A DNA stretch of 64,000 nucleotides, taken from NCBI GenBank assembly GCA_963698025.1, contig OY969112.1, positions 1,861,200 through 1,925,199 on the forward strand, given 5' to 3'. Origin of the DNA: an uncultured Acidobacteriota bacterium (lineage in GTDB: Bacteria; Acidobacteriota; Thermoanaerobaculia; Multivoradales; UBA5704). The position numbers and the translations under genes are program-made. The notes beneath the pieces are model-generated. The model saw only the letters and a list, made by a program, of their open reading frames with translations, did not search any database and had not been told where the DNA came from. Positions 1 to 64,000 of the stretch are shown piece by piece. The stretch's first letter is position 1; the number at the start of each line of letters is the position of its first letter.

Positions 1-43
1 GTCCTTGGCCTCGGGCCACGAGGGAGCGCCGGGATCCACCGGA

Positions 44-802
44 TCAGCCATGCCCCCTCCTCTTCTTCCTCTTTTTCTGATTCCCAGTCTCCGCCCCGTC
101 CCCCATCTCCTCCCCCGCGACGTCCGCGGCGTCCTTGTCGTCCTTTTCGTCCTCTCCCATCAACGGAGCCGCGTCGAGCACCGCCTGGCGCATTCCCGCG
201 TAGGTTCCGCAGCGGCAGAAGTTGCCGGAGAGCCCGTGATGAACATCCTTGATCGTGGGGCTGGGCGTGCGGTCGAGCAGGGCCTTGGCGGCCATCACGA
301 AGCCGGGGGTGCAGAAGCCGCACTGCTGGGCGTCGTGCTCCACGAAGGCGGCCTGCAGGGGGTGGAGCCTGGCCGGCCGGCCGAGGCTCTCGATGGTCCA
401 GATCGGCCGGTGCTGGACGTCGATGGCGAGCTGGCTGCAGGCGTAGACGGCCTTGCCGTCGAGGATCACGGTGCAGGCGCCGCAGGTGCCGCGGTCGCAG
501 ACGCGCTTGGCGCCGGTCAGCTCGAGCTCGTCGCGCAGGGCGTCGAGCAGGGTGGTGCGGGGCTCGAGCTTGAGGTCGTAGGCCTTGTCGTTGATCCGCA
601 GCCGCATCGGGACCGGCCCCGGCCCCCAGACCTCCATGCCATCTGGAGCCGGAGGTTGATTTTTCCTCGCCGCCTCCGCGATCTCGCCGGCGAGCAGCCC
701 GGCCGAGCCGAGCGCCCCGGCGACCGCGCCGCCGCGCAGAAAGGCGCGCCGGGAGATGCCGCCCGGCGGGGGGGAACCGTCCTCTTTGCCGTCCTTGGCC
801 AT
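44..802 (-). CDS. (2Fe-2S)-binding small subunit of a molybdopterin-dependent dehydrogenase (xanthine dehydrogenase / CO dehydrogenase CoxS-like family), Tat-exported
   Basis: There is a twin-arginine motif SRRAFLRGG. The two Cys clusters of the CoxS/XdhA Fe-S subunit are present (C-x-G-x-C-G-A-C ... C-G-F-C-T-P-G, C-R-C-G-T-Y). The C-terminus has an unusual charged low-complexity tail (DEKDDKD...KKRKKRRGHG). Confidence 0.8.
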   Translation of the reverse strand: MAKDGKEDGSPPPGGISRRAFLRGGAVAGALGSAGLLAGEIAEAARKNQPPAPDGMEVWGPGPVPMRLRINDKAYDLKLEPRTTLLDALRDELELTGAKRVCDRGTCGACTVILDGKAVYACSQLAIDVQHRPIWTIESLGRPARLHPLQAAFVEHDAQQCGFCTPGFVMAAKALLDRTPSPTIKDVHHGLSGNFCRCGTYAGMRQAVLDAAPLMGEDEKDDKDAADVAGEEMGDGAETGNQKKRKKRRGHG

Positions 803-939
803 CCGGAAGCTCCTGAAATCCGTCCGCTCGCCTCGAAGGTACCACAGACCCCCGGCCCCGAAAGGCAGGAAAAGGACGGGGCTCCGGCCAAGGCGCCGCG
901 AGCCCCGTCAACCGCCCGGGACCTGTGTGGGATTCAGTT

Positions 940-1370
940 GTCAAAGAGCCCGAAACCGTTCCGCGGGCTTCATTCCCCATCGCTCGAGCCTCATTCCCCA
1001 GGCCCCGAGCCCATTCCCCAGCGCCGGCACCCCATTCCCTGCGGGGAACGGAGCGCGAACGCCCCGCCGTATCGCATTCCCCACCCTTCGCCTCCCGCGA
1101 ACGCCGGGGAACGCTTCATTCCCCCGGCAAACGGGATCCTGGCAACGGGGAACGCCTCGCGCTCGCTCATTTGTATCATGCACATTACAGGGAACGGCTC
1201 ATTCCCCCTGGGGAATGTTCCGTGAACGCCGGGGAATGGGTCATTCACTCGCTCTTCCTTCTCGTTCCCCGGGGGGAAAGCGGCCCGACTCCCGGGGAAT
1301 GCGTCACGCAAACCACTCCGGAAGCCCCAGGCGCCCCCTCCAGGCGTCCTCCAAGACACCGCGGACCCGC
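940..1370. repeat. Array of at least 12 CATTCCCC / GGGGAA(T/C)G half-site repeats, several arranged as inverted repeats (GGGGAA-N7-TTCCCC, TTCCCCGGGGGGAA)
   Basis: Read directly in the sequence. The region is non-coding and lies upstream of the minus-strand Fe-S subunit gene and of a strong promoter at 1382. Confidence 0.55.
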
Positions 1371-1381
1371 GCTGAAGAGGC

Positions 1382-1410
1382 TTGACAACTCGTTCCCTGG
1401 TCTCTATTAT
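1382..1410 (+). promoter_or_regulatory. Near-consensus sigma-70 promoter (TTGACA, 17 nt spacer, TATTAT)
   Basis: TTGACA is at 1382-1387, a 17-nt spacer follows, and TATTAT is at 1405-1410. No convincing ORF lies downstream before the terminator. Confidence 0.4.
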
Positions 1411-1416
1411 ATGTAC

Positions 1417-1614
1417 ATCATCGTCATCTGTCCAGAGGCCTCCCACGAGGCGCTCCGCGGGCGGCGAAAGGGCCGGGGATGACCACGGATCGAAGGACTC
1501 CGCCGTCGTCGAGACCGCGGTCCGGCGATTCTCCCGAGGAACGGCCCGAGCTCTTGAACAATCGAAGCACCTTGCCGGGGGAACGGGAGCGGGGCCGTTC
1601 CCTCCGGCTTTTTC
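1417..1614 (+). ncRNA. Candidate ~200-nt small RNA bounded by a consensus promoter and an intrinsic terminator
   Basis: The transcript is predicted from the 1382 promoter to the GC hairpin plus U-tract at 1577-1614. The overlapping ORFs read through the terminator and are low-complexity. Confidence 0.3.
1577..1614 (+). terminator. Rho-independent terminator-like hairpin (GGGGGAACGG ... CCGTTCCCTCC followed by GGCTTTTT)
   Basis: A perfect 8-bp GC-rich stem with an 8-nt loop is followed by a T5 tract. Confidence 0.45.
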
Positions 1615-2255
1615 GTCGGGGTTCGCAGACCAAGGCTGGCCCGGTCGGACCGGTGCACCTAACGGAAACGGCCGGAGTTCCGAGGATGCCTGGAAAGTAG
1701 AGGTAGCCCTGCAGGAGCGGCGGTTGAGCAGCCTGGACTTCAAACCCAAGGTAGGGCCCAGCCCGATCCCCTCAAGCTTCCCAAGAGGGTGGCTTATCGC
1801 GGAGGATCGATTGCCCTTCGGGCCTGAATGATTCTGCGACTGGGCGATTGCTACGGACCGAGTTACGCCTCCGCTAGGCCAGGCGTTGGGGCCGTCTCCA
1901 AGGCTTCCCAAGCAAGGGTCGAGATCTTTGACAAGCGAAGTCCCTGGGCTGGTGAACAGGTGGGGCGTTACTTCTGCCCTCCCTCTGTCCACTACATATT
2001 ACAAGGCGACTACCCCGCATTCCTGCTTATTGACGGGTAGCGCTACAGGCTGTAACATTGTTTCTTCCATAAGAGAAACGCGTTGTGTTGACCTCGCTTA
2101 CCACCATATCTCTGCCTTACGGCGAGATGCAGTTATAGCGGAAGCTGCCTAACAGACAACCCAAGCGGTCGGCTTAACGTCAGTCATAAGATTATCCGTA
2201 CGAGAGGGCACACTCTTTGCACAAACCACGCATTCGCCACTCTGAAAGGAAATTA

Positions 2256-5200
2256 TTGATCCCGCATATCAAACTTTATGCGGCGATTCTGCTACTCGCT
2301 CTTCCAGCATTGGCACAAACGAGCGGCCTCCCTACATTTCCCAAGCGCTCTGGATATTGGATGAAGCCTATCTCAGAGCAGCTCGGCGTGTGCGATGGCG
2401 GCTCAGTGGCTTGGGCGCAAAGATCGGGGGATCAATATTCAAAGGAACTCGAACTCGTCGACAACGTCGGACGAGTGGTTAACCGATGGACTTTCCCCCT
2501 CTCAATTCGGGATTTTTATCGCACATCTAATTGCACCACTTCATGGGTTCTTTCACGAGATCGTCGCCATATCTTCATTGTAAACAGCTTAACCGATCGG
2601 GAACCCATACCTCTCGCCAATGGGAATGGGATAGATGAAGTACGGCGACTCATTCCAGCTGACGACGGGAGCTTCGCCTGGGTCTATTTCGAAACCCGCA
2701 AACCAGACATCGCTATTGCCATTCGGAGCCCTCAGGGAATCGTATTGCAGGAGATATCAGGGATTCCACCCGACCTGGAGAGTCAAGATTATTCCGCCAT
2801 AGCACAAGGTAAACGACTCCTGGCTATACCCGTCAGAGGAGTAGGGATCTACTTCATAGAGGCGTCGGGTGCCCACAACATTAGCAAGAAAGATCTTTCT
2901 AATGTTTATAGTACTAACACAGGAGAATTGGCTTGGCTTATACCCAGGCTCGATAAGGGCGTATATCTCGTCGATGGCACCGGTCGCCCTCTTAATCAGG
3001 GCGCGCCTTTACTGAAAGATGAGGACGTAGTCCAGGTCTACTCGCGTTTCCGCGAGAGAGACTCGTATGCCTGGGTGCGAACCCAGAGCGATAGACTGTA
3101 CGCATTTGCGCCGATAGAAACTCCTCAAGGTTGGGCGATTCGGCCTCTCAACCATGGACATCCGGTGGCAATCGGCGCACAAACTCTCGCGGTAGATCTC
3201 GCCAGAGTAATTGGTTCAGGGCGAGTGGCTTGGGTGACTTCACAAAGCCGCTTTGCTCCGCCAGGTGCATGGGGAGATATTTATCGTGTCGAGGTCCAAG
3301 GAGACGACATAGCAGTGTCTTCGGTGCCGCGTCAGTACTTTGAAGGTAAGTCCGTCAACACTCTTTTTTGGGACCTTGAAAACCCTTGGCGCTTCTGGGC
3401 CAGGAGCCCAGACCTGTGCCTCTATGAAGTAAGACTACATCCCCAGGGAAAGTCTGAACCTGGTACGGAAGCAGAGCCTGCAAAGGTCTTTGACCACCAC
3501 TCTTCCTGTGTGCTTGTGGAGCAAATTATACCGAGCGGAATTCCTAGTCGATATTGGATCAATGCGACCCCCTCATATTATCTCATGGGGCCAGCCAACG
3601 ACATAACTGAAGCCATAGTCAGCCTGGGGCATGCCAGATTGAGCCTCAAGACCCCCAGAGGGCATCGACTACGCTTCGCAATGCGTGAAGGCTCTTCAAT
3701 CCATGCCAGCCTGAACTGGCCTACCCGTGATGACCATCTAATGGACATGAACCCTGAGACGTCTCGGGAGCGTCCGCGGATCCATATAACGTTCCTTGAC
3801 CCTAGGGATCATCAATCCACTCCTCGAGCCGAAGGTGAAGGGTTCGCAGACAAGGGAGAAGCCAGCATCCTTCTACACACGAACGGAAGCTCACATTGGA
3901 ATGAGACCTATGATATTCAACTTGAATATCACGATCCGCAGACACTGACCAACTTTCGGATACTTTGGCCTGGAGTGACTCTCGCTCCAACATTATACGA
4001 GTTGGTTACTGCGAGCCCTTACTGGAAAGCCCTGTGGCTCCTCGCTCTTCCCATCTTTGCACTACTGCTCGCCATTAATAAGAGTTGGCGGGTTCGACGC
4101 TGGATTCCAGTAGCCGTATCAGCAATTGAGGTACTTATAGCTAGCCGACTCCCAGAACCGATCAAGACAACCCCCTTAGAATTACTTAGCGTCGCAGCAT
4201 GCTGCTCCCTTACAATGCTCCTAGCAGGCCTAGCCTCTCCAGCTTTATTCCGTGAGCTTGCATTGATTCAGCCGTTCCGTCTTCTAGTACCTGCCGCGCT
4301 TCAGTTGCCGCGCTTGCGGCGCCGGGTATGGAAGTCCTACGTAAAAAATGTCCGCATGCTTCTGCAAATTTTTCGAGAAGACGCAAGTAACGAGACCTAC
4401 GTCCCTCTGGCCACTTCGGTAGTTGGCAGCCGACCACCACAAGGATCTTCGGTCGGCTCACAAGCTGACGTGAAAAGCATCGTAACTGTTCTCTCCGCTA
4501 AAGATCCACAACACAGAGCTACTATCCTGATAGAGGCTCCAGGTGGCCGTGGTAAGAGTGCACTCTGGAACGAGCTTTTGGCACGCTGCCTGGATGCTTT
4601 TGAGAATGATCCGCTATGCCCTCTTCCAGTGATTGGTGACCCTCGATGCAGTACTGTAGAGTCGATGGTTGAGTCTGGACTTGGCCGTTTTGGCATCTCG
4701 CCGGACATAACTGCGGCGCAACTAAAGTCCGGCGAGTTCGTTGTCTTCATTGACAATTTGAGCAGCTGTGACCTAGCACCAGCTGATCTTGAGACCTTCT
4801 TTAGAGCTGGCGGGGATAAAACTCGGCTCTGCTTAACCAACCGACCTGATAAAGAATGGCGCGGGCCCGTACGCAGGGCTGACACGTGGATCATTGTTGA
4901 ACCGGAACGACTATCTGATTCTTCTATTTGGGGCTTCGTCGACAATTATGCAATTACTGATGCCATACGAATGAATCGAGATGCAGAGTCCTATACCAAA
5001 CTGGTCAGAGAGAAAGTGGAGAAGTTCCTACCCATCTGCCGCTCAGAGGATGGTTCTTACCTACCACTCTTGGTTCGGCTTTGCACATTGGCCATCGAGC
5101 GTGATATTAGTTCTATTGATGATATTTATCTGAGCGCATTAAGGCGCTTATTAACCCGAAAAGATGCCATGAGCAATCTCGATGTCGAGCGGGTTCTCGT

Positions 5201-5843
5201 CGAAGCAGAGCAAATTGGCATTGAAACCTACTGGCACGAGCACGATCGGCTCTTCCGGTTCGAGCGCACAACACCGGAGCGTACGCAAATAATGCGAGAA
5301 CTGCTCCAAGCAGGCGTAGTAGTGGGGGCAGATCGCACCAAGAGGCTAAACGAGGAGCCCAAACAAGTTCGTTTCTTTCACGACTCTGTTCAGTCCTATC
5401 TTGTTGCACGAGGTCTCCACCGGGCGGGCGATTGGGAATGCTTTCTCCAAGCCGCTGGCGATCCATTCTTCTGCCGAGCGGCTTCGGATTTTATCGGTGG
5501 CACAGGGTCAGAATTATTTCAGATGTGTCTTTATGTTTTTGAAGCAAGCCGTGTTCGCCGACATCTGATCGAAGATTTGCTGAGTTGGGCGGGATGCTAT
5601 TGGGCCACCCTTTCGATTGATGATGTACTCGTCGGATTAACCGAGGAATCGCAAGCCGCAGTTGAAAGGCGTATCTCCACCCTAGTCGGAGCAGGTGAGT
5701 ACCTGCGGATTGCCGTGGAGGTGGTTGCTGCAGAGGACATGCAAGAAGACGGCACTGTTCGACTTGGTCGACTTTATGCAAAGCTTGCCCCAAAAGTGTG
5801 GCAACGAACTTGCGTTGAGGAGAATCGCAACGAAGTTGCTTAA
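2256..5843 (+). CDS. Large membrane-anchored STAND-class (NACHT/NB-ARC-like) P-loop NTPase with an N-terminal periplasmic domain; low-GC, probably horizontally acquired
   Basis: The most plausible start is TTG 2256, with an AGGA ribosome-binding site 5 nt upstream. Alternative starts are TTG 2217 and ATG 2359. A signal peptide (IPHIKLYAAILLLALPALA-QTSG) leads into roughly 560 aa of periplasmic sequence. Two to three transmembrane helices follow (WLLALPIFALLLAI ... SVAACCSLTMLLAGLA). The cytoplasmic part has a Walker A motif APGGRGKSAL, a Walker B motif FVVFIDNL and a TRLCLTNR sensor-like motif, then about 500 aa of helical sequence. GC content is markedly lower than the flanking DNA. Confidence 0.8.
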   Translation: MIPHIKLYAAILLLALPALAQTSGLPTFPKRSGYWMKPISEQLGVCDGGSVAWAQRSGDQYSKELELVDNVGRVVNRWTFPLSIRDFYRTSNCTTSWVLSRDRRHIFIVNSLTDREPIPLANGNGIDEVRRLIPADDGSFAWVYFETRKPDIAIAIRSPQGIVLQEISGIPPDLESQDYSAIAQGKRLLAIPVRGVGIYFIEASGAHNISKKDLSNVYSTNTGELAWLIPRLDKGVYLVDGTGRPLNQGAPLLKDEDVVQVYSRFRERDSYAWVRTQSDRLYAFAPIETPQGWAIRPLNHGHPVAIGAQTLAVDLARVIGSGRVAWVTSQSRFAPPGAWGDIYRVEVQGDDIAVSSVPRQYFEGKSVNTLFWDLENPWRFWARSPDLCLYEVRLHPQGKSEPGTEAEPAKVFDHHSSCVLVEQIIPSGIPSRYWINATPSYYLMGPANDITEAIVSLGHARLSLKTPRGHRLRFAMREGSSIHASLNWPTRDDHLMDMNPETSRERPRIHITFLDPRDHQSTPRAEGEGFADKGEASILLHTNGSSHWNETYDIQLEYHDPQTLTNFRILWPGVTLAPTLYELVTASPYWKALWLLALPIFALLLAINKSWRVRRWIPVAVSAIEVLIASRLPEPIKTTPLELLSVAACCSLTMLLAGLASPALFRELALIQPFRLLVPAALQLPRLRRRVWKSYVKNVRMLLQIFREDASNETYVPLATSVVGSRPPQGSSVGSQADVKSIVTVLSAKDPQHRATILIEAPGGRGKSALWNELLARCLDAFENDPLCPLPVIGDPRCSTVESMVESGLGRFGISPDITAAQLKSGEFVVFIDNLSSCDLAPADLETFFRAGGDKTRLCLTNRPDKEWRGPVRRADTWIIVEPERLSDSSIWGFVDNYAITDAIRMNRDAESYTKLVREKVEKFLPICRSEDGSYLPLLVRLCTLAIERDISSIDDIYLSALRRLLTRKDAMSNLDVERVLVEAEQIGIETYWHEHDRLFRFERTTPERTQIMRELLQAGVVVGADRTKRLNEEPKQVRFFHDSVQSYLVARGLHRAGDWECFLQAAGDPFFCRAASDFIGGTGSELFQMCLYVFEASRVRRHLIEDLLSWAGCYWATLSIDDVLVGLTEESQAAVERRISTLVGAGEYLRIAVEVVAAEDMQEDGTVRLGRLYAKLAPKVWQRTCVEENRNEVA

Positions 5844-6133
5844 ATCACTCCGGCACCCGGGGCAGAAAGATCCAGTGTGAAGGCTCATGGGAAGCCAATC
5901 ATGGATTCCGGTCCTGCTCCAGCTCTCAGCCTGCCAGGTTCCGTGGTGGCTCAAGGGCCAACACCGTGCGGGCAAGGGTACATTGTCGCATTGAACCAGG
6001 GAGTACGTAACGCTACAGACGCGGCGGGAGGACACCCCAACGCTGAACGGCAGAAGAACGGTCAGCCAAAGGGAGTCCTCCTGAGCGCGATCAGATTATT
6101 TTCACTCATCACGATCATAGGCTCGGTGAGTGA

Positions 6134-6250
6134 CAGAGCCTGCAGCATGTGACCGACGGTAGCTATGTTAATAGCCATCTTGACGACACGGTTTATCGTC
6201 CCGGCCCAACAGAGTATCATTGTGCGACCTACGACTGCGGGAACGCCTGA
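6134..6250 (+). pseudogene. Decayed paralog of the RiPP precursor at 9211: the core peptide is retained and the leader is degraded
   Basis: It encodes ...VTDGSYVNSHLDDTVYRPGPTEYHCATYDCGNA. Precursor A encodes ...VTGGAVNSYINDTVYRPAPTEYRCATDGCGYA. There is an in-frame stop immediately upstream and no leader or start codon. A conserved downstream module of about 90 bp is shared with the 9377-9470 region. Confidence 0.45.
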
Positions 6251-6399
6251 TCCTCCTGCCGGGAGTGGACCGGTGACCCACGAATAGCTCCCTTCCGATC
6301 CGGCGAAGGTCGTGGATCGGCGAAACGCCCCTCCTCCGACCTTCGCCTCTGTCACGAATTCGATCCCTGCAAGGATTAGAGCGTCCCTGCCGTCGCGGC

Positions 6400-7560
6400 T
6401 CAGTCGACCTTCTTGCCCGCTTCGAGCTGCTGGATCAGATCTTTCAGGTTGTTGCGGCTGGCGTCGTTCGGGGCCTGGGGCAGGGCGAGCCGGGCCTCGG
6501 CCAGGGCTTCCTTGCTGCGTCCCAGCGCGGCGTAGCCGCGGGCGAGCCCGACGTGCACCGGCCAGGCGTCGGGATGGCGCCTGGCGTTGAGCTGGAAGAT
6601 CTTCAGCGCCTCCTCGGGCTTCTTGTCGGCCAGGAGCTGGCGGCCGTAGAGATGGAGGTCCATGGCCTGGGCGGTGGGATGGTTGAGCGCCCGGTCCATG
6701 GTTTTGGCACCCTCGGCGGCGTGGCCGTTGAGGGTCTGGAGCTGCGCGAGCAGGGTGAGGGTGGTGAAGTTCTCCTGGCCGCTCTGGGCCGGATCGGTCG
6801 CGTTCCGGGCCCAGGTCTGGGCCTCTTCCAGGTCGATCTTGTTCTGCCGGCAGAAGTCCGCGGCGGCGACCCAGTTCTGCCAGGAGAAGCCGGCGCTGGA
6901 ACGCAGCTCGCGGCGCAGATTGTCGACGTAGAGCTGGTTGGCGTTGTCGACGGTGATCGCGATGGGGACCGCCAGGTTCTCCCACTTCAGCGCCACCGTG
7001 GCCTTGTCGTTCCGCCGCTCGGGGAACTCATAGGCCAGGACCTCGTGGTAGTCGCTCGGCTCGGGCTTCACCTTGACCCGCAGCGCATCCTCTTTGGCGT
7101 CGTAGAAGAAGCTCCCCCAGGACGTGGAGTTGCGGGAGAAGATGACCGTCCACTCGTCCTTGCCGGGAAGGAAGTGGAGCCCGTAGGAGCCGGCCGGCAG
7201 CGGCTGACCCTCGACCTTGATGTCGTGGGAGGTGGTGAAGACGGTGTTCTCGTTGGCGCCACCCCGCCAGGGGCACTGGTCGCCGCAGGTTCCGAAGCCG
7301 AGGCTGGCCATCCCGTAGGGGACGAGCTGCCCCCAGATCTTCCCCTTCCGGTCCTCGCCGAGCGGGCTGTGGACGTGGGGGCTGCTGTAATCGACGCTGA
7401 CGTGGACGAGGCCGATCTGCTGGATGACGGTCTGCCGCTCGTTGCCGCCGCTGGGAGGCAGCGTGACGCCGGGGGACTGGGCCGCGGCGGAGCCGGCGAG
7501 GCCGAGGGCGGCGACGACGGCGAGGGCCGTGGTGAGGCGAGACAGGGGGAAGCGGATCAT
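6400..7560 (-). CDS. Secreted DUF2911-like protein with C-terminal TPR repeats
   Basis: The start is ATG 7560, giving the signal peptide MIRFPLSRLTTALAVVAALGLAGSAAA. The ORF upstream of that Met is not part of the gene. The C-terminus has TPR-like helical repeats (EEALKIFQL..., GRSKEALAEARLAL). Confidence 0.75.
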   Translation of the reverse strand: MIRFPLSRLTTALAVVAALGLAGSAAAQSPGVTLPPSGGNERQTVIQQIGLVHVSVDYSSPHVHSPLGEDRKGKIWGQLVPYGMASLGFGTCGDQCPWRGGANENTVFTTSHDIKVEGQPLPAGSYGLHFLPGKDEWTVIFSRNSTSWGSFFYDAKEDALRVKVKPEPSDYHEVLAYEFPERRNDKATVALKWENLAVPIAITVDNANQLYVDNLRRELRSSAGFSWQNWVAAADFCRQNKIDLEEAQTWARNATDPAQSGQENFTTLTLLAQLQTLNGHAAEGAKTMDRALNHPTAQAMDLHLYGRQLLADKKPEEALKIFQLNARRHPDAWPVHVGLARGYAALGRSKEALAEARLALPQAPNDASRNNLKDLIQQLEAGKKVD

Positions 7561-7633
7561 GGGGCTCTCCTTGGAACGGTTGAGTTGCTTCCGGCAGCTA
7601 CGCAGGACGGCGTCGAAAGTTCGCGGGGACAGG

Positions 7634-8016
7634 CATGGCCGCGCGGCGAGATCTCGAGCGTCGGGTCGACGGCCGAAGCGCTGGAGCTGTTCGGCGAGCG
7701 AACGGGAGCGTTCGAAGCGAGCTATCGGCAGGCGATCACGCCGGTGCTTCGCCTCGGCCGGTGGACGGCGGTTTGCACCATCTATAACGGGAACCTTCCG
7801 GACCCGCGGCAGGCACGGACCGCCCGGGTGGCCCTGATGTTCAACGATGTGATCTTCAGGGTCGCGCTCGAGCATCGGCTCCCGGTCATCGACCTGCGAC
7901 TCGTCTGCACAGAGCCCGAGGATTACGCCAATCCCATCGAGCCCTCTGGACGTGGAGGCGCGAAGATCTCCCGCGCCATCGCTCAGGCGACAGGCATCTC
8001 GAGCTCTCCGGTCTGA
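7634..8016 (+). pseudogene. Possible 3' remnant of an SGNH/GDSL-type hydrolase gene
   Basis: A C-terminal-like segment (...VIDLRLVCTEPEDYANPIEPSGRGGAKISRAIAQ) resembles the D-x-x-H block region of SGNH hydrolases, but the His is replaced. There is no N-terminal part, and the upstream region is occupied by the start of the DUF2911 gene. Confidence 0.25.
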
Positions 8017-8441
8017 AGCCGTCCACGACCGCCGACGGGGCGGGGTGGTGGCGGTCCTCTCGGAGGACGGAAAGTCGCTCCGCAACATCGGCTTCAAAGA
8101 GGTCTCGATAGACACCGAAGAGGCGTGGCGCGAGTACCCCGTCGACTCGCCGGTGCCGTCGCCGAGGCCGCCAGGCTCCGCGAGCCGATCATCGTCACTA
8201 CGGTCGAGGAGCGCCGGAGGTAACCCCTTCCATCCATGCCCCTATCTCTCTATTTCGCTGCTTCCTTAGCATGCTAGCGAATGATGTACCTGATCAGGTA
8301 TTTGTTATAGACTTAGCGGCTGCCAAGAAATCAAAGCAAAGGAGCCAGGGGAGTCTCCCCAGCTTGCGAATCTCCTGAGCTCGGGATGAGGCCGAGAAGG
8401 CTACACAATCGATATAAATAAGAGAGGTTGGGGGCAAAATC

Positions 8442-9097
8442 ATGCGCTCACGATTACCGCAAGATGGACGCTTTACCGCCTATCCTTCGGCTTTTCTGGC
8501 CATCTTCCTGCTGACCCTGGCGCTGCCCGCGGCCGCGGCCGAGACGTGGTTGCCGGGACCGAACCCGCGGGCAGCGCGGCGATCTTGAGCGGCGGCGCCA
8601 CCCCGACGCCGAGCTTTCTCGCCGACCGGCCAGGCGCCTACATCGCCGAGCTCGTGGTGACCGATGAAGACGGCCAGGCCAGCAATGTCGATCAGGTTAC
8701 GGTGTCCGGCAACGGAGCCCCGACGGCGGGAGCGCAGGCGAGCGACACCCAGGTCAAAGTGGGGACCTCCATCGTGCTCGACGCGACGAGCAGCGCCGAT
8801 CCCGAGAACGATTCGCTGACGTATCAGTGGACGCTCTCCAAGGCGCCACCCGGCAGCGCGGCGATCCTCACCCAGGCCGGGACCGCGCTGGCAACCCTGG
8901 TCCCCGACGTCCCGGGCGACTACGAGGTGACCCTCACCGTCAGCGATTTCCTGGGTGCCGGCACCCCCGTGCGCCTGGCGATCACCGCAGCCCCTATCCT
9001 CGCCGCGGAGATCTCGGTCACCTCGAAGGAGGGAGCCCTGCTTTTTGCCACGCTCCTGACGATCGCGGCTCTGGGCCTGCTGCGCCGCGCGGGCTGA
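8442..9097 (+). pseudogene. Frameshifted secreted PKD/Ig-like repeat protein
   Basis: A signal peptide (MRSRLPQDGRFTAYPSAFLAIFLLTLALPAAAAE) is read in one frame and stops at about 8588. PKD-like repeats (DSLTYQWTL...PGDYEVTLTVSD) run in another frame from 8546 to 9097 and end in a hydrophobic tail (LLFATLLTIAALGLLRRAG). Confidence 0.45.
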
Positions 9098-9210
9098 AGG
9101 ATCGACACGCGCACAGGCCGCGAGCCCCTCATTTCGCGGGAGACTCACCGCTTCTCGCGTGTTACAGTTTTGCTTGCGCCGATGGACGGCGTTCAAGAAG
9201 GAGGTTCGAC

Positions 9211-9375
9211 TTGAAGAAGCAGACGAAGATCCAGAAGCTCGTGCTCAAGAAGGAAACGATGGTCAGCTTGCAGGATGTGACCGGCGGCGCTGTTAATAGC
9301 TATATCAACGACACGGTTTATCGTCCCGCCCCGACAGAGTATCGGTGTGCGACCGACGGCTGCGGGTACGCCTGA
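9211..9375 (+). CDS. RiPP / bacteriocin-like precursor peptide A with a double-glycine leader (54 aa)
   Basis: The ribosome-binding site AAGGAGG is 7 nt upstream of a TTG start. The leader is LKKQTKIQKLVLKKETMVSLQDVTGG and the core is AVNSYINDTVYRPAPTEYRCATDGCGYA. The leader motif is shared with the peptides at 54515 and 57872. Confidence 0.6.
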   Translation: MKKQTKIQKLVLKKETMVSLQDVTGGAVNSYINDTVYRPAPTEYRCATDGCGYA

Positions 9376-9501
9376 TCCTTCAGGTGGCCGCCTCCGGATA
9401 GTTCCTTCCGATCCGGCGAAGGTCGTGGCAAGAGCCGGCGAATCGCCCCCTCCGACCTTCGCCTTTATCCACCCTTCCGAACGGCAGGCCGCGAGGGGCC
9501 G

Positions 9502-10017
9502 CTAGGGCCGGGATCTGGCGAGCAGCCGCCCGAGATCCTCCAGCGTCGCGCGCTTTCCCGTCACGCCGGCCGCCGCCGCGCTCGCCTTGACCCAGGCCAC
9601 CGGACCGGTCACATGCTGGTTGTCGGTGCAGCCGAGCGTGTTGAGGTCGATGGTGCCGTCGATCCGCGTGGGAGTGAGGCTGTTCGCCGTGCCGTCGCCG
9701 GTCAGCGATCCGCACCCGCCGCCCACCACATGCCAGGAGACCCGGCGGGAGGCGTCCGCCGCCCCTTCCACGTCGAACGTGGCGCTCAGCAGCGAGAACG
9801 TGCCGGCGATCGCGCTGCCGCTCTGCGTCAGGACCAGCCGGGTGGTGAGCCCGACGCCGGCCACCGTCCAGGAACCGTTCCACGTCCCCGCCACCTGCGC
9901 GGTGCCCGCAGGCTCCGTGGGTCCGCCGTTGCCGCCCCCTCCACCGCCGCCGCACCCCAGCAACAGGGCTCCGGATAACAGGGCTCCCAACGACAAGAAC
10001 GCCAGCTTCCTGCTCAT
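9502..10017 (-). CDS. Lipoprotein of unknown function
   Basis: It has a signal peptide plus the lipobox LLLGC, followed by a Gly-rich linker. Confidence 0.7.
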   Translation of the reverse strand: MSRKLAFLSLGALLSGALLLGCGGGGGGGNGGPTEPAGTAQVAGTWNGSWTVAGVGLTTRLVLTQSGSAIAGTFSLLSATFDVEGAADASRRVSWHVVGGGCGSLTGDGTANSLTPTRIDGTIDLNTLGCTDNQHVTGPVAWVKASAAAAGVTGKRATLEDLGRLLARSRP

Positions 10018-10171
10018 GGTTCTCCTCCCATGGGGTTGATATCAGGGCATTTTACCATCGTTGCCGCAGAGCGGCCGGGCGCGCTTGACAGGCGAGCCCG
10101 TGGCCTCATATAACCTCATGGTTACGTAACCTGCCGGTTCAACCGGTAAGAGACGGGCAAAGGAGATCGAC

Positions 10172-10552
10172 ATGCTGGGAAACAGAGACGCGGTCGCGAC
10201 CGTCGCGGTGAAGGACCTCGGAACGGCGAGGCGGTTCTATGAGGACAAGCTCGGCCTGAAGCCGGCCCAGGACGAAAGCCACGGCGTGATCACCTACAAG
10301 AGCGGCGGCACCTCGCTCGTCGTCTACGCGTCGCAGTTCGCGGGGACGAACCAGGCCACGAGCGTCACCTGGAACGTCGGCGGCGATTTCGACGACATCC
10401 TGCAGTCCCTCCGCTCCAAGGGTGTGACCTTCGAGCACTACGACGGCCTGCCGGGCCTCACCCGCGAGGGGGACGTTCACAGGGCTGGCGACCTCAAGCT
10501 CGCCTGGTTCAAGGACCCGGACGGCAACATCCACCATCTGATCAGCGTCTAG
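10172..10552 (+). CDS. VOC (glyoxalase / bleomycin-resistance) family protein
   Basis: The fold signature is VOC-like: AVATVAVKDLGTARRFYEDKLGL ... DPDGNIHHL. Confidence 0.85.
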   Translation: MLGNRDAVATVAVKDLGTARRFYEDKLGLKPAQDESHGVITYKSGGTSLVVYASQFAGTNQATSVTWNVGGDFDDILQSLRSKGVTFEHYDGLPGLTREGDVHRAGDLKLAWFKDPDGNIHHLISV

Positions 10553-10562
10553 GAGGCCGTCG

Positions 10563-10967
10563 ATGAACATGAATCGAGCCTTGGAGGCCACGTACTTCCT
10601 GCTTCGCGTCGTGGCGGGTTTGCTGTTTTTCCAGGCGGGCGGCTTGATCCTGTTCGGCTGGTTCGGCGGCATGCCCGGCTCGGCGGGCGCCGCACCGCCC
10701 CTGATGTCCCAGACGGGTATCGGCGGGGTGCTGGAATTCTTTGGCGGCCTCGCGATCCTGCTCGGTCTCTTCACCCGGCCGGTGGCGTTCATCCTGTCCG
10801 GCATGATGGCGGTCGCGTACTGGCAGTTCCACGCGCCCAATGGCGGCTGGCCGGTTCAGAACCAGGGCGTGCCAGCCGTCCTGTTCTGTTTCATCTTCCT
10901 GTACATGGCAGCACGGGGCGCCGGCGACTGGAGCCTCGACGCATGGCTCCGGCACAAGCGGGATTGA
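10563..10967 (+). CDS. DoxX family membrane protein
   Basis: It has four hydrophobic helices and DoxX-like motifs (RVVAGLLFFQAG, FFGGLAILLGL). Confidence 0.85.
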   Translation: MNMNRALEATYFLLRVVAGLLFFQAGGLILFGWFGGMPGSAGAAPPLMSQTGIGGVLEFFGGLAILLGLFTRPVAFILSGMMAVAYWQFHAPNGGWPVQNQGVPAVLFCFIFLYMAARGAGDWSLDAWLRHKRD

Positions 10968-10986
10968 CCCAAGAGGAGGACGAGCG

Positions 10987-12195
10987 ATGAGCACCGGAGG
11001 ACTCTCCAAGGCGCGGCTCGCCCGCATGCACGACGTCATGGCCGGCCATGTCGAACGCGGCGGAGTGCCCGGTCTCGTCACGCTGGTCAGCCGGCGGGGC
11101 GAGGTGCACGTCGATGCGATCGGCAGGATGACGGTGGACGGCGGCGATCTCATGCGCCGCGACACGATCTTCCGGATCGCCTCGCTGACCAAGCCGGTCA
11201 CGGCCGTGGCGGCGATGATCCTGGTGGAGGAATGCAGGCTGCGGCTGGACGAGCCGGTGGACCGGCTGCTGCCCGAGCTGGCCGGCCGCAGGGTCCTCAA
11301 GCGGCTCGACGGGCCGCTGGACGACACCGTGCCCGCGAAGCGGCCGATCAGCCTGCGCGACCTGCTGACCCTCCGCATGGGCATCGGCCACATCATGGCG
11401 CCGTCGAGCGCCTATCCCATCCGGAAGGCCCTCGACGAGCTGCGGCTCCTTCCGGGCCCCCCGCAGCCGCAGTCTTTACCGGGGCCGGACGAGTGGATCC
11501 GCGGCGTCGGGACGCTGCCGCTGATGCACCAGCCGGGCGAGAGGTGGATGTATGACCTGGGGCTGGACGTGCTGGGCGTCCTGATCGCGCGCGCCGCGGG
11601 CCAGCCGCTGGAGACATTCCTGCGCGAACGCCTCTTCGAGCCGCTCGGCATGAAGGACACGGGGTTTTATGTGCCGGCGGAGAAACTCGACCGGTTCCCG
11701 GACTGCTACCGGGGCCATCCCGCGACCGGGGCGCTCGAAATCTACGACGCCGCCGCCGACAGCCAGTGGAGCCGCCCGCCCGCCTTCCCGGCCGGCAGCG
11801 GCGGCCTGGTCTCGACCGTCGACGACTACCTGGCCTTCTGCCGGATGATGCTGGCGAAGGGAAGGCATGGCGAGCGCGAGCGCATCCTGTCCCGCCCGTC
11901 GGTCGAGCTGATGACCGCCGACCATCTCACCCCGGAGCAGAAGGAAGGGATGGACATCTTCTTCGGAGACGGCAGCGGCTGGGGATTCGGCATGGGCGTC
12001 GTCACCCGGCGCGACGATCTGGCGGCGGCTCCCGGACGGTTCGGCTGGACCGGCGGCCTCGGCACGTCCGGCTATTCGGACCCCCGGGAAGAGATGATCG
12101 GGATCCTGATGACCCAGCGCCTGATGGATTCCCCGCAGCCGCCGCCCGTCTTCCTCGACTTCTGGACCTCGGTCTACCAGGCGATCGACGACTGA
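10987..12195 (+). CDS. Serine hydrolase of the beta-lactamase / class C family
   Basis: The start is ATG 10987, with a GAGGAGG ribosome-binding site. The S-x-x-K motif is present in IASLTKPVTAVAAMILVEE. Confidence 0.85.
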   Translation: MSTGGLSKARLARMHDVMAGHVERGGVPGLVTLVSRRGEVHVDAIGRMTVDGGDLMRRDTIFRIASLTKPVTAVAAMILVEECRLRLDEPVDRLLPELAGRRVLKRLDGPLDDTVPAKRPISLRDLLTLRMGIGHIMAPSSAYPIRKALDELRLLPGPPQPQSLPGPDEWIRGVGTLPLMHQPGERWMYDLGLDVLGVLIARAAGQPLETFLRERLFEPLGMKDTGFYVPAEKLDRFPDCYRGHPATGALEIYDAAADSQWSRPPAFPAGSGGLVSTVDDYLAFCRMMLAKGRHGERERILSRPSVELMTADHLTPEQKEGMDIFFGDGSGWGFGMGVVTRRDDLAAAPGRFGWTGGLGTSGYSDPREEMIGILMTQRLMDSPQPPPVFLDFWTSVYQAIDD

Positions 12196-12206
12196 TCGAC
12201 GGACGG

Positions 12207-13646
12207 CTAAGGGCGGTCGCCGACCGGCAGGCTGACGAGGAAGCGGGTGTCGCCGGGGCGCGATTCCAGTCTCATCTCGCCGCCGTGCCGGCCGACCACG
12301 ATGCGGCGGGCGATGTCGAGGCCCAGCCCCGAGCCCTCCCCCATCGGCTTGGTGGTGAAGAAGGGCTCCCAGATCCTCCCCAGCAGCTCGGGGGGAATGC
12401 CGGGGCCGTCGTCGCCGATGACCACCTCGACCTGGTGGTCGACGCGGCGGGTGCGGACGGTCACCCGCCCTCCCGGCGCGACGGCGTCGAGAGCGTTGTC
12501 GAGCAGGTTGGTCCAGACCTGGTTGAGCTCGCCGGCGAAAGCCGGGACGGCGGGCAGGTCCGGATCGTACTCGCGGATCACCTTCACGGCTTTGGCCTTC
12601 GCCTTGTGGCCCAGCATGGTGAGAGTGCTGTCGAGAGCGCGGTGGAGGTCGGTCTCCGCTTTCTCGGTCAGCTCGCGGTCCATGTGGGAGTACTCCTTGA
12701 CCGAGCCGACCAGGTCGGAGATCCGGCGCGCCGCGTTCTCCATCTCGCCCAGCAGCAGGTGGAGGGCGGCGCCCGACTCCACCCACGGAATCGCCGCCGG
12801 CAGGACGGCGGCGGGCACCCCCGCCGCGAAGCGCTCGAGGTCGCCGGCGGTCATCCCCGTGGCCACGAAGGTGGGGGCGAGACGCCAGGCGCCGGCCACC
12901 TGCCGTTCCTCCAGCCAGTCGCCGAGCTCGCTCTCGCGATCCGCCTGGGCCAGCGGATCGAGCGCCGCCGTAACCTCCAGGCTCGCGCCCTGCCCCGAGG
13001 TTTCGTGCAGCCGGCAGAGAGCGTCCATCTGGGCGGGCTCGACCCCCTGGCGGATCAGCGCGGCGGTCAGCGACGGCAGGGCGGCGAGGCGCTGACGGAG
13101 CTCGGCCACCGCGCGGCCCATCGCCGAGGCGGGGTTGTTAAGCTCGTGCGCCAGTCCGGCGGACAGCTTGCCGAGCGCCAGCAGCTTCTCGTTCTGCTGC
13201 TCGGCGCGGGTGGTCTCGCGCGCCCGGTCGGTCATCACGCCGATCAGCCGCGGCTCCAGCACGGGGATGCGCTCCAGCATCTCGCCGAACAGCGTCGAGG
13301 GGATCGTGGCGACCCGGGTGGGACCGGCGGCGCGGATGGTGGCACCCCACTGCCGCAGGCGCGAGAAGGGGAGCAGGCCGGTGATCTCGCCGGTCCGGGC
13401 GATGAAGGTGCGGGTGGCCGCGGAGCCCTTCTCGCCCCGCCCCCGCAACTCGCCCGAGAGGACGATGGACATGCGTTCCGCGGGCTCGCCTTCGCGCGAG
13501 ATCACGTCGCCGTCGGCCAGATGGAGCTCTTCGGCGTGCTCGGCGAGCCAGTCGATCTCCTCGTCCGCCAGGTCGGCCAGCAGCGGCACGCCGCGCAGCG
13601 CCTGCCGCAGCGGCGCCTCGCCGATGCTCCCGGTCACGGCTGCCAC
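12207..13646 (-). CDS. Sensor histidine kinase with an N-terminal cyclic-nucleotide-binding domain
   Basis: A cNMP-binding-like N-terminus is followed by the H-box HELNNPASAMGRAV and a C-terminal HATPase motif (GSGLGLDIARRIVVGRHGGEM). Confidence 0.85.
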   Translation of the reverse strand: MAAVTGSIGEAPLRQALRGVPLLADLADEEIDWLAEHAEELHLADGDVISREGEPAERMSIVLSGELRGRGEKGSAATRTFIARTGEITGLLPFSRLRQWGATIRAAGPTRVATIPSTLFGEMLERIPVLEPRLIGVMTDRARETTRAEQQNEKLLALGKLSAGLAHELNNPASAMGRAVAELRQRLAALPSLTAALIRQGVEPAQMDALCRLHETSGQGASLEVTAALDPLAQADRESELGDWLEERQVAGAWRLAPTFVATGMTAGDLERFAAGVPAAVLPAAIPWVESGAALHLLLGEMENAARRISDLVGSVKEYSHMDRELTEKAETDLHRALDSTLTMLGHKAKAKAVKVIREYDPDLPAVPAFAGELNQVWTNLLDNALDAVAPGGRVTVRTRRVDHQVEVVIGDDGPGIPPELLGRIWEPFFTTKPMGEGSGLGLDIARRIVVGRHGGEMRLESRPGDTRFLVSLPVGDRP

Positions 13647-15934
13647 CGCGAGGTGTTGCCGGTTTCGAAGCCGTCCGCGAAGATCAGGTTGGGCGGGGCC
13701 GCCGGGAGCTGGACGCGGGCCAGCGTGGCGCTTCGCGCGGGCAGGGTGGCGGCGAAGCCCGAGGACGTGCCCGCCAGCGTGCCGGCGGCGGCGAGGCCGC
13801 CGACGTCGAGGCGCCAGAGGTCGACGCTGCCGGTGACGCCGCCGTTCACCGTCACCGTGACGTCGCGGGAGACGGTGTCCTTGTTGAAGAGCAGCACGAA
13901 CAGCTTGCCGCTGGCCGCGCGCACGGCGTAGCTGCCCACCCCGTCGACGTCGCTCGACACCGCCCGCACGCTGTCGCCGCTCACCTTGGCGCCGGCGCCG
14001 TCGTAGTCGCGGTAGAGGCGGAAGGCGTCTTCCGTCAGGCTGCCGGACTGCGGCGCCACCCAGCGCAGCGCCATGTCGAGCCCCTCGCGGCCGAAGATGG
14101 CGAGCGCCTCGGCCTGCGCCAGCGCGCCGGAAAGGGTGTCGTCGCGCCCCCAGTTGTATTCGGCCAGGGCGAGCTTCATCTCCGGGCAGTAGGTGTCGCG
14201 CCAGGCGCGCATCCGCGGAATCAGCTGCACCACCTTGGTGGCGCCGTCGGCGATCCAGGACTCCGACACCCAGGCCGGATCATAGAGCTCCTTGAGCGAA
14301 CGCAGGCGCGCCGCGACGGTCGCCGCGTCGTCTTCCTGCGACGGATTTCCAGACGTGCCGGCCACCCCGTTGCCCTGCGGGTAGAAGTGGATGTCGAGCC
14401 AGTCGACCGGCAGCCGGCCGGCCGCCGGGTGCCCCGCGGGGAGCCGGTGGGCGCAGGACTGCTGCATGTACCAGGCGGGCCAGGGCAGGTCGCCGTGGGC
14501 GGCGCGGTCGGGGCCGGTGAGACAGCCGCCGCCAGCGGCGTCCTTGGCCGAGGTCCAGAAGTCGCACCACCCCCAGGTCTCGGGTCCGAGGATTTCGGCG
14601 CCGGCATCGCGGCGCTTGATCTCCGTGGCCGCCGCCAGCCCCTTGGTCCAGACCTCGTCGTAGCCGGGAGCCGTGGGGTGGACGTCGCGGTGCGTGCTGT
14701 TCCAGAGCATCGGCTCGTTGTCGAGGTTGTAGAAGCGCACGCCGGTGGTCGCGGCCGGACCGAAGCTGGTGGCCAGATGGCTGACGAAGTCCCCCACGTG
14801 GGCGCTGAGGTCGACCGGCACCGAGGTGTCGGCCGCGCTGTTGCCGGCGATGTACCGCAATCCCGGCGCACCGGGCACCGCCGGTCCGGCCGGGTTGCAG
14901 CAGCGCACGCCCCCCGGGCAGAGGGTGGCGTTGGCGTTGGGGTCGCAGAGGCCGTTGCCGTTGTTCGCGCAGCCCGGCAGACCCGGGTTGGGGCTGCACT
15001 CGGTGACGGTCTGGGGGCCGTACTTGGTGGTCGAGAAACCGGGGAGGCGCCCCGCCGACTTCGCCACCTGATCGATCGGCAGGGTCATCACCACCGCGGC
15101 GCCCGCGGCGAGGGTGGGCGCGACGAAGCTGTCGGCCGCGGCGCCGTTCGAGCCCCCCTCGTTGATGTTGAGGAAGAAGTAGTCGAAAGCGCGGTTGGAG
15201 GTGTCGAAGATCCAGTTGTAGCGCGTGGTGCCGTTGCCACCGCGCCGGTTGGCGGTGTAGAGGCCGGTGGCGAGCTGCCCCGCCCCCGCCCAGTTGACGC
15301 CGTAGATCAGGGGGTTGACGGCGCGCCGGTCGAGGCCGGGATCGACGGCGACGGCGACCGGGCCGCCGGGCGGTGGGCCGGTCCCGCCCCCGGCCTGGAC
15401 CAGCTCGAGATCGTCGACGTAGGCGGTCGCCTGGTCCGCGGGCGCGTTGGTCTGGAAGATGATGCCGTCGAAGGTGGACGCCGCGACGCCGAGATCCGCC
15501 CAGGTCACGGTCCTCTGGGTCCAGCTCGCGGGGAGCGGCGTCAGGTCCTTGCTCCCGATCTCCGCGCCGTTCTGATAGATCACCAGCCGCACCGCCTGGC
15601 CGCCGCCGGCGCCCTTGATCCAGAAACGCACCGCCGTGAAGTCGGCGACGGCGGGGGGCGCGGCCCCGGTGTTGCTGTGGAAGTAGATCCCTTTCCAATC
15701 GCCGCCGACGGCGTCCGGCTCCCAGGAGATGGCGCTGGGCGGGCTCTGGTAGATCGCGGACTGCGACAGGTTGTGGACCGCCCAGCTCCAGTCCTGCCAG
15801 CCGTTGCGGAGCGCGTTGTCGTAGACGACCTGGACCGCCGCGCCGAGCGGCGCGCCGGCCAGCACGGCGCCGGCGGCCGTCATTGCCACGGCAGCAGTCA
15901 CGGCCAGGGTGGAGCGCCGGCGGGGCTCGGGCAC
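13634..15934 (-). CDS. Secreted glycoside hydrolase, GH44-like
   Basis: It has a signal peptide. The block TRYNWIFDTSNRAFDYFF resembles the GH44 motif RYNWE(T/N)NASNAG..DW. An N-terminal CBM-like beta domain is present. Confidence 0.7.
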   Translation of the reverse strand: MPEPRRRSTLAVTAAVAMTAAGAVLAGAPLGAAVQVVYDNALRNGWQDWSWAVHNLSQSAIYQSPPSAISWEPDAVGGDWKGIYFHSNTGAAPPAVADFTAVRFWIKGAGGGQAVRLVIYQNGAEIGSKDLTPLPASWTQRTVTWADLGVAASTFDGIIFQTNAPADQATAYVDDLELVQAGGGTGPPPGGPVAVAVDPGLDRRAVNPLIYGVNWAGAGQLATGLYTANRRGGNGTTRYNWIFDTSNRAFDYFFLNINEGGSNGAAADSFVAPTLAAGAAVVMTLPIDQVAKSAGRLPGFSTTKYGPQTVTECSPNPGLPGCANNGNGLCDPNANATLCPGGVRCCNPAGPAVPGAPGLRYIAGNSAADTSVPVDLSAHVGDFVSHLATSFGPAATTGVRFYNLDNEPMLWNSTHRDVHPTAPGYDEVWTKGLAAATEIKRRDAGAEILGPETWGWCDFWTSAKDAAGGGCLTGPDRAAHGDLPWPAWYMQQSCAHRLPAGHPAAGRLPVDWLDIHFYPQGNGVAGTSGNPSQEDDAATVAARLRSLKELYDPAWVSESWIADGATKVVQLIPRMRAWRDTYCPEMKLALAEYNWGRDDTLSGALAQAEALAIFGREGLDMALRWVAPQSGSLTEDAFRLYRDYDGAGAKVSGDSVRAVSSDVDGVGSYAVRAASGKLFVLLFNKDTVSRDVTVTVNGGVTGSVDLWRLDVGGLAAAGTLAGTSSGFAATLPARSATLARVQLPAAPPNLIFADGFETGNTSRWQP

Positions 15935-15937
15935 GAT

Positions 15938-16312
15938 CTAGCCTCCCGCGGTGACCGTCAGTTTCCTCGTCATCCCCTTCGCTTCGTGGCTGCCGATCGG
16001 GCAGTAGACCTTGTAGTCGCCGGGCTTGAGCGTGACCGTGAGGTTTTCGGTCGCCTGGGGCGGCACGGGCTTGGAGAGGATTTCGTCCGTCCCCGGCCCC
16101 TCGATCTTGAAGCTGTGGGTCTTGCCGCCGTCGTTGTGGACGACGAAGGTGGTCGGCCCGGCGGCGAGGGTCTCTGGCATCTGGATGGCGTACTCGCTCA
16201 GGTGGACCTCCACCATGGCGGCGGGAGGCGTGCCGGCCTGCGCCCAGGCGATTCCCGCGCTCAGCAGGAATGCCAGGAACAGGGCTCCAAGAGAAGACCT
16301 ATTTCTGATCAT
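15938..16312 (-). CDS. Cupredoxin (type-1 copper) family protein
   Basis: A signal peptide is followed by copper ligands in a His ... Cys-x-x-x-x-His-x-x-x-x-Met arrangement (YCPIGSHEAKGM). Confidence 0.85.
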   Translation of the reverse strand: MIRNRSSLGALFLAFLLSAGIAWAQAGTPPAAMVEVHLSEYAIQMPETLAAGPTTFVVHNDGGKTHSFKIEGPGTDEILSKPVPPQATENLTVTLKPGDYKVYCPIGSHEAKGMTRKLTVTAGG

Positions 16313-16426
16313 ATTGATCTAATCGTATCACTCTTTGCGCCTGCCCTTACCCGCCCGAGCTGTCCGTGGCTGGACCTTGCGAGACTCGGATGCGATACTG
16401 AATTCGTCGTCCACTGGAGAAATCCC

Positions 16427-16969
16427 ATGAGCCCTGATCCGCAAACCGATGCGCACCCCACGGCGGCCTCGACGCTGCTGGCGGCCGGCACGCCGGCTCC
16501 CGATTTCACGCTCCCGCAGAATCCCGACGCCCCCCTGCGGCTCTCGTACCTGCGCGGCCGGCCGGTGATCCTCCTCTTCTACCCCGCCGACTGGAGCCCG
16601 GTCTGCGGCGACGAGGTGGCGCTCTTCAACGAGGTGCTGCCCGAGTTCCAGCGCCACGGCGCCGAGCTCATCGGCATTTCGGTGGATGGCGTCTGGTGCC
16701 ACCGGGCCTTCAAGGAGGCGCGGCATCTGCGCTTCCCGCTGCTCGCCGACTTCGAGCCGAAGGGCGCGGTGTCGCGCGCCTACGGCGTCTACCGCGCGCA
16801 GGACGGCATCTCCGAGCGGGCGCTGTTCGTCATCGACGCGGACGGGATCATCCGCTGGAGCTACCTGTCGCCGATCGGCGTCAACCCGGGCGCCGACGGC
16901 GTCCTCACCGCGCTCGAGGCGCTCCCGAACCCGAACCCGACCGCGGCAGCCACGGAGGTGAAGTCATGA
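16427..16969 (+). CDS. Peroxiredoxin (AhpC/TSA, Bcp / PrxQ-like)
   Basis: The motifs PAPDFTLP ... FYPADWSPVCGDE are present. The start is ATG 16427. Confidence 0.9.
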   Translation: MSPDPQTDAHPTAASTLLAAGTPAPDFTLPQNPDAPLRLSYLRGRPVILLFYPADWSPVCGDEVALFNEVLPEFQRHGAELIGISVDGVWCHRAFKEARHLRFPLLADFEPKGAVSRAYGVYRAQDGISERALFVIDADGIIRWSYLSPIGVNPGADGVLTALEALPNPNPTAAATEVKS

Positions 16970-17496
16970 GCTCTCTGGCCCCACCCGTCGGACCCGACGA
17001 CCACGCGCACGGCCCGGCGGACGCGCCCGTCACCCTCGTCGAGTACGGCGACTACGAGTGCCCGCACTGCGGCATGGCCCATCCCATCGTCAAAGCGGTG
17101 CAGAGCCGCCTGGGGGACCGGCTGCGGCTCGTCTTCCGGCACTTCCCGATCGCCAGCAATCATCCGCACGCCGAGCACGCCGCCGAGATGACGGAGGCCG
17201 CGGCCGACCGGGGGAAGTTCTGGGAGATGCACGACCTGCTGTACGAGAACCAGGACGCGCTGGAGGATGCGGACCTCGCCGGCTATGCCGGGAGCCTCGG
17301 GATCGATCCGGCCTGGGCCGCGTCGGCGCTGCAATCCGGCACCTTCGCCGAGCGGGTGCGGGCGAATTTCCTGAGCGGGGTGCGCAGCGGGGTGAACGGC
17401 ACGCCGACCTTCTTCATCAACGGCGTCCGCCACGAAGGCTCGTGGGATGAGGCGTCGCTGCTCCAGGCACTGACGACGGCTGCCGCTCAGCGATGA
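16966..17496 (+). CDS. DsbA-like thioredoxin-fold protein
   Basis: The active site is CPHC (EYGDYECPHCGMAH). The start overlaps the stop of the upstream gene in an ATGA arrangement. Confidence 0.85.
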   Translation: MSSLAPPVGPDDHAHGPADAPVTLVEYGDYECPHCGMAHPIVKAVQSRLGDRLRLVFRHFPIASNHPHAEHAAEMTEAAADRGKFWEMHDLLYENQDALEDADLAGYAGSLGIDPAWAASALQSGTFAERVRANFLSGVRSGVNGTPTFFINGVRHEGSWDEASLLQALTTAAAQR

Positions 17497-17513
17497 TCGC
17501 TGGGCAGTTCGGG

Positions 17514-17897
17514 TCAGGCGAGATCGAGATCGGTCTGGGCGAAGTCGTTGCCGATGCAGAGCAGAGGCTGACCCGCGACCCTGGCCGTCGCGTAGGTCAT
17601 GCAGTCGCCGAAATTGAGCGCGGCGGGGTGGCGGCCTTTACCGAAGCGTAAGAAGGCCCTCGCCGCTTCCTGCCAGTGCGGCTCGCCGAATGGGATCGTC
17701 GCTACCTCGAACTCTCGTAGAAACTCGGTCAACAGGAGCTCTGAGTCCTTGGATCGGCCAGCGAATACCATCGAACACTCCACCAGGTTCGTGGTACTCA
17801 CGGAGCGGGATCTCGCCTGATTGAGCTTGGTCAGCAGTATCCCAAGGTCAGGCTCCTCGAGGAGGATGGCGAGGATGGCAGAGGTGTCTAGAATCAC
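17514..17897 (-). CDS. vapC: Type II toxin VapC (PIN domain)
   Basis: A GTG start gives VILDTSAILAIL, with acidic PIN residues. It overlaps the antitoxin stop by 4 nt (GTGA). Confidence 0.8.
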   Translation of the reverse strand: MILDTSAILAILLEEPDLGILLTKLNQARSRSVSTTNLVECSMVFAGRSKDSELLLTEFLREFEVATIPFGEPHWQEAARAFLRFGKGRHPAALNFGDCMTYATARVAGQPLLCIGNDFAQTDLDLA

Positions 17898-18163
17898 ACT
17901 CCGTCCGGCCCATAACCCAGAATCTCTTCGATCTCCTCCTTGGAGATCCGCTTCCCTCGAAACTCCGGCAGGATATTCGGCCACACCTCTTTCTCCAGGA
18001 AAAGTCGCCATCGCTCGATGCGATCCTCAGGTTCAGGAGGAGCAAGCCGCTGCTTCCGCTCTTGCAAGGCCTTGCGAACTGCTTCCTCCTGACTTTCGCC
18101 AGCCATCTCGGCGACCTCGGCGGCGAGCCGCTCGGCTTCGGGATTCTCGATCGTCAGTGCCAT
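17894..18163 (-). CDS. vapB: Type II antitoxin (VapB / FitA-like)
   Basis: It is an 89-aa protein (MALTIENPEAERLAAEVAEMAGESQEEAVRKALQERK) translationally coupled to the PIN toxin. The pair has lower GC than the surrounding DNA. Confidence 0.75.
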   Translation of the reverse strand: MALTIENPEAERLAAEVAEMAGESQEEAVRKALQERKQRLAPPEPEDRIERWRLFLEKEVWPNILPEFRGKRISKEEIEEILGYGPDGV

Positions 18164-18243
18164 ACCGTCATGGTCCCAACCTCGGAGGGAGAAGTCAATC
18201 AGGCGGACAGGGGCGGGGACGAGCCCCGCCCCTGCTCAGCCCT

Positions 18244-20118
18244 TCACCATCCGCACTTCTGGCCCTGGTTCTGCTGGTCGAGCCAGGTCTTCAGGGGGGC
18301 GAAGTAGTCGCTGATCGCGCTGGCGTCCATCTGCCGCTGGCCGGTGACGACTTCGAGGGCGTCGGGCCAGGGGTGGCTGGCGCCCATCTCCAGCATCTTG
18401 GCGAGGCGGGCTCCCGCCTCCTTGTTGCCGTAGATCGAGCAGCGGTGCAGCGGGCCCTTGTAGCCGGCCGCCTGGCAGAGCCCGCGGTGGAGCTGGAACT
18501 GGAGGATGTCGGCCAGGAAGTAGCGCATGTACGGCGTGTTGGCCGGCACGTGGTACTTCGCGCCCGGATCGAAGTCGGCCTCCGAGCGGGCGACCGGCGG
18601 CCGGACCCCCTGGTACTTCAGCCGCAGGTCCCACCAGGCCTGGTTGTAATCGGCGGGCGTGACCTCGCCGGAAAAGACCTTCCAGCGCCACTGGTCGATC
18701 AGCAGGCCGAAGGGGAGGAAGGCCACCTTCTCGAGCGCCTTCTTCATCAGCAGGCCGATGTCCTTGGACTCGTCGGGCACCTGGTCGATCAGCCCGATCT
18801 GCTTCAGGTACTCCGGCGTGATCGACAGCGCGATGGTGTCCCCCACCGCCTCGTGGAAGCCGTCGTTGGCGCTGTCCTGGTAGAGGAACGGCAGGGTGTC
18901 GTAGGCGCGCTGGTAGAAGTTGTGCCCGAGCTCGTGGTGGACGGTGCGGAAGTCCTCGTCGTTGATCTTGACGCAGACCTTGATCCGCAGGTCGTCCTTG
19001 TAGTCGATGTCCCAGGCGCTGGCGTGGCAGACGACGTCGCGGTCCTGCGGCTTCTTGAACAGCGAGCGCTCCCAGAAGGTCTTGGGGAGCGGCGCGAAGC
19101 CCAGCGAGACGAAGAACTTCTCGCCGTACTTGACCATCCCGACCTCGTCCACCTTCTTCTCCTGCAGCACCTTGGTCAGGTCGTAGCCGGGGTCGGCGCT
19201 GGGGGGCGCGACCACGTCGTAGATCTGGTCCCACTCCTGCGCCCACATGTTTCCCAGCACGTGGGCCGGGATCGGCTGGTCGAGCGGCACGACGGCGTCG
19301 CCGTACTTCTGGTTGAGCCGGGCCCGCACGTAGCAGTGGAGGGAGTCGTAGAGCGGCTTGAGCTGACCCCAGAGGCGGTCGAGCTCGGGGCCGAAGGCCT
19401 CGGGCGCCATGTCGTACTTGGCGCGCCAGAGGACGCCGGTGTCCTTGTAGCCCAGCTCGCGGGCCCCCTGGTTGGCGATCTCGACCAGCCGGGCGTAGTC
19501 GGCGCGCATCGGCGGCGAGATCTTGTGCCAGCCGACCCAGGTGTCCAGCAGCTCCTTGGGGTCGCGGCTGTTGCGCATGATGTCCTCGACGTCGGGCAGG
19601 CTCTTGCACTCGCCGCCCCCCGGCGGGCAGTACTTGCCGGCGCCGTACTGGGCGTCGAGCGAGGCGGCGAGGCGGGAGAGCTCGGCGTTCTTTTGGGGAT
19701 CGGCGGGCGCCGGCAGCACCAGAGTGCGCTTGAGCAGCTCCATCTGGCGACGCAGGTCGGCAGGGAGCTCGACGCCGTCGAAGCGGGTCGCCTGCTTGGC
19801 GAGGTCGACGGACACGCCGGTGAGCACCTCGTTGCGCGCGGCGGCGAGGATCTGGGTGTCGTCGGTGATGAAGTTCTCCTGCACCCACCCGGCCCGGCCG
19901 GCCTCGACCGCGAGATCGAACAGGCGCTTCTGCGCGCCGTCGAGGAACTTCCTGGCCTCTTCGGCGGTCGGCTTCGCGCTCGCCCTCGATGCGGCCGGCC
20001 TGGCGGCGGTTTTCTTCTTTGGCGCGGCCGCCGCGGGACCGGCCGCGAAGGCCAGGAGCAGCCCGGCACCGGCGAGGAGCGCGGCGGTACGGCGGAAGGA
20101 AAGGAACGAATTCTTCAT
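18244..20118 (-). CDS. Peptidase M2 (angiotensin-converting-enzyme-like peptidyl-dipeptidase), secreted
   Basis: The start is ATG 20118, giving the signal peptide MKNSFLSFRRTAALLAGAGLLLAFAAGPAAAA. A HEXXH zinc motif (HHELGHNFY) and ACE-like downstream blocks are present. The remainder of the 1684-aa ORF is an artefact. Confidence 0.9.
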   Translation of the reverse strand: MKNSFLSFRRTAALLAGAGLLLAFAAGPAAAAPKKKTAARPAASRASAKPTAEEARKFLDGAQKRLFDLAVEAGRAGWVQENFITDDTQILAAARNEVLTGVSVDLAKQATRFDGVELPADLRRQMELLKRTLVLPAPADPQKNAELSRLAASLDAQYGAGKYCPPGGGECKSLPDVEDIMRNSRDPKELLDTWVGWHKISPPMRADYARLVEIANQGARELGYKDTGVLWRAKYDMAPEAFGPELDRLWGQLKPLYDSLHCYVRARLNQKYGDAVVPLDQPIPAHVLGNMWAQEWDQIYDVVAPPSADPGYDLTKVLQEKKVDEVGMVKYGEKFFVSLGFAPLPKTFWERSLFKKPQDRDVVCHASAWDIDYKDDLRIKVCVKINDEDFRTVHHELGHNFYQRAYDTLPFLYQDSANDGFHEAVGDTIALSITPEYLKQIGLIDQVPDESKDIGLLMKKALEKVAFLPFGLLIDQWRWKVFSGEVTPADYNQAWWDLRLKYQGVRPPVARSEADFDPGAKYHVPANTPYMRYFLADILQFQLHRGLCQAAGYKGPLHRCSIYGNKEAGARLAKMLEMGASHPWPDALEVVTGQRQMDASAISDYFAPLKTWLDQQNQGQKCGW

Positions 20119-20183
20119 CGAAATTCTCCGCAAAAGGTCATGGATCGCGCCGCGAGTATACCGGACCGGGCCGGCGGTGCCGT

Positions 20184-21371
20184 CTAGCGCGCCAGCGCGG
20201 TGGCGATCCGTGCCAGCCCCTCGGCGAGGGTGGCGCGCGAGCAGGCGAAGGAGAGACGGATGTGGTCGTCGGCGCCGAAGGCGGCGCCGGGCACCACCGC
20301 CACGGCCGCCTCCTCGAGGAGGTACTCGGCGATCTCGACCGAGCTCGCCCGCCCGGGACGGAAGCAGGCGGAGACCTGGGGGAAGGCGTAGAAGGCGCCG
20401 TGGGGCGGGCGGCAGCGGAAGCCGGGGATGGCGTTGAGGGCGTCGGCGACGATCGCGCGCCGCGCCCGGTACTCGGCGATCATCACCTCCACCTCGGGCT
20501 CGGCGTGGCGTAGCGCCGCGAGGGCCCCCACCATGGCGAAGGAGGTGGGGTTCGACGTGGCATGGCTCTGGATCTTCTCGACCGCGCCGATGACCGGCGC
20601 CGGCCCCAGCACGTAGCCGATCCGCCAGCCGGTCATCGCATAGGTCTTCGAGAACGATCCAACCATCACCACGGTCTCGGGAAACTCGGCGGCGAGCGCG
20701 GCGGCGCTGGCGGGGGGCTCGTCGTAGACGAAGCGCTCGTAGGTCTCGTCCGAGATCACGATCAAGCCGTGCTCGGCAGCGAAGGCGACCACCCGCCGCA
20801 GATCCTCGGCGCCGATCACGCCGCCGGTCGGGTTGCAGGGGGAGTTGAGGAGGATCGCCCGGGTGCGGCCGGTCACCGCCTCGAGCAGCGGACCGGCATG
20901 GATGCGGAAGCCGTCCTCGACCGCGGTGGGCACGGTGACGGGGCGGGCGCCGGCGAAGAGGATCTGCTCGGGGAAGCTCACCCAGCAGGGGGAGGGGAGG
21001 ACGACCTCGTCCCCCGCCTCGAACAGGGCGAGCGCCAGCTGGAAGAGCGCCGCCTTGCCACCGACGGTGACCACCGAGTCGGCCCCCTTCCAGGGGGAGC
21101 CCCAGCGGTCGCGGCAGGAGTCGGCGATCGCCGCCCGCAGCTCGGGCAGGCCGCTGCCGGGGGTATAACGGGTGAAGCCGTCGGCGAGGGCCTGCCGCGC
21201 CGCCTCCACCGCTACTTTGGGCGAGGAGAAGTCGGGCTCGCCGGCCCCGAGGTCCATCAGGTCGACACCTTGGGCTTTGAGCTCCGCGGCACGGCGGGTC
21301 ACGCGCAGGGTGGCGGATTCGCCGATCGCGGCGGCACGGGCGGATAGTTTCACGGGGGTGGATCGTATCAT
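20184..21371 (-). CDS. Class I/II pyridoxal-phosphate aminotransferase (aspartate aminotransferase-like)
   Basis: The start is ATG 21371 (MIRSTPVKLS). The PLP lysine region is SFSKTYAMTGWRIGY. Confidence 0.9.
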   Translation of the reverse strand: MIRSTPVKLSARAAAIGESATLRVTRRAAELKAQGVDLMDLGAGEPDFSSPKVAVEAARQALADGFTRYTPGSGLPELRAAIADSCRDRWGSPWKGADSVVTVGGKAALFQLALALFEAGDEVVLPSPCWVSFPEQILFAGARPVTVPTAVEDGFRIHAGPLLEAVTGRTRAILLNSPCNPTGGVIGAEDLRRVVAFAAEHGLIVISDETYERFVYDEPPASAAALAAEFPETVVMVGSFSKTYAMTGWRIGYVLGPAPVIGAVEKIQSHATSNPTSFAMVGALAALRHAEPEVEVMIAEYRARRAIVADALNAIPGFRCRPPHGAFYAFPQVSACFRPGRASSVEIAEYLLEEAAVAVVPGAAFGADDHIRLSFACSRATLAEGLARIATALAR

Positions 21372-21486
21372 CGGGATCCCCGTGGACTGGAAGCCCCCCC
21401 GCCGGGTGAATATCGATCGCGAATATCGATCGCGAATAAAAGCAGGCCGATGGCTGTTTCCCGGGGGTGGAGATCCAGACACGATC

Positions 21487-23397
21487 ATGAGGACGACGAT
21501 GATGAAACGGCACGGCAAGGCCCGCTCTCTCCTGCTGCTCCTCGGTCTGCTCGCTCTGCTGGCCCTCGCCGGACCGGCCGGGGCGCAGATCCGGGCGCCG
21601 CAGAAGGCGACGTTCGTCCTCAGCTCCGACCGCACCGCCTACGATGCCGGTACCCCGGCCCGCGTCGCCGCCCTGGTGACGATCGAGCATGGATGGCACG
21701 TCAACAGCCACCAGCCGACCTTCGAATACCTGATCCCGACGGTCCTCGACCTCGAGCTGCCGGCCGGATGGCCACAGGAGACGGTCCAGTATCCGGCGGC
21801 GAAGATGAAGACCTTCTCCTTCGAGCCCCACCCGCTGGCCGTCTACGACGGCGACGTGGTGATGCTGGCCTCGCTGCAGGTGCCGAAGGGGGTGAAGAAG
21901 GGGAGCTACCCCGTCCACGCCTCCCTGCGCTACCAGGCCTGCAACGACTCGCAGTGCCTGCCGCCGGTGACCGCCGAGGCGCGGATCCAGCTCACCGTCG
22001 GGCCGGGCGGCCAGGCACAACGCGGCGAGGTCTTCTCGAAGGGAGTCGCTTCGAAGGGAGCTGCCGGAGGTGAAACGGCGATCGTTCCCGAGGCGCCGGC
22101 AGCGGCCGCTCCGGCGAAGCCCGCCGGAGGCCTGGGCGTCACGCTGCTGCTCGCCCTGCTCGGCGGGCTGATCCTCAACGCCATGCCCTGCGTGCTGCCG
22201 GTGCTCTCGCTCAAGGTCTTCGGCCTGGTGCGCAGCGCCGGCCACGGCCGCGCCGAGGTGGTGCGGGGGGCGCTCGCCACCTCGGCGGGCATCATCGTCT
22301 CGTTCCTGGCGCTGGCGGCGGCGGCGGTGGTGGCGCACGCGGCCGGAGCCGCGGTGGGCTGGGGGGTGCAGTTCCAGCACCCGGGCTTCGTCGCCTTCCT
22401 CGCCGTGGTGGTGGTGCTCTTCTGCCTTAATCTCTGGGGATTGTTCGAGATCCCCCTGCCGCAGCGGCTGGCCCGGATGGGCGGCGCGGCACACCGCGAG
22501 GGGATCGCCGGCCACTTCTTCTCCGGCCTCTTCGCCACCCTGATGGCCACCCCCTGCTCGGCGCCGTTCCTCGGCACGGCGATCGGCTTCGCCCTCGCCC
22601 AGAAGGCGCCGGTGGTGTTCGCGATCTTCGCCGCCCTCGGGCTCGGCATGGCGCTCCCCTACCTGCTGGTGGCGGCGGTACCGGGCATCGCCCGCCTCCT
22701 TCCGCGGCCGGGAGCCTGGATGGAGACGGTGCGCGGGGTGATGGGCTTCCTGCTGGCCGCGGCCGCGGTCTGGCTGTTCTACGTGCTCTCCTCGCAGGTG
22801 GCGCCGGAGCAGCTCGCCGCGATCCAGCTCGGCCTGCTGGGGATCGGCCTCTTCACCTGGATCCGCCACCGGGTGGCGAGCGGCCGCGCGATGCGCGGCA
22901 TGGCGGCAGCGGGGATCGTGGCCGCCATCGCGATCACGCTGCTGACCGCCACGAGCGCCGCCGGCACCCGCGGCGAGGCCGGGCAGAGCCTGACCACCTC
23001 CCGGACCGCCGGCCTGATCCCCTGGGTGCGGTTCGACCGCGCCCGGGCCGAATCGCTCGCCCGCGGCGGCCAGCTGGTCTTCGTGGACGTGACCGCCGAC
23101 TGGTGCTTCACCTGCAAGGTCAACGAGCGGCTGGTGCTCGACACCCCCGAGGTCGCCAGGGTCTTCGAGGAGCACAACGTGGTGCCGATGCGGGCCGACT
23201 GGACGAACCAGAACGGCGAGATCGGCAGGTTCCTCGCCGATCACGGCCGCTACGGCATCCCGTTCTATCTCCTCTACCGCCCGGGCCGCGAGCCGCACGT
23301 CTTCAGCGAGGTGCCGAACAAGGCCGGGGTGGTCGCCGCCGTCGAGTCGGCGGCCGGCGGCCCTCCTACCCCCCCGGCGGCAGGTGCCGGCTCTTGA
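21487..23397 (+). CDS. dsbD: Thiol:disulfide interchange protein DsbD family (protein-disulfide reductase)
   Basis: It has a signal peptide. The transmembrane Cys motifs are NAMPCVLPVLSLKV and MATPCSAPFLG. A C-terminal thioredoxin domain carries CFTC. Confidence 0.9.
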   Translation: MRTTMMKRHGKARSLLLLLGLLALLALAGPAGAQIRAPQKATFVLSSDRTAYDAGTPARVAALVTIEHGWHVNSHQPTFEYLIPTVLDLELPAGWPQETVQYPAAKMKTFSFEPHPLAVYDGDVVMLASLQVPKGVKKGSYPVHASLRYQACNDSQCLPPVTAEARIQLTVGPGGQAQRGEVFSKGVASKGAAGGETAIVPEAPAAAAPAKPAGGLGVTLLLALLGGLILNAMPCVLPVLSLKVFGLVRSAGHGRAEVVRGALATSAGIIVSFLALAAAAVVAHAAGAAVGWGVQFQHPGFVAFLAVVVVLFCLNLWGLFEIPLPQRLARMGGAAHREGIAGHFFSGLFATLMATPCSAPFLGTAIGFALAQKAPVVFAIFAALGLGMALPYLLVAAVPGIARLLPRPGAWMETVRGVMGFLLAAAAVWLFYVLSSQVAPEQLAAIQLGLLGIGLFTWIRHRVASGRAMRGMAAAGIVAAIAITLLTATSAAGTRGEAGQSLTTSRTAGLIPWVRFDRARAESLARGGQLVFVDVTADWCFTCKVNERLVLDTPEVARVFEEHNVVPMRADWTNQNGEIGRFLADHGRYGIPFYLLYRPGREPHVFSEVPNKAGVVAAVESAAGGPPTPPAAGAGS

Positions 23398-24520
23398 GCC
23401 GTCTCGCCCTCTCGTCGTCGCAGTAGCTCACCGGCAGCGTCACCGTCATCACCGCCCCGCCGCCGGGGCGGTTGGCGGCCACCACCTCGCCGCCGTGCTG
23501 CTCGGCGATCCGCTGCACGATCGACAGCCCCAGGCCGGTGCCACCGCGGCGCCGGGTGAAGAACGGCTCGAACAGGCGATCGAGATCCGCGGCGCGGAAG
23601 CCCGGCCCGGAATCCTCCACCACGAACCGCACCAGATCCTCCCCCGCCACCTGCGCCCGGATCACGACACGCCCCCCGGACTGCGAGTGCTGGATGGCGT
23701 TCTCGAGCAGGTTCTGGAAGATCTGCACGATGCGGCCGCGGTCGACCACCAGGCGCGGCAGGCCCGGCTCGGCCGCCTGGGCGATCTCGACGCCGGTCTG
23801 GTCGGCCAGCGGCGCGCAGGCGACGATCGCCGCCGAGATCACCTCCTGGGGGCAGGCCTCGCCGAGGTCGAAGCGCGGCGGCTTGCCGTAGTCGAGCAGC
23901 TGGCGCATCAGCTCGTTGAGCCGCCCGACCCGCTCGCGCAGCACGTCGAGGTAGCGCCGGTACTCGGTCCGCCGCTTGAATTTCGACTCGAAGGCGTCGA
24001 GGGTCGCCGAGATGCCGAACAGGGGGTTGCGCACCTCGTGGGCGACGCCCGCCACCAGAGATCCCATGGCCGACATCGTCTCGCTGCGCCGCAGCCGCTC
24101 CTGGAGGCGGGCGGTGTCGGTGATGTCGAGGATCACGACAACGGCCCAGCGGTCGCGGTCGGGACCGACGACCGGGCTGATCGACACGTCCCAGGTCTGC
24201 CCCTCTTCCCGGTGCGCCTGGGCGCTGGCCCGCCGGTCGCTCTCCGCCACCTCGCCGAGCAGCGAGCGGACCGTCCGCCAGGGCTGCCCGTCGCCGAGCA
24301 CCGCCAAGGGGTGGTGGATCGCCCCCTCGTAGGAGAGGCCGCCGAGCTCCCGCGCCGCCTCGTTCATGCGGATGATGCGGCCGTCCATCTCGAGCAGCAG
24401 CAGGGGGGAGGCGATGGCGTCGAAGGTCAGCCGCCATTCGAGAGCCGAGCGGCTGATCAGCCGCTGAAGCTCCGCCTGACGGTTCTCGCCGCCGTCGCCG
24501 CCGGTGACGTCGATAGGCAT
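23366..24520 (-). CDS. PAS-domain sensor histidine kinase
   Basis: The start is ATG 24520. The H-box is VAHEVRNPLFGI and the HATPase motif is GGTGLGLSIVQRIAEQHGG. Confidence 0.85.
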   Translation of the reverse strand: MPIDVTGGDGGENRQAELQRLISRSALEWRLTFDAIASPLLLLEMDGRIIRMNEAARELGGLSYEGAIHHPLAVLGDGQPWRTVRSLLGEVAESDRRASAQAHREEGQTWDVSISPVVGPDRDRWAVVVILDITDTARLQERLRRSETMSAMGSLVAGVAHEVRNPLFGISATLDAFESKFKRRTEYRRYLDVLRERVGRLNELMRQLLDYGKPPRFDLGEACPQEVISAAIVACAPLADQTGVEIAQAAEPGLPRLVVDRGRIVQIFQNLLENAIQHSQSGGRVVIRAQVAGEDLVRFVVEDSGPGFRAADLDRLFEPFFTRRRGGTGLGLSIVQRIAEQHGGEVVAANRPGGGAVMTVTLPVSYCDDERARRLKSRHLPPGG

Positions 24521-24578
24521 TCCGCCCTCGCTGAAGGATGATCGGTTGACTCGCGTAGTATATCTCCGGGAGGGGTTG

Positions 24579-24893
24579 ATGCGGGACGAGGACGAGGAGG
24601 ACGGCGACGAGGGATTTCCGGGGCTCGAGCCGGTCGAGCTGCCGATCACCGACGTGCTCGACCTGCACAGCTTCCGGCCGGCCGAGGTGCCGGACGTCGT
24701 GCGCGAATATCTCGAAGCGGCCGCGGCGAAGGGGTTCCGCGAGCTGCGCATCATCCATGGCAAGGGGATCGGGGTGCAGCGCCAGACCGTGCGCACGCTG
24801 CTCTCCCGGGACGGCCGGGTGGAGGCCTTCGGCGACGCCCCCATGGAGGCCGGCGGGTGGGGCGCCACCTGGGTGAGGCTGCGCTCCGTCTAG
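24579..24893 (+). CDS. Smr domain-containing protein
   Basis: Smr motifs are present: LDLHSFRPAEV ... LRIIHGKGIGV. Confidence 0.75.
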   Translation: MRDEDEEDGDEGFPGLEPVELPITDVLDLHSFRPAEVPDVVREYLEAAAAKGFRELRIIHGKGIGVQRQTVRTLLSRDGRVEAFGDAPMEAGGWGATWVRLRSV

Positions 24894-24906
24894 GAGGAAG
24901 AACGCC

Positions 24907-26733
24907 ATGCGCTCCGCCATCGCCAAGGCCTGGCGCCGGGGGCGGCGGCGGTTGTCCGGCGCCGCTGGCTTCGCCAGCCGGGCGCGCGTCCAGCTCGTCT
25001 ACGGCCGGCGCTATCAGGTCGATCTCCCCGGGGTCGCCTACGACTTCCAGCGCGGCGAGCGCATCCTCGCCTTCCTGGACGCGGCGGGCCTGCTCGACCG
25101 CGACGACGTCCACTCCGCCGAGCCGATCCCCTTCCGCTACCTGCGCCGGGTCCACACCGACGACTACCTGAGCGACGTCACGCGGCCGGACGCCCTGCTG
25201 CGGATCCTCGGCCTGCAGCTCTCCGAGGAGCTCGCCGAGCGGGTGCTGGAGGCCCAGCGCACCATGGCCGGAGGGACGCTGGCGGCGGCCCGCCTCGCGC
25301 TCGCCTCGCGCCAGATCGCCGTCAGCCTGGGAGGTGGGATGCACCACGCCTTCGCGGCCAAAGGGGAGCGCTTCTGCGTCTACAACGACGTCGCCACCGC
25401 CATCGCCGAGCTGCGCGCCCAGGGGATCGGCTCGCGGGTGCTGGTGGTCGACCTCGACCTCCACGACGGCGACGGCACGCGCTCGATCTTCGCCGCCGAC
25501 CGTTCGGTCCACACCTTCTCGATCCACAACTACACCTCGCCCGGTATCCAGGCGGAGGAGGCGACCACGATCGAGCTGGGGGGCGGCGTGGGGGACGAAG
25601 CCTATCTGGAGGCCGTGCGCGCCAGCCTGCCGCCGGTGATCGAGCGGTTCGCGCCCCAGATCGTCTTCTACCTCGCCGGCAGCGATCCGGCGGCGGACGA
25701 CCAGATCGGCGACTGGAAGATCACCGCCGGAGCGATGCTCGAGCGCGATCGCTTCGTCCTCTCGTCTGTCCGCGAGGGGGCGCGGAAGCTGCCGCTGATC
25801 GTCGTGCTCGCGGGCGGGTATGGGCTCAACGCCTGGCGCTACAGCGCCCGCCTCCTCTCGACCCTCCTCAACCGCGGCCGGGCGATCGAGCCGCCCAGCA
25901 CCGAGGAGCTGCTGCTGACCCGCTACCGCAGCCTCGCCCGCGGGATCGAGGAGCACGAGCTCACCGGCGAGCCCCAGCGGCAGGACGACTGGGGGCTCAC
26001 GGCGGAGGATCTCGCCGGCGCGCTCGGCGGCCCCCGCCGGCCGCGGCGCCTGCTCGGCTTCTACTCGCGGCAGGGGCTGGAGCTCGCGCTCGAACGCGCC
26101 GGCCTCCTCGAGCGGGTGCGGGACCTCGGCTTCGAGCGCCCGACGCTCGAGCTCGACCTCGACAACCCGGCGGGTGACACCGCTCGCCTCTACGGCGACG
26201 CGCAGCGGCTGGAGCTGCTGATCGAGACCCGCCTGCGCGTCGACCGCGGCGCGCTGCCCGGCATGGCCCTGCTGCGCGTCGAGTGGCTCCTGCTCCAGAA
26301 CCCGCGCGGGCGGTTCACCGCCGAGCACCCCCGGCTGCCAGGCCAGACTCATCCAGGGCTCGGCATGCTCCAGGACCTCATCGCCCTCTTCGTCCTCATC
26401 TGCGACCGACTGCAGCTCGACGGGCTCCTCTTCGTGCCGTCGCATTACCATATCGCCGTCCACGGCCGGAAGACGATGCGCTTCTTGAGCCCCGCCGACG
26501 AGGGTCTCTACCGCACGCTGGAGCGAGTGCTCCAGCCGCTCCCCTTCGCCGAGGCGGCCGCGGCGGTGGCCGCCGGCCGGGTGGTCGACGGCGCGACCGG
26601 CCACCCCTTCACCTGGCGGCCGGCCGCCATGGTCTTCCCGGTGAGCGAACGGCTGCGCGAGCAGGTCACCGGCGAGGAGTACGAACGGCAGGTAGCCGAA
26701 GAGGCCGGCCGGCACGCCTTCGCGCTACGGTGA
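24907..26733 (+). CDS. Histone deacetylase-family (HDAC / AcuC-like) protein with a long C-terminal extension
   Basis: The HDAC signatures SLGGGMHHAF and VVDLDLHDGDG are present. The C-terminal ~300 aa are uncharacterised. Confidence 0.85.
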   Translation: MRSAIAKAWRRGRRRLSGAAGFASRARVQLVYGRRYQVDLPGVAYDFQRGERILAFLDAAGLLDRDDVHSAEPIPFRYLRRVHTDDYLSDVTRPDALLRILGLQLSEELAERVLEAQRTMAGGTLAAARLALASRQIAVSLGGGMHHAFAAKGERFCVYNDVATAIAELRAQGIGSRVLVVDLDLHDGDGTRSIFAADRSVHTFSIHNYTSPGIQAEEATTIELGGGVGDEAYLEAVRASLPPVIERFAPQIVFYLAGSDPAADDQIGDWKITAGAMLERDRFVLSSVREGARKLPLIVVLAGGYGLNAWRYSARLLSTLLNRGRAIEPPSTEELLLTRYRSLARGIEEHELTGEPQRQDDWGLTAEDLAGALGGPRRPRRLLGFYSRQGLELALERAGLLERVRDLGFERPTLELDLDNPAGDTARLYGDAQRLELLIETRLRVDRGALPGMALLRVEWLLLQNPRGRFTAEHPRLPGQTHPGLGMLQDLIALFVLICDRLQLDGLLFVPSHYHIAVHGRKTMRFLSPADEGLYRTLERVLQPLPFAEAAAAVAAGRVVDGATGHPFTWRPAAMVFPVSERLREQVTGEEYERQVAEEAGRHAFALR

Positions 26734-27280
26734 GGCTCGTCCCCTGGAGCAGATGGCCTTCCGCCCGGCGGAAAGCCTCTTCGGCTCCCCTGAGGTCGGC
26801 AGCGACCCGCCGGGCGTGGCCGATGACCGTCCAGCATCGCCCCCGCGCGTCGGCGAGCAGCGGCTCGCCGTAGCAGGCGGCGTCGAGCGACTCGACGAGC
26901 GTGAGGGCCAGGGCCGCCAGGCGCTCCCCCTGCCCGGGATCGTCGAAACTGTCGCCGTAGCCCTTGCGGAGGAGCAGCTCGCAGAGGGGAAAATTGCGGA
27001 AGCGCCGGCTGTTGCGCGCCAGCATCTCCCGCCGCCCTGGCGGATGGCGCAGCAGCTCGGCGAACAGCGCGGGCGCCTCGTCCCTCTCCCGCGCCGCGGC
27101 CTGGATGAAAGGGAGGAGACCCGCCAGCACGCCGTCCACGGTGCGGCCAATCTCCATCTCCGACGGCTGCCAGGTGAGCAACCGGGCCTCCAGCTCCGGG
27201 GAGGCGTTTTGCTTCGAGATCTCGGGCTCGGAATCGAGTGTCGACATCATCACGACCTGTTCTTCGTTTCGTAGAATCAA
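26666..27280 (-). CDS. Hypothetical protein, paralogous to the N-terminal domain of the zf-HC2/TPR protein at 58492
   Basis: LLRHPPGRREMLARNSRRFRNFPLCELLLRKG aligns with LARHSHERRLALVRTTRRFASWGLCELLCRES, and GAEEAFRRAE aligns with GAEEAFSMSD. The 3' end overlaps the convergent HDAC gene by 68 nt. The start is TTG 27280 or ATG 27250. Confidence 0.5.
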   Translation of the reverse strand: MILRNEEQVVMMSTLDSEPEISKQNASPELEARLLTWQPSEMEIGRTVDGVLAGLLPFIQAAARERDEAPALFAELLRHPPGRREMLARNSRRFRNFPLCELLLRKGYGDSFDDPGQGERLAALALTLVESLDAACYGEPLLADARGRCWTVIGHARRVAADLRGAEEAFRRAEGHLLQGTSLTVARRRAGRPLRLPAVRTPRR

Positions 27281-27375
27281 TCTCGCAATCGGTCCCCTTC
27301 AATAGAGAGTTGCCGGCGCGGGCTTCCGCGTGACAACAAATCCTGATTTCGATAAAAAGCCGGAGCCCCCCTGCT

Positions 27376-28833
27376 ATGATCGTCGGGGAAGTCCTACCCC
27401 TCCCAACCCTGATGACCCGCCTGATCAGCCTTCCGCTCTGGCTGGCGGCCGTGATTTTCCTGCTCGCCGCCTGGGCGGCTCTCGATCGCCTGCTGGTCCC
27501 CGGCGTCCGCTGGTACCTGCGGCGGCGGGTCAACCGCGCCATCGACGAGCTGAACACCCGGCTGCGGCTGAAGATCCCCCCCTTCCACCGCACCCGGCGG
27601 CGGGTGCTGATCGACCGCCTGGTCTACGACCCCCAGGTGGTCGAGGCGGTCGACCTGCACGCCCGCGAGCAGGGGATTCCGCGCCAGGTCCTGGTCTCGC
27701 GGGTGGAGCGCTACGCCCGCGAGATCGTGCCGGCCTTCAACGCCTACTTCTACTTCCGGATCGGCTACTGGCTTTCCAAGCGGGTGGCCCAGCTCCTCTA
27801 CCGGGTGCGGCTCGGCTTCTCGGACGAAGCCGGCCTCGCCGCCCTCTCCCCCGGCTCGACCGTGGTCTTCCTGATGAACCACCGCAGCAACATGGACTAC
27901 GTCCTGGTGGGCTATCTGGCCGCGGACCGCACCGCCCTTTCCTACGCCGTCGGCGAGTGGGCGCGGATCTGGCCGCTGCAGACCCTGATCCGCTCGACCG
28001 GGGCCTACTTCGTGCGGCGCGACTCGGGGGACCTCCTCTATCGCCGGGTCCTCGAACGCTACATCCACATGGCGACCGCGGCGGGCGTGCCCCAGGCTCT
28101 CTATCCGGAAGGGGGACTGTCGCGCGACGGCCTGCTGCGCGCGCCGAAGCTCGGTATCCTCGACTACATGCTGCGCTCCTTCGACCCTCTCCATGGCGAG
28201 CGCGACCTCGTGTTCATCCCGGTAGGGATCAACTACGACCGGGTGCTGGAGGACCGCACCCTTCTGCTCGACCGGCAGCCGGGGCGGCGGCGGAGCCCCC
28301 TCTTCGCCGTCCGGACCGGGCTGCGCTTCGCCGGCCGCAATCTCTCGCTCATGCTGCGCAGCCGCTGGCACCGCTTCGGCTACGCCTGTGTAAACTTCGG
28401 TACCCCGATCTCGATGCGCCGCTACCTCGGCGAGCGCGGCCTCGACTTCCGGCACCTCTCGCGGGAGGAGCGCGCCGTCCACCTCGAGCATCTGGGGGGC
28501 GAGCTGATGGCGGCGATCGGCGGCGTGATCCCCGCCCTGCCCGTGCCGCTGGTGGCGACCGTCCTGGTCCGCAGCGCCAGCGAGCCGCTCTCCGAGCTGG
28601 AGCTCAAGGCACGGACCTTCCGCCTGATGACCGAGCTGGAAACAGCCGGGGCCCACGTCTACATCCCCCGCCGGGACCAGGACTACGCCATCGTCGCCGG
28701 CCTGCGCATGCTCACCCTGCGCCATCTCGTCGAGGAGAAGGACGGCCTGTACCTGGCGAAAGCGGGCGAGATGCCCCTGCTGCGCTACTACGCGGGCTCG
28801 ATCTCCCACCTGTTCACCCCGGCAGCGGTTTAA
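27376..28833 (+). CDS. Glycerol-3-phosphate / lysophospholipid acyltransferase (PlsB-like GPAT family)
   Basis: The H-x4-D motif is NHRSNMD. The FVRR and YPEGGLSRDG acyltransferase blocks are present. There is an N-terminal transmembrane helix. Confidence 0.85.
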   Translation: MIVGEVLPLPTLMTRLISLPLWLAAVIFLLAAWAALDRLLVPGVRWYLRRRVNRAIDELNTRLRLKIPPFHRTRRRVLIDRLVYDPQVVEAVDLHAREQGIPRQVLVSRVERYAREIVPAFNAYFYFRIGYWLSKRVAQLLYRVRLGFSDEAGLAALSPGSTVVFLMNHRSNMDYVLVGYLAADRTALSYAVGEWARIWPLQTLIRSTGAYFVRRDSGDLLYRRVLERYIHMATAAGVPQALYPEGGLSRDGLLRAPKLGILDYMLRSFDPLHGERDLVFIPVGINYDRVLEDRTLLLDRQPGRRRSPLFAVRTGLRFAGRNLSLMLRSRWHRFGYACVNFGTPISMRRYLGERGLDFRHLSREERAVHLEHLGGELMAAIGGVIPALPVPLVATVLVRSASEPLSELELKARTFRLMTELETAGAHVYIPRRDQDYAIVAGLRMLTLRHLVEEKDGLYLAKAGEMPLLRYYAGSISHLFTPAAV

Positions 28834-28866
28834 ACTCCCGAGGCCGCGTTTCGTATACGACCCGAG

Positions 28867-30048
28867 ATGAGCCGCCGCCGACGCACCCCAGGGACCGTCC
28901 AACGCCTCCAGGGCTTCTTCCGGGAGTACACCGAGGGGCTCGAATCGCGCGACGTCAAGCGCCTGTTCGACCGCGACGCGGCCCGGGCCTACGCCGTGCT
29001 CACCCGCGAGCACAACCAGGAGCCCGAGCCGGCGAAGGGCCTGGGGCGGTTCTTCTTCCGGGCGAAGCTCGCCTTCCTCGGCCTCTCCTACAAGCTCTCG
29101 CCGCCGCGGCGCCTGCTGTTCGGGTTCTCGCTGCTGGCGTTCGTCCTCGGCCTGCTCAGCGACTCGCGCACCCTCTACAGCACCAAGACCCTCAGGATCA
29201 CCGTCCAGTTCTCCCCCTTCTGGTTCGCCCTCAGCGTCGGCGGCCTGATCTTCCTCCTCGCCCTCGAGCTGGTGGACCGCGTCCGCGTGCGCGACGAGCT
29301 GGAGGTCGCCCGCGAGCTGCAGTCGGAGTTGCTGCCGCACGACCTGCCGGCCGTGTCCGGCTATCTGTTCGCCCACTCCTACCGCACCGCCAACGAGGTG
29401 GGTGGGGATTTCTACGACCTGATCCGGCTCCCCGACGGGCGTCTGGCGATGGTGGTGGCCGACGCCAGCGGCCACGGCATGGCGGCCGGCCTGGTGATGG
29501 CGATCGCCAACGCCACCCTGCGCACCGCCCTCGACCTCGACCCCAGCCCGGAGCGGGCGATGGCGATGCTCAACCGCACCCTCTGCCGCACCGGCACCAC
29601 GCGGACGTTCATGAGCGCGTTCTACGGCCTGCTGACCCCGGAGACCGGCGAGATGGAGTTCGTCTGCGCCGGCCACCCCTTTCCGCTGCTGCGGCGCGCC
29701 GGCGGCCAGACCGAGGAGCTCGGCAACGGCGGCTTTCCGCTCGGCCTGCGCGACCCCCTGCCGATGAGCCGCGGCACGGTGACGATCGAGCCCGGCGACC
29801 ACCTCCTCCTCTACACCGACGGCCTGCCCGAAGCCCTGGACCCACTGGGGAAGGCGGCGTTCGGCTACGAGCGCATCCAGGCCGCCCTCCAGCTCGGCGG
29901 CTCGCCGCAGCAGGTGCACGACAACATCCTCCACAGCTTCGACGCCCACGTCGGCGACGAGCCGCTGCGGGACGACCTGACGCTGCTGGTCATCGCCCGC
30001 GGGGCCGGCGCCCGCACCCTTCCGCCGTCTGAGCCCGGGATCAGTTAG
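28867..30048 (+). CDS. PP2C-type phosphatase (SpoIIE family) with an N-terminal membrane segment
   Basis: The SpoIIE/PP2C motifs GGDFYD and VVADASGHG are present. Confidence 0.85.
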   Translation: MSRRRRTPGTVQRLQGFFREYTEGLESRDVKRLFDRDAARAYAVLTREHNQEPEPAKGLGRFFFRAKLAFLGLSYKLSPPRRLLFGFSLLAFVLGLLSDSRTLYSTKTLRITVQFSPFWFALSVGGLIFLLALELVDRVRVRDELEVARELQSELLPHDLPAVSGYLFAHSYRTANEVGGDFYDLIRLPDGRLAMVVADASGHGMAAGLVMAIANATLRTALDLDPSPERAMAMLNRTLCRTGTTRTFMSAFYGLLTPETGEMEFVCAGHPFPLLRRAGGQTEELGNGGFPLGLRDPLPMSRGTVTIEPGDHLLLYTDGLPEALDPLGKAAFGYERIQAALQLGGSPQQVHDNILHSFDAHVGDEPLRDDLTLLVIARGAGARTLPPSEPGIS

Positions 30049-30476
30049 GCCGGCAGGATGTCCTGCCAGTTTGCGAGGGCTACGATGCGCCCCAGAGGTT
30101 GCGCCTTCCGCACGTAGCGGCCATCCGCGCTCACGAGCGTCCCACCATGTTCGATGGCAGTCGCGTGGTAGAGCGTATCGAAGAGATGGTGGTTCAGGTC
30201 GCGGGCGATCTGACTGGCTCTTTTGAGGGTGACCAAATCGTCCGCTACGGGAAATTCCATCGCAGCCAGGAGGTCGAGCGCCGCATCGGCGCTCGCCGGA
30301 CGAAGCCGGGTCACGACCGCGGCCACTTCCGCCAGCCAGTGCGGGGGTTGAAGCAGGTCGATGGTCCCCGTCCTGATCGCGGCGAGCAGCGTCAACGCTT
30401 CCGCAGCGTTTTCTTCCGCTGCGGATTCAGGAAACACCCACTTCACCACCACGCTGGCATCAACAACCATCCTCAT
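30045..30476 (-). CDS. vapC: Type II toxin VapC (PIN domain)
   Basis: MRMVVDASVVVKWV is a PIN N-terminus. An ATGA overlap couples it to the upstream ribbon-helix-helix gene. Confidence 0.8.
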   Translation of the reverse strand: MRMVVDASVVVKWVFPESAAEENAAEALTLLAAIRTGTIDLLQPPHWLAEVAAVVTRLRPASADAALDLLAAMEFPVADDLVTLKRASQIARDLNHHLFDTLYHATAIEHGGTLVSADGRYVRKAQPLGRIVALANWQDILPA

Positions 30477-30706
30477 GGACGATCTGCCTCTCGCGCCCTC
30501 GCGATTTCGGCGCCGGAAACCGGGCTCTGCCGGCGGCGGAAGTCGAGCAGCGCGTCGACGGCGGCGGCGCGGCGCTGCTGCCGCTTCTTCTCCTCGACGG
30601 CCTGCTGCATGAGGCGGGCGATGACGGCACTTTTGTTGTCGTTCGCGAAAGCCTCCTGGAAAGCCTGCTTGACGTCCTCTGGAACGCTGAAGTTGACGGT
30701 AGCCAT
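30473..30706 (-). CDS. Ribbon-helix-helix (CopG-like) antitoxin
   Basis: It is a 77-aa protein (MATVNFSVPEDVKQAFQEAF) translationally coupled to the PIN toxin. Confidence 0.75.
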   Translation of the reverse strand: MATVNFSVPEDVKQAFQEAFANDNKSAVIARLMQQAVEEKKRQQRRAAAVDALLDFRRRQSPVSGAEIARAREADRP

Positions 30707-30864
30707 GGCAAGACCTCGTTGTTGAAATGTTCAACAACATTGTAGCACTGGAGGGATCGGGTGCGGCTGGAGGAGGTCCAGGGTAAAATCTCCCCATCTT
30801 TGAAGAGGAGAGCTTCCTGACCGAAGAGAAGCGGCCGACGCCGCCGTGGTCCCCGCTGCCGCTG

Positions 30865-31623
30865 GTGCGGGCGCTGGTCCTCAACGCCGTCCCGATCTAC
30901 GGCGTCTTCGTGGCCGGCTGGTCGTGGGGCACGATCCTGGCGCTCTACTGGTTCGAGAGCTTCCTGGGCGGGCTCTTCATCCTCCTGCGGATGATGATCC
31001 ACCGCAGCCTCACCCGGAAGCGCGGCTACTGGCGCGGTCAGCTCGGTCTCACGGTGTCGACCAAGGACTCGGAGCCGCGCGGCTTCAAGTCCTTCATCGC
31101 CGAGTTCCTCACCGCTACCCTGGCCTTCAACCTGGCCCACGGCCTCTTCCTGGCGCTGCTCCTGGGCTTGGCGCGGAGCGGAGATCCCGGCGCCGTCATC
31201 CACGCCGTGGACCTGAAGCGTGGAGCGATCGTCATCGCCCTTCTGCTGCTCGGGTCCTTCGTCCTCGACCTCCAGGGTATCCGCGACCGCCCCTTCGCCT
31301 GGATCCGCGCGACCGCCAGGTTCGCCATGGGCCGGACGACGGTGGTCCACATCACGATCATCTTCGGCATGTTCGCGACCTTCTTTCTCCAGACTCCCCA
31401 TGCCGTGTTCAAGATCTTCGCCCTCTTCAAGCTCCTTCTGGAGATCGGCGGCGCTCTGCCTGCGTTCCAGACCCCCGCCGAGGCCCCCGCCTGGGTCGCC
31501 TGGCTCGCGAGCAAAGGCAGGCCCGGCGTGGATTTCCAGGCCGAGTGGCGGAAGGACGTGAAAAAGGAGGCCCGGCAGATCGAACAGGACGAGCAGGTGA
31601 GGACGGAGCGCCGGAGGCGGTAG
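30865..31623 (+). CDS. Integral membrane protein of unknown function
   Basis: It has at least six hydrophobic helices. The start is uncertain, and a TTG/GTG start upstream is possible. Confidence 0.65.
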   Translation: MRALVLNAVPIYGVFVAGWSWGTILALYWFESFLGGLFILLRMMIHRSLTRKRGYWRGQLGLTVSTKDSEPRGFKSFIAEFLTATLAFNLAHGLFLALLLGLARSGDPGAVIHAVDLKRGAIVIALLLLGSFVLDLQGIRDRPFAWIRATARFAMGRTTVVHITIIFGMFATFFLQTPHAVFKIFALFKLLLEIGGALPAFQTPAEAPAWVAWLASKGRPGVDFQAEWRKDVKKEARQIEQDEQVRTERRRR

Positions 31624-31643
31624 GATTTCGGAGCTCCGTCGCG

Positions 31644-32288
31644 TCAGGACCCCAGCCGCTTCCGGAAGTGCTCCCGCCACCCCTCCGCCAGGGCCTCGAC
31701 GCTCGCGGCCCGTCGCAGCAGGCCCGGATCGCTCTTCCCCTTGCGGTCGAGATAGAGGCGGATGACGTCCACCACGGTCACCCTGTTCTCGTCCTCGTGG
31801 ACGCGCTCCATGGCGTCGCCGGCGCCGATCTCCCCCTCCTCGACGATCGCGAAATAGATCCCCGGGCGCTCGCTCTCCAGGAAACGCTCGACGATGTCGT
31901 CGCGGCCGAAGCGGAGGGCCAGCTTGAAGCAGGGCATGCGCGGCTGGGTGACGACCAGCTCCGCCGTGCCGGCGCGGAAGCGGTCGCCGACGTGGACCTG
32001 GTCCTCCCACCACCCCTCGGTGGTGAGGTTCTCGCCGAAGGCGCCCCAGGGCAGGGTCTCCAGCTCCAGCTCGCGCCGCCAGAACGGGTAGTGCTCGGAC
32101 GGATAGGCGTAGACCGCCTTCTCCGGCCCGCCGTGGACGGAGAGGTCGGCCTGGCCGTCCCCTTCCAGGTTGTACCGGCACAGGCCCACCCGCCCCTCGA
32201 CCGGGTCCTTGAAGATGCCGGTCATGATCCGCCGCCCCTTCCAGGCCACGGGCCGGGGGAGCCCTACGTTCACGGAGATGATCTTCAT
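31644..32288 (-). CDS. MOSC domain-containing protein (YiiM-like)
   Basis: The MOSC core motifs GDGQADLSVHGG and ...PCFKL are present. Confidence 0.9.
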   Translation of the reverse strand: MKIISVNVGLPRPVAWKGRRIMTGIFKDPVEGRVGLCRYNLEGDGQADLSVHGGPEKAVYAYPSEHYPFWRRELELETLPWGAFGENLTTEGWWEDQVHVGDRFRAGTAELVVTQPRMPCFKLALRFGRDDIVERFLESERPGIYFAIVEEGEIGAGDAMERVHEDENRVTVVDVIRLYLDRKGKSDPGLLRRAASVEALAEGWREHFRKRLGS

Positions 32289-32444
32289 GCCTTATCCGCC
32301 TGACGGGGGATCGTACCTCTCCTGGGATCTCGATGCGACCGTCTTGCGGCCGGCGCCGGACGATCGAGAGGGCGCGGACCGGACGCAGGCTGTATTCGGG
32401 CTCTGGAGACCGGAGCTCTGTAATCCGTCCACCTTCCTTTCGCC

Positions 32445-32533
32445 GGAGGTTGTAGGGGCGACCTGCGGTCGCCCTCGGCCCGGATACACCGTCGCGATGT
32501 TGAGGGCGACCGCAGGTCGCCCCTACAACCTCC
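32445..32533. repeat. REP family B, inverted pair (GGAGGTTGTAGGGGCGACCTGCGGTCGCCCTC and its reverse complement)
   Basis: It is a perfect 32-nt palindromic unit duplicated in inverted orientation with a 25-nt spacer. The same unit recurs at 48560, 50928, 53040 and 61711. Confidence 0.85.
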
Positions 32534-32615
32534 GGCGGAAGGTCTGCCAATCCCGGCCCGCAACCCCCCGCCCTCCGATCTCGTACAGGTATACTCGGAG
32601 GGTCCTGACGGACCT

Positions 32616-33536
32616 TTGCAGCTCTCCGGGAGGGTCAAGCCTTTGACGAAGGATCGCGCGACGGGCCGGGACATCGTGCTCGCCATCGGCGAGAACATGC
32701 GCCAGAGCCTCGAGCCGCTGGTGACGAAGACGATCGCCCCCAGCCTCTACCAGGTGTATCTCCACGCCGACGACTACGATCGTCTGCGCAGCCTCTTCGG
32801 CGAGCTCGAGGAGGAGTCGAAGAAGCTCCTCGACGGCGAGCTGGCGCGGCTCAACCGCGGCTCGGCGCCGGCGTTCCCCCGCATCCTGCGCAAGAAGAAG
32901 GGCGAGGCGCCGGCCGCGCCGCAGTACGTCAGCGCCGAGGGGCGGTGGACGGTGCGCTTCCAGGAGGACCCCAACGGAACTTTGAGCCCCGGCGACGTCG
33001 AGGTGGTCTCGGAGTTCGCCCGCCCGCCCGAGGCGGGCTACGGCGCCGGCTCGAAGACCCACCGCATCTCCACCACCCGGCGCCTGGGCCAGATGACCAC
33101 CCACCGGGAGAACGCCCAGACAGGACAGGCGGGGCCCTCGGGGACGGTCGCGATGGAGCCCGCGGGGCTGGCGCGGATCGTCTACAAGGACGACCGCGGC
33201 ATCCACACCTTCGTGGTGACCAAGGACGAGATCGTCATCGGCCGCCAGGCGCCGGACGTCTGGGCCGACCTGTCGATCGACACCTCGCTCGACGTCTCCC
33301 GCGAGCACGCTCGCCTCCAGCGCACCCCCGAGGGGGTGTTCCGGATCAAGGATCTCTCGAAGCTGGGGACCACGGTCAACGGCGTTCCCATCCCGCGCAG
33401 CCTGGAGGCCGCGGATGGCGGCGTCAAGGATCTCGACCGCTGGGAATCGCTGCCGGACAAGGCCCGCATCGGACTCGCCGGCGTGATCTATCTGGACTTC
33501 GAGCGTCTGGATTTCGAAAAGGTCGCCCAGCCGTGA
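32616..33536 (+). CDS. FHA domain-containing protein
   Basis: The FHA core is TFVVTKDEIVIGRQ ... SREHARLQ ... TTVNGVPI. The start is TTG. Confidence 0.85.
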   Translation: MQLSGRVKPLTKDRATGRDIVLAIGENMRQSLEPLVTKTIAPSLYQVYLHADDYDRLRSLFGELEEESKKLLDGELARLNRGSAPAFPRILRKKKGEAPAAPQYVSAEGRWTVRFQEDPNGTLSPGDVEVVSEFARPPEAGYGAGSKTHRISTTRRLGQMTTHRENAQTGQAGPSGTVAMEPAGLARIVYKDDRGIHTFVVTKDEIVIGRQAPDVWADLSIDTSLDVSREHARLQRTPEGVFRIKDLSKLGTTVNGVPIPRSLEAADGGVKDLDRWESLPDKARIGLAGVIYLDFERLDFEKVAQP

Positions 33537-33629
33537 CCGGCCTCTTCTACGCCCGCATCGCCTTCCTGGCCGTCCTGGTGATCCTCGCCGCCACGCTGCT
33601 GGCGCTCGCCGTCCGGGAGAGGAAGTAGG

Positions 33630-35369
33630 TTGGCCGCGCTCGGCGCGAAACGCTCCCTGGCGGCGGCCGGCAGCGACCCCGGCCGCGTGCGGGAGAACAA
33701 CGAGGACCGCACCCTCTGCGATCCCGAGCTGGGGATCTATGCCGTGGTCGACGGCGTCGGCGGCGAATCCGGCGGCGAGATCGCGGCGCAGACGGCGGTC
33801 GAGATCCTGCGCGCCCGCCTCTCCCGGCGGACGACCGACACGCCGCGCCTGATCCGCGAGGCGATCGCGCTGGCCAACAAGCAGATCTGGGAGAAGGCGC
33901 AGGCCGATCCCACCCTCGCCGGCATGGCAGCCGTGCTCACCGTCGCCGTGGTCGACGGCGCGCAGGCCACCATCGGCCACGTCGGCGACAGCCGCCTCTA
34001 CCTGCTGCGGCCCGGCGAGATCCGGAAGATCACCCGCGACCACTCCCCCGTCGGCGCCCGCGAGGACGTGGGCGAGATCTCGGAGGCGGAGGCGATGAGC
34101 CACCCGCGGCGCAACGAGATCTTCCGCGACGTCGGCTCGGCGCCCCACGAGCCGGACGAGGAGGGGTTCATCGACGTCACACAGATCCGCTTCGAGCCGG
34201 ACTCGGCCCTGCTGATCTGCAGCGACGGCCTGTCGGACCTGGTGACCTCGCAGTCGATCCTCTCCCTGGTCGAGAGCAACGCGGCGAACCCCAAAGCAGC
34301 CGTCCAGGCGCTGATCGACGCCGCCAATCAGGCGGGGGGGAAGGACAACGTCTCGGTGGTGCTGGTCGAGGGGGAGCGCTTCGCCGCCGCCGCCCGCAAG
34401 AGCCGGCCGGAGACCGCCACGGCGTCTCCCCCGCGGACGGCGGCGCGCGGCGCCGGGGTGGCCCGCTCGGGTGCCGGCTCCAGGATCCTCGGCGGTCTCT
34501 TCGGGATCCTGGCCAGCCGGCCGGCGGTCCTCCTCTACGGCGCGATCCTCGGCGCCTTCGCGTTCGCCGCCTTCGGCCAGGGGCTCGGGCTGCACCTTTT
34601 CGAGTCCGGGCCACGTCCGGCCCCCGCCGGCGTGCTGCGGGTGGGCGCCGGGGACGGCGGGACGGCCACGATCGCCGAGGCGCTGGCGCAGGCCCGGCCG
34701 GGGTCTACGATCGAAGTGGCGCCCGGCACCTACCGCGAGGCCCTCCAGCTGCGCTCCGGCGTCGCCCTGGTTAGCCGCGTGCCGCGCGGGGCGGTGATCC
34801 TGCCGCCGGCGGGGAGCGGCGTGCCGGCGATCGCCGCCCAGGGGGTCGAGGACGCCCGCGTCGCCGGCTTCCGGATCGCCGGGGACGCCCAGGCGCCGCT
34901 CCAGGTGGGGATCCGGCTCGCCGATTCGGCCGTCGAGGTGGAGGGGGTCGAGATCACCGGCGCCCAGACGGCGGGGATCGACATCGCCGGCGCCGACCGC
35001 TCGGCGGTGCGCCACAGCTTCGTCCACGACAACCCGGGCGACGGCGTGCTCGTCGAGGCGGGCGCCGCGCCGCGGCTGCTCTCCAACCTGATCTCCGGCA
35101 ACGGCCGGGCGCCGGGAGCCTTGCGGCCGGGCGTCGAGGTGCAGTCCGGGGCGCAGGCCGAGCTGATCGAGAACCGCTTCCTGGGCAACGGCGGCGGCGG
35201 CGTGCTGCTCGCCTCCCCACAGCGCGGCGACGAGGTCTTCGCCTGGAACTCCTTCCCGGGGCTGGGACGCGCCGAGGCGGTCCGCTCGCCGGCCCCCGTG
35301 GCGCCGCAGCCGGCGGCCCTCCCGGCTCCGGCACCGGCCCGGCCGGCCCCCCGGAGACCGGGGCGTTGA
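33630..35369 (+). CDS. PP2C-family Ser/Thr phosphatase fused through a membrane helix to a right-handed parallel beta-helix (PbH1) domain
   Basis: The PP2C motifs are AVVDGVGGESGG, ICSDGLSDLV and GGKDNVSVVLVE. A transmembrane segment LGGLFGILASRPAVLLYGAILGAFAFAAF follows. The beta-helix repeats (NLISGNGRAPG, ENRFLGNGGGGVLL) come last. Confidence 0.85.
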   Translation: MAALGAKRSLAAAGSDPGRVRENNEDRTLCDPELGIYAVVDGVGGESGGEIAAQTAVEILRARLSRRTTDTPRLIREAIALANKQIWEKAQADPTLAGMAAVLTVAVVDGAQATIGHVGDSRLYLLRPGEIRKITRDHSPVGAREDVGEISEAEAMSHPRRNEIFRDVGSAPHEPDEEGFIDVTQIRFEPDSALLICSDGLSDLVTSQSILSLVESNAANPKAAVQALIDAANQAGGKDNVSVVLVEGERFAAAARKSRPETATASPPRTAARGAGVARSGAGSRILGGLFGILASRPAVLLYGAILGAFAFAAFGQGLGLHLFESGPRPAPAGVLRVGAGDGGTATIAEALAQARPGSTIEVAPGTYREALQLRSGVALVSRVPRGAVILPPAGSGVPAIAAQGVEDARVAGFRIAGDAQAPLQVGIRLADSAVEVEGVEITGAQTAGIDIAGADRSAVRHSFVHDNPGDGVLVEAGAAPRLLSNLISGNGRAPGALRPGVEVQSGAQAELIENRFLGNGGGGVLLASPQRGDEVFAWNSFPGLGRAEAVRSPAPVAPQPAALPAPAPARPAPRRPGR

Positions 35370-37342
35370 TGCTGACCTCGCAGCAGGTGGGGCGCTTCGA
35401 GCTCCGCGACTTTCTCGGCCGCGGCGCCATCGGCGATGTCTACCTCGCCTGGGACCCGGCCACGCAGCGCGAGGTGGCGCTCAAGGTGGTGCGCACCCAC
35501 CGCGCCGACCCGGAGATGCTGGAGGCCGAGAAGAACGGCGTCGCGCTCCAGGAGCAGCTCTCGCGCGTGGCGCCGCAGGTGGCGGCGGTCTACGAGTGGG
35601 GGGAGGACGCCGGCTTCTTCTGGGTCGACATGGAGTACGTGGCCGGCGACGACCTCTCGCAGCGGCTCGCCCGCGGCCCGCTCCCCGAGGACAAGGCGGC
35701 CTCGATCGCCTGCCAGCTCTGCGACATGCTGGAGGCCTGCCACAACTTCTCGGCCGAGATCGGCGGCCGCAAGGTCTACGGCATCATCCACGGCGACATC
35801 AAACCGGAGAACATCCGCCTCCAGGACGACGACCACGTGCGGGTGCTCGACTTCGGCATCGCCAAGCACCTGTCGCAGACCCGCAAGTTCACCGTCAACC
35901 TCTTCGGCAGCCTCCCCTACACCCCGCCCGAGCGGCTCGACCGCGGCGGCGTCGACCGCCACTCGGACCTCTGGGCCGTCGGGGTCGTCCTCTACATCAT
36001 GGTCGCGGGCTACTCGCCGTTCGACGGCGAGGACCCCGAGGCGGTCGAGGGGAAGATTCGCCGCGGCGATCCCGCGGCGCCGCTGCCGGCGAGCATCTCC
36101 CCGGCCTTGAGCCGGATCATCGGCCGCAGCCTGGAGTTCCAGGTCGCCCGCCGCTACCAGACGGCGGCCGGCATGAAGGCCGACCTCGAGGCCTGGATGG
36201 CGGGGGAGCCGCTGCCGGGCGAGCAGGCGCGGGCGGCAAATCCGGGCGAGGATCTGAGCGCCACGCGCCGCACGTCCCGGCCGCTCGACGATTCAGGCTC
36301 CTTCCGCGGCTCGGAGACGCGGCGCACGGACGGCTGGGCCGGGCCCCGGGACGCGGCGCTGGACGCCACCCGGCGCACGGGGGAGCTGCCGGTGACGGCT
36401 CCCCCGGCGGCGTTCCCTCAACCGGCCGCCGCCGCGGCGCTGCCGGCCGAGCCGCCGCCCGCTCCACCGCCCACGCGGCGCCGTCGCTTCGCGCTCCGCG
36501 GCGCCGGGCTCCTCTTCCTGCTCGTCGGGTCGCTGCTCCTCGCCTCGCAGGTCTGGGTGCGCAGTGAGGCGGCGGCGATGCAGCACGACCTCGCCACCCA
36601 GACCGCGCCCGACCTCGACGGCCTCTGGAGCCGCTACCGCAAGCTGGCGCCGCTCAGCCTGCCCGGCTCGGGGCTGGGGGACGTGCGCGAGGAGCTGCGG
36701 GGGGCCCTGCTGAAGTCGGCCGACCGCGTGCTCAACAGCTACCGCGGGGACTCGCCGACCACCACCCAGAAGGGTTGGCAGAAGGCGCACGACCGGCTGC
36801 AGGCGGCGGTCGACCTCAACTACCGGGACCGCGCGACGCGGGCGAAGATGCTCTACACCCAGGGTCACGTCGACCGCATCGACGCCCAGGCGATGAAATC
36901 GCGCGGCCAGAAGGACCCGGCGCGGCAGAAGCTCCGCGATGCCGTCGACGAGTTCCAGGACGCGGCGAAGCTCGCCCCCGACTGGCCGGACCCCTACCTG
37001 GGCCTGGCGCGGGTCTACGCCTACGAGCAGCCCGATCTCAAGCAGCTCGAAACGGCCCTCAACGAGCTCGAGCGCCGCGGCTACCCCATGGGGCGCCGCG
37101 AGAAGGCGATGCTCGCCGACGGCTACCACGCCCAGGCCGAGCAGCTCCTGGCGCAGTCACAGGCAGCGCGCGGCTCGGACGAGGAGACGGAGCTGCTCGA
37201 GAGGTCCCGCGATACCTTCACCCAGACGATCGGCCTCTACCGCGACGCCGGCAACTTCGCCGGCGCCAAGGCCAACATGGCGGCCGCCGCGCAAGAGCTC
37301 CGCGGCATCCTCAGCCGCCTGGAAGAGCTGGGGGTCAAGTGA
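35366..37342 (+). CDS. Hanks-type Ser/Thr protein kinase with a transmembrane segment and an extracytoplasmic helical/TPR-like domain
   Basis: The kinase motifs are GRGAIGDVY, VALKVV, HGDIKPENI and DFGIAKH. A transmembrane segment lies around residue 370. Confidence 0.9.
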   Translation: MMLTSQQVGRFELRDFLGRGAIGDVYLAWDPATQREVALKVVRTHRADPEMLEAEKNGVALQEQLSRVAPQVAAVYEWGEDAGFFWVDMEYVAGDDLSQRLARGPLPEDKAASIACQLCDMLEACHNFSAEIGGRKVYGIIHGDIKPENIRLQDDDHVRVLDFGIAKHLSQTRKFTVNLFGSLPYTPPERLDRGGVDRHSDLWAVGVVLYIMVAGYSPFDGEDPEAVEGKIRRGDPAAPLPASISPALSRIIGRSLEFQVARRYQTAAGMKADLEAWMAGEPLPGEQARAANPGEDLSATRRTSRPLDDSGSFRGSETRRTDGWAGPRDAALDATRRTGELPVTAPPAAFPQPAAAAALPAEPPPAPPPTRRRRFALRGAGLLFLLVGSLLLASQVWVRSEAAAMQHDLATQTAPDLDGLWSRYRKLAPLSLPGSGLGDVREELRGALLKSADRVLNSYRGDSPTTTQKGWQKAHDRLQAAVDLNYRDRATRAKMLYTQGHVDRIDAQAMKSRGQKDPARQKLRDAVDEFQDAAKLAPDWPDPYLGLARVYAYEQPDLKQLETALNELERRGYPMGRREKAMLADGYHAQAEQLLAQSQAARGSDEETELLERSRDTFTQTIGLYRDAGNFAGAKANMAAAAQELRGILSRLEELGVK

Positions 37343-37367
37343 TCTCCTCACCCGGAAAAAACCCGCC

Positions 37368-40300
37368 ATGGCCGTGACCCGCAGCACCGCCGCCGACCGC
37401 CGGCAGCAGGAGACCCCCGCGCGCCGCCAGCCGGGTTTCCCCGTCCAGGGCCTCCCCGGCGCCCCTGCCCCCAAGGCCCGCAATACCGAGGCGATCCTGC
37501 TCGCCGCCGCCGCGGTCGTCGTCCTCCTCGGCCTGACGCTGGCCTACCTGGCGATGGCCAAGCCGCTCGCCGACGACGAGACGCAGATCGCCGCCGGCCA
37601 GATCGTGAATCTGAACGACCTCCGGGGGGCGGACCAGCTCACCCCCGTGCTCGACGTCTTCGACGGCGCGGCCGAGCGGGCGTTCGTCGCCCAGCAGATC
37701 TGGAAGCGCGCGCACGAGGGGGATCTGCCCAACGTCGGCGAGATCGAGCGCATCCGCGTCCCCGCGTCCGCCATCGAAGGGGACCGCCGCCTCGCCAGCC
37801 TGCGCGAACGGCTGGAGGCCAGGCGCCAGGCGGGCGCGCAGGGGGACGTCTCGATCCCCCTCCTCTCCGCCCAGCAGTTCCGGACGGTCAAGCCGCGGCT
37901 CGTGGTGCGCGTCCCGGGGCAGTTCCGCTCCTCGTTCTGGCTCTGGACGGCCGTCTTCCTGCTCGCCTTCCTCGCCGTCCACGCCGTCTGGCGGTTCAGG
38001 CGGTTCGGCGGCGACGAGCTGATCCTGCCGGCGCTGCTGCTGCTGACCGGCATCGGCCTCGCCATGATGCTCACCGTCCGCGATCCGCTGCGCGACCTGC
38101 CGCTCTACCGCGGCTTCGCCGAGGGGGTGCTGTTCGGCGCCGCCCTGCTGCTGGCCGCCAGCCTGATCGACTACGAGCGCTCGCCGCTCAAGCGGATGAG
38201 CTTCGTCCCCCTGTTCGTGGCCTTCCTGCTCTCGGGGGTGCTGATCCTTTTCGGCAGCGGCCCGGGGGGGAGCGACGCCAAGGTGAACCTGTTCGGCTGG
38301 CAGCCGGTGGAGGCGATCAAGATCCTGGTCGTGCTCTTCCTGGCCGGCTACTTCTTCGACCGCTGGGAGTTCCTGCGCGAGATCGCCGAGACCCGCGCCG
38401 GCCTGCCGCGCGGGCTGCAGATCCCCAAGCTCGAATACCTGCTGCCGCCGCTCGTCGCCATCGGCCTGGTGCTCGTCTTCTTCTTCCTGCAGAAGGACCT
38501 GGGGCCGGCGCTGATCCTCTCGTTCCTCTTCCTCACCCTCTACTGCGTCGCCCGCGGCAAGCCGTGGATGGCGCTGGTGGGCACCCTCCTGCTGGTCGCC
38601 GCCTTCGCGGTGGCCTACAAGATCGGCTACCCCGCCACGGTGAGCGGCCGCCTCAACATGTGGCTCTCCCCCTGGGACAACGCCTTCCGCGGCGGCGACC
38701 ACCTGGCGCAGGGGCTCTGGTCGCTGGCGGGCGGCGCGCTGACCGGCACCGGCCTGGGACTGGGGCAGCCGCAGCGGGTGCCCGAGATCCACACCGATCT
38801 GGTGCTCGCGGCGGTCGGCGAGCAGCTCGGCTTCCTCGGCCTGCTCGCCGTCGTCACTCTCTACGCGCTGCTCGTCTGGCGCGGCTTCCGGGCGGCGTTC
38901 CGCTCCGGCGCCACCTACAGCTTCTTCCTGGCTCTCGGGCTCTCGGTCCTGATCGCCATCCAGATCCTGCTGATCGGCGGCGGCGTGCTCGGCGTGCTCC
39001 CCCTCTCGGGCGTGGTGTCGCCGTTCCTCAGCTCCGGCCGCACGGCGATGCTCGCCAACTTCCTGATCCTGGGGGCGATCCTCGGCATCTCGGCCCGGGC
39101 TGGAAACGCCGACTCGCTTGCCGCCACCCGCCGCTTCCAAGGGGCCGCCCGCTGGGCCGCCGTGGCGCTCGGCGTGGTCCTCGCCGCGATCGTCCTCAAG
39201 GCGGCGCAGGTGCAGGTCTTCCAGGCCGACCGCTTCCTCGCCCGCGGTGCGCTGACCCTCCAGGGGGACGGCTTCCGGCGCTTCCTCTACAACCCGCGCC
39301 TGGTCGACATCGCCCAGGGGATCCCGCGCGGCGACGTCGTCGACCGCAACGGCGTGCTGCTCGCCACCAGCGATCCGGCCCAGCTGGAGAAGAACCGCGC
39401 CGTGCTGGAGCGTCTGGGAGCGACGCTGCCGGCGGCGGGGGACCGGCCGCGGCGCGGCGAGCGGTTCTACCCGTTCGGCGGCCGCACCTTCCACCTGCTG
39501 GGGGACCTCAACACGCGGACCAACTGGGCGGCGAAGAACACCTCCTACGCCGAGCGCGACTCCAGCGTCCTGCTCCAGGGGTACGACGACTTCGCGGGGG
39601 TAGCCGAGGTCGCGCAGCCGAACGGCAAGACCACCCGCGAGCTCCAGCGCGACTACGGCGCGCTCATCCCCCTGCTGCGCCACCGCTGGCAGCCGGACCA
39701 TCCGGCCGTGCGGCGGCTCCTCGACAACCCGCGCACCCTGCGGATGACGATCGACGTGCGCCTGCAGCTCAAGGCGGCCGACGTGCTGGCGAAATACGCC
39801 GCCCAGGCCGGCTTCGGCGGCGCCGCCGTGGTGCTCGACCCGGCCACCGGCGAGCTCCTCGCCTCGGCCAGCTATCCGTGGCCCGAGTTGCCCATCCAGA
39901 CCGCCGGGGCGGACGACGGATCTGGCGGCGGCTCCGGCGGCGGAAAAACGCCAACGCTGATCGACCGCGCCCGCTACGGGATCTACCCCCCCGGCTCGAC
40001 CTTCAAGATGGTCACCGCGACCGCCGCCCTGCGCAAGAGCCCGCAGCTGGCGAGCCAGGCCTTCACCTGCAAGCTCCTCCCCGACGGGCGCGTGGGCAAC
40101 TTCGTCAAGGGGTGGGGACGGCCGGTCCGGGACGACCCCACGGACCGCTCGCCGCACGGCGACGTCTCCCTCGAAAAGGGGATCGTGGTCTCCTGCAACG
40201 CCTACTTCGCGCAGCTCGGCACCTACGCGGTGGGTCCGGAGGCGCTGCTGGAGACGGCGAAGGCCTTCGGCATCTCGGTGGCGCGGCCGAACACCGTCAA

Positions 40301-40814
40301 GCAGCTCAAGGACGCCCTGCCCCAGGCCTCCTACGGCCAGGGGCAGGTGGTGGCGACCCCCTTCCAGATGGCCCGCGTGGCGGCGACGATCGCCGCCGGC
40401 GGCACCACTCCCGAGGGGCGCTGGGTGATCGGCGGCGGGAACACCCGGCAGGGTTCCTCGGCGCGCGTGCTGGAGCCGCCGATGGCGATCTTCCTCGGCC
40501 GCGCCATGCGCCGCGTGGTGACCGAGGGGACCGGCGCCCGCTACCTCGCCGGCGTCACCCCCGCCATCGCCGGCAAGACCGGCACCGCCGAGGTGCAGGA
40601 CAAGGGGTCGCACTCCTGGTTCATCGGCTACGCTCCCTACGAGACGCCGGCGGGGCGGAAGATCGCCTTCGGCGTCATCGTCGAGCACGGCGGCTACGGC
40701 GGCCGGCTCGCCGCGCCGGCCGCCGGCGAGATCGTGCAGGCCGCCGCCCAGCTGGGCATCATTGGTGGCTCTGGCAGCCCTGACGCGAAGATTCCGCCGC
40801 GAGGAAAACCATGA
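37368..40814 (+). CDS. Fusion protein: FtsW/RodA-type SEDS glycosyltransferase plus class-B penicillin-binding protein transpeptidase
   Basis: It is a single ORF of 1148 aa. The SEDS polytopic region (FLAGYFFDRWEFLREI, multiple transmembrane helices) is followed by a transmembrane anchor and a PBP dimerisation region (PRGDVVDRNGVLLA). The transpeptidase motifs are STFK, SCN and KTGTAE. The long minus-strand ORF across this region is an artefact. Confidence 0.85.
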   Translation: MAVTRSTAADRRQQETPARRQPGFPVQGLPGAPAPKARNTEAILLAAAAVVVLLGLTLAYLAMAKPLADDETQIAAGQIVNLNDLRGADQLTPVLDVFDGAAERAFVAQQIWKRAHEGDLPNVGEIERIRVPASAIEGDRRLASLRERLEARRQAGAQGDVSIPLLSAQQFRTVKPRLVVRVPGQFRSSFWLWTAVFLLAFLAVHAVWRFRRFGGDELILPALLLLTGIGLAMMLTVRDPLRDLPLYRGFAEGVLFGAALLLAASLIDYERSPLKRMSFVPLFVAFLLSGVLILFGSGPGGSDAKVNLFGWQPVEAIKILVVLFLAGYFFDRWEFLREIAETRAGLPRGLQIPKLEYLLPPLVAIGLVLVFFFLQKDLGPALILSFLFLTLYCVARGKPWMALVGTLLLVAAFAVAYKIGYPATVSGRLNMWLSPWDNAFRGGDHLAQGLWSLAGGALTGTGLGLGQPQRVPEIHTDLVLAAVGEQLGFLGLLAVVTLYALLVWRGFRAAFRSGATYSFFLALGLSVLIAIQILLIGGGVLGVLPLSGVVSPFLSSGRTAMLANFLILGAILGISARAGNADSLAATRRFQGAARWAAVALGVVLAAIVLKAAQVQVFQADRFLARGALTLQGDGFRRFLYNPRLVDIAQGIPRGDVVDRNGVLLATSDPAQLEKNRAVLERLGATLPAAGDRPRRGERFYPFGGRTFHLLGDLNTRTNWAAKNTSYAERDSSVLLQGYDDFAGVAEVAQPNGKTTRELQRDYGALIPLLRHRWQPDHPAVRRLLDNPRTLRMTIDVRLQLKAADVLAKYAAQAGFGGAAVVLDPATGELLASASYPWPELPIQTAGADDGSGGGSGGGKTPTLIDRARYGIYPPGSTFKMVTATAALRKSPQLASQAFTCKLLPDGRVGNFVKGWGRPVRDDPTDRSPHGDVSLEKGIVVSCNAYFAQLGTYAVGPEALLETAKAFGISVARPNTVKQLKDALPQASYGQGQVVATPFQMARVAATIAAGGTTPEGRWVIGGGNTRQGSSARVLEPPMAIFLGRAMRRVVTEGTGARYLAGVTPAIAGKTGTAEVQDKGSHSWFIGYAPYETPAGRKIAFGVIVEHGGYGGRLAAPAAGEIVQAAAQLGIIGGSGSPDAKIPPRGKP

Positions 40815-41620
40815 ACGACATGATGGGCAAGATGCGCGACCTGTTGAAGCCCTGGATGAAGGGGACCTCGCCGCTGGAGATCCGCCGCGCCATCCTCGAC
40901 GACGTCGAGGGGCACGTCATCGCCGTGGGCGAGGGGAAGCGGATCTTCCCGCACAACCTCCTGCGCGTCCACCTGCGGGTCGCGGATGCGGACGAGCGCG
41001 TCCGCTTCGAGGCCGTCGTCCACGAGGGGTGGGATCTGAAGCGGGAGATCTCCGAGCGCCTCGCCGGCCGCGGCTGTCCGCTCCCCGCCGGCTTCGACTT
41101 GGAGGTCACTTTTGACGAGGAGACCCACCCCCGCTTCGCCGACCGCCGCTTCTACGTCGAATATCTCAAGCAGGAGTCCCCCGCCGCCGCGGTCCCCGGG
41201 GAGGCGAGTGCCGGGGTCGCCGCGGCCGGCCCTGCCACCGCGCGCCCCCTTCTCGAGCTGACGGTGCTCAAGGGGACGGCGACGCAGCGGGTCTACGAGA
41301 TCGAGGGGCCGCGCGCCTTCATCGGCCGGCTCGCGGAGGTCGTCGATCCCGACGGCCGGGTCCGCCGCCGCAACGACGTCGCCTTCCTGGAGGTGGGCGA
41401 GATCAACTCCACCGTCTCGCGCGAGCACGCCCGCATCTCCTGGGACGCCGAGAGCGGCGGCTACTGGCTGCGCGCCGAGCAGAACGCCTCCGGCACCCGC
41501 ATCTACCGCGGCGGGCGCACCATCGACGTCAGCTCCCACGACCGCCGGGGGGTCCGCCTCCAGCCGGGAGACGAGATCCACCTCGGCCGGGCCGCCGTCA
41601 AGGTCGGAATGCGGGATTGA
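40811..41620 (+). CDS. FhaA-like protein (DUF3662-like N-terminus plus C-terminal FHA domain)
   Basis: The C-terminal FHA core is FIGR ... SREHARISW ... TRIYRGG. An ATGA overlap couples it to the PBP gene. Confidence 0.85.
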   Translation: MNDMMGKMRDLLKPWMKGTSPLEIRRAILDDVEGHVIAVGEGKRIFPHNLLRVHLRVADADERVRFEAVVHEGWDLKREISERLAGRGCPLPAGFDLEVTFDEETHPRFADRRFYVEYLKQESPAAAVPGEASAGVAAAGPATARPLLELTVLKGTATQRVYEIEGPRAFIGRLAEVVDPDGRVRRRNDVAFLEVGEINSTVSREHARISWDAESGGYWLRAEQNASGTRIYRGGRTIDVSSHDRRGVRLQPGDEIHLGRAAVKVGMRD

Positions 41621-41687
41621 ACCCTCACCCCCGGCCCCTCTCCCGACCCGGGAGAGGGGAGAAAGGCAAAGACAAACCTGCGTTCTC

Positions 41688-41740
41688 CCTCTTCTCCCGA
41701 GTCGGGAGAAGAGGGCCGGGGTGATGAGGGCCAACGCCGG
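41688..41740. repeat. Repeat element D (GGGAGAAGAGGGC(C)GGGGTGATGAGGGCCA..GCCGGGCC), second copy at 55836-55880
   Basis: A module of about 45 nt is found at two distant intergenic sites. Each copy is preceded by a local hairpin. Confidence 0.6.
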
Positions 41741-41971
41741 GCCTGAGGGATCCTGACGAGGTGGAACGAGACCGCGAGAATAAAAAGAGGGCCCGGGGAA
41801 CTTGAGGTAGCGGACGATGGAGTTCCCGCGGGCCCGATGTCTCGGTTGCCCTGTCAGAATAGGCGCTGAAGAGGTAAACGTCCTCAACGCGCCGTAAAAC
41901 CTCGCAAATCCCGTAACCAATTTGTAAACTATGAATGGACCTCCGGCGGCCTGCTCTAGACTCCCGCCGGC

Positions 41972-43639
41972 ATGAAACTGGCGACTTTGGGAAAACGAAA
42001 CACTCTATGGCTCGGATTCGTGGCGGTGCTGGTGCCGTTGACGGTCCTGCTCGCCTTCCAGTACCGCTGGCTGCGTGAGCTCGACCACTTCTCCGAGCGG
42101 GCCCAGAAGGCGCAGGTCGAGAGCCTCCTCGAAGCCGTCTCCAAGAACGTCGAATACTTCTACACCGACGCCGGCCAGGCGCTCGACCTGCAGCCCGTGA
42201 TCTTCACCCAGAAGCATCTCGACCGGGCGGCCCACCAGTTCAAGAAGAAGGGGGTAGTGGGGGTCAAGCGGCTGTTCGTGATGGACCTGCGCGACGGCGA
42301 CGAGCCGACTTACTTCTCCCCCTCCTGCGCGGCGTTCGAGCAGCCCGACACGTCGCCGGAGGCGCGGGCGATCGCGGTGGCCGTCGCCCCCTGGAAGGCG
42401 CTCTACCACAAGGACGGCATCCTCGAGAGCGTCCGCCTCTTCGTCGAGGAGAAGGACCCCGCCTACCGCATCCTCCTCTACCCGGTCACCGACGACTCCT
42501 CGCGGCTGGTCGGCCTCGCCGGCATGGTCCTCGACGAGGGGTACTTCCGCAAGAAGGTGCTGCCGAAAGCCATCCGTGACGCGCTCTCCGAGTTCGGGGA
42601 CAGCGACGCCGACTACAAGCCGATCATCTCGGTCGAGGACGGCCAGGAGCGGGTCGTCTACGCCACCGAGCCGATCAGCGACGACTTCCCCTGGCGGACC
42701 GAGGCCAAGCGGCCGTTCCGCTTCGTCTTCACCGACTGGAACGTCGAGCTGGCCACCCGCCACGCCACCGCGGCCCAGATCGCGCGCCGCAACTTCCTGG
42801 TCAACATCGGCCTGTCGGCGGCGCTCGCCACCGTGCTCCTCGGTGGCCTCATGCTCGCCCTGCGCATCGCCGCGCGCGAGATGAAGCTGTCGCAGATGAA
42901 AAACGAGTTCGTCTCCAACGTCTCCCACGAGCTGCGCACGCCGCTCGCCTCGATCCGGGTCTTCGGCGAGTTCCTGCGCCTCGGGCGCTTCGGCGGCCCC
43001 GACAAGGCCCGCGAGTACGGCGACTACATCGAGACCGAGAGCCGCCGCCTGACCCAGCTGGTCGACAACATCCTCGACTTCGCCAGCATCGAGTCCGGGC
43101 GCAAGACCTACCGCTTCGAGCGCTGCGACGTGCGCGAGGTCGTCGATGCCACCCTCAGGACCTTCGAGGTGCGGCTGCGGCAGGAAGGCTTCAGCATCCG
43201 CGTCGAGGGCGCCGACAGCCCGCTCCCGCCGGCGCGGATCGACCGGGGGGCGATCGCGCAGTCGCTCTCCAACCTGCTCGACAACGCGGTCAAGTACTCC
43301 GGGGGGTCCCGGGACGTTCTCGTCTCGCTCCGGCGCGAGGAGGACTTCATCGTCATCTCCGTCCACGACCAGGGGATCGGCATCCCGCGCGCCGAGCAGC
43401 GCAAGATCTTCGACCGCTTCCACCGCGTCAGCACCGGCCTGGTGCACGACGTCAAGGGGAGCGGCCTGGGGCTCGCCATCGTCCGCCACATCGTGCGAGC
43501 GCACCGCGGCAAGGTGACCGTCGAGAGCCGTCCGGACGAGGGGAGCACCTTCTCCATCCACCTGCCGATCGAGCCCCCCTCGGCGCTGGCGGCCGCGACC
43601 TCCGCGGCGGCCGGATCGGCGGAGCCCTCCGAGGCCTGA
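41972..43639 (+). CDS. Sensor histidine kinase (periplasmic sensor, HisKA, HATPase)
   Basis: The H-box is [13 protein letters not shown]. The N and G boxes are present. There are two transmembrane segments. Confidence 0.9.
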
Positions 43640-43642
43640 GCC

Positions 43643-44332
43643 ATGACCGCGCACGTCCTGATCGTCGAAGACGACGAAGCCATGTCCATCGCCCTGCGCG
43701 ACGGTTTCCAGTACGAGGGGTACTCGGTGACCGTGGCCAAGGACGGCGAGGCCGGCCTGCAGCTCGCCACCTCCGGGTCGCCGGACCTCATCCTGCTCGA
43801 CGTGATGCTGCCGAAGATGACCGGCCTCGACATCTGCAGGCACCTGCGCGGCGGCGGCAGCGCCGTGCCGATCATCATGCTCACCGCGCGCGGCCAGGAG
43901 ATCGACAAGGTGCTGGGGCTCAAGCTCGGGGCGGACGACTACATCACCAAGCCGTTCGGCTTCATGGAGCTGCTCGCCCGCGCCGAGGCCGTGCTGCGCC
44001 GCTCCCACCCGGCCGCGGCGCCGGCGGCGCTGGAGATCTACCGCTTCGGCGAGGTGAGCGTCGACTTCCGGCGCCACGAGGCGCACCGGGCGGACGAGCC
44101 GATCGACCTCTCGCCGCGCGAGTTCCAGCTCCTCGCCTTCTTCATCCAGCACCGCGGCGAGGTGATCACCCGCGAGAAGCTGCTCGACACCGTCTGGGAC
44201 TACAACTCCATCCCCTTCACCCGCACTGTCGACATGCACATCGCCAAGCTGCGCAAGAAGATCGAGGACAACCCTTCCGACCCCCGCCACATCGTCACCG
44301 TCCACCGGCTGGGCTACAAGTTCACCGGCTGA
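43643..44332 (+). CDS. OmpR-family response regulator
   Basis: The receiver domain (LIVEDDEAM ... [12 protein letters not shown]) is followed by a winged-helix domain (TVHRLGYKF). Confidence 0.95.
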
Positions 44333-44356
44333 GCCTGAACAGAATCCAATAAAACC

Positions 44357-44400
44357 CAGGGCGATGCCCTGAGCTGAGGGAGAACGGCCCGTTGGGCCTC
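44357..44400. repeat. Repeat element C: two adjacent small palindromes (CAGGGCGATGCCCTG ... GGCCCGTTGGGCC); second copy at 61502-61545
   Basis: A near-identical 44-nt module occurs after the response-regulator gene and again at 61.5 kb. GGCCCGGGCTTCCTCAGCCC is also shared nearby, at 44440 and 61340. Confidence 0.6.
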
Positions 44401-44545
44401 TGGATTCGTGGTGGAATGTCCTTCCTCCGGGCCAAAGGTCCGGGCTTCCTCAGCCCGGTCCATCGGGCCGGGCCAGGCTGAACCTGCCCTCCTTCCTTGC
44501 CTCCCCCCGCCGAACCGCATACCTTAACGGCTGGGGGGACACCGG

Positions 44546-44886
44546 ATGGCGCAGCCGTGGGACGACGATTTCGAGCGCGACGAGGAGCTCTCCCTCGAGG
44601 AGCGGCGCAAGCCCAGGCACCCGCGCAAGTGGAAGGTGCTGCTCCACAACGACGACTTCACCTCCATGGAGTTCGTCACCCACGTCCTGATGACCCACTT
44701 CCACAAGGCCCCGGCGGAGGCCACCCAGATCATGCTGCAGGTGCACAGGAAGGGAGTGGGGCTCGCCGGTGTTTACTCCAGGGAGGTGGCCGAGACCAAG
44801 GTGGCCGAGGTCACCGACGAGGCCCGGGCCGAGGGCATGCCGCTCAAGCTGACCGCCGAGCCCGCGGAAGAAGGAAGAGACGAAGA

Positions 44887-44890
<4 letters not shown>
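44546..44890 (+). CDS. clpS: ATP-dependent Clp protease adaptor ClpS
   Basis: The ClpS core is conserved: KVLLHNDDFTSMEFVTHVL. Confidence 0.9.
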
Positions 44891-47184
<2,294 letters not shown>

Positions 47185-47213
47185 GACCGGAGCGGCCCTG
47201 AGACCAGACCCGT

Positions 47214-48228
47214 GTGTAGGGGCGCAGCATGCTGCGCCCTTTTGCTGCGCCCTTTTGCTGCGCCCTTTTTGCTGCGCCCTTTTGCTGCGCCCTTTTGCTG
47301 CGCCTTTCAACGGTCCGGTCCAGGAAAAAGGGCGCAGCATGCTGCGCCCCTACATACGGAATAGAGAAAGCAGACCTGCATGAGGGCGGACAGAGCGGAG
47401 ATGAGGATCTTGCCGGCGGGCCGGGTCCGGCATTCGATCCGTTGGCAGGGGTACGATTACACGAGCGCGGGTTGGTACTTCGTCACCCTGTGCGCCCAGG
47501 GAAGGGAGTGCCTGTTCGGCGAAGTGCGGGATGGAGCGGTCTTCCCGAGCGAGAGCGGACGGCTCGTGCAATCCTGCTGGGAGGCGATTCCCTCCCATTT
47601 TTCCCAAGCCGAGCTCGATGCCTGGGTCCTGATGCCCAATCACCTGCACGGCATCCTGGCGATCCGTCGCAACTCCCAAGGTGTAGGGGCGCAGCATGCT
47701 GCGCCCTCTCCTCCGGCACGCCGCCCGCCCTTCGTAAACTCTGGAGCCTTCCTCCCCCGCTCCTCACCGCTTCCATCGAACGTCTCTCCGGGTTCCCTGA
47801 GCGCGATCATCCGATCGTTCAAATCGGCGAGCACCCGGGAAGCCAACAAGGTGCGAGGAACGGCCGGCGTGACGATCTGGCAGCGCAACTACTTCGAGCA
47901 CGTGATCCGGGACGACAACGAGTTGGAGAGGATCCGCGCCTACATTCAGGAGAACCCATCCCGCTGGGAGGATGACCAGGAGAACCCTGCCAAGGCTTTG
48001 AAGCCTCCTACCGATCCTTTCCCCAAGGCGTAGGGGCGCAGCATGCTGCGCCCGCTCAACGGTCCGGCCCATGTAGGGGCGCAGCATGCTGCGCCCTTTT
48101 ACTGCGCCCTTTTGCTGCGCCCTTTTGCTGCGCCCTTTTGCTGCGCCCTTTTGCTGCGCCCCTTTTCCTGCGCCCTTTTTCCTGGACCGGACCGTTGAAA
48201 GGGCGCAGCATGCTGCGCCCCTACGCCT
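47214..48228 (+). mobile_element. RAYT (REP-associated tyrosine transposase, IS200/IS605-like Y1 HuH) unit flanked by REP family A palindromes containing tandem 13-mers
   Basis: The left structure (47214-47356) and the right structures (48031-48228) are built from GTAGGGGCGCAGCATGCTGCGCCCCTAC palindromes. Each encloses 6-7 tandem copies of TGCTGCGCCCTTT. The RAYT CDS lies between them. Confidence 0.8.
47380..48033 (+). CDS. REP-associated tyrosine transposase (RAYT, IS200/IS605 TnpA-like)
   Basis: The RAYT motifs are IRWQGYDYTSAGWYFVT, the HuH motif LMPNHLHGIL, and the catalytic Tyr region TIWQRNYFEHVIRD. A REP copy (47686-47711) sits in-frame inside the gene and encodes ...GVGAQHAAP... Confidence 0.85.
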   Translation: MRADRAEMRILPAGRVRHSIRWQGYDYTSAGWYFVTLCAQGRECLFGEVRDGAVFPSESGRLVQSCWEAIPSHFSQAELDAWVLMPNHLHGILAIRRNSQGVGAQHAAPSPPARRPPFVNSGAFLPRSSPLPSNVSPGSLSAIIRSFKSASTREANKVRGTAGVTIWQRNYFEHVIRDDNELERIRAYIQENPSRWEDDQENPAKALKPPTDPFPKA

Positions 48229-48559
48229 GGTGTCCCGACAGTCCCCCACCCTTGCTAAACTACCTCCTCAGGTCGACTCGAAAAGGAGCGGCCCGTTCGA
48301 TCTCCCTCCGGACGGCGGCTTTCCCGATCTCGCGCCCGATCTGCCGGGCCTCGCCCGCGCTGGCGGCTTCGGCACGGTGGACGCCGCCGCGCACGGCGTC
48401 CGGGCGGCGAGCGGAGCCGCGTGCCCGATCAGCTCCCGCTCTGGCTGACCAACCACTACCACCCCTGGCTCTATCGCCCCGCCGACGTCAACCGGGGTAC
48501 GACCCCGGGTGAGGTGATCGATCCTTGAGGCCATGAGGCGGGCGGGGTAAGGCGGCACT

Positions 48560-48630
48560 GAGGGCGACCGCAGGTCGCCCCTACAACCTCCGTTGAAATC
48601 TGTTGTAGGGGCGACCTGCGGTCGCCCTCA
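48560..48630. repeat. REP family B inverted pair
   Basis: The unit has the same 29-32 nt sequence as at 32445. Confidence 0.85.
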
Positions 48631-48687
48631 GCGCCCCCTCCCTGCTCTACAATCCTCCCCACGACATCCGTTCCGAGGAGGATTCCC

Positions 48688-50475
48688 GTGCCCGCGCAAG
48701 CCCGCTCCGCCGTGCTGTTCGCCGTTCTTCTGCTCTCTCTGTCCGCCGCGTCATTCGCGGCGGATTCCCAGGACGTGGACCTCCAGTGGGGAGTCCGCAT
48801 CCCCATGCGCGATGGCGTCGAGCTGGCGGCCACGGTCTTCCGGCCGTCGGGCCAGAAGGAGCCGCTTCCCGTCATCTTCACCCTCACCCCCTATATCGCG
48901 GACAGCTACGAGGACCGCGCGATCTACTTCGCCCGCCATGGCTACGTCTACGCGCTGGTGGACGTCCGCGGGCGGGGCAACTCGGGGGGCGCGTTCACCC
49001 CCTTCGCCCAGGAGGCGCACGACGGCTACGACGCCGTCGAGTGGCTCGCCCGCCAGCCGTGGTCCAACGGCAAGGTGGCGATGTGGGGTGGCTCCTACGC
49101 GGGATACGACCAGTGGGCCACCGCCAAAGAGCGCCCGCCCCACCTGGCCACCATCGTCCCCGCGGCCGCGGTCCACCCCGGGGTCGACTTCCCGCTCTTC
49201 CGCAACGTCTTCTACACCTACGACATGCAGTGGCTGACCTACACCAGCGGCCGGACCAAGAACACCCTCCTGTTCGGCGAAGGTCTCTTCTGGACCCAGA
49301 AGTTCCGCGAGCTCTATCTCTCCCATCGCCCCTTCCGCGAGCTCGACCGCATCGTCGGCAACCCGAGCCCCACGTTCCAGCAGTGGCTCTCCCACCCCAC
49401 CTACGACGACTACTGGCGGGCCATGAACCCCACGCCGGAGCAGCTCGCGAAGATCGACCTGCCCATCCTCACCATCACCGGCCATTACGACGGCGATCAG
49501 CTCGGCGCGCTGACTTTCTACCGCGACCACCTGCGCCTCGCCTCCCCGGCGGCCCGCGATCGCCACTACCTGATCGTCGGCCCCTGGGATCACGCCGGCA
49601 CCCGCACGCCGAACGCCAAAGTGGGGGGCCTGACCTTCGACGACGCGAGCGTCCTCGACCTCAACGCGCTGCACAAGGAGTGGTACGACTGGACGATGAA
49701 GGACGGCCCCCGCCCCGCTTTCCTCGAGAAGAAGGTGGCCTATTACGTGGCCGGCGCCGGGACCGAGACGTGGAAGCGCGCCGACTCCCTGGAGGAGATC
49801 GGCTCCGATCGGCGCACCCTCTATCTCGGTGCCAGCTCTTCATCCGATACGGGCCAGGCCGCGGACGCCTTCCACTCCGGCCGCCTCGCGGCCGCCAGAC
49901 CCGCGGCGACGGCCCCGCCCGGCCGCTACGTCTACGATCCGCTCGACGTCCACTCGGCCGACGACCTCGAGAATTTCACCCCGGGGGCCCTCGTCGATCA
50001 GAGCGACGCCCTCGGCAAGCTCGGCAACGGCGCCGTCTATCACAGCGAGCCGTTCCCCGAGGCGACCGAGATCTCCGGGCAGGTGAAGCTCACCCTCTGG
50101 ATGGCCCTCGACGTCCCCGACACCGACTTCGAGGCCGACCTCTACGAGATCCTGCCGTACGGCGGCAGCGTCCGCCTCGCCTCGGACTTCCTGCGCGCCC
50201 GCTACCGCGGCTCGCTGGAGAAGGAGACGCCGGTGCCCAGGGGGGAGATCGTGCGCTACGACTTCACCGCCTTCTCCTGGTTCTCCCGCCGGGTCGCCAA
50301 GGGGAGCCGGCTGCGCCTGGTGGTCTCCTGCCCCAACTCGATCGACTTCGAGAAGAACTACAACTCGGGCGGCGTGGTGGCCGGCGAGACGGCCAAGGAC
50401 GCCCGTACGGCCCACGTCGCCATCTACCACGACGCCAGGCATCCGAGCGCTCTGGAGATCCCTATCGTGCACTGA
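48688..50475 (+). CDS. CocE/NonD family hydrolase (S15 X-Pro dipeptidyl-peptidase-like), secreted
   Basis: It has a signal peptide and the nucleophile elbow GGSYAG. The family block FTLTPYIADSYEDRAIYFARHGYVYALVDVRGRGNSGG is present. The start is GTG. Confidence 0.9.
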   Translation: MPAQARSAVLFAVLLLSLSAASFAADSQDVDLQWGVRIPMRDGVELAATVFRPSGQKEPLPVIFTLTPYIADSYEDRAIYFARHGYVYALVDVRGRGNSGGAFTPFAQEAHDGYDAVEWLARQPWSNGKVAMWGGSYAGYDQWATAKERPPHLATIVPAAAVHPGVDFPLFRNVFYTYDMQWLTYTSGRTKNTLLFGEGLFWTQKFRELYLSHRPFRELDRIVGNPSPTFQQWLSHPTYDDYWRAMNPTPEQLAKIDLPILTITGHYDGDQLGALTFYRDHLRLASPAARDRHYLIVGPWDHAGTRTPNAKVGGLTFDDASVLDLNALHKEWYDWTMKDGPRPAFLEKKVAYYVAGAGTETWKRADSLEEIGSDRRTLYLGASSSSDTGQAADAFHSGRLAAARPAATAPPGRYVYDPLDVHSADDLENFTPGALVDQSDALGKLGNGAVYHSEPFPEATEISGQVKLTLWMALDVPDTDFEADLYEILPYGGSVRLASDFLRARYRGSLEKETPVPRGEIVRYDFTAFSWFSRRVAKGSRLRLVVSCPNSIDFEKNYNSGGVVAGETAKDARTAHVAIYHDARHPSALEIPIVH

Positions 50476-50581
50476 GCCGTCTTGGGGTAGGATTCCTTCA
50501 GCGTTTCTGGAATGACACTTCCGCCGGCGGAACCGGGGCCCTGAGGCCCGGCGGTTCCGTCCGGTTGAAAGGAGAGCGAGC

Positions 50582-50917
50582 ATGGCTGGAAAGTTCGAGC
50601 TGAAGAAGTCGAGCGACGGGCAGTTCCGCTTCAATCTCAAGGCGGGCAACGGACAGGTGATCCTCACGAGCGAGCTCTACACCGAGAAGCGGGGCGCGCT
50701 CAGCGGCATCGAGTCGGTCAAGCGCAACGCGCCGATCGACGAGCGCTACGAGCGCAAGGAGACCAAGAAGGGGGACCCCTACTTCGTCCTCAAGGCCTCC
50801 AACGGCCAGGTGGTCGGCCAGAGCGAGAGCTACTCCTCCGCTTCCGCCATGGAAGGCGGCATCGAGTCGGTGAAGAAGAGCGCGCCGGACGCCGAGACGG
50901 ACGACCAGACGGCCTGA
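50582..50917 (+). CDS. YegP / DUF1508 (UPF0339) family protein, tandem-domain form
   Basis: There are two DUF1508 repeats: KFELKKSSDGQFRFNLKAGNGQVILTSE and YFVLKASNGQVVGQSE. Confidence 0.9.
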   Translation: MAGKFELKKSSDGQFRFNLKAGNGQVILTSELYTEKRGALSGIESVKRNAPIDERYERKETKKGDPYFVLKASNGQVVGQSESYSSASAMEGGIESVKKSAPDAETDDQTA

Positions 50918-50927
50918 ACCCCTGCCC

Positions 50928-50995
50928 CCAGGGCGACCGCAGGTCGCCCCTACAACCTCCGTCGCGATCCGTTGTAGGGGCGACCTGCGGTCGCC
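50928..50995. repeat. REP family B inverted pair
   Basis: Same unit as at 32445. It lies directly downstream of the helicase gene. Confidence 0.85.
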
Positions 50996-51025
50996 CGGCG
51001 CCGCTGGTTTCTTGCAGGCCCGCCC

Positions 51026-53002
51026 CTACCGCCCCCCATACCAGACCCGCCGGAAGGTTTCGTAGCCCAGCGGCGGCCGGTCGCCGCGGAAGTTGTCCTC
51101 GCAGTCGATCACCACGCAGGTCTCGGTGCCGCCGAACTTCGGACCGCGCAGGCCGCGGCCGACGATCTGCTCGTAGAGAACCCGGCTCACCGTCGGCCGC
51201 GCCATCACCACGTGCGTCACCCGCGGGGCGTCGAAGCCGGTGGTCAGCACCTCGCAGTTGCACAGCACGCGCAGCTCCCCCTGCTTGAAGTCGTTCACCA
51301 CCTGCCTGCGGGTGACGTCGCGGGTGACGCCGCTCAGCACCGCCGCCGGTGCTCCGGCCTGCCGCAGCAGGAAGGCCATGCACTCGGCGTCGCGGACGCT
51401 GGGCCCGAAGTAGAGAATGGAATTGGCCGGATCGCCGGCCAGCGGCAGCAGGTGCTGCAGGATCACCAGCCGCCGGGGGGTGTTGTCGGTGCGGATGGCC
51501 AGGATGCGGTCCAGACGCTCCAGCTCCTGCTCGGAGAGGAGCGGCGAGGTGGGCGGGTCCGGCAGGCGGATCGTCGTCGGCGTCCGGATCGTCTCGAAGA
51601 CCGGCCGCGCCAGCACTCCCATCTCCTGGAGGGTGATCCGGGGGCTCTCGCCGAGCGTGCGAACGGGCTCCACCAGACGGTGGAAGATCTCTTTCAGCTC
51701 GCGCGTCCCCTCCTCGGGATCGTCCCCCAGGTACTCCATGCGGAACGGCGTCGCGGTGAGCCCCACGACCGAGACCCGCCGGTCCGGCGGCGCCAGCGCC
51801 TCCAGGATTCGCCTATAGGAGGGTGCCGCCGCGCGGTGCGCCTCGTCGATGACCACCAGCCCGAGCGCGCCCCTCAGGTCCGCCAGCACGGCTTCGCTCC
51901 CCTGGGCGCGCCCCTCCAGCAGGCCGACCAGCCGGTGCGGCGTCGTCACCAGCACGCTCGGCCGCTGGAGGGAGCGCCGCAGGGTCTGGTGGTGGGCGTG
52001 GAGATCCGACGTGTGGGAACCCCAGAAACGGATCATCGTGGTGGGGACCACGTCCTCCTGGGATTCCCAGACCTGCTTGCAACAGGCGCAGGCCTGCTCG
52101 CACAGCTCCTCGGTATGGGCCAGCCAGAGGACGGTGCCGCGATCGGCCAGATCGCGCTCGCGGTCGTAGCGGTCGAACATCCACCAGGCGATGCTCTCCA
52201 CCGCCACCCGCGTCTTGCCGCTCCCCGTGGGCAGGGCCACCAGACAGCGCCGGCCGAGCGGCTCCTGGAGAGTTTCGAGCACGCCGCGCTGCACCTCCCG
52301 CTGGAACGGCTGCAAGGGGCGCAGACGGAACCGCCCCTCCAGATATTCGAGATCGGGCGGCACCTCCGGGGCCGGCACGCCGGCGAGCTCCGGCGGGAAC
52401 TCCACCTGGGCCACGAACTCGCTCGCCGACGGCTTGCCCGGATGCCAGCGCCGCGGCGCCGGCCGGCCCGTGACGCGCGCCACCGCCTCCCGCGTCTTGA
52501 GATCGCCGAACAGGTCCACCCCGTGCTGAAGCGCCAGGGCGGTGGCCAGCTCCCGCTTGGTGCCCCGGCGGTCCACCCCCTCGAACTCCCGGCGCGCCTG
52601 GCGAAGGGTATAGAGGAGAGAGCCCAGCAGCTCCTCCAGCTCGGCATGCTGGAGCAGCTCGGCCAGCCGCTCGACCGTCCGCGCCTCCCAATCCGCCCGC
52701 AGCAGGATCGGCCGGGCCGTCTCCTCGTCGGGGAGGCGCCCGCGGCGCCGCCGGGCCTCGAATCCTCCCTTGCCGGGAGGTCCGGGCTCGATCTCGGGAT
52801 TCCGCGCCAGGACCCGCTGGAGCTCCCGGTACTCCTCCTCCCCCAACCCCCAGGCCTCGAGGATCTCCTCCTTGCTCAAGCCGCCGGTGTCGAGGACGGA
52901 GCGGGCGATTTCAGAAGAGGCGTAGGATTCCACAGTGGCGGCAAGCGATAATTTTTTCCATCTTATCGCGAGATCGGCGTGCGTGCCTGCGACCGCCGGC
53001 AA
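51026..53002 (-). CDS. SF2 DEAD/DEAH-box helicase family protein (ResIII-like helicase core) with a ~200-aa N-terminal extension
   Basis: Motif I is LPTGSGKTRVA and motif II is VVIDEAHRAA. The C-terminal helicase block is LTTGFDAPRVTHVVMARP ... QIVGRGLRG. The start is uncertain. Confidence 0.85.
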   Translation of the reverse strand: MPAVAGTHADLAIRWKKLSLAATVESYASSEIARSVLDTGGLSKEEILEAWGLGEEEYRELQRVLARNPEIEPGPPGKGGFEARRRRGRLPDEETARPILLRADWEARTVERLAELLQHAELEELLGSLLYTLRQARREFEGVDRRGTKRELATALALQHGVDLFGDLKTREAVARVTGRPAPRRWHPGKPSASEFVAQVEFPPELAGVPAPEVPPDLEYLEGRFRLRPLQPFQREVQRGVLETLQEPLGRRCLVALPTGSGKTRVAVESIAWWMFDRYDRERDLADRGTVLWLAHTEELCEQACACCKQVWESQEDVVPTTMIRFWGSHTSDLHAHHQTLRRSLQRPSVLVTTPHRLVGLLEGRAQGSEAVLADLRGALGLVVIDEAHRAAAPSYRRILEALAPPDRRVSVVGLTATPFRMEYLGDDPEEGTRELKEIFHRLVEPVRTLGESPRITLQEMGVLARPVFETIRTPTTIRLPDPPTSPLLSEQELERLDRILAIRTDNTPRRLVILQHLLPLAGDPANSILYFGPSVRDAECMAFLLRQAGAPAAVLSGVTRDVTRRQVVNDFKQGELRVLCNCEVLTTGFDAPRVTHVVMARPTVSRVLYEQIVGRGLRGPKFGGTETCVVIDCEDNFRGDRPPLGYETFRRVWYGGR

Positions 53003-53039
53003 GGTTTGCCAGTCCGCCCCATCCGGACGACGCGCCGTT

Positions 53040-53110
53040 GAGGGCGACCGCAGGTCGCCCCTACAACCGCGGCCGGGATCTGTTGTAGGGGCGACCTGCG
53101 GTCGCCCTCA
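53040..53110. repeat. REP family B inverted pair
   Basis: Same unit as at 32445. It lies directly upstream of the helicase gene. Confidence 0.85.
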
Positions 53111-53196
53111 ACGGCGCCGTTACCGGATCGTCCCGCTCCACGAACGCTCAACCAAATGGTTGACAATACCCTCTCACCGACCCTATCCTCAACCAC

Positions 53197-53535
53197 ATGG
53201 TTGAGCAAACGTCCGAGCACCTCGACTCCGTCTTCCACGCCCTGGCCGATCCCACGCGCCGGGAGATGCTGCGCAGTCTCGCCGTGCGGGAACGTACCGT
53301 CAGCGAGCTGGCGGGGCCGTTCCGGATGTCGCTGGCGGCCGCCTCCAAGCACGTCAAGACCCTGGAGCGCGCCGGCCTGGTGCGGCGCACGGTCCAGGGG
53401 CGCACACACGTCTGCCGCCTCGATCCCCAGCCCTTGGCCGGCGCCCACGAATGGCTCAATTTCTACGAGCGCTTCTGGAGCGAGCGGCTGGATGCCCTCG
53501 AAGCCCTGTTCCACCATCCCGACAAGGAGACATGA
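53197..53535 (+). CDS. ArsR/SmtB family transcriptional regulator
   Basis: The HTH_ArsR core is ALADPTRREMLRSLAVRERTVSELAG ... SKHVKTLERAGLV. Confidence 0.9.
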   Translation: MVEQTSEHLDSVFHALADPTRREMLRSLAVRERTVSELAGPFRMSLAAASKHVKTLERAGLVRRTVQGRTHVCRLDPQPLAGAHEWLNFYERFWSERLDALEALFHHPDKET

Positions 53536-53538
53536 CCC

Positions 53539-54006
53539 ATGGACACGCCCGCGCCTTCGGCCACCTTCGTTCGCACCGTCAAAGCCCCAGCCCGGGAGGT
53601 CTTCGCGGCCTGGATCGACCCCCAGCTCCTCCTGCGCTGGCTGGCGCCCAGCCCCTTCGGCGCGGGGACCGCGGAGGTCGACGCGCGCGTCGGCGGCCGG
53701 TATCGCATCGAAACGCCGGGCCAGGACGGCGAGCTGCACGTCACCACCGGCGAGTACCGGGAGCTGGTGCCGGGCCGGCGCCTGGTGCAGACCTGGGTCT
53801 ACGAAGGCCCGATGGCCGTGGCGAGGGGGTTCGAGACGCTGCTGACCGTGGAGCTGCGGGAGCTCGCGCCGGACCTCACCGAGCTGACCCTCCGCCACGA
53901 GCGCCTCCCGAACGCCGAGTACGGCGATCTCCTCCAGAAGGGGTGGACCGCCTGCCTGGACCGGCTGGAAGCGCTCTACGTGGAGGATCGCGTCACGCCG
54001 GCGTGA
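53539..54006 (+). CDS. SRPBCC (AHSA1 / activator-of-Hsp90-ATPase-like) domain protein
   Basis: This domain architecture is typical of genes paired with ArsR regulators. The motif VKAPAREVFAAWIDPQLLLRW is present. Confidence 0.9.
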   Translation: MDTPAPSATFVRTVKAPAREVFAAWIDPQLLLRWLAPSPFGAGTAEVDARVGGRYRIETPGQDGELHVTTGEYRELVPGRRLVQTWVYEGPMAVARGFETLLTVELRELAPDLTELTLRHERLPNAEYGDLLQKGWTACLDRLEALYVEDRVTPA

Positions 54007-54159
54007 GCGTCGCCGCCGGTCGAAAAAAGAGGGGGCTCCGGCACGCGGGCGCGGAGCCCCGTCAATCCGCCCAGGACTGCTTTGGGTCGTGCCCTAACCC
54101 GGTGTGGATGATCCGGGAGGCGGGATTATCGGCCCCACTGGTCTGACTGCATCCCATCA

Positions 54160-54320
54160 GGGATTAGCAGGCTCCGCTGTTGCAGGTAGTAAAAGTCCCG
54201 CAACCGATGACGGTGGCCCTCCCGCGACCTGTTCGAGGCCGCTTTCGAGATTGATCAGGGTCTCCTCCTTCCCCAGTACCAGCTTCTGTCCCCGGCGGTA
54301 CAACGAGCAACATGCGGCCC
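54160..54320 (-). pseudogene. Relic of a fourth GG-leader precursor peptide, disrupted by frameshifts
   Basis: On the minus strand, one frame reads QKLVLGKEETLINLESGLEQVAGG, which is leader-like. A second frame, shifted +2, continues as ATVIGCGTFTTCNSGAC followed by a stop, which is core-like. The only ATG is in the core frame. Confidence 0.35.
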
Positions 54321-54514
54321 CACCGGTGCTCGGGCACCCCCAGGTGCCCCCGCCAAGGTTGGAGACAAGCGCGGCGGCCGGTGCGGGGACCGGTGTTCGG
54401 GGATCAGCCTGGCCTCGCCTGGAGAGGGATTCGAGCAGCGCCGGCAGCGCTTCAGGATGCACTAGAATCCCTGGGCCGGGGATTCCTCCCCGGCGCTACC
54501 AGGAAGGACGAGCC

Positions 54515-54652
54515 ATGAAGAAGGCGAGCGTGAAGAAGATGGTGCTGAACAAGGAGACGCTACGGGGCCTGGAGCCCTCCTCGCTTGAGCAGATCTTAGG
54601 CGGGATGGATGACTCCGGCGCGCAAACCTGCCTGAACGCTGGCTGCTTATAA
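54515..54652 (+). CDS. RiPP / bacteriocin-like precursor peptide B with a double-glycine leader (45 aa)
   Basis: The ribosome-binding site AGGAAGGA precedes the ATG. The leader is MKKASVKKMVLNKETLRGLEPSSLEQILGG and the core is MDDSGAQTCLNAGCL. Confidence 0.6.
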   Translation: MKKASVKKMVLNKETLRGLEPSSLEQILGGMDDSGAQTCLNAGCL

Positions 54653-54800
54653 ACAACCAGGAGGAGACGCGCTCCCCCGAGCGCGGGGGGAGCGCTACCG
54701 CAGGTCCTGAGCTACCACAGGCCTTCCCTTTAGCCCTGCCACCCGCACCACCCACATTGAGTTAGGACACCACCGACGCGGCTCAACCAAGGAGAGATCG

Positions 54801-55007
54801 ATGAAGAGAAAGATGCTCGCCCTCGCCATCCTGCTCGGAGCCACCGTTTTCGCCTCCTCGGTCCCCCGTGCCGAGGCTACGTTCTCTTCCGAATGCGGTG
54901 CCCCCTTTTGCAGGTACACGAGCACCGTGTGCTACTGCTCGGCGAGCAGCGAGCACCCGGGCTGGGGAACCACCTGCGGCCAGTGGAAGATCGTGTGTTA
55001 CCAGTAA
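54801..55007 (+). CDS. Small secreted Cys-rich protein (68 aa, Sec signal peptide, 8 Cys)
   Basis: The ribosome-binding site is AAGGAGAG. The signal peptide MKRKMLALAILLGATVFASSVPRAEA is followed by the mature part TFSSECGAPFCRYTSTVCYCSASSEHPGWGTTCGQWKIVCYQ. The 3' tail is duplicated out of frame at 55008-55060 (AATCGGWKIACR). Confidence 0.6.
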   Translation: MKRKMLALAILLGATVFASSVPRAEATFSSECGAPFCRYTSTVCYCSASSEHPGWGTTCGQWKIVCYQ

Positions 55008-55130
55008 GCACCCGTCCGGGCAGCCACCTGCGGCGGTTGGAAGATCGCCTGTCGGTAAAGCCCCGCCTGAACCCTTTCCCGGAGTGACTGGCACTCGACC
55101 GATGGCACCTCACCCCGATCGGAGGCAACC

Positions 55131-55700
55131 ATGACTGTGAATCGACGTTCCCTTCCGTGCGCCCTCGCCCTGGCTGCCGCCGTCACCCTGACACCGGCGG
55201 CGGTGCGAGCCGATGCCGCCGCCACGGCTTCCAAGGTGCCGGCAACCGGCACGGCCGCCCCGGACTTCAGTCTCACCACCAACGAGGGCAAGCCCGCCAG
55301 CCTGAAGGACTATCGGGGGCAGTGGGTGGTGCTCTACTTCTATCCCAAGGATTTCACCGGGGGCTGCACGCTCGAGGCGCACAACTTCCAGCGCGATCTG
55401 GCGAAGTACGAGAAGGCTCACGCGGTCATCCTCGGCGTCAGCGTCGACACCGCCGACTCCCACAAGAGCTTCTGCGCCAAGGAGGGCTTGAGCTTCAAGC
55501 TCCTGTCCGACCCCGACGCGCAGGTCTCGACCCAGTACGGCTCGGTGATGGCGTACAACGGAGCCAAGCTCTCGGCGCGGAACACCTTCCTCGTCGACCC
55601 CGAGGGGAAGATCGTGAAGGAGTTCGTCGGCGTCCACCCGGGCAGCCACAGCGAAGAGGTCCTCGCCGCCCTGGCCACCCTGCAGCGCCACGGATCCTGA
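55131..55700 (+). CDS. Secreted peroxiredoxin (Bcp / PrxQ-type, AhpC/TSA family)
   Basis: A signal peptide is followed by FYPKDFTGGCTLEAHNF, which carries the peroxidatic Cys. Confidence 0.9.
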   Translation: MTVNRRSLPCALALAAAVTLTPAAVRADAAATASKVPATGTAAPDFSLTTNEGKPASLKDYRGQWVVLYFYPKDFTGGCTLEAHNFQRDLAKYEKAHAVILGVSVDTADSHKSFCAKEGLSFKLLSDPDAQVSTQYGSVMAYNGAKLSARNTFLVDPEGKIVKEFVGVHPGSHSEEVLAALATLQRHGS

Positions 55701-55924
55701 TTCCACGTTTTCAGATTGCCAGCCCCAGAGTATCGCCCCTTCGGGGCTGGCCCCACTCCCCCAACCCCCTCTCACCCATCCTCCCCCCCCACCCACTGGG
55801 AGAGAGGGGGCTCGAAGAAGCTCTCTCAGACTAAAATGGGAGAAGAGGGCGGGGTGATGAGGGCCAGTGCCGGGCCGCCGCCGCCGCCGTGCCCTGGCCT
55901 CGTCGCACGACGGACCGCGAAACA

Positions 55925-56385
55925 GGCCTTAGAAGGCGTTCATATATACACTTCGTCGATTTTTATATACGCGAGCCTCACCTGGGCATCGGCGGAGGTC
56001 TTCTCTATATACGAATTGCTCCTGGATATATACAAAACACCGCCAATGAGGGCGGCAACCCCGATTTTTGGCGAATCAGCCTCTCCGGAAAGCTCTCCAA
56101 GGTCTCTGGATATATATAAAGCGCACAAAAATAGTGTTCCCGGAGGCTTGCCGACCTTTTTTTGAGGCATCTCTATATATTCGGAGCAGATTTGTATATA
56201 GGATTGGCTGCTTGGACCCCTTCGAGGGGGACTCTGTATATATTTTTTTCCGTTTTATATATAAAAAGAGGCGCCGGAATCCCTGCGAGCCCCTCAAAAG
56301 GCCGAGTCAGGGCTGCCGGAGCTCTCTCCAGGACAACTCCGTATATATTTTCCTGAGCTTTATATATAAAAAAGGCTCGTGGAAT
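55925..56385. repeat. AT-rich TATATA-box array (at least 11 copies), including two ~45-nt palindromic units (GTATATATTTTT..CC...TTTATATATAAAAA)
   Basis: TATATA(C/T) cores occur at about 55933, 55962, 56010, 56027, 56107, 56175, 56198, 56237, 56262, 56344 and 56366. The surrounding genome is about 70 % GC. No credible ORF is present. Confidence 0.7.
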
Positions 56386-56659
56386 GCTCGCGACGCCCCA
56401 TGCGAGCCTCCGAGTGCCGCCTCACCGCCTTCGGCTTCGCCGAATGAGTGCCCGGCCCCTCTTCCCCCGGGAACTGACCGAGGAGATGGCGGAGATCTTC
56501 CGGGCCCGGGACGTCCACCGCGAGACCCTGGCCGCCCTCGCCGTCTTCCAGGCCGCCGCCGCCCTCGACGTCGCCACCGCCGACCTGGCCCGCGATCTCG
56601 CGGCCTACCTCACCCGCGCCCGTCTGGACCCCGAACTGCGCTTCGAGCGGGAGCGCTGA
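56384..56659 (+). pseudogene. C-terminal fragment (about 70 aa) of the zf-HC2/TPR gene family
   Basis: LTEEMAEIFRARDVHRETLAALAVFQAAAALDVATADLARDLAAYLTRARLDPELRFERER is nearly identical to the C-termini of the proteins at 58492 and 60191. The preceding 19 aa are unrelated. Confidence 0.5.
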
Positions 56660-57195
56660 GCCCGCCCGGCTCGGGGAGCCACGTTTCGGTCCCCGACGGC
56701 TCGGCACCGCTGCCGGTTCGACCGGGGTGTCCGTGGCCCGCCGCGACCTCATCCCTATCCCCTTCTCCTAAAAGGAGAAGGGACGTCTCCGAAGCGTGTG
56801 GCCCGTAGGGTGCGCTGTGCGCACCCCGCTCCCCGCCCCCGCCCTGCAAGGGCGGACGTTGCCCAGCCTGGGTGGCAACCCACCCTCTTACATACAAGTC
56901 GCTGATCTTTGGATTCGGCTGCTCAAGGCAGGAATTCCGGACGCCCGCCCGCAGGGCGGATTTATCCAGCCTGGGGTGTCAACCCCAGGAAGGCGGCCCC
57001 AAGATCGACAAGCCCCGCAGGGCCGGCATGTCTTTGCCGATCGAAGCTCCCGTCGGGGTGTCGGCCCTGCGGGGCTTCCAGGGATGGGAGGGCACCCAGT
57101 CCTGGGGTTCGCTGTTCCTCAGGTTCGGTCAGCAGCCTGCTGACCAAGCCGGAGCGGCTAGCGGTCTCTGCCGGCTGGGCCAGGGCACCTTCCGC

Positions 57196-57540
57196 ATGCC
57201 GGTGACGGACAGCTACCAGCGTCGTTGCGCGGTCACGGGAGAGAAGGCCCTGCCGGTCCTCGACGCCGCCCACATCCTGCCGGTCGGCAAGGGGGGCCAG
57301 CACCGCCTCGACAACAGCCTCCTCCTCCGCACCGACGTCCACCGCCTCTACGACAAGGGCTACGTCACCGTCACCCCGGACGGCCACTTCCTCGTCAGCC
57401 GCCGCCTCAAGGACGACTTCGACAACGGCGAGCCCTACATGCCCTTCCATGGCCAGCGGATCTGGATGCCTGGAGACCCGGGGAGCCAGCCGAACCGGGA
57501 GACGCTGGAGTGGCATGCGGAGGGGGTGTTTTGGGGGTGA
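57196..57540 (+). CDS. HNH nuclease family protein (HNH_2 / restriction-endonuclease-like)
   Basis: The motifs are RRCAVTGEKALPVLDAAHILPV ... LLLRTDVHRLYDKGYVTV. The start is ATG 57196 (MPVTDSYQ). The upstream part of the listed ORF is repeat DNA. Confidence 0.7.
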   Translation: MPVTDSYQRRCAVTGEKALPVLDAAHILPVGKGGQHRLDNSLLLRTDVHRLYDKGYVTVTPDGHFLVSRRLKDDFDNGEPYMPFHGQRIWMPGDPGSQPNRETLEWHAEGVFWG

Positions 57541-57671
57541 GGGGCGCTGATCGGCACTGAATCTCAGACTAGCCGCACGACTCGCCTGGCACCTAATCCC
57601 CCCCCCCGCGGCGGCGAAGCGCCGGGGACCTCTGATGGCGGGTCCAGCCGGCCAATCTCGCATGCCAACAA

Positions 57672-57872
57672 TCAGCAGTTGCAGTTCGTGAATCCGTCGC
57701 ACGACGGACACGTTGCCCAGTCACAATAGGTATAGCCACAGCTATTACAGCCACTCGCTCCAGGGCAACCAGACGTGCCGGGAGGGTTACCACCCTCAAT
57801 CCCACGCAGAGTAGAATCTGTCAAGTTTCGCAATGTCTCTTTGCTTAGAATGAGCTTTCTTACTTTTCGCAT
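57672..57872 (-). CDS. RiPP precursor peptide C: double-glycine leader plus a Cys-rich (10 Cys) Ser/Thr-containing core, lanthipeptide-like (66 aa)
   Basis: The ribosome-binding site GGAG lies 8 nt upstream of the ATG. The leader is MRKVRKLILSKETLRNLTDSTLRGIEGG and the core is NPPGTSGCPGASGCNSCGYTYCDWATCPSCDGFTNCNC. The gene is AT-rich relative to its surroundings. Confidence 0.65.
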   Translation of the reverse strand: MRKVRKLILSKETLRNLTDSTLRGIEGGNPPGTSGCPGASGCNSCGYTYCDWATCPSCDGFTNCNC

Positions 57873-58089
57873 ACCTATCTCCTCTGTGAGCAGGTTAACT
57901 CTTCGGGCGATCGGACCGCGATTCGAGTGGCACCTCGCCTCGCCACTGAATCCGGACTGCAATCCCCGCGGGATTGTGTCGTGCACCCCTCATGCCCGAT
58001 CGGACGATCTCCTGCACCCTTTCTGATGACGGCCCGCTCGCGGCCAGGATGGCTGGCGGGACGCGGCCGTCCGAAAGGAGCCGTGCGCC

Positions 58090-58377
58090 ATGCGCCTTCG
58101 CCGTACCCTCGTGGTCCTCGTCCTGGCCGCCCTGACCTCCCTCTCTCCCGCGCTCGCCCACACCCGTCCAGCACGGGCGGAGCGAACCGTCGCCGCCCCC
58201 GGCCTCGTCGATCTCCTCCTCGACCAGCTCGCCCGGATCGAGGCGAAGGTCCTGGGAACAGAGGCCGGGGCCAGGCTCGACCCGAGCGGTGCCAAGAGCG
58301 ATATCGGATCGAGCCTCGAACCGGATGGCACTCGGAACGACAGCGGATCCAGCCTCGATCCGGACGGCGCGAAGTAG
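58090..58377 (+). CDS. Small secreted repeat protein (hypothetical)
   Basis: The ribosome-binding site is AAGGAG. A signal peptide is followed by tandem SSLEPDG / SSLDPDG repeats. Confidence 0.5.
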   Translation: MRLRRTLVVLVLAALTSLSPALAHTRPARAERTVAAPGLVDLLLDQLARIEAKVLGTEAGARLDPSGAKSDIGSSLEPDGTRNDSGSSLDPDGAK

Positions 58378-58491
58378 GAACGGCCCTCCGGGCCGGACGA
58401 GGCCGGCTCCGACCCGGACTTTTTTCTCTTCCCTGCCACGTTTCGGCGGGTTCGGGAGACTCTTCTCTTTAAGAGAAGGGAGAACCCAAGC

Positions 58492-59817
58492 TTGGAACAC
58501 CACCACCTGAACCGGGCCGTACTGGAACGCCTCCTGGCCGAGGACCGCACCGAGGACGAGAACCGCAGCCTCCTCCACCTGATCGCCGTCTGCCCGGAGT
58601 GCCGCAAGGCCGGCGGCTACCTACTCGATCTCCACCGGGCCGGCGCCCTGCCGCTCCACTTCGGTCCGGTGGACGTGGCCCTCGCTCTCTCGCGGGCCGA
58701 GGCGCCGCGCCTCTGGGAACGCCTCGCGCGCCACTCCCACGAGCGCCGCCTCGCCCTCGTCCGCACCACCCGGCGCTTCGCGAGTTGGGGACTCTGTGAG
58801 CTGCTCTGCCGGGAGAGCCGGAAAGCCGCCACGGACGATCCGATCCAGACAGCCCAATTGGCGGAGCTCGCCGTGCTCGTCGCCGACGCCCTCGAGGAGG
58901 GCTCGCCCTACGAGGCCGGCTGGGTCTACCAGCTCCGCGCCTTCGCCTGGGCCCATTTCGGTCACGCCCGCAGGATCGGAGGAGATTTTCAGGGAGCGGA
59001 GGAGGCGTTTTCGATGTCTGATCCCTGGTGGGAAGCGGGCGACGAATCCGTGGGAGACGCCCTCGGTTATGGCTTGGACATCCTTGCCTTGAAGGCCTCG
59101 CTTCGCACCGACCAACGCCGCTTCCCTGAAGCCCTGGCCCTACTCGACCGTGCATTCGCCGGATACCTCCACGGCGATCCCGAGTATCGTGACCGGCATC
59201 TGGCAGGTCGGATTCTCGTCAAGAAGGCACATGTCCTCACCCAGTTAACGGAGCCCGTACGAGCGATCCTTGCCCTCCAGGAAGCCGGGAAGCTCGTGGA
59301 CCCCGACCGCGATCCCCGCCTGCGCCTCTGCCTCCGGCACAACCTGCTGGACAACCTGGCGACGGCGGGACGGTTCGCGGAAGCGCGGGATCTGCTGCCT
59401 GAGGTGAAGGCGCTCTGCGGATCGGCCGGGAGCCGTCTCGACGAGATCCGCCTCCTCTGGGTGGAAGGCCGGATCGCGGCCGGACTGGGCGACCGGAGCA
59501 TGGCCCGGCAAGCCTTCGGCGACGCGCGGCGGGAGTTCGCCACCCGCGGAATGAGCTATGACGCGGCGCTGATCTCCCTCGAGCTGGCCGTCCTCCTGAT
59601 CGACGAAGGGGAGACGGCGGAGGTGCGGGAGCTGGCCGAAGAGATGACGGAGATCTTCCGGGCTCGGGACGTCCATCGCGAGACCCTGGCCGCCCTCGCC
59701 GTCTTCCAGGCCGCCGCCGCTCTCGACGCCGCCACCGTCGACCTGGCCCGCGACCTCGCCGCCTACCTCACCCGCGCCCGCCTGGACCCCGAGCTGCGCT
59801 TCGAGCGGGAGCGCTGA
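58492..59817 (+). CDS. Putative regulator with an N-terminal zf-HC2 motif (anti-sigma-factor-like) and a C-terminal TPR-like helical domain
   Basis: The start is TTG. H-x3-C-x2-C is present (HLIAVCPEC). TPR-like repeats occupy the C-terminus. The N-terminal domain is paralogous to the 26666 ORF, and the C-terminal domain is paralogous to the 60191 ORF and the 56384 fragment. Confidence 0.75.
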   Translation: MEHHHLNRAVLERLLAEDRTEDENRSLLHLIAVCPECRKAGGYLLDLHRAGALPLHFGPVDVALALSRAEAPRLWERLARHSHERRLALVRTTRRFASWGLCELLCRESRKAATDDPIQTAQLAELAVLVADALEEGSPYEAGWVYQLRAFAWAHFGHARRIGGDFQGAEEAFSMSDPWWEAGDESVGDALGYGLDILALKASLRTDQRRFPEALALLDRAFAGYLHGDPEYRDRHLAGRILVKKAHVLTQLTEPVRAILALQEAGKLVDPDRDPRLRLCLRHNLLDNLATAGRFAEARDLLPEVKALCGSAGSRLDEIRLLWVEGRIAAGLGDRSMARQAFGDARREFATRGMSYDAALISLELAVLLIDEGETAEVRELAEEMTEIFRARDVHRETLAALAVFQAAAALDAATVDLARDLAAYLTRARLDPELRFERER

Positions 59818-59962
59818 GCTAGCCGCACGACTTGCCTGGCACCTCGTCCCCCAGCACCTCGTCCCAGCGAGCTTCCGCCGTACCACACGGCGAACGCCGC
59901 TCTCCACTTGCCATCCAGTCTTTCTATATATATAATCAAATAAACTACAGGAGGACTTCAAA

Positions 59963-60169
59963 ATGAAACGTCGCGCCATGCTGATCTTCGGAATTCTCGC
60001 CGTGACCTCGATGACCTGGGCGGCAGCGCCTTCCCCGGCGATGGGCGATGCCAGCAAGCGCCAGCCCCTGTGCAACTGTAATGACGACTCGGATTGCCCG
60101 GCTGGCCAAGTTTGCAGCCCGGTGCGTTGTTCGGAATCAGGGGGTTTCTTCTCGGGAGTCTGCCGGTAA
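59963..60169 (+). CDS. Small secreted Cys-rich protein (68 aa, Sec signal peptide)
   Basis: The ribosome-binding site is AGGAGGA. The signal peptide MKRRAMLIFGILAVTSMTWAAAPSPA is followed by the mature part MGDASKRQPLCNCNDDSDCPAGQVCSPVRCSESGGFFSGVCR. The gene is AT-rich. Confidence 0.6.
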   Translation: MKRRAMLIFGILAVTSMTWAAAPSPAMGDASKRQPLCNCNDDSDCPAGQVCSPVRCSESGGFFSGVCR

Positions 60170-60190
60170 GTAGCCCGCGTCGTCGATTGG

Positions 60191-61165
60191 GTGCCGGCAA
60201 GCGCCCTCCCTTACCTGCCTAACACCCCCGGCGGGCAGCGCGGCGGGCGGCCCCTGGCCCTCCGCCGCGACCCGGTGATCGCCCCGCCGTTGCGAGTCAC
60301 CTGGCACCTGGTTTCTGGGCGAGTCGGAGGAGATATCAGGGGATCGGAGGAGACATTCTCCATGTCCGATCCCTGGTGGGAAGCGGGCGAAGAATTCGTC
60401 GGAGATGCCCTCGGGTATGGCCTCGACATCCTGGCTTTGAAGGCGCCGCTTCGCAGCGACCAGAGCCGCTTTCCCGAGGCTCTTGCGCTGCTCGACCACG
60501 CCCTCGCCGGATACTTCCACGGCGATCCCGAATACCGCGACCGGCATCTGGCAGGACGGGTCCTCATCAAGAAGGCCTATGTCTTTATCCGTATGGCGGA
60601 GCCCGAACAGGCGCTCCTCATTCTCCGGGAAGCCGAGGGGCTCGTGGTCCCCGACCGCGAGCCCCGTCTACTTCTCTGCCTCCGGCACAACCTGCCGGAC
60701 AACCTGGCGTCGGCGGGACGGTTCACGGAGGCGCGGGAGCTGCTGCCCGAGGTAAAGGCGCTCTGCGGATCGGCCGGGAGCCGTCTTGACGAGATCCGCC
60801 TCCGCTGGGTGGAAGGCCGGATCGCGGCCGGACTAGGCGACCGGAACATGGCCCGGCAGGCCTTCGGCGACGCGCGGCGGGAGTTCGCCACCCGCGGAAT
60901 GGGCTATGACGCGGCGCTGATCTCCCTGGAGCTGGCCGTCCTCCTGATCGACGAAGGGGAGACGGCGGAGGTGCGGGAGCTGGCCGAAGAGATGACGGAG
61001 ATCTTCCGGGCCCGGGACGTCCACCGCGAGACCCTGGCCGCCCTCGCCGTCTTCCAGGCCGCCGCCGCCCTCGACGCCGCCACCGCCGACCTGGCCCGCG
61101 ACCTCGCCGCCTACCTCACCCGCGCCCGTCTGGACCCCGAGCTGCGCTTCGAGCGGGAGCGCTGA
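60191..61165 (+). CDS. N-terminally truncated paralog of the zf-HC2/TPR protein (TPR-like domain only)
   Basis: It is homologous to 58492 from the GGD(F/I)(Q/R)G(A/S)EE(A/T)FSMSDPWW block onward. The GTG start and the first ~50 aa are unrelated. It may be a pseudogene. Confidence 0.55.
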   Translation: MPASALPYLPNTPGGQRGGRPLALRRDPVIAPPLRVTWHLVSGRVGGDIRGSEETFSMSDPWWEAGEEFVGDALGYGLDILALKAPLRSDQSRFPEALALLDHALAGYFHGDPEYRDRHLAGRVLIKKAYVFIRMAEPEQALLILREAEGLVVPDREPRLLLCLRHNLPDNLASAGRFTEARELLPEVKALCGSAGSRLDEIRLRWVEGRIAAGLGDRNMARQAFGDARREFATRGMGYDAALISLELAVLLIDEGETAEVRELAEEMTEIFRARDVHRETLAALAVFQAAAALDAATADLARDLAAYLTRARLDPELRFERER

Positions 61166-61501
61166 GCCCGCCCGGCCCGGGGAACCATGTCTCGACCCTC
61201 GACGACTCGGCGCCGCTGCCGATTCGATCGCGGCGTCCGTGGCCTGCCTCATCCCCTATCCTCTTCTCCTGAGGAGAAGGGGGACGATTCCGAGGCGCGG
61301 CCCGATGTCGCCGCCCCCGCGACCTCACCACATGACCGGGCCAACGGCCCGGGCTTCCTCAGCCCAGGGCACCGTCCTGGGTTCCGAGGGGACCCTGGAA
61401 GGCGATGCGGCCTGAAGGGCCGCGGCTACCCGGAGGTCGGATCACCCAACCGATAGCGCGACCCTTCAGGCCGCATCAGGTCATGAGGCGATGGCCGATC
61501 C

Positions 61502-61545
61502 CAGGGCGATGCCCTGGGCTGAGGGAAAACGGCCCGTTGGGCCTC
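61502..61545. repeat. Repeat element C, second copy
   Basis: See 44357-44400. Confidence 0.6.
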
Positions 61546-61710
61546 GGGGTGGCGCGTACTGGGGTTGACGCCCAGCCTCTTCTATACATCTCGCCGGCCG
61601 GGTACGTCCTGCCCTCCGAATCCTCACCCTCGGTCGCTCTCCCACAGGGAGAGGGAGGGCCCTGTTCCGAGCGACCTCGTGAAGAGGGAGGTTCCGGTAA
61701 CCGTGCCGCC

Positions 61711-61779
61711 GAGGGCGACCACAGGTCGCCCTACACCCGAGGTCGAGATCTGGTGTAGGGGCGACCTGCGGTCGCCCTC
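61711..61779. repeat. REP family B inverted pair (slightly diverged)
   Basis: GAGGGCGACCACAGGTCGCCCTACAC ... GGTGTAGGGGCGACCTGCGGTCGCCCTC. Confidence 0.8.
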
Positions 61780-62027
61780 GACGGCACGGTGTCCGGATGA
61801 ATCCAGCTTGGCAGCCCTGCCCGCGGGCGCCCTCCCTCTCCTCTGTGCCGGGACCGAGGGTGAGGATTCGAAGGGCAGCCGGCCCCGAGCGTCAGGCCGG
61901 GAGCGAAATTTCAACATCTACCCATGGAGTAATGAGCGGGATCGCTGTTCCTCAGGTTCGGTCAGCAGCCTGCTGACCAAGCCGGAGCGGCTAGCAGTCT
62001 CTGCCGGCTGGGCCAGGCACCTTCCAC

Positions 62028-62376
62028 ATGCCGGTGACGGACAGCTACCAGCGTCGTTGCGCGGCACGGGAGGGAAGGCCCTGCCGGTCCTGGACGCCGA
62101 CCACATCCCGCCGGTCGGCAAAGGGGGGCCAGCACCGCCTCGACAACAGCCTCCTCCTCCGCACCGACGTCCACCGCCTCTACGACAAGTCACCCGGACG
62201 GCCGCTTCCTCGTCAGCCGCCGCCTCAAGGACGACTTCGACAACGGCGAGCCCTACATGCCCTTCCACGGCCAGCGCATCTGGATGCCCGGAGACCCCCT
62301 GAGCCAGCCGAACCGGGAGGCGCTGGAGTGGCATGCGGAGGGGGGCTTTTGGGGTGAGGGACGCTTTGTCTTCTGA
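62028..62376 (+). pseudogene. Frameshifted duplicate of the HNH nuclease gene
   Basis: It is about 90 % identical to 57196-57540, but a 13-nt deletion at about 62190 and an earlier indel break the frame. The homology block starts at 61937. Confidence 0.55.
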
Positions 62377-62543
62377 GTCCACTCCGAACCGCATGGCACT
62401 TCGCTCTTCCCGCTCCCTCTCCCGCCCCCGTCCCTTCTGGTTCCTGTGGCTTGGGCACCTCCTTGCTTGCCGCTTCTCTATAGGCTAGGATTAAGAAACC
62501 GTTAGATAATTGCTGTTTAGGACAAGTTTCCCAAGCGGGGTTC

Positions 62544-63716
62544 ATGCTGGGGTATCGATTGGACGTTCATAGCACTGTGGTCGAGACTAGATCCGAGGAA
62601 AGAGCGGAGCGTGCTATCGCAGCTCTCGCAGCCGACTGGGAACGCCAAGAAGGCGTGCTGCGGAGATCTCAAGTCGAGAGATTAATCTTGAAGCGTTGTC
62701 TCTCGGTTGAGGAGGGAGTATACGTCTTTAAAGGCTTAGCCCGGCGGGGTATCGAGCTGGAAAACCCGGCCCGCAGCGATTCCACGAACGATGACAAGGC
62801 AACGTATCAAGGGTCCGAACAGAAGGGCGGAATTCTTGCAGAAGAGTTCTTGCCTTATTATTTCTCGCAACGCCTCTTATCTGCTCAAGAGGAGATCGAC
62901 CTCGGTCGAACAATACAGCTTGGTATCCTCGCACGGGCCGACCTCGAATCCGGCTTCGACAGCGACGAGCTTCGTAGCTTCGTCGCTCTAGGTGAGCGCG
63001 CACGGAACCGCCTCATCGAGGCTAATTTGAGGCTTGTCTTTTCAATGGCCCAAAAGTTCAAAGGGCAGACTGGCCTCGACTTAGGAGATCTCGTCCAAGA
63101 AGGCACTCTTGGACTACTCCGTGCAGCAGAACTCTTCGACCCTGACCTTGGCCTTAGGTTCTCGACGTATGCAACGCATTGGATTCGCCAAGGAATATGC
63201 AGGGGCGCGGATAGCTTCGGAGAGACTATTAGGCTACCAGTCCATCGAATGGATAGCATTCGCAAACTTAGACGCGCAAAACGAATCATTTCCATTGAGC
63301 TTGGCCGCCAGGCCACTATTCGAGAGATCGCCGAGGCCCTCGACTGGACACCTGAAAGAGTCGCCTACATTCAGTACTTATCCTCCGAACGGATCGTCTC
63401 GCTAGAGACACCCCTAGATAGCGAGAATAACTTGGTCTGGGGCGATACGATCGAAAGCCCAATACCCAACCCAGAGCAGCTATACATAGAGTCCGAACTC
63501 AGATACTTGATAGGCAACCTTCTCGACACCCTTACACCTCGTCAGCGAGCGGTTCTAATACGTCGATTTGGCCTGAGCAATGGCCACGAAGAGACGCTGC
63601 AAAGGATCGGCGATGACTTTTGTGTCTCTCGGGAGCGGATACGGCAGATCGAGACCAAGGCCCTGAAACGCGCGGCACCGCGAGCCAGATCAATGGGCAT
63701 CGAGCAGTTTCTTTAA
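62544..63716 (+). CDS. Sigma-70 family RNA polymerase sigma factor (regions 2, 3 and 4) with a ~110-aa N-terminal extension; lower GC than surroundings
   Basis: Region 2 is [13 protein letters not shown] ... [19 protein letters not shown], with [10 protein letters not shown] nearby. Region 4 is [23 protein letters not shown]. Confidence 0.85.
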
Positions 63717-63737
63717 CTTGGCAAGGCGGAGGACGGA

Positions 63738-64000
63738 ATGAGCGATAGTGAATATCATGCGACCGTGCGCTTCCTGGATTGGCTCGAGTCTCGCGTTATC
63801 GCCGCCGGCCGAGGCGATAACATTTTAACCTCCGATAATGACCCTTCGGGACGCTTCTGGCTCGGCCGGCTCGCGTCCGAGGAAAAGGTCGCCCGCATGG
63901 CGAGCGGCGACCGTGGCGAACGACTGGAACCATGTGCTGTTGGAATTAGGATTCAACCTGCCGGAATTGATCCCTGGAAGTTTGAAGTCAGAGTATTGGC
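63738..64000 (+). CDS. Hypothetical protein (5' partial at window end), low GC
   Basis: The ribosome-binding site is AGGCGGAGGA. It reads MSDSEYHATVRFLDWLESRV and runs off the end of the window. Confidence 0.4.
   Translation, partial: MSDSEYHATVRFLDWLESRVIAAGRGDNILTSDNDPSGRFWLGRLASEEKVARMASGDRGERLEPCAVGIRIQPAGIDPWKFEVRVL

Follow-up and report, generated by a model that had tools for sequence, protein, structure and literature searches.

Which function, if any, keeps a dense cluster of TATATA boxes in a non-coding stretch of about 460 bases in the genome of a GC-rich soil bacterium? The stretch lies in a DNA segment of 64,000 nucleotides from an uncultured member of the Acidobacteriota, a large soil phylum whose gene regulation is, to our knowledge, little studied. 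The whole of this segment is referred to here as the window. An initial sequence-only reading of the locus had described at least 11 TATATA boxes at irregular intervals of 20-80 bp, had listed promoters, iterated protein-binding sites, a DNA-unwinding element and a plasmid- or ICE-like origin as candidate roles, and had proposed the cluster as the regulatory hub of its surroundings. In this study, we analyse the spacing of the boxes, their conservation in other assemblies, their genomic context and related arrays in other genomes. We tentatively favour, with a little less than even confidence, a scaffold on which a protein would bind cooperatively along one face of the helix, upstream of an operon for a secreted protein and a tetratricopeptide repeat (TPR) protein and at the edge of a defence island.

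Results

Sequence and register of the array

TATATA occurs 17 times in the window, whereas 0.26 occurrences are expected from dinucleotide-preserving shuffles, and none of 100 shuffles reached 17. Fourteen overlapping matches make up 11 boxes between 55943 and 56368, in agreement with the initial count. The remaining three matches belong to one TATATATATA at 59925-59934. GC content is 0.44-0.50 across the array (0.47) as compared to 0.68 for the whole window.

The intervals between the boxes proved to be anything but irregular. Printed in lines of 21 bases, the sequence holds all 11 boxes in a single exact 21-bp register, at offsets of 0, 21, 63, 84, 168, 231, 252, 294, 315, 399 and 420 from the first box. 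The chance that ten further boxes fall in the residue class of the first one modulo 21 is about 6e-14. The register spans 420 bp, and 21 bp equal two turns of DNA. Boxes are mostly paired 21 bp apart, with one or three box-less frames between. A T is found four bases upstream of the box (position -4) in all 11 cases; hence the unit is T-N3-TATATA and the array is polar.

The array proper extends from 55935 to 56396 (features of the array, of the conserved block and of the operon are given on the plus strand) and consists of 22 frames of 21 bp, 11 of which have the TATATA box in positions 9-14 of the frame and a T in position 5. The boxes form five pairs, starting at 55943 and 55964 (55943..55969), 56006 and 56027 (56006..56032), 56174 and 56195 (56174..56200), 56237 and 56258 (56237..56263, likewise in register) and 56342 and 56363 (56342..56368). 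Box 5 is single (56111..56116) and is the in-register copy within a TATATATA octamer. The two halves of the array, 55935-56165 and 56166-56396, measure 231 bp each and have a matching box pattern. Their ungapped identity is 46%, and 38% outside the boxes against a background of 25%, with no indel. The array stems from the duplication, long ago, of a 231-bp higher-order unit. Between the motifs the divergence of the two halves is near saturation, with register and boxes intact.

Frames with and without a box tend to have GC borders and an AT-rich central patch, with T-tracts on the left and A-tracts on the right. The AA/TT periodicity of the array is sharp at 10.5 bp because these tracts flank each box, and it is therefore not independent evidence for curvature. 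Box-less frames still resemble box frames, for example in the T at position 5 and in a CYGGA that precedes the centre.

The last four boxes had been described as two near-identical palindromic units of 45 nt. Two related units, 105 bp apart, are indeed present (28 of 38 positions identical), but as palindromes they do not hold up, being only 54-62% self-complementary, most of which is due to the TATATA cores, themselves self-complementary. Complementarity in the box flanks extends to 18 of 77 positions, as compared to a mean of 24 in the permutation test, and is no greater within a box than between boxes. A permutation test for box-specific flank complementarity, the mark of hairpin or cruciform selection, was also negative in most arrays from other genomes. 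Flank palindromy at chance level points to recognition of duplex DNA and not of a hairpin.

Concerning thermodynamic stability, nearest-neighbour calculation shows that, of all 100-bp windows in the 64 kb, the five with the lowest stability lie in the array (-121 to -128 kcal/mol as compared to a median of -162). As a physical property, the suggested DNA-unwinding element may apply.

The array is non-coding, as had been proposed. Stops occur in all six frames, 1-4 in each, and GC content is 0.45-0.49 at every codon position, in contrast to a GC3 of at least 0.83 in real genes. A protein-coding heptad repeat (21 nt = 7 codons) was rejected on account of the stops in each frame and the lack of codon-position GC bias.

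Conservation among carrier assemblies

Further carriers of the array were recovered via look-ups of close homologues of the peroxiredoxin and TPR proteins encoded near it. Four other metagenome contigs carry it (L104, L192, L197 and L198, the last two with the same version), and all eleven offsets are identical. The carrier samples are JGI 3300051787, 3300062860, 3300060462 and 3300050473. An assembly artefact, which would have refuted the initial description, is ruled out by the presence of the array in five independent assemblies. Four distinct versions, from the window, L104, L192 and L197, were compared. They have in common a block corresponding to 55874..56465 with 89-95% identity. Across the five assemblies, with the source genome covered by the window, this block was found at the syntenic site only, and no terminal inverted repeats or target site duplications were seen at its edges. 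Beyond it, the sequence is rearranged on both sides in the window.

Within the array, the 77 columns that belong to the boxes (66) or to T(-4) (11) are free of variation, as compared to 75 variable columns among the 385 others (19.5%; binomial P 6e-8, Fisher 3e-7). The five box pairs and the single box 5 are thus invariant in the four versions. The 462 bp contain no gap column, although with versions that have diverged by only 5-11% the absence of indels is modest evidence by itself. The TATATATA octamers offer two overlapping copies of TATATA, of which L104 and L192 keep the in-register copy only; the out-of-register copies at 56113 and 56256 are missing from both. Comparison of the versions indicates that purifying selection acts on the boxes and on the register. 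That the boxes are unchanged in four genomes suggests the array as a candidate docking platform for a DNA-binding protein.

Three long runs that carry no box are invariant as well. A 53-nt run forms the left edge of the conserved block (55876..55928), a 42-nt run, AAGCGCACAAAAATAGTGTTCCCGGAGGCTTGCCGACCTTTT, lies near the centre of the array (56119..56160) and a 34-nt run forms the right edge of the block (56408..56441). These runs fold no better than shuffled sequence. The central one is possibly a separate site for a protein.

Genomic context and neighbouring operon

The array was correctly placed by the sequence-only reading between a peroxiredoxin gene (55131..55700) on one side and a TPR C-terminal fragment and an HNH gene on the other. 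The best named relatives of the peroxiredoxin are from Thermoanaerobaculia and Acidobacteriota. In L104, L192 and L197/L198, the array is situated directly upstream of an operon that encodes a secreted protein of 84-97 amino acids and a TPR protein of 441-477 amino acids, and the operon starts 130-230 bp past the array in L104, L192 and L197. In the window, this operon (58090..59817) comprises the genes for a secreted protein of 95 amino acids (58090..58377) and a TPR protein of 441 amino acids (58492..59817) and followed the array ancestrally. Here alone the two are parted by a 1.5-kb segment (56468..57964), which contains the TPR C-terminal fragment, an HNH_2 gene and a gene for a GG-leader peptide on the minus strand; 56468-57540 is a duplicate of 60974-62354.

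The notion of a regulatory hub is supported in so far as the array is directly upstream of the operon in L104, L192 and L197/L198. It is weakened by the segment intervening in the window and by the unrelated genes that flank the arrays of other genomes. Moreover, TPR loci at 75-84% identity have no TATATA array, so the array is not required for that operon.

Genes downstream of the array resemble a defence island. Among them, an HNH gene resembles a phosphorothioate-DNA restriction enzyme and a sigma factor is closest to MzaA, both with matches below the curated cut-offs. At the corresponding position, L104, L194 and L195 have genes for a methylase, McrBC-like and SRA-HNH proteins. At the array, conserved housekeeping genes give way to a variable defence/peptide island.

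Outside the array, the isolated box at 59925 is part of a TTGCCA-17-TATAAT promoter (59908-59936, 11/12 match) just upstream of a gene for a Cys-rich peptide. In L104 a comparable single TATATA box precedes a peptide gene of its own. The isolated boxes of both genomes are located 27-50 nt upstream of these small genes.

Comparison with known element classes

Several known classes were tested for the array. In line with the initial reading, it is not a CRISPR array: TRF and a repeat finder report no long repeat, only 6-7 bp are conserved per 21-bp unit, and a Pfam scan of the neighbours finds no cas gene. The proposed cluster of sigma-70 promoters was rejected. No box has a -35 partner above 8/12, and this best score is reached without T at -10 position 6, whereas the promoter at the isolated box scores 11/12 as a control; a consensus promoter scan of the array found none, be it in the window's version or in that of L104. 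Nor was the proposed plasmid or ICE origin borne out: Pfam scans of neighbouring genes gave no Rep, DnaA boxes were absent even with one mismatch allowed, and no similarity of the array to any of 72,556 plasmids was found.

REP, BIME and REPIN elements were rejected on the low flank complementarity. The host genome has a GC-rich REP family of its own, GTAGGGGCGCAGCATGCTGCGCCCCTAC, beside a RAYT-like gene (47380..48033), which is unrelated to the array. Known RNA families gave no Rfam 15 match at E <1 inside 55925-56400, a scan of viral contigs for a phage element gave AT-rich giant-virus and tandem-repeat noise only, and a CsrA sponge was discarded since GGA motifs are not conserved. In phased operators, site centres are integral helical turns apart on one face of the DNA; such spacing is found here, with the 21-bp register kept over 420 bp in four versions. 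No described family matching the array was found in Rfam, in plasmid or phage collections or in the literature on such arrays.

Related arrays in other Acidobacteriota

One genome per species was scanned for four TATATA boxes at offsets of 0, 21, 63 and 84, a pattern that returns much AT-rich noise. At least nine other Acidobacteriota loci with 64-68% GC carry arrays of TATATA pairs (L001, L014, L022, L033, L044, L053, L056, L076 and L102; L033 and L044 are from one MAG, L053 and L076 from another). Nearly every TATATA in the 3-8 kb examined at these loci falls in one array with pairs 21 bp apart, and boxes beyond the four that the pattern requires are also in register. The period from pair to pair is 61-63 bp; it varies between these values within L102, where pairs stay 21 bp apart. 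The 71 boxes of the other arrays show flank preferences for Y at -4, C at -9 and G at -13. In the frames of these arrays that have no box, sCGGA-N6-TCCGs palindromes are frequent, again in register, a motif that is echoed in the box-less frames of the window. The unit consensus is genome-specific.

The same scan also returned 21-bp tandem arrays of low GC content from Bacteroidota, Ignavibacteria, Treponema and others. As the pattern itself selects any 21-bp repeat that contains TATATA, these are not claimed as related. A six-box pattern search of metagenome contigs, in a collection without the carrier contigs, gave TA-rich noise only.

Some arrays consist of other boxes. In L022 (824-1560), a single 21-bp register runs through about 36 consecutive frames situated between hsdM and tyrS, with three changes of box type on the way. 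In L194, GGCCCA-N5-TGGGCC palindromes make up a 21-bp array (4300-4720) at a place comparable to that of the window's array, and L106 has a 21/42-bp array of terminator-like hairpins just past a TPR gene (4189-4530). A period scan of 18 high-GC loci assigned a period of 21 or 42 to 14 of 25 periodic segments.

The genes beside the other arrays are mutually unrelated and include hsdM, a KAP NTPase, PIN, a YhgA-like transposase, VWA and tyrS, among others. No shared neighbour gene family was found by all-against-all BLASTP and phmmer of the ORFs near more than 50 array loci or by Pfam analysis of 86 flanking proteins.

Discussion

The phasing and polarity of the array, the selection on boxes and register and the non-coding status are established, and so is the lack of promoter partners, of hairpin covariation and of origin features. 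Protein binding, its cooperativity and the adjacent operon as its target are all three what we infer. Among the roles listed initially, iterated protein-binding sites fit best as a candidate, given the exact helical phasing and the purifying selection on the hexamers. The array would be an old 21-bp tandem array of 22 units in two halves, in which T-N3-TATATA was retained in half of the units. With the motifs co-oriented, usually paired and two helical turns or multiples thereof apart, a sequence-specific protein could occupy one face of the duplex and oligomerise cooperatively. Box pairs would serve as strong sites, and box-less frames as spacers or weak sites. (TA)3 has the weakest base stacking and is the least stable of any hexamer, and might for this reason supply recognition as well as bendability. 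The array is followed, at a distance of about 165-590 bp, by the probable promoter of the secreted-protein/TPR operon. From this distance and from the position at the island boundary, it would most plausibly silence, insulate or activate the operon from afar.

Such a scaffold is favoured by the register and the T at -4, each in 11 of 11 boxes, and by the 77 invariant columns. In addition, the halves are only 38% identical outside the boxes, yet share the box pattern without an indel. The lack of -35 partners, the retention of none but the in-register copy in the TATATATA octamers, the place of the array before the operon in L104, L192 and L197/L198, the TATATA pairs at nine other loci and the precedent of BvgA also speak for it. 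Against it stands that no candidate binding protein or conserved neighbouring regulator is found among the genes beside the arrays. Furthermore, tandem arrays grow and shrink by whole units, so that an exact register can arise without a protein. Since L022, L194 and L106 carry 21- or 42-bp arrays of different boxes, the spacing of 21 bp may be a repeat-making property of the clade and not of one protein. Selection on TATATA could also concern physical properties rather than protein contacts.

This last point leads to a protein-independent element, a supercoil-sensitive unwinding or hyper-flexible region that would absorb torsional stress or insulate the defence island, in which (TA)3 is kept as the hexamer easiest to melt or kink. 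The low stability and GC content of the array, the alternation of AT-rich patch and GC clamps in each frame and the selection on the core hexamer alone, with immediate flanks that change freely, are in its favour. Although we regard it as a serious rival, we consider it unlikely, as melting needs neither an exact 21-bp register nor a co-oriented invariant T(-4) in 11 boxes, only the in-register copy of overlapping boxes is conserved and three long invariant GC-rich runs are left unexplained. Quite unlikely, in our view, is a clade-typical 21-bp minisatellite of little or no function, which owes its register to whole-unit duplication and unequal crossing-over and its boxes to the ancestral unit, of which they are remnants. 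It would account for the likeness of box-less to box frames, for the duplicated 231-bp unit, for the other-box arrays at comparable places in L194, L106 and L022 and for the frequency of periods of 21 or 42 among high-GC loci. A neutral repeat, however, would lose boxes and gain indels at the rate of its spacers. Here the units have drifted almost to the background level (38% against 25%) with no loss of boxes, T(-4) or register, and variation affects none of the 77 columns as compared to 19.5% of the others. Whole-unit duplication thus accounts for the register, not for the selective retention of the boxes.

Transcription-based readings seem less probable still. If each TATATA served as the -10 element of a small transcript or of a gene on either side, the isolated boxes before Cys-rich peptide genes, with the 11/12 promoter at 59925, would be their counterpart, and several boxes in fact read TATATT, a 5/6 match to TATAAT with T last. 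We hold a promoter cluster to be improbable, for the -35 partners reach at most 8/12, in no case together with T at the end of the -10 hexamer, none of the boxes precedes a conserved ORF or a structured RNA, L104 and L192 have lost the ATG at 56384 and the 21-bp phase is given no role. At the level of RNA, the array could be a long 5' or 3' untranslated region or a CsrB-like sponge, whose UAUAUA or GGA repeats bind an RNA-binding protein. Thirteen GGA motifs, counted by eye, are on the plus strand of the array, and the whole region folds better than shuffled sequence (z -4.1 and -3.5). This fold signal results from self-complementary boxes that pair mutually, and the centroid structures are unstable. 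GGA motifs are lost between versions, e.g. by G to C at 56024 in L104 and L192, the flanks do not covary and Rfam has no match at E <1, which makes an RNA function very improbable. Least of all do we expect a replication origin in which iterons are combined with an unwinding element, or the terminus of a mobile element or MITE. The two-turn direct repeats and the AT richness do resemble plasmid iterons such as those of RK2, F and P1, and the block is intact at the edge of a defence island while both its flanks are rearranged in the window. But no carrier has a rep, par or transposase gene at the locus; neither DnaA boxes, plasmid similarity, terminal inverted repeats nor target duplications were found, viral contigs returned AT-rich noise, and 6-7 bp are conserved per unit as compared to 17-22 bp in iterons.

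If a protein reads the track, as the scaffold favoured here supposes, the sequence is a ready bait and yields a clear prediction: both the T-N3-TATATA boxes and the two-turn phase would be needed for binding. This would be a route to a chromatin or regulatory protein in Acidobacteriota. As the array marks the border of a defence/peptide island, it could show how GC-rich bacteria insulate or silence such islands. A broader and, in our opinion, unlikely view is that Thermoanaerobaculia and other Acidobacteriota possess a hitherto undescribed class of architectural chromosome element, namely box arrays in exact 21-bp phase. These would act as docking tracks for a family of DNA-binding proteins that form filaments and mark or silence variable defence islands at their borders. 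The TATATA pair type would then be one kind, beside the GGCCCA-N5-TGGGCC and GGGTTGCGACGCT box types. Even as a physical element only, a helical register kept through near-saturating divergence would be an unusually clean case of selection on DNA geometry.

Likeness to known systems

The principle of phased site arrays is well known. Dimers of BvgA~P bind on one face of the DNA every 22 bp, six of them at the ptx promoter (PMC7250471). The ptx and fha promoters of Bordetella are like the window's array in having dimer centres two turns apart on one face upstream of a promoter, and like the proposed scaffold in having few strong sites and weak sites that are filled cooperatively (PMC7250471). 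BvgA arrays differ in that they comprise 3-6 sites, extend over 66-132 bp and reach right up to the -35 element, whereas here 22 frames cover 462 bp and end about 165 bp from the probable promoter. The BvgA core is a heptad inverted repeat and not TATATA, and no response regulator is linked to the array.

ARG boxes are paired AT-centred sites 21 bp apart from centre to centre (18-bp boxes plus 3 bp), and a single oligomer occupies them on one face of the DNA. Counted from the box centre, the T at -7 and the T-WWWW-A core align with the ARG consensus, TGAAT-WWWW-ATTCA. In contrast to ARG boxes, positions -6 to -4 are not GAA in the window, and among the 71 boxes from other arrays A is rare at -4 (17 of 142 half-sites). 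ArgR operators have 1-3 boxes, whereas the array has 11 and no link to arginine genes.

Iterons of plasmids such as RK2, F, P1 and R6K conserve 17-22 bp per unit and adjoin a rep gene and DnaA boxes. They share with the array co-oriented, AT-rich direct repeats about 21-22 bp apart, a spacing that would place bound proteins on one face. The array differs in conserving T-N3-TATATA only and in having no rep gene, DnaA box or plasmid match. REP and BIME elements are likewise dispersed intergenic arrays with regular spacing and unrelated neighbour genes, but the boxes of the window lack palindromic flanks and covariation.

Xenogeneic silencers and AT-hook proteins (H-NS, Lsr2, MvaT, CarD-type) prefer flexible TpA-rich DNA, and no requirement of these proteins for an exact hexamer or an exact 21-bp phase is known. 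Their nucleation sites resemble the array in being AT-rich TpA islands that stand out from a GC-rich background and border on horizontally acquired defence genes.

Secreted-protein/TPR gene pair and its surroundings

The gene encoding a TPR protein of approximately 441 aa is always located immediately after a gene encoding a secreted protein of 84-102 aa, both in the window (58090-59817) and in the related loci L104, L106 and L192-L200. The TPR protein carries a CPEC motif close to its N-terminus, and the window copy of the secreted-protein gene contains 13-aa (39-bp) repeats. The family is large (913 matches), and its members are often adjoined by methylase, McrBC-like or HNH genes. The two genes may encode a peptide-receptor pair or a component of a defence system.

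Window 56468-57540 and 60974-62354 (also 59626-59900) form a segmental duplication, pieces of which are 92-100% identical, comprising an HNH_2 gene and the C-terminal end of a TPR gene. The HNH gene copy at 61565-62357 is disrupted by frameshifts. Concerning small peptide genes, four are found in the window, at 54515-54652 (+), 54801-55007 (+), 57672-57874 (-) and 59963-60169 (+). Double-glycine-type leaders (…LNKETLRGL…GG) are present in two of them, while the other two encode Cys-rich peptides with a signal peptide. The gene at 59963 is served by a near-consensus promoter, TTGCCA-17-TATAAT, at 59908-59936.

Arrays and dispersed repeats in relatives and in the window

Different arrays of 21/42 bp adjoin the TPR genes of relatives devoid of the TATATA array. 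In L194 (4300-4720) the array consists of GGCCCA-N5-TGGGCC palindromes placed after a TPR C-terminal remnant. The array of L106 (4189-4530) is built of hairpins, CGGCGr-N5-yTCGCCGG followed by T5, and looks like a series of tandem terminators. At L022, another acidobacterial locus with TATATA pairs 21 bp apart, a single register is held over about 36 consecutive 21-bp frames (824-1560) between hsdM and tyrS. Along these frames the boxes are first GGGTTGCGACGCT (about 14 copies, followed by two inverted), next CTATCGGCG (four copies, thereafter inverted) and finally TATATAA pairs.

Copies of the Acido-Lenti-1 RNA motif (RF01687) are located no more than a few hundred bases from three TATATA arrays, namely in the window (56946-56989, minus strand; sub-threshold, 30.5 vs 37 bits), in L104 (11851-11898), which shares the array of the window, and twice in L001 (6432-6477 and 6594-6639), a further locus with TATATA pairs. 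The motif looks like a dispersed hairpin repeat.

The window also contains an ORF for a RAYT-like Y1 transposase (47380-48033; Pfam Y1_Tnp, 26.8 bits). On either side of this ORF, within 47200-48230, lie REP hairpins of sequence GTAGGGGCGCAGCATGCTGCGCCCCTAC together with 13-bp units, TTTTGCTGCGCCC, in tandem. A second REP-like type is the palindrome GGGGCGACCGCAGGTCGCCCCTACAAC. Two copies of it form an inverted pair at 53020-53128, and solitary ones lie at 48560-48590 and 61729-61799.

Base composition and duplex stability

The tail of the window (62400-64000) is of lower GC content (0.52-0.58) and harbours a sigma-70 family gene (62544-63716). Its top NCBIfam match is MzaA, which serves the MZA anti-phage system as sigma factor; the score of 243 bits is far below the cut-off of 800. 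Beyond the TATATA array, duplex stability is also low at 2830-2980 and approximately 4910-5010, both of which rank in the bottom twelve when the 64 kb are compared by 100-bp windows.

Follow-up and report, generated by a model that had tools for sequence, protein, structure and literature searches.

An orphan member of a known lanthipeptide precursor family in a low-GC patch between repeated TPR-protein and HNH nuclease units

Abstract

Peptide C, a 66-amino-acid prepeptide encoded on the minus strand at positions 57672–57872 of a 64-kb stretch of DNA (the window), is an orphan member of a known lanthipeptide precursor family. With moderate confidence, the analysis favors a genuine class I LanA that was probably acquired horizontally and would be matured if a synthetase is encoded elsewhere. 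Two other family precursors lie in the same window, and homologs of the adjacent tetratricopeptide repeat (TPR) protein accompany some orphan precursors in other loci.

The precursor gene and its leader family

The peptide C open reading frame starts at an ATG (57870–57872) and ends at a TGA (57672–57674). Its translation is exactly as claimed in a first-pass annotation of this DNA. Codons 57789–57872 encode a 28-aa leader (MRKVRKLILSKETLRNLTDSTLRGIEGG), and codons 57675–57788 encode a 38-aa core (NPPGTSGCPGASGCNSCGYTYCDWATCPSCDGFTNCNC). A Shine-Dalgarno-like GAGGAGA was read from the sequence at 57878–57884 on the minus strand, 5 nt upstream of the ATG. The leader carries the motif L7-x-L9-x-K11-x5-L17 and ends in Gly-Gly (G27-G28). 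Leu at −12 and −7 and Ile at −4 give it a double-glycine layout, and every conserved leader position is kept.

The core contains 8 Cys, where the annotation had counted 10, and 8 Ser/Thr, and it includes two SGC motifs. Seven of the 8 Cys have a Ser or Thr at most two residues upstream (p = 0.003, 100,000 core shuffles), and just two have one at most two residues downstream. The pairing of Ser/Thr with Cys is directional.

The open reading frame is a real gene. A chance origin was rejected: the leader scores E = 9.4e-12 over all six-frame ORFs, a ribosome-binding site is present, and a Cys/Ser/Thr core comes after the Gly-Gly. No promoter or terminator consensus sites were found around the gene. 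Folding of the downstream sequence was no better than that of shuffles (z = 0.17), which gives a terminator no support, and Rfam detected no known structured RNA on either strand of the 53–64 kb part of the window.

NCBIfam model NF038153 (lant_leader_L1a, product name "class I lanthipeptide") matched residues 1–28 of peptide C at 23.9 bits (E = 3.4e-5), above its curated cut-off of 22 bits. An independent leader HMM was built from 49 unique LanB/LanC-linked leaders only. Peptide C scored 40.3 bits against it (E = 9.4e-12), the top score among 1055 six-frame ORFs of the window. NF038153 alone was matched; TIGR04149, the radical-SAM (rSAM)-modified Gly-Gly RiPP leader model, gave no match even at E up to 10. 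Among 29 aligned relatives, 28 match NF038153 and 11 also touch TIGR04149.

A phmmer search of 1.84 billion representative proteins with peptide C returned 24 matches at E up to 1e-3, of which 23 are peptides of 57–101 aa that join unrelated cores rich in Cys and Ser/Thr to the same leader. Core hypervariability is usual in the NF038153 family. Searching with a profile of 29 peptides of this kind gave 1939 proteins at E up to 1, some bearing the source names "class I lanthipeptide" or "natural product precursor". Pfam, in a copy without the precomputed family PF28317, gave no match for peptide C and 28 relatives, and a word-index protein search with peptide C gave none. Viral contigs held no relative, and a phage origin was rejected on that basis. 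In the collections searched, GTDB representative genomes and JGI metagenomes included, no orthologue of the core turned up; the best match is 46% identical. A leader pattern that peptide C itself fits retrieved no identical copy from either of these two collections, and exact-sequence look-ups of peptide C, the sigma factor and a DUF1508 protein returned none.

The LxLxKx5L/GG leader motif of class I LanAs, with a C39 protease in the clusters, was described by Walker et al. (2020, BMC Genomics, PMC7268733). Based on leader homology and the gene context of relatives, it is well supported that peptide C belongs to this class I family. The precursor type is already known, and the NCBI annotation pipeline labels the family "class I lanthipeptide". 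The core sequence is new, being Cys-dense and having no orthologue found.

Relatives and their enzymes

Two Paenibacillus loci (L001 and L002) came from a scan of GTDB genomes; in both, the family peptide is flanked by LanC and LanB, and Pfam identifies a C39-ABC transporter after them. The JGI metagenomes yielded 80 loci with family peptides. Using the Paenibacillus enzymes as tblastn queries over the metagenome loci, LanC was found in 52 and LanB in 32, just downstream of the peptide. The usual gene order is precursor, LanC, LanB, exporter. LanC and LanB lie directly downstream of the peptide in 23 of the 25 metagenomic relatives with at least 3 kb of downstream DNA, usually together with a C39-ABC exporter. 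The annotation had proposed a lanthipeptide-like substrate, and both the NF038153 leader and this enzyme context agree with it.

L013/L031, which shares 46% identity with peptide C and is its closest relative, has a similarly Cys-dense core with TC/SC pairs. In L031 the precursor is followed by LanC, LanB and an exporter, and this LanC has an internal stop. Six different precursors lie beside one LanB/LanC pair in each of L053 and L090, so these enzymes appear to accept varied cores. In L012 the same leader type has an APH-like kinase as a neighbor, along with HopA1-like and LanC-like proteins; a kinase/HopA1-like lyase pair performs class V dehydration (PMC9486802). Wherever relatives have enzymes nearby, the enzymes are lanthionine-forming. 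Streptosporangiaceae was the only name recovered for a LanB/LanC-linked cluster, and no such locus was assignable to Acidobacteriota.

In none of the 89 unique family cores do Cys outnumber Ser/Thr. The Cys count is odd in 34 of the 89, orphans among them, and an odd count makes a fully disulfide-paired peptide impossible. The Ser/Thr-Cys pairing that the annotation saw in peptide C is confirmed by the shuffles, but its spacing is not the typical one claimed: the nearest upstream Ser/Thr most often lies 3 residues before Cys in LanB/LanC-linked relatives (107 of 218 Cys), versus 1–2 in peptide C. The shorter spacing does occur in L013/L031, the closest LanB/LanC-linked relative.

Search for maturation genes

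Genes of the window were mapped by codon-position GC, and 30 large ORFs were scanned with Pfam. No LanB, LanC, LanM, radical-SAM, C39-ABC or GMC oxidase gene was found in the 64-kb window, which extends 57.7 kb left and 6.1 kb right of the peptide C gene. LanB and LanC adjacent to the peptide, as seen in its relatives, are absent from the window. The scanned ORFs include no Peptidase_C39 or ABC_membrane gene. Peptide C likewise lacks the combination of a TIGR04149 leader with an adjacent radical-SAM maturase. Searches with tblastn for LanB, LanC, exporter, APH kinase and HopA1 gave no match in the window.

Acidobacteriota-type relatives with long flanks (L003, L004/L009-11, L005, L007, L008 and L048) all lack LanB and LanC, and Pfam found no RiPP enzyme among the neighbors in L048, L003 and L062. 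When the orphan loci were compared all against all, the TPR family was the sole shared neighbor, and a conserved maturase-like neighbor was rejected on this ground.

Other small genes of the window

A second family precursor (MKKASVKKMVLNKETLRGLEPSSLEQILGG / MDDSGAQTCLNAGCL) is encoded at 54515–54652 on the plus strand. It matches NF038153 at 26 bits and the leader HMM at 25.9 bits (E = 2.9e-7), and its codon usage is native (GC3 0.83). A third, more divergent precursor (...KIQKLVLKKETMVSLQDVTGG / AVNSYINDTVYRPAPTEYRCATDGCGYA) lies at 9211–9377 on the plus strand, with a TTG start, the ribosome-binding site GAAGGAGG and native codons (GC3 0.76). It scores 13.9–16 bits with the leader HMM and 19.9 bits with NF038153, below the cut-off of 22. 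A leader-like sequence at about 54217–54290 on the minus strand (QKLVLGKEETLINLESGLEQVAGG; leader HMM 9–15 bits, E = 0.003–0.04) has no start codon and no Cys and is probably a decayed precursor copy. Three family precursors are also found in each of L003 and L007.

Cys-rich small ORFs with Sec signals occupy precursor-type slots at 54801–55007 and 59963–60169, and L003 has one too. The ORF at 59963–60169 weakly matches the Myxo_Cys_RPT and fulvocin-related models.

Base composition and genomic slot

The gene was annotated as markedly lower in GC than its surroundings, and this was found to be so: it has 51% GC versus a window mean of 68%, and a GC3 of 0.51 versus 0.81–0.85 in the neighboring HNH, orf95 and TPR genes. 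The low GC is a codon effect. Of 82 family genes in high-GC loci (mean GC3 0.83), it has the lowest GC3, and the other two precursors of the window use native codons. On this basis a recent import, also suggested in the annotation, is supported, and the gene was probably acquired horizontally.

The gene and its upstream region form a 360-bp low-GC patch (about 50–54% GC, 57603–57962), defined from the GC profile, a repeat and blastn against L006. The patch is bordered by the 34-nt repeat D9 (57569–57602) and by the start of the orf95 and TPR unit at 57963. A second copy of the 34-nt repeat lies at 59819–59852, after which the paralogous slot holds the Cys-rich ORF at 59963–60169. The region is a mosaic of repeats, and the peptide C slot lies between repeated TPR-protein/HNH units.

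In L006, a 94%-identical contig, window position 56472 is joined directly to 57963 (blastn), and the peptide C segment is not at the junction. The HNH gene there is placed after the TPR gene, and the contig ends inside it. The segment of TPR fragment, HNH gene and peptide gene is thus arranged differently in this close relative, and a peptide C orthologue may lie beyond the contig end. In L007, where the TPR protein is 83% identical, two other family precursors occupy the equivalent slot, and the third lies about 1 kb further upstream.

Neighboring genes

The TPR gene (58492–59817, plus strand) encodes a 441-aa protein, is transcribed divergently from peptide C and was characterized from homologs, AlphaFold and Foldseek. 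Partial paralogues lie at 56468–56659, 60191–61165 and 26771–27112. At least 913 homologs were found at 54–97% identity, and those with names are from Thermoanaerobaculia/Acidobacteriota. These names and the acidobacterial peptide relatives suggest that the host is a Thermoanaerobaculia-like member of Acidobacteriota. AlphaFold predicts an all-helical TPR superhelix (pLDDT 91). The best Foldseek matches in the PDB are the TPR domains of LGN and Rap, with TM scores of about 0.5 that make them generic.

His3, His5, Cys34 and Cys37 are invariant in the TPR family, and His29 is nearly so. The spacing is H-x4-C-x2-C, versus H-x3-C-x2-C in zf-HC2/ZAS, and the same motif is found in L048. The protein has no match to Pfam zf-HC2 and no anti-sigma structure by sequence. 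Of the neighbors named in the annotation, the HNH nuclease and the TPR fold stand, and the zf-HC2 assignment is not confirmed by Pfam. Pfam and NCBIfam found no helix-turn-helix (HTH) domain in the TPR protein. PADLOC gave no match for it, and the TPR/HNH unit was rejected on that ground as a known defense system.

Immediately upstream of the TPR gene, always in this position, is orf95 (58090–58377, plus strand), a 95-aa ORF that has a signal peptide and LDPxG-type repeats. Comparably small ORFs occupy the same position in L006, L007, L093 and L095; sequence was compared for L007 alone and is 65% identical. Pfam, NCBIfam and PADLOC gave no match for orf95.

The HNH_2 nuclease gene (56872–57540, plus strand; PF13391, E = 1.6e-9) also matches the PADLOC HNH model and the NCBIfam model for the C-terminal region of PT-DNA restriction endonucleases. 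A degraded second HNH copy lies at about 61938–62354 (repeats D3–D8). Nearby genes look defense-related: besides the PT-DNA-restriction-like HNH there is a helicase, and a low-GC island holds an MzaA-like sigma factor.

TPR homologs lie beside orphan family peptides in the window, L003, L007 and L048, and they are the only neighbor common to orphan loci. The association of TPR protein and precursor is partial: in two further distinct TPR regions, one covered by both L093 and L094 and the other by L095, no family peptide lies within 10 kb. A 471-aa ORF of L004 was considered as a TPR homolog and rejected.

Discussion

We infer each enzymatic step in the host from the precursor family. The 66-aa prepeptide would be translated and its leader bound by a lanthionine synthetase encoded elsewhere, most likely a class I LanB and LanC; a split kinase/HopA1-lyase/LanC-like set as in L012 is a possible alternative. 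Core Ser and Thr would be dehydrated, by the class I route through glutamyl-tRNA-dependent glutamylation and elimination. The 8 Cys would then add to dehydro residues and form up to eight lanthionine or methyllanthionine rings. A C39-peptidase ABC exporter would cut after Gly27-Gly28 and export the 38-residue product.

Peptide C resembles class I NF038153 precursors (PMC7268733) in its leader motif, its Gly-Gly end and its hypervariable core rich in Cys, Ser and Thr. It differs from them in that LanB, LanC and an exporter are all missing from the flanking 57.7 kb and 6.1 kb, and in its host, which appears to be of Acidobacteriota type and not from Bacteroidetes, Firmicutes or Actinomycetota. 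Its codon usage is foreign, and its core is unusually Cys-dense with Ser/Thr 1–2 residues before Cys. The class V system of cacaoidin (CaoK kinase and CaoY HopA1-like lyase; PMC9486802) is echoed in L012, where the same leader type accompanies related enzymes, but kinase, HopA1 and LanC-like genes are all absent from the window.

Counting against a functional LanA are the missing enzymes in the window, the orphan status of the Acidobacteriota-type relatives, the lack of a consensus promoter or terminator, and Ser/Thr that lie 1–2 residues before Cys where LanB/LanC-linked relatives most often have 3. One alternative is a peptide that is unmodified or carries only disulfides. Such a peptide would be exported and cleaved by a C39-ABC transporter and would form four disulfides outside the cytoplasm; it would act as a class II-like bacteriocin or a signal, perhaps with the adjacent TPR protein as its sensor or regulator. 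We regard this as unlikely. The canonical double-glycine leader suits it, and four disulfides are possible with an even count of 8 Cys, but odd counts are common in the family, orphans included. The directional Ser/Thr-to-Cys pairing (p = 0.003) would have no role, and the leader is most similar to LanB/LanC-linked leaders. In its favor, Acidobacteriota-type relatives are never found with LanB/LanC nearby, and the Sec-signal Cys-rich ORFs at 54801–55007 and 59963–60169, like the one in L003, occupy the same slots; no exporter is present in the window, however.

TPR homologs next to orphan peptides in the window, L003, L007 and L048, and a fold resembling the peptide-binding TPR domains of LGN and Rap, would fit a sensor. 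Against this, the fold matches are generic (TM about 0.5), L093/L094 and L095 have TPR genes and no family peptide within 10 kb, and the high copy number of the TPR family allows chance adjacency. Double-glycine (class II) bacteriocins share the Gly-Gly leader with its hydrophobic positions −4, −7 and −12, and their product, like that predicted here, is small and secreted, whereas peptide C has a leader of LanB/LanC-linked type, paired Ser/Thr and Cys, and no adjacent exporter or immunity gene. RRNPP pairs (Rap, NprR, PlcR) also place a small peptide gene beside a cytoplasmic TPR protein, and Rap is among the Foldseek matches. In those pairs a TPR receptor with an effector domain lies beside a Sec-exported propeptide that yields a short pheromone. 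The TPR protein here has no HTH or phosphatase domain, the association is partial, the host is of Gram-negative type, and peptide C has a Gly-Gly leader with a 38-aa Cys-rich core.

The foreign codon usage (GC3 0.51) could also mark a stray, poorly expressed import. Taken further, peptide C would be a stranded gene that arrived without its enzymes, is intact only because it is recent, and yields no mature product; this we judge distinctly improbable. The lowest GC3 of 82 family genes, the 360-bp low-GC patch inside a rearranging TPR/HNH repeat array, the decayed leader relic at about 54217–54290 and the failure to find a promoter-like site or an orthologue in the collections searched are all in keeping with it. 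The L006 junction of 56472 with 57963, which omits the peptide C segment, points the same way, but that contig ends inside the HNH gene and an orthologue may lie downstream. The ORF is nevertheless intact, with a good Shine-Dalgarno sequence and all conserved leader positions, and the two other window precursors use native codons, which implies that the host keeps the family.

Thermoanaerobaculia tha/the clusters use a class II LanM on Cys-rich cores and GMC oxidase-formed thiazoles at Gly-Cys (Nature 2026, PMC13083261). They come from the same bacterial class, and their lanthionine chemistry was shown experimentally (PMC13083261). Radical-SAM thioethers, or LanM with thiazole-forming tailoring as in these clusters, on a shared leader type would be a very improbable account of peptide C. 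It is favored by the 11 of 29 relatives that touch TIGR04149 and by the two SGC motifs of the core. Peptide C itself matches NF038153 only, the ThaA/TheA leaders are of an unrelated mersacidin type (MKKQQVIRAWKDEEYLQSL...) in loci with clustered enzymes, and the window contains no rSAM, LanM or GMC oxidase gene.

The preferred reading remains a class I LanA served from elsewhere, and three family precursors in one window fit dispersed substrates served in trans. In the class II prochlorosins, many dispersed precursors with one conserved leader are processed by one promiscuous synthetase, ProcM. The likeness would lie in a common leader with unrelated cores (three in the window) encoded away from any synthetase. 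The prochlorosin leader is Nif11-type and the enzyme class differs, and the analogy is only a hypothesis.

What may be new is that precursors are dispersed like cassettes between TPR units in Acidobacteriota, where the repeated unit consists of a small secreted repeat protein and a His/Cys-motif TPR protein. More tentatively, and in our view doubtfully, precursors with class I leaders may have escaped from their biosynthetic clusters and become cassettes exchanged horizontally among such units in Thermoanaerobaculia-like Acidobacteriota, where one remote promiscuous synthetase would serve them all or the TPR proteins would have taken them on as ligands or as partners in regulation.

Distant precursors are known to escape cluster-based mining (Walker et al., PMC7268733). 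Peptide C would be missed by cluster-based RiPP mining with antiSMASH or RODEO because no enzyme is nearby, and genomes of the Acidobacteriota type seem to hold many orphan precursors. Its core adds a candidate scaffold for lanthipeptide engineering. If no remote synthetase serves them, their recurrent association with TPR proteins would suggest that lanthipeptide-type leaders have another use. If one does, combinatorial lanthipeptide libraries comparable to that of marine Prochlorococcus would exist in these little-cultured soil bacteria, as the class I equivalent of the prochlorosins.

Within the 64 kb the TPR gene occurs four times, once in full, and the HNH gene twice. The full TPR gene lies at 58492–59817, and three partial copies lie at 56468–56659, 60191–61165 and 26771–27112. 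The HNH copies are found at 56872–57540 and about 61938–62354. Contig L006, which is 94% identical, carries the same TPR/HNH blocks in a different order, so the array recombines.

A palindromic element of 47 nt, with arms 89% complementary, was detected at 53021–53128, and a related copy lies 8.6 kb away at 61729–61799. Together with a fragment of an IS200-like Y1 transposase (47365–48033), the copies look like a REP-like element with its transposase.

All 38 homologues in the TPR family alignment (A4) share His3, His5, Cys34 and Cys37, and nearly all have His29. The TPR homologue at the orphan locus L048, 28% identical, has a similar H-x4-C-x2-C motif. These residues are a possible zinc site, which gave no match to Pfam zf-HC2. 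Upstream of the full TPR gene, an ORF of 95 aa (58090–58377, forward strand) encodes a signal peptide and LDPSGAK, LEPDGTR and LDPDGAK repeats. Similar-sized ORFs are located immediately 5′ of the TPR gene in L006, L007, L093 and L095, and the L007 counterpart, the only one compared by sequence, is 65% identical. Searches of Pfam, NCBIfam and PADLOC did not match the 95-aa ORF to known families.

Two forward-strand ORFs of 68 aa (54801–55007 and 59963–60169) each encode a Sec-type signal peptide and a Cys-rich mature part. For the ORF at 59963–60169 there are weak hits to Myxo_Cys_RPT and to models related to fulvocin. Both occupy the same type of slot as peptide C, the orphan class I lanthipeptide-type precursor. 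A similar Cys-rich signal-peptide ORF adjoins the family peptides of locus L003.

Eight TATATAYA sites are clustered at 55943–56368, in a patch of 45–50% GC, with spacings of about 84, 84, 82, 42, 21 and 105 bp; none are expected in shuffled sequence. The patch is kept in L006, and an Rfam scan of it returned no match. The sole further TATATAYA in the window is at 59925–59934, about 30 nt 5′ of the Cys-rich ORF at 59963–60169.

Two other stretches are low in GC. The first (about 2000–6000, 50–53% GC) contains a 1217-aa forward-strand ORF (2190–5843) without a match in Pfam, NCBIfam or PADLOC. The second (62400–64000, 52–58% GC) continues past the window end and encodes a 390-aa sigma-70 factor. 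This factor best matches MzaA, the sigma factor linked to MZA phage defence, at 243 bits, short of the equivalog cut-off of 800.

Family precursors were also found at other loci. The third precursor of the Holophagales locus L003 (8643–8837) is broken over two frames, reading MKKKTVRKLVLSKE... in one and ...LSADDLGAVVGGISEIGCAISNQQTCGCPTGTC... in the other. The break marks either a pseudogene with a frameshift or an error in assembling long reads. At L012 (2321–10180), a relative's locus, the precursor adjoins a Trans_reg_C and TPR regulator, a 655-aa protein without Pfam match, an APH-like kinase, and HopA1-like and LanC-like proteins. This locus pairs a class I-type leader with class V-type dehydration genes and a LanC-like cyclase.
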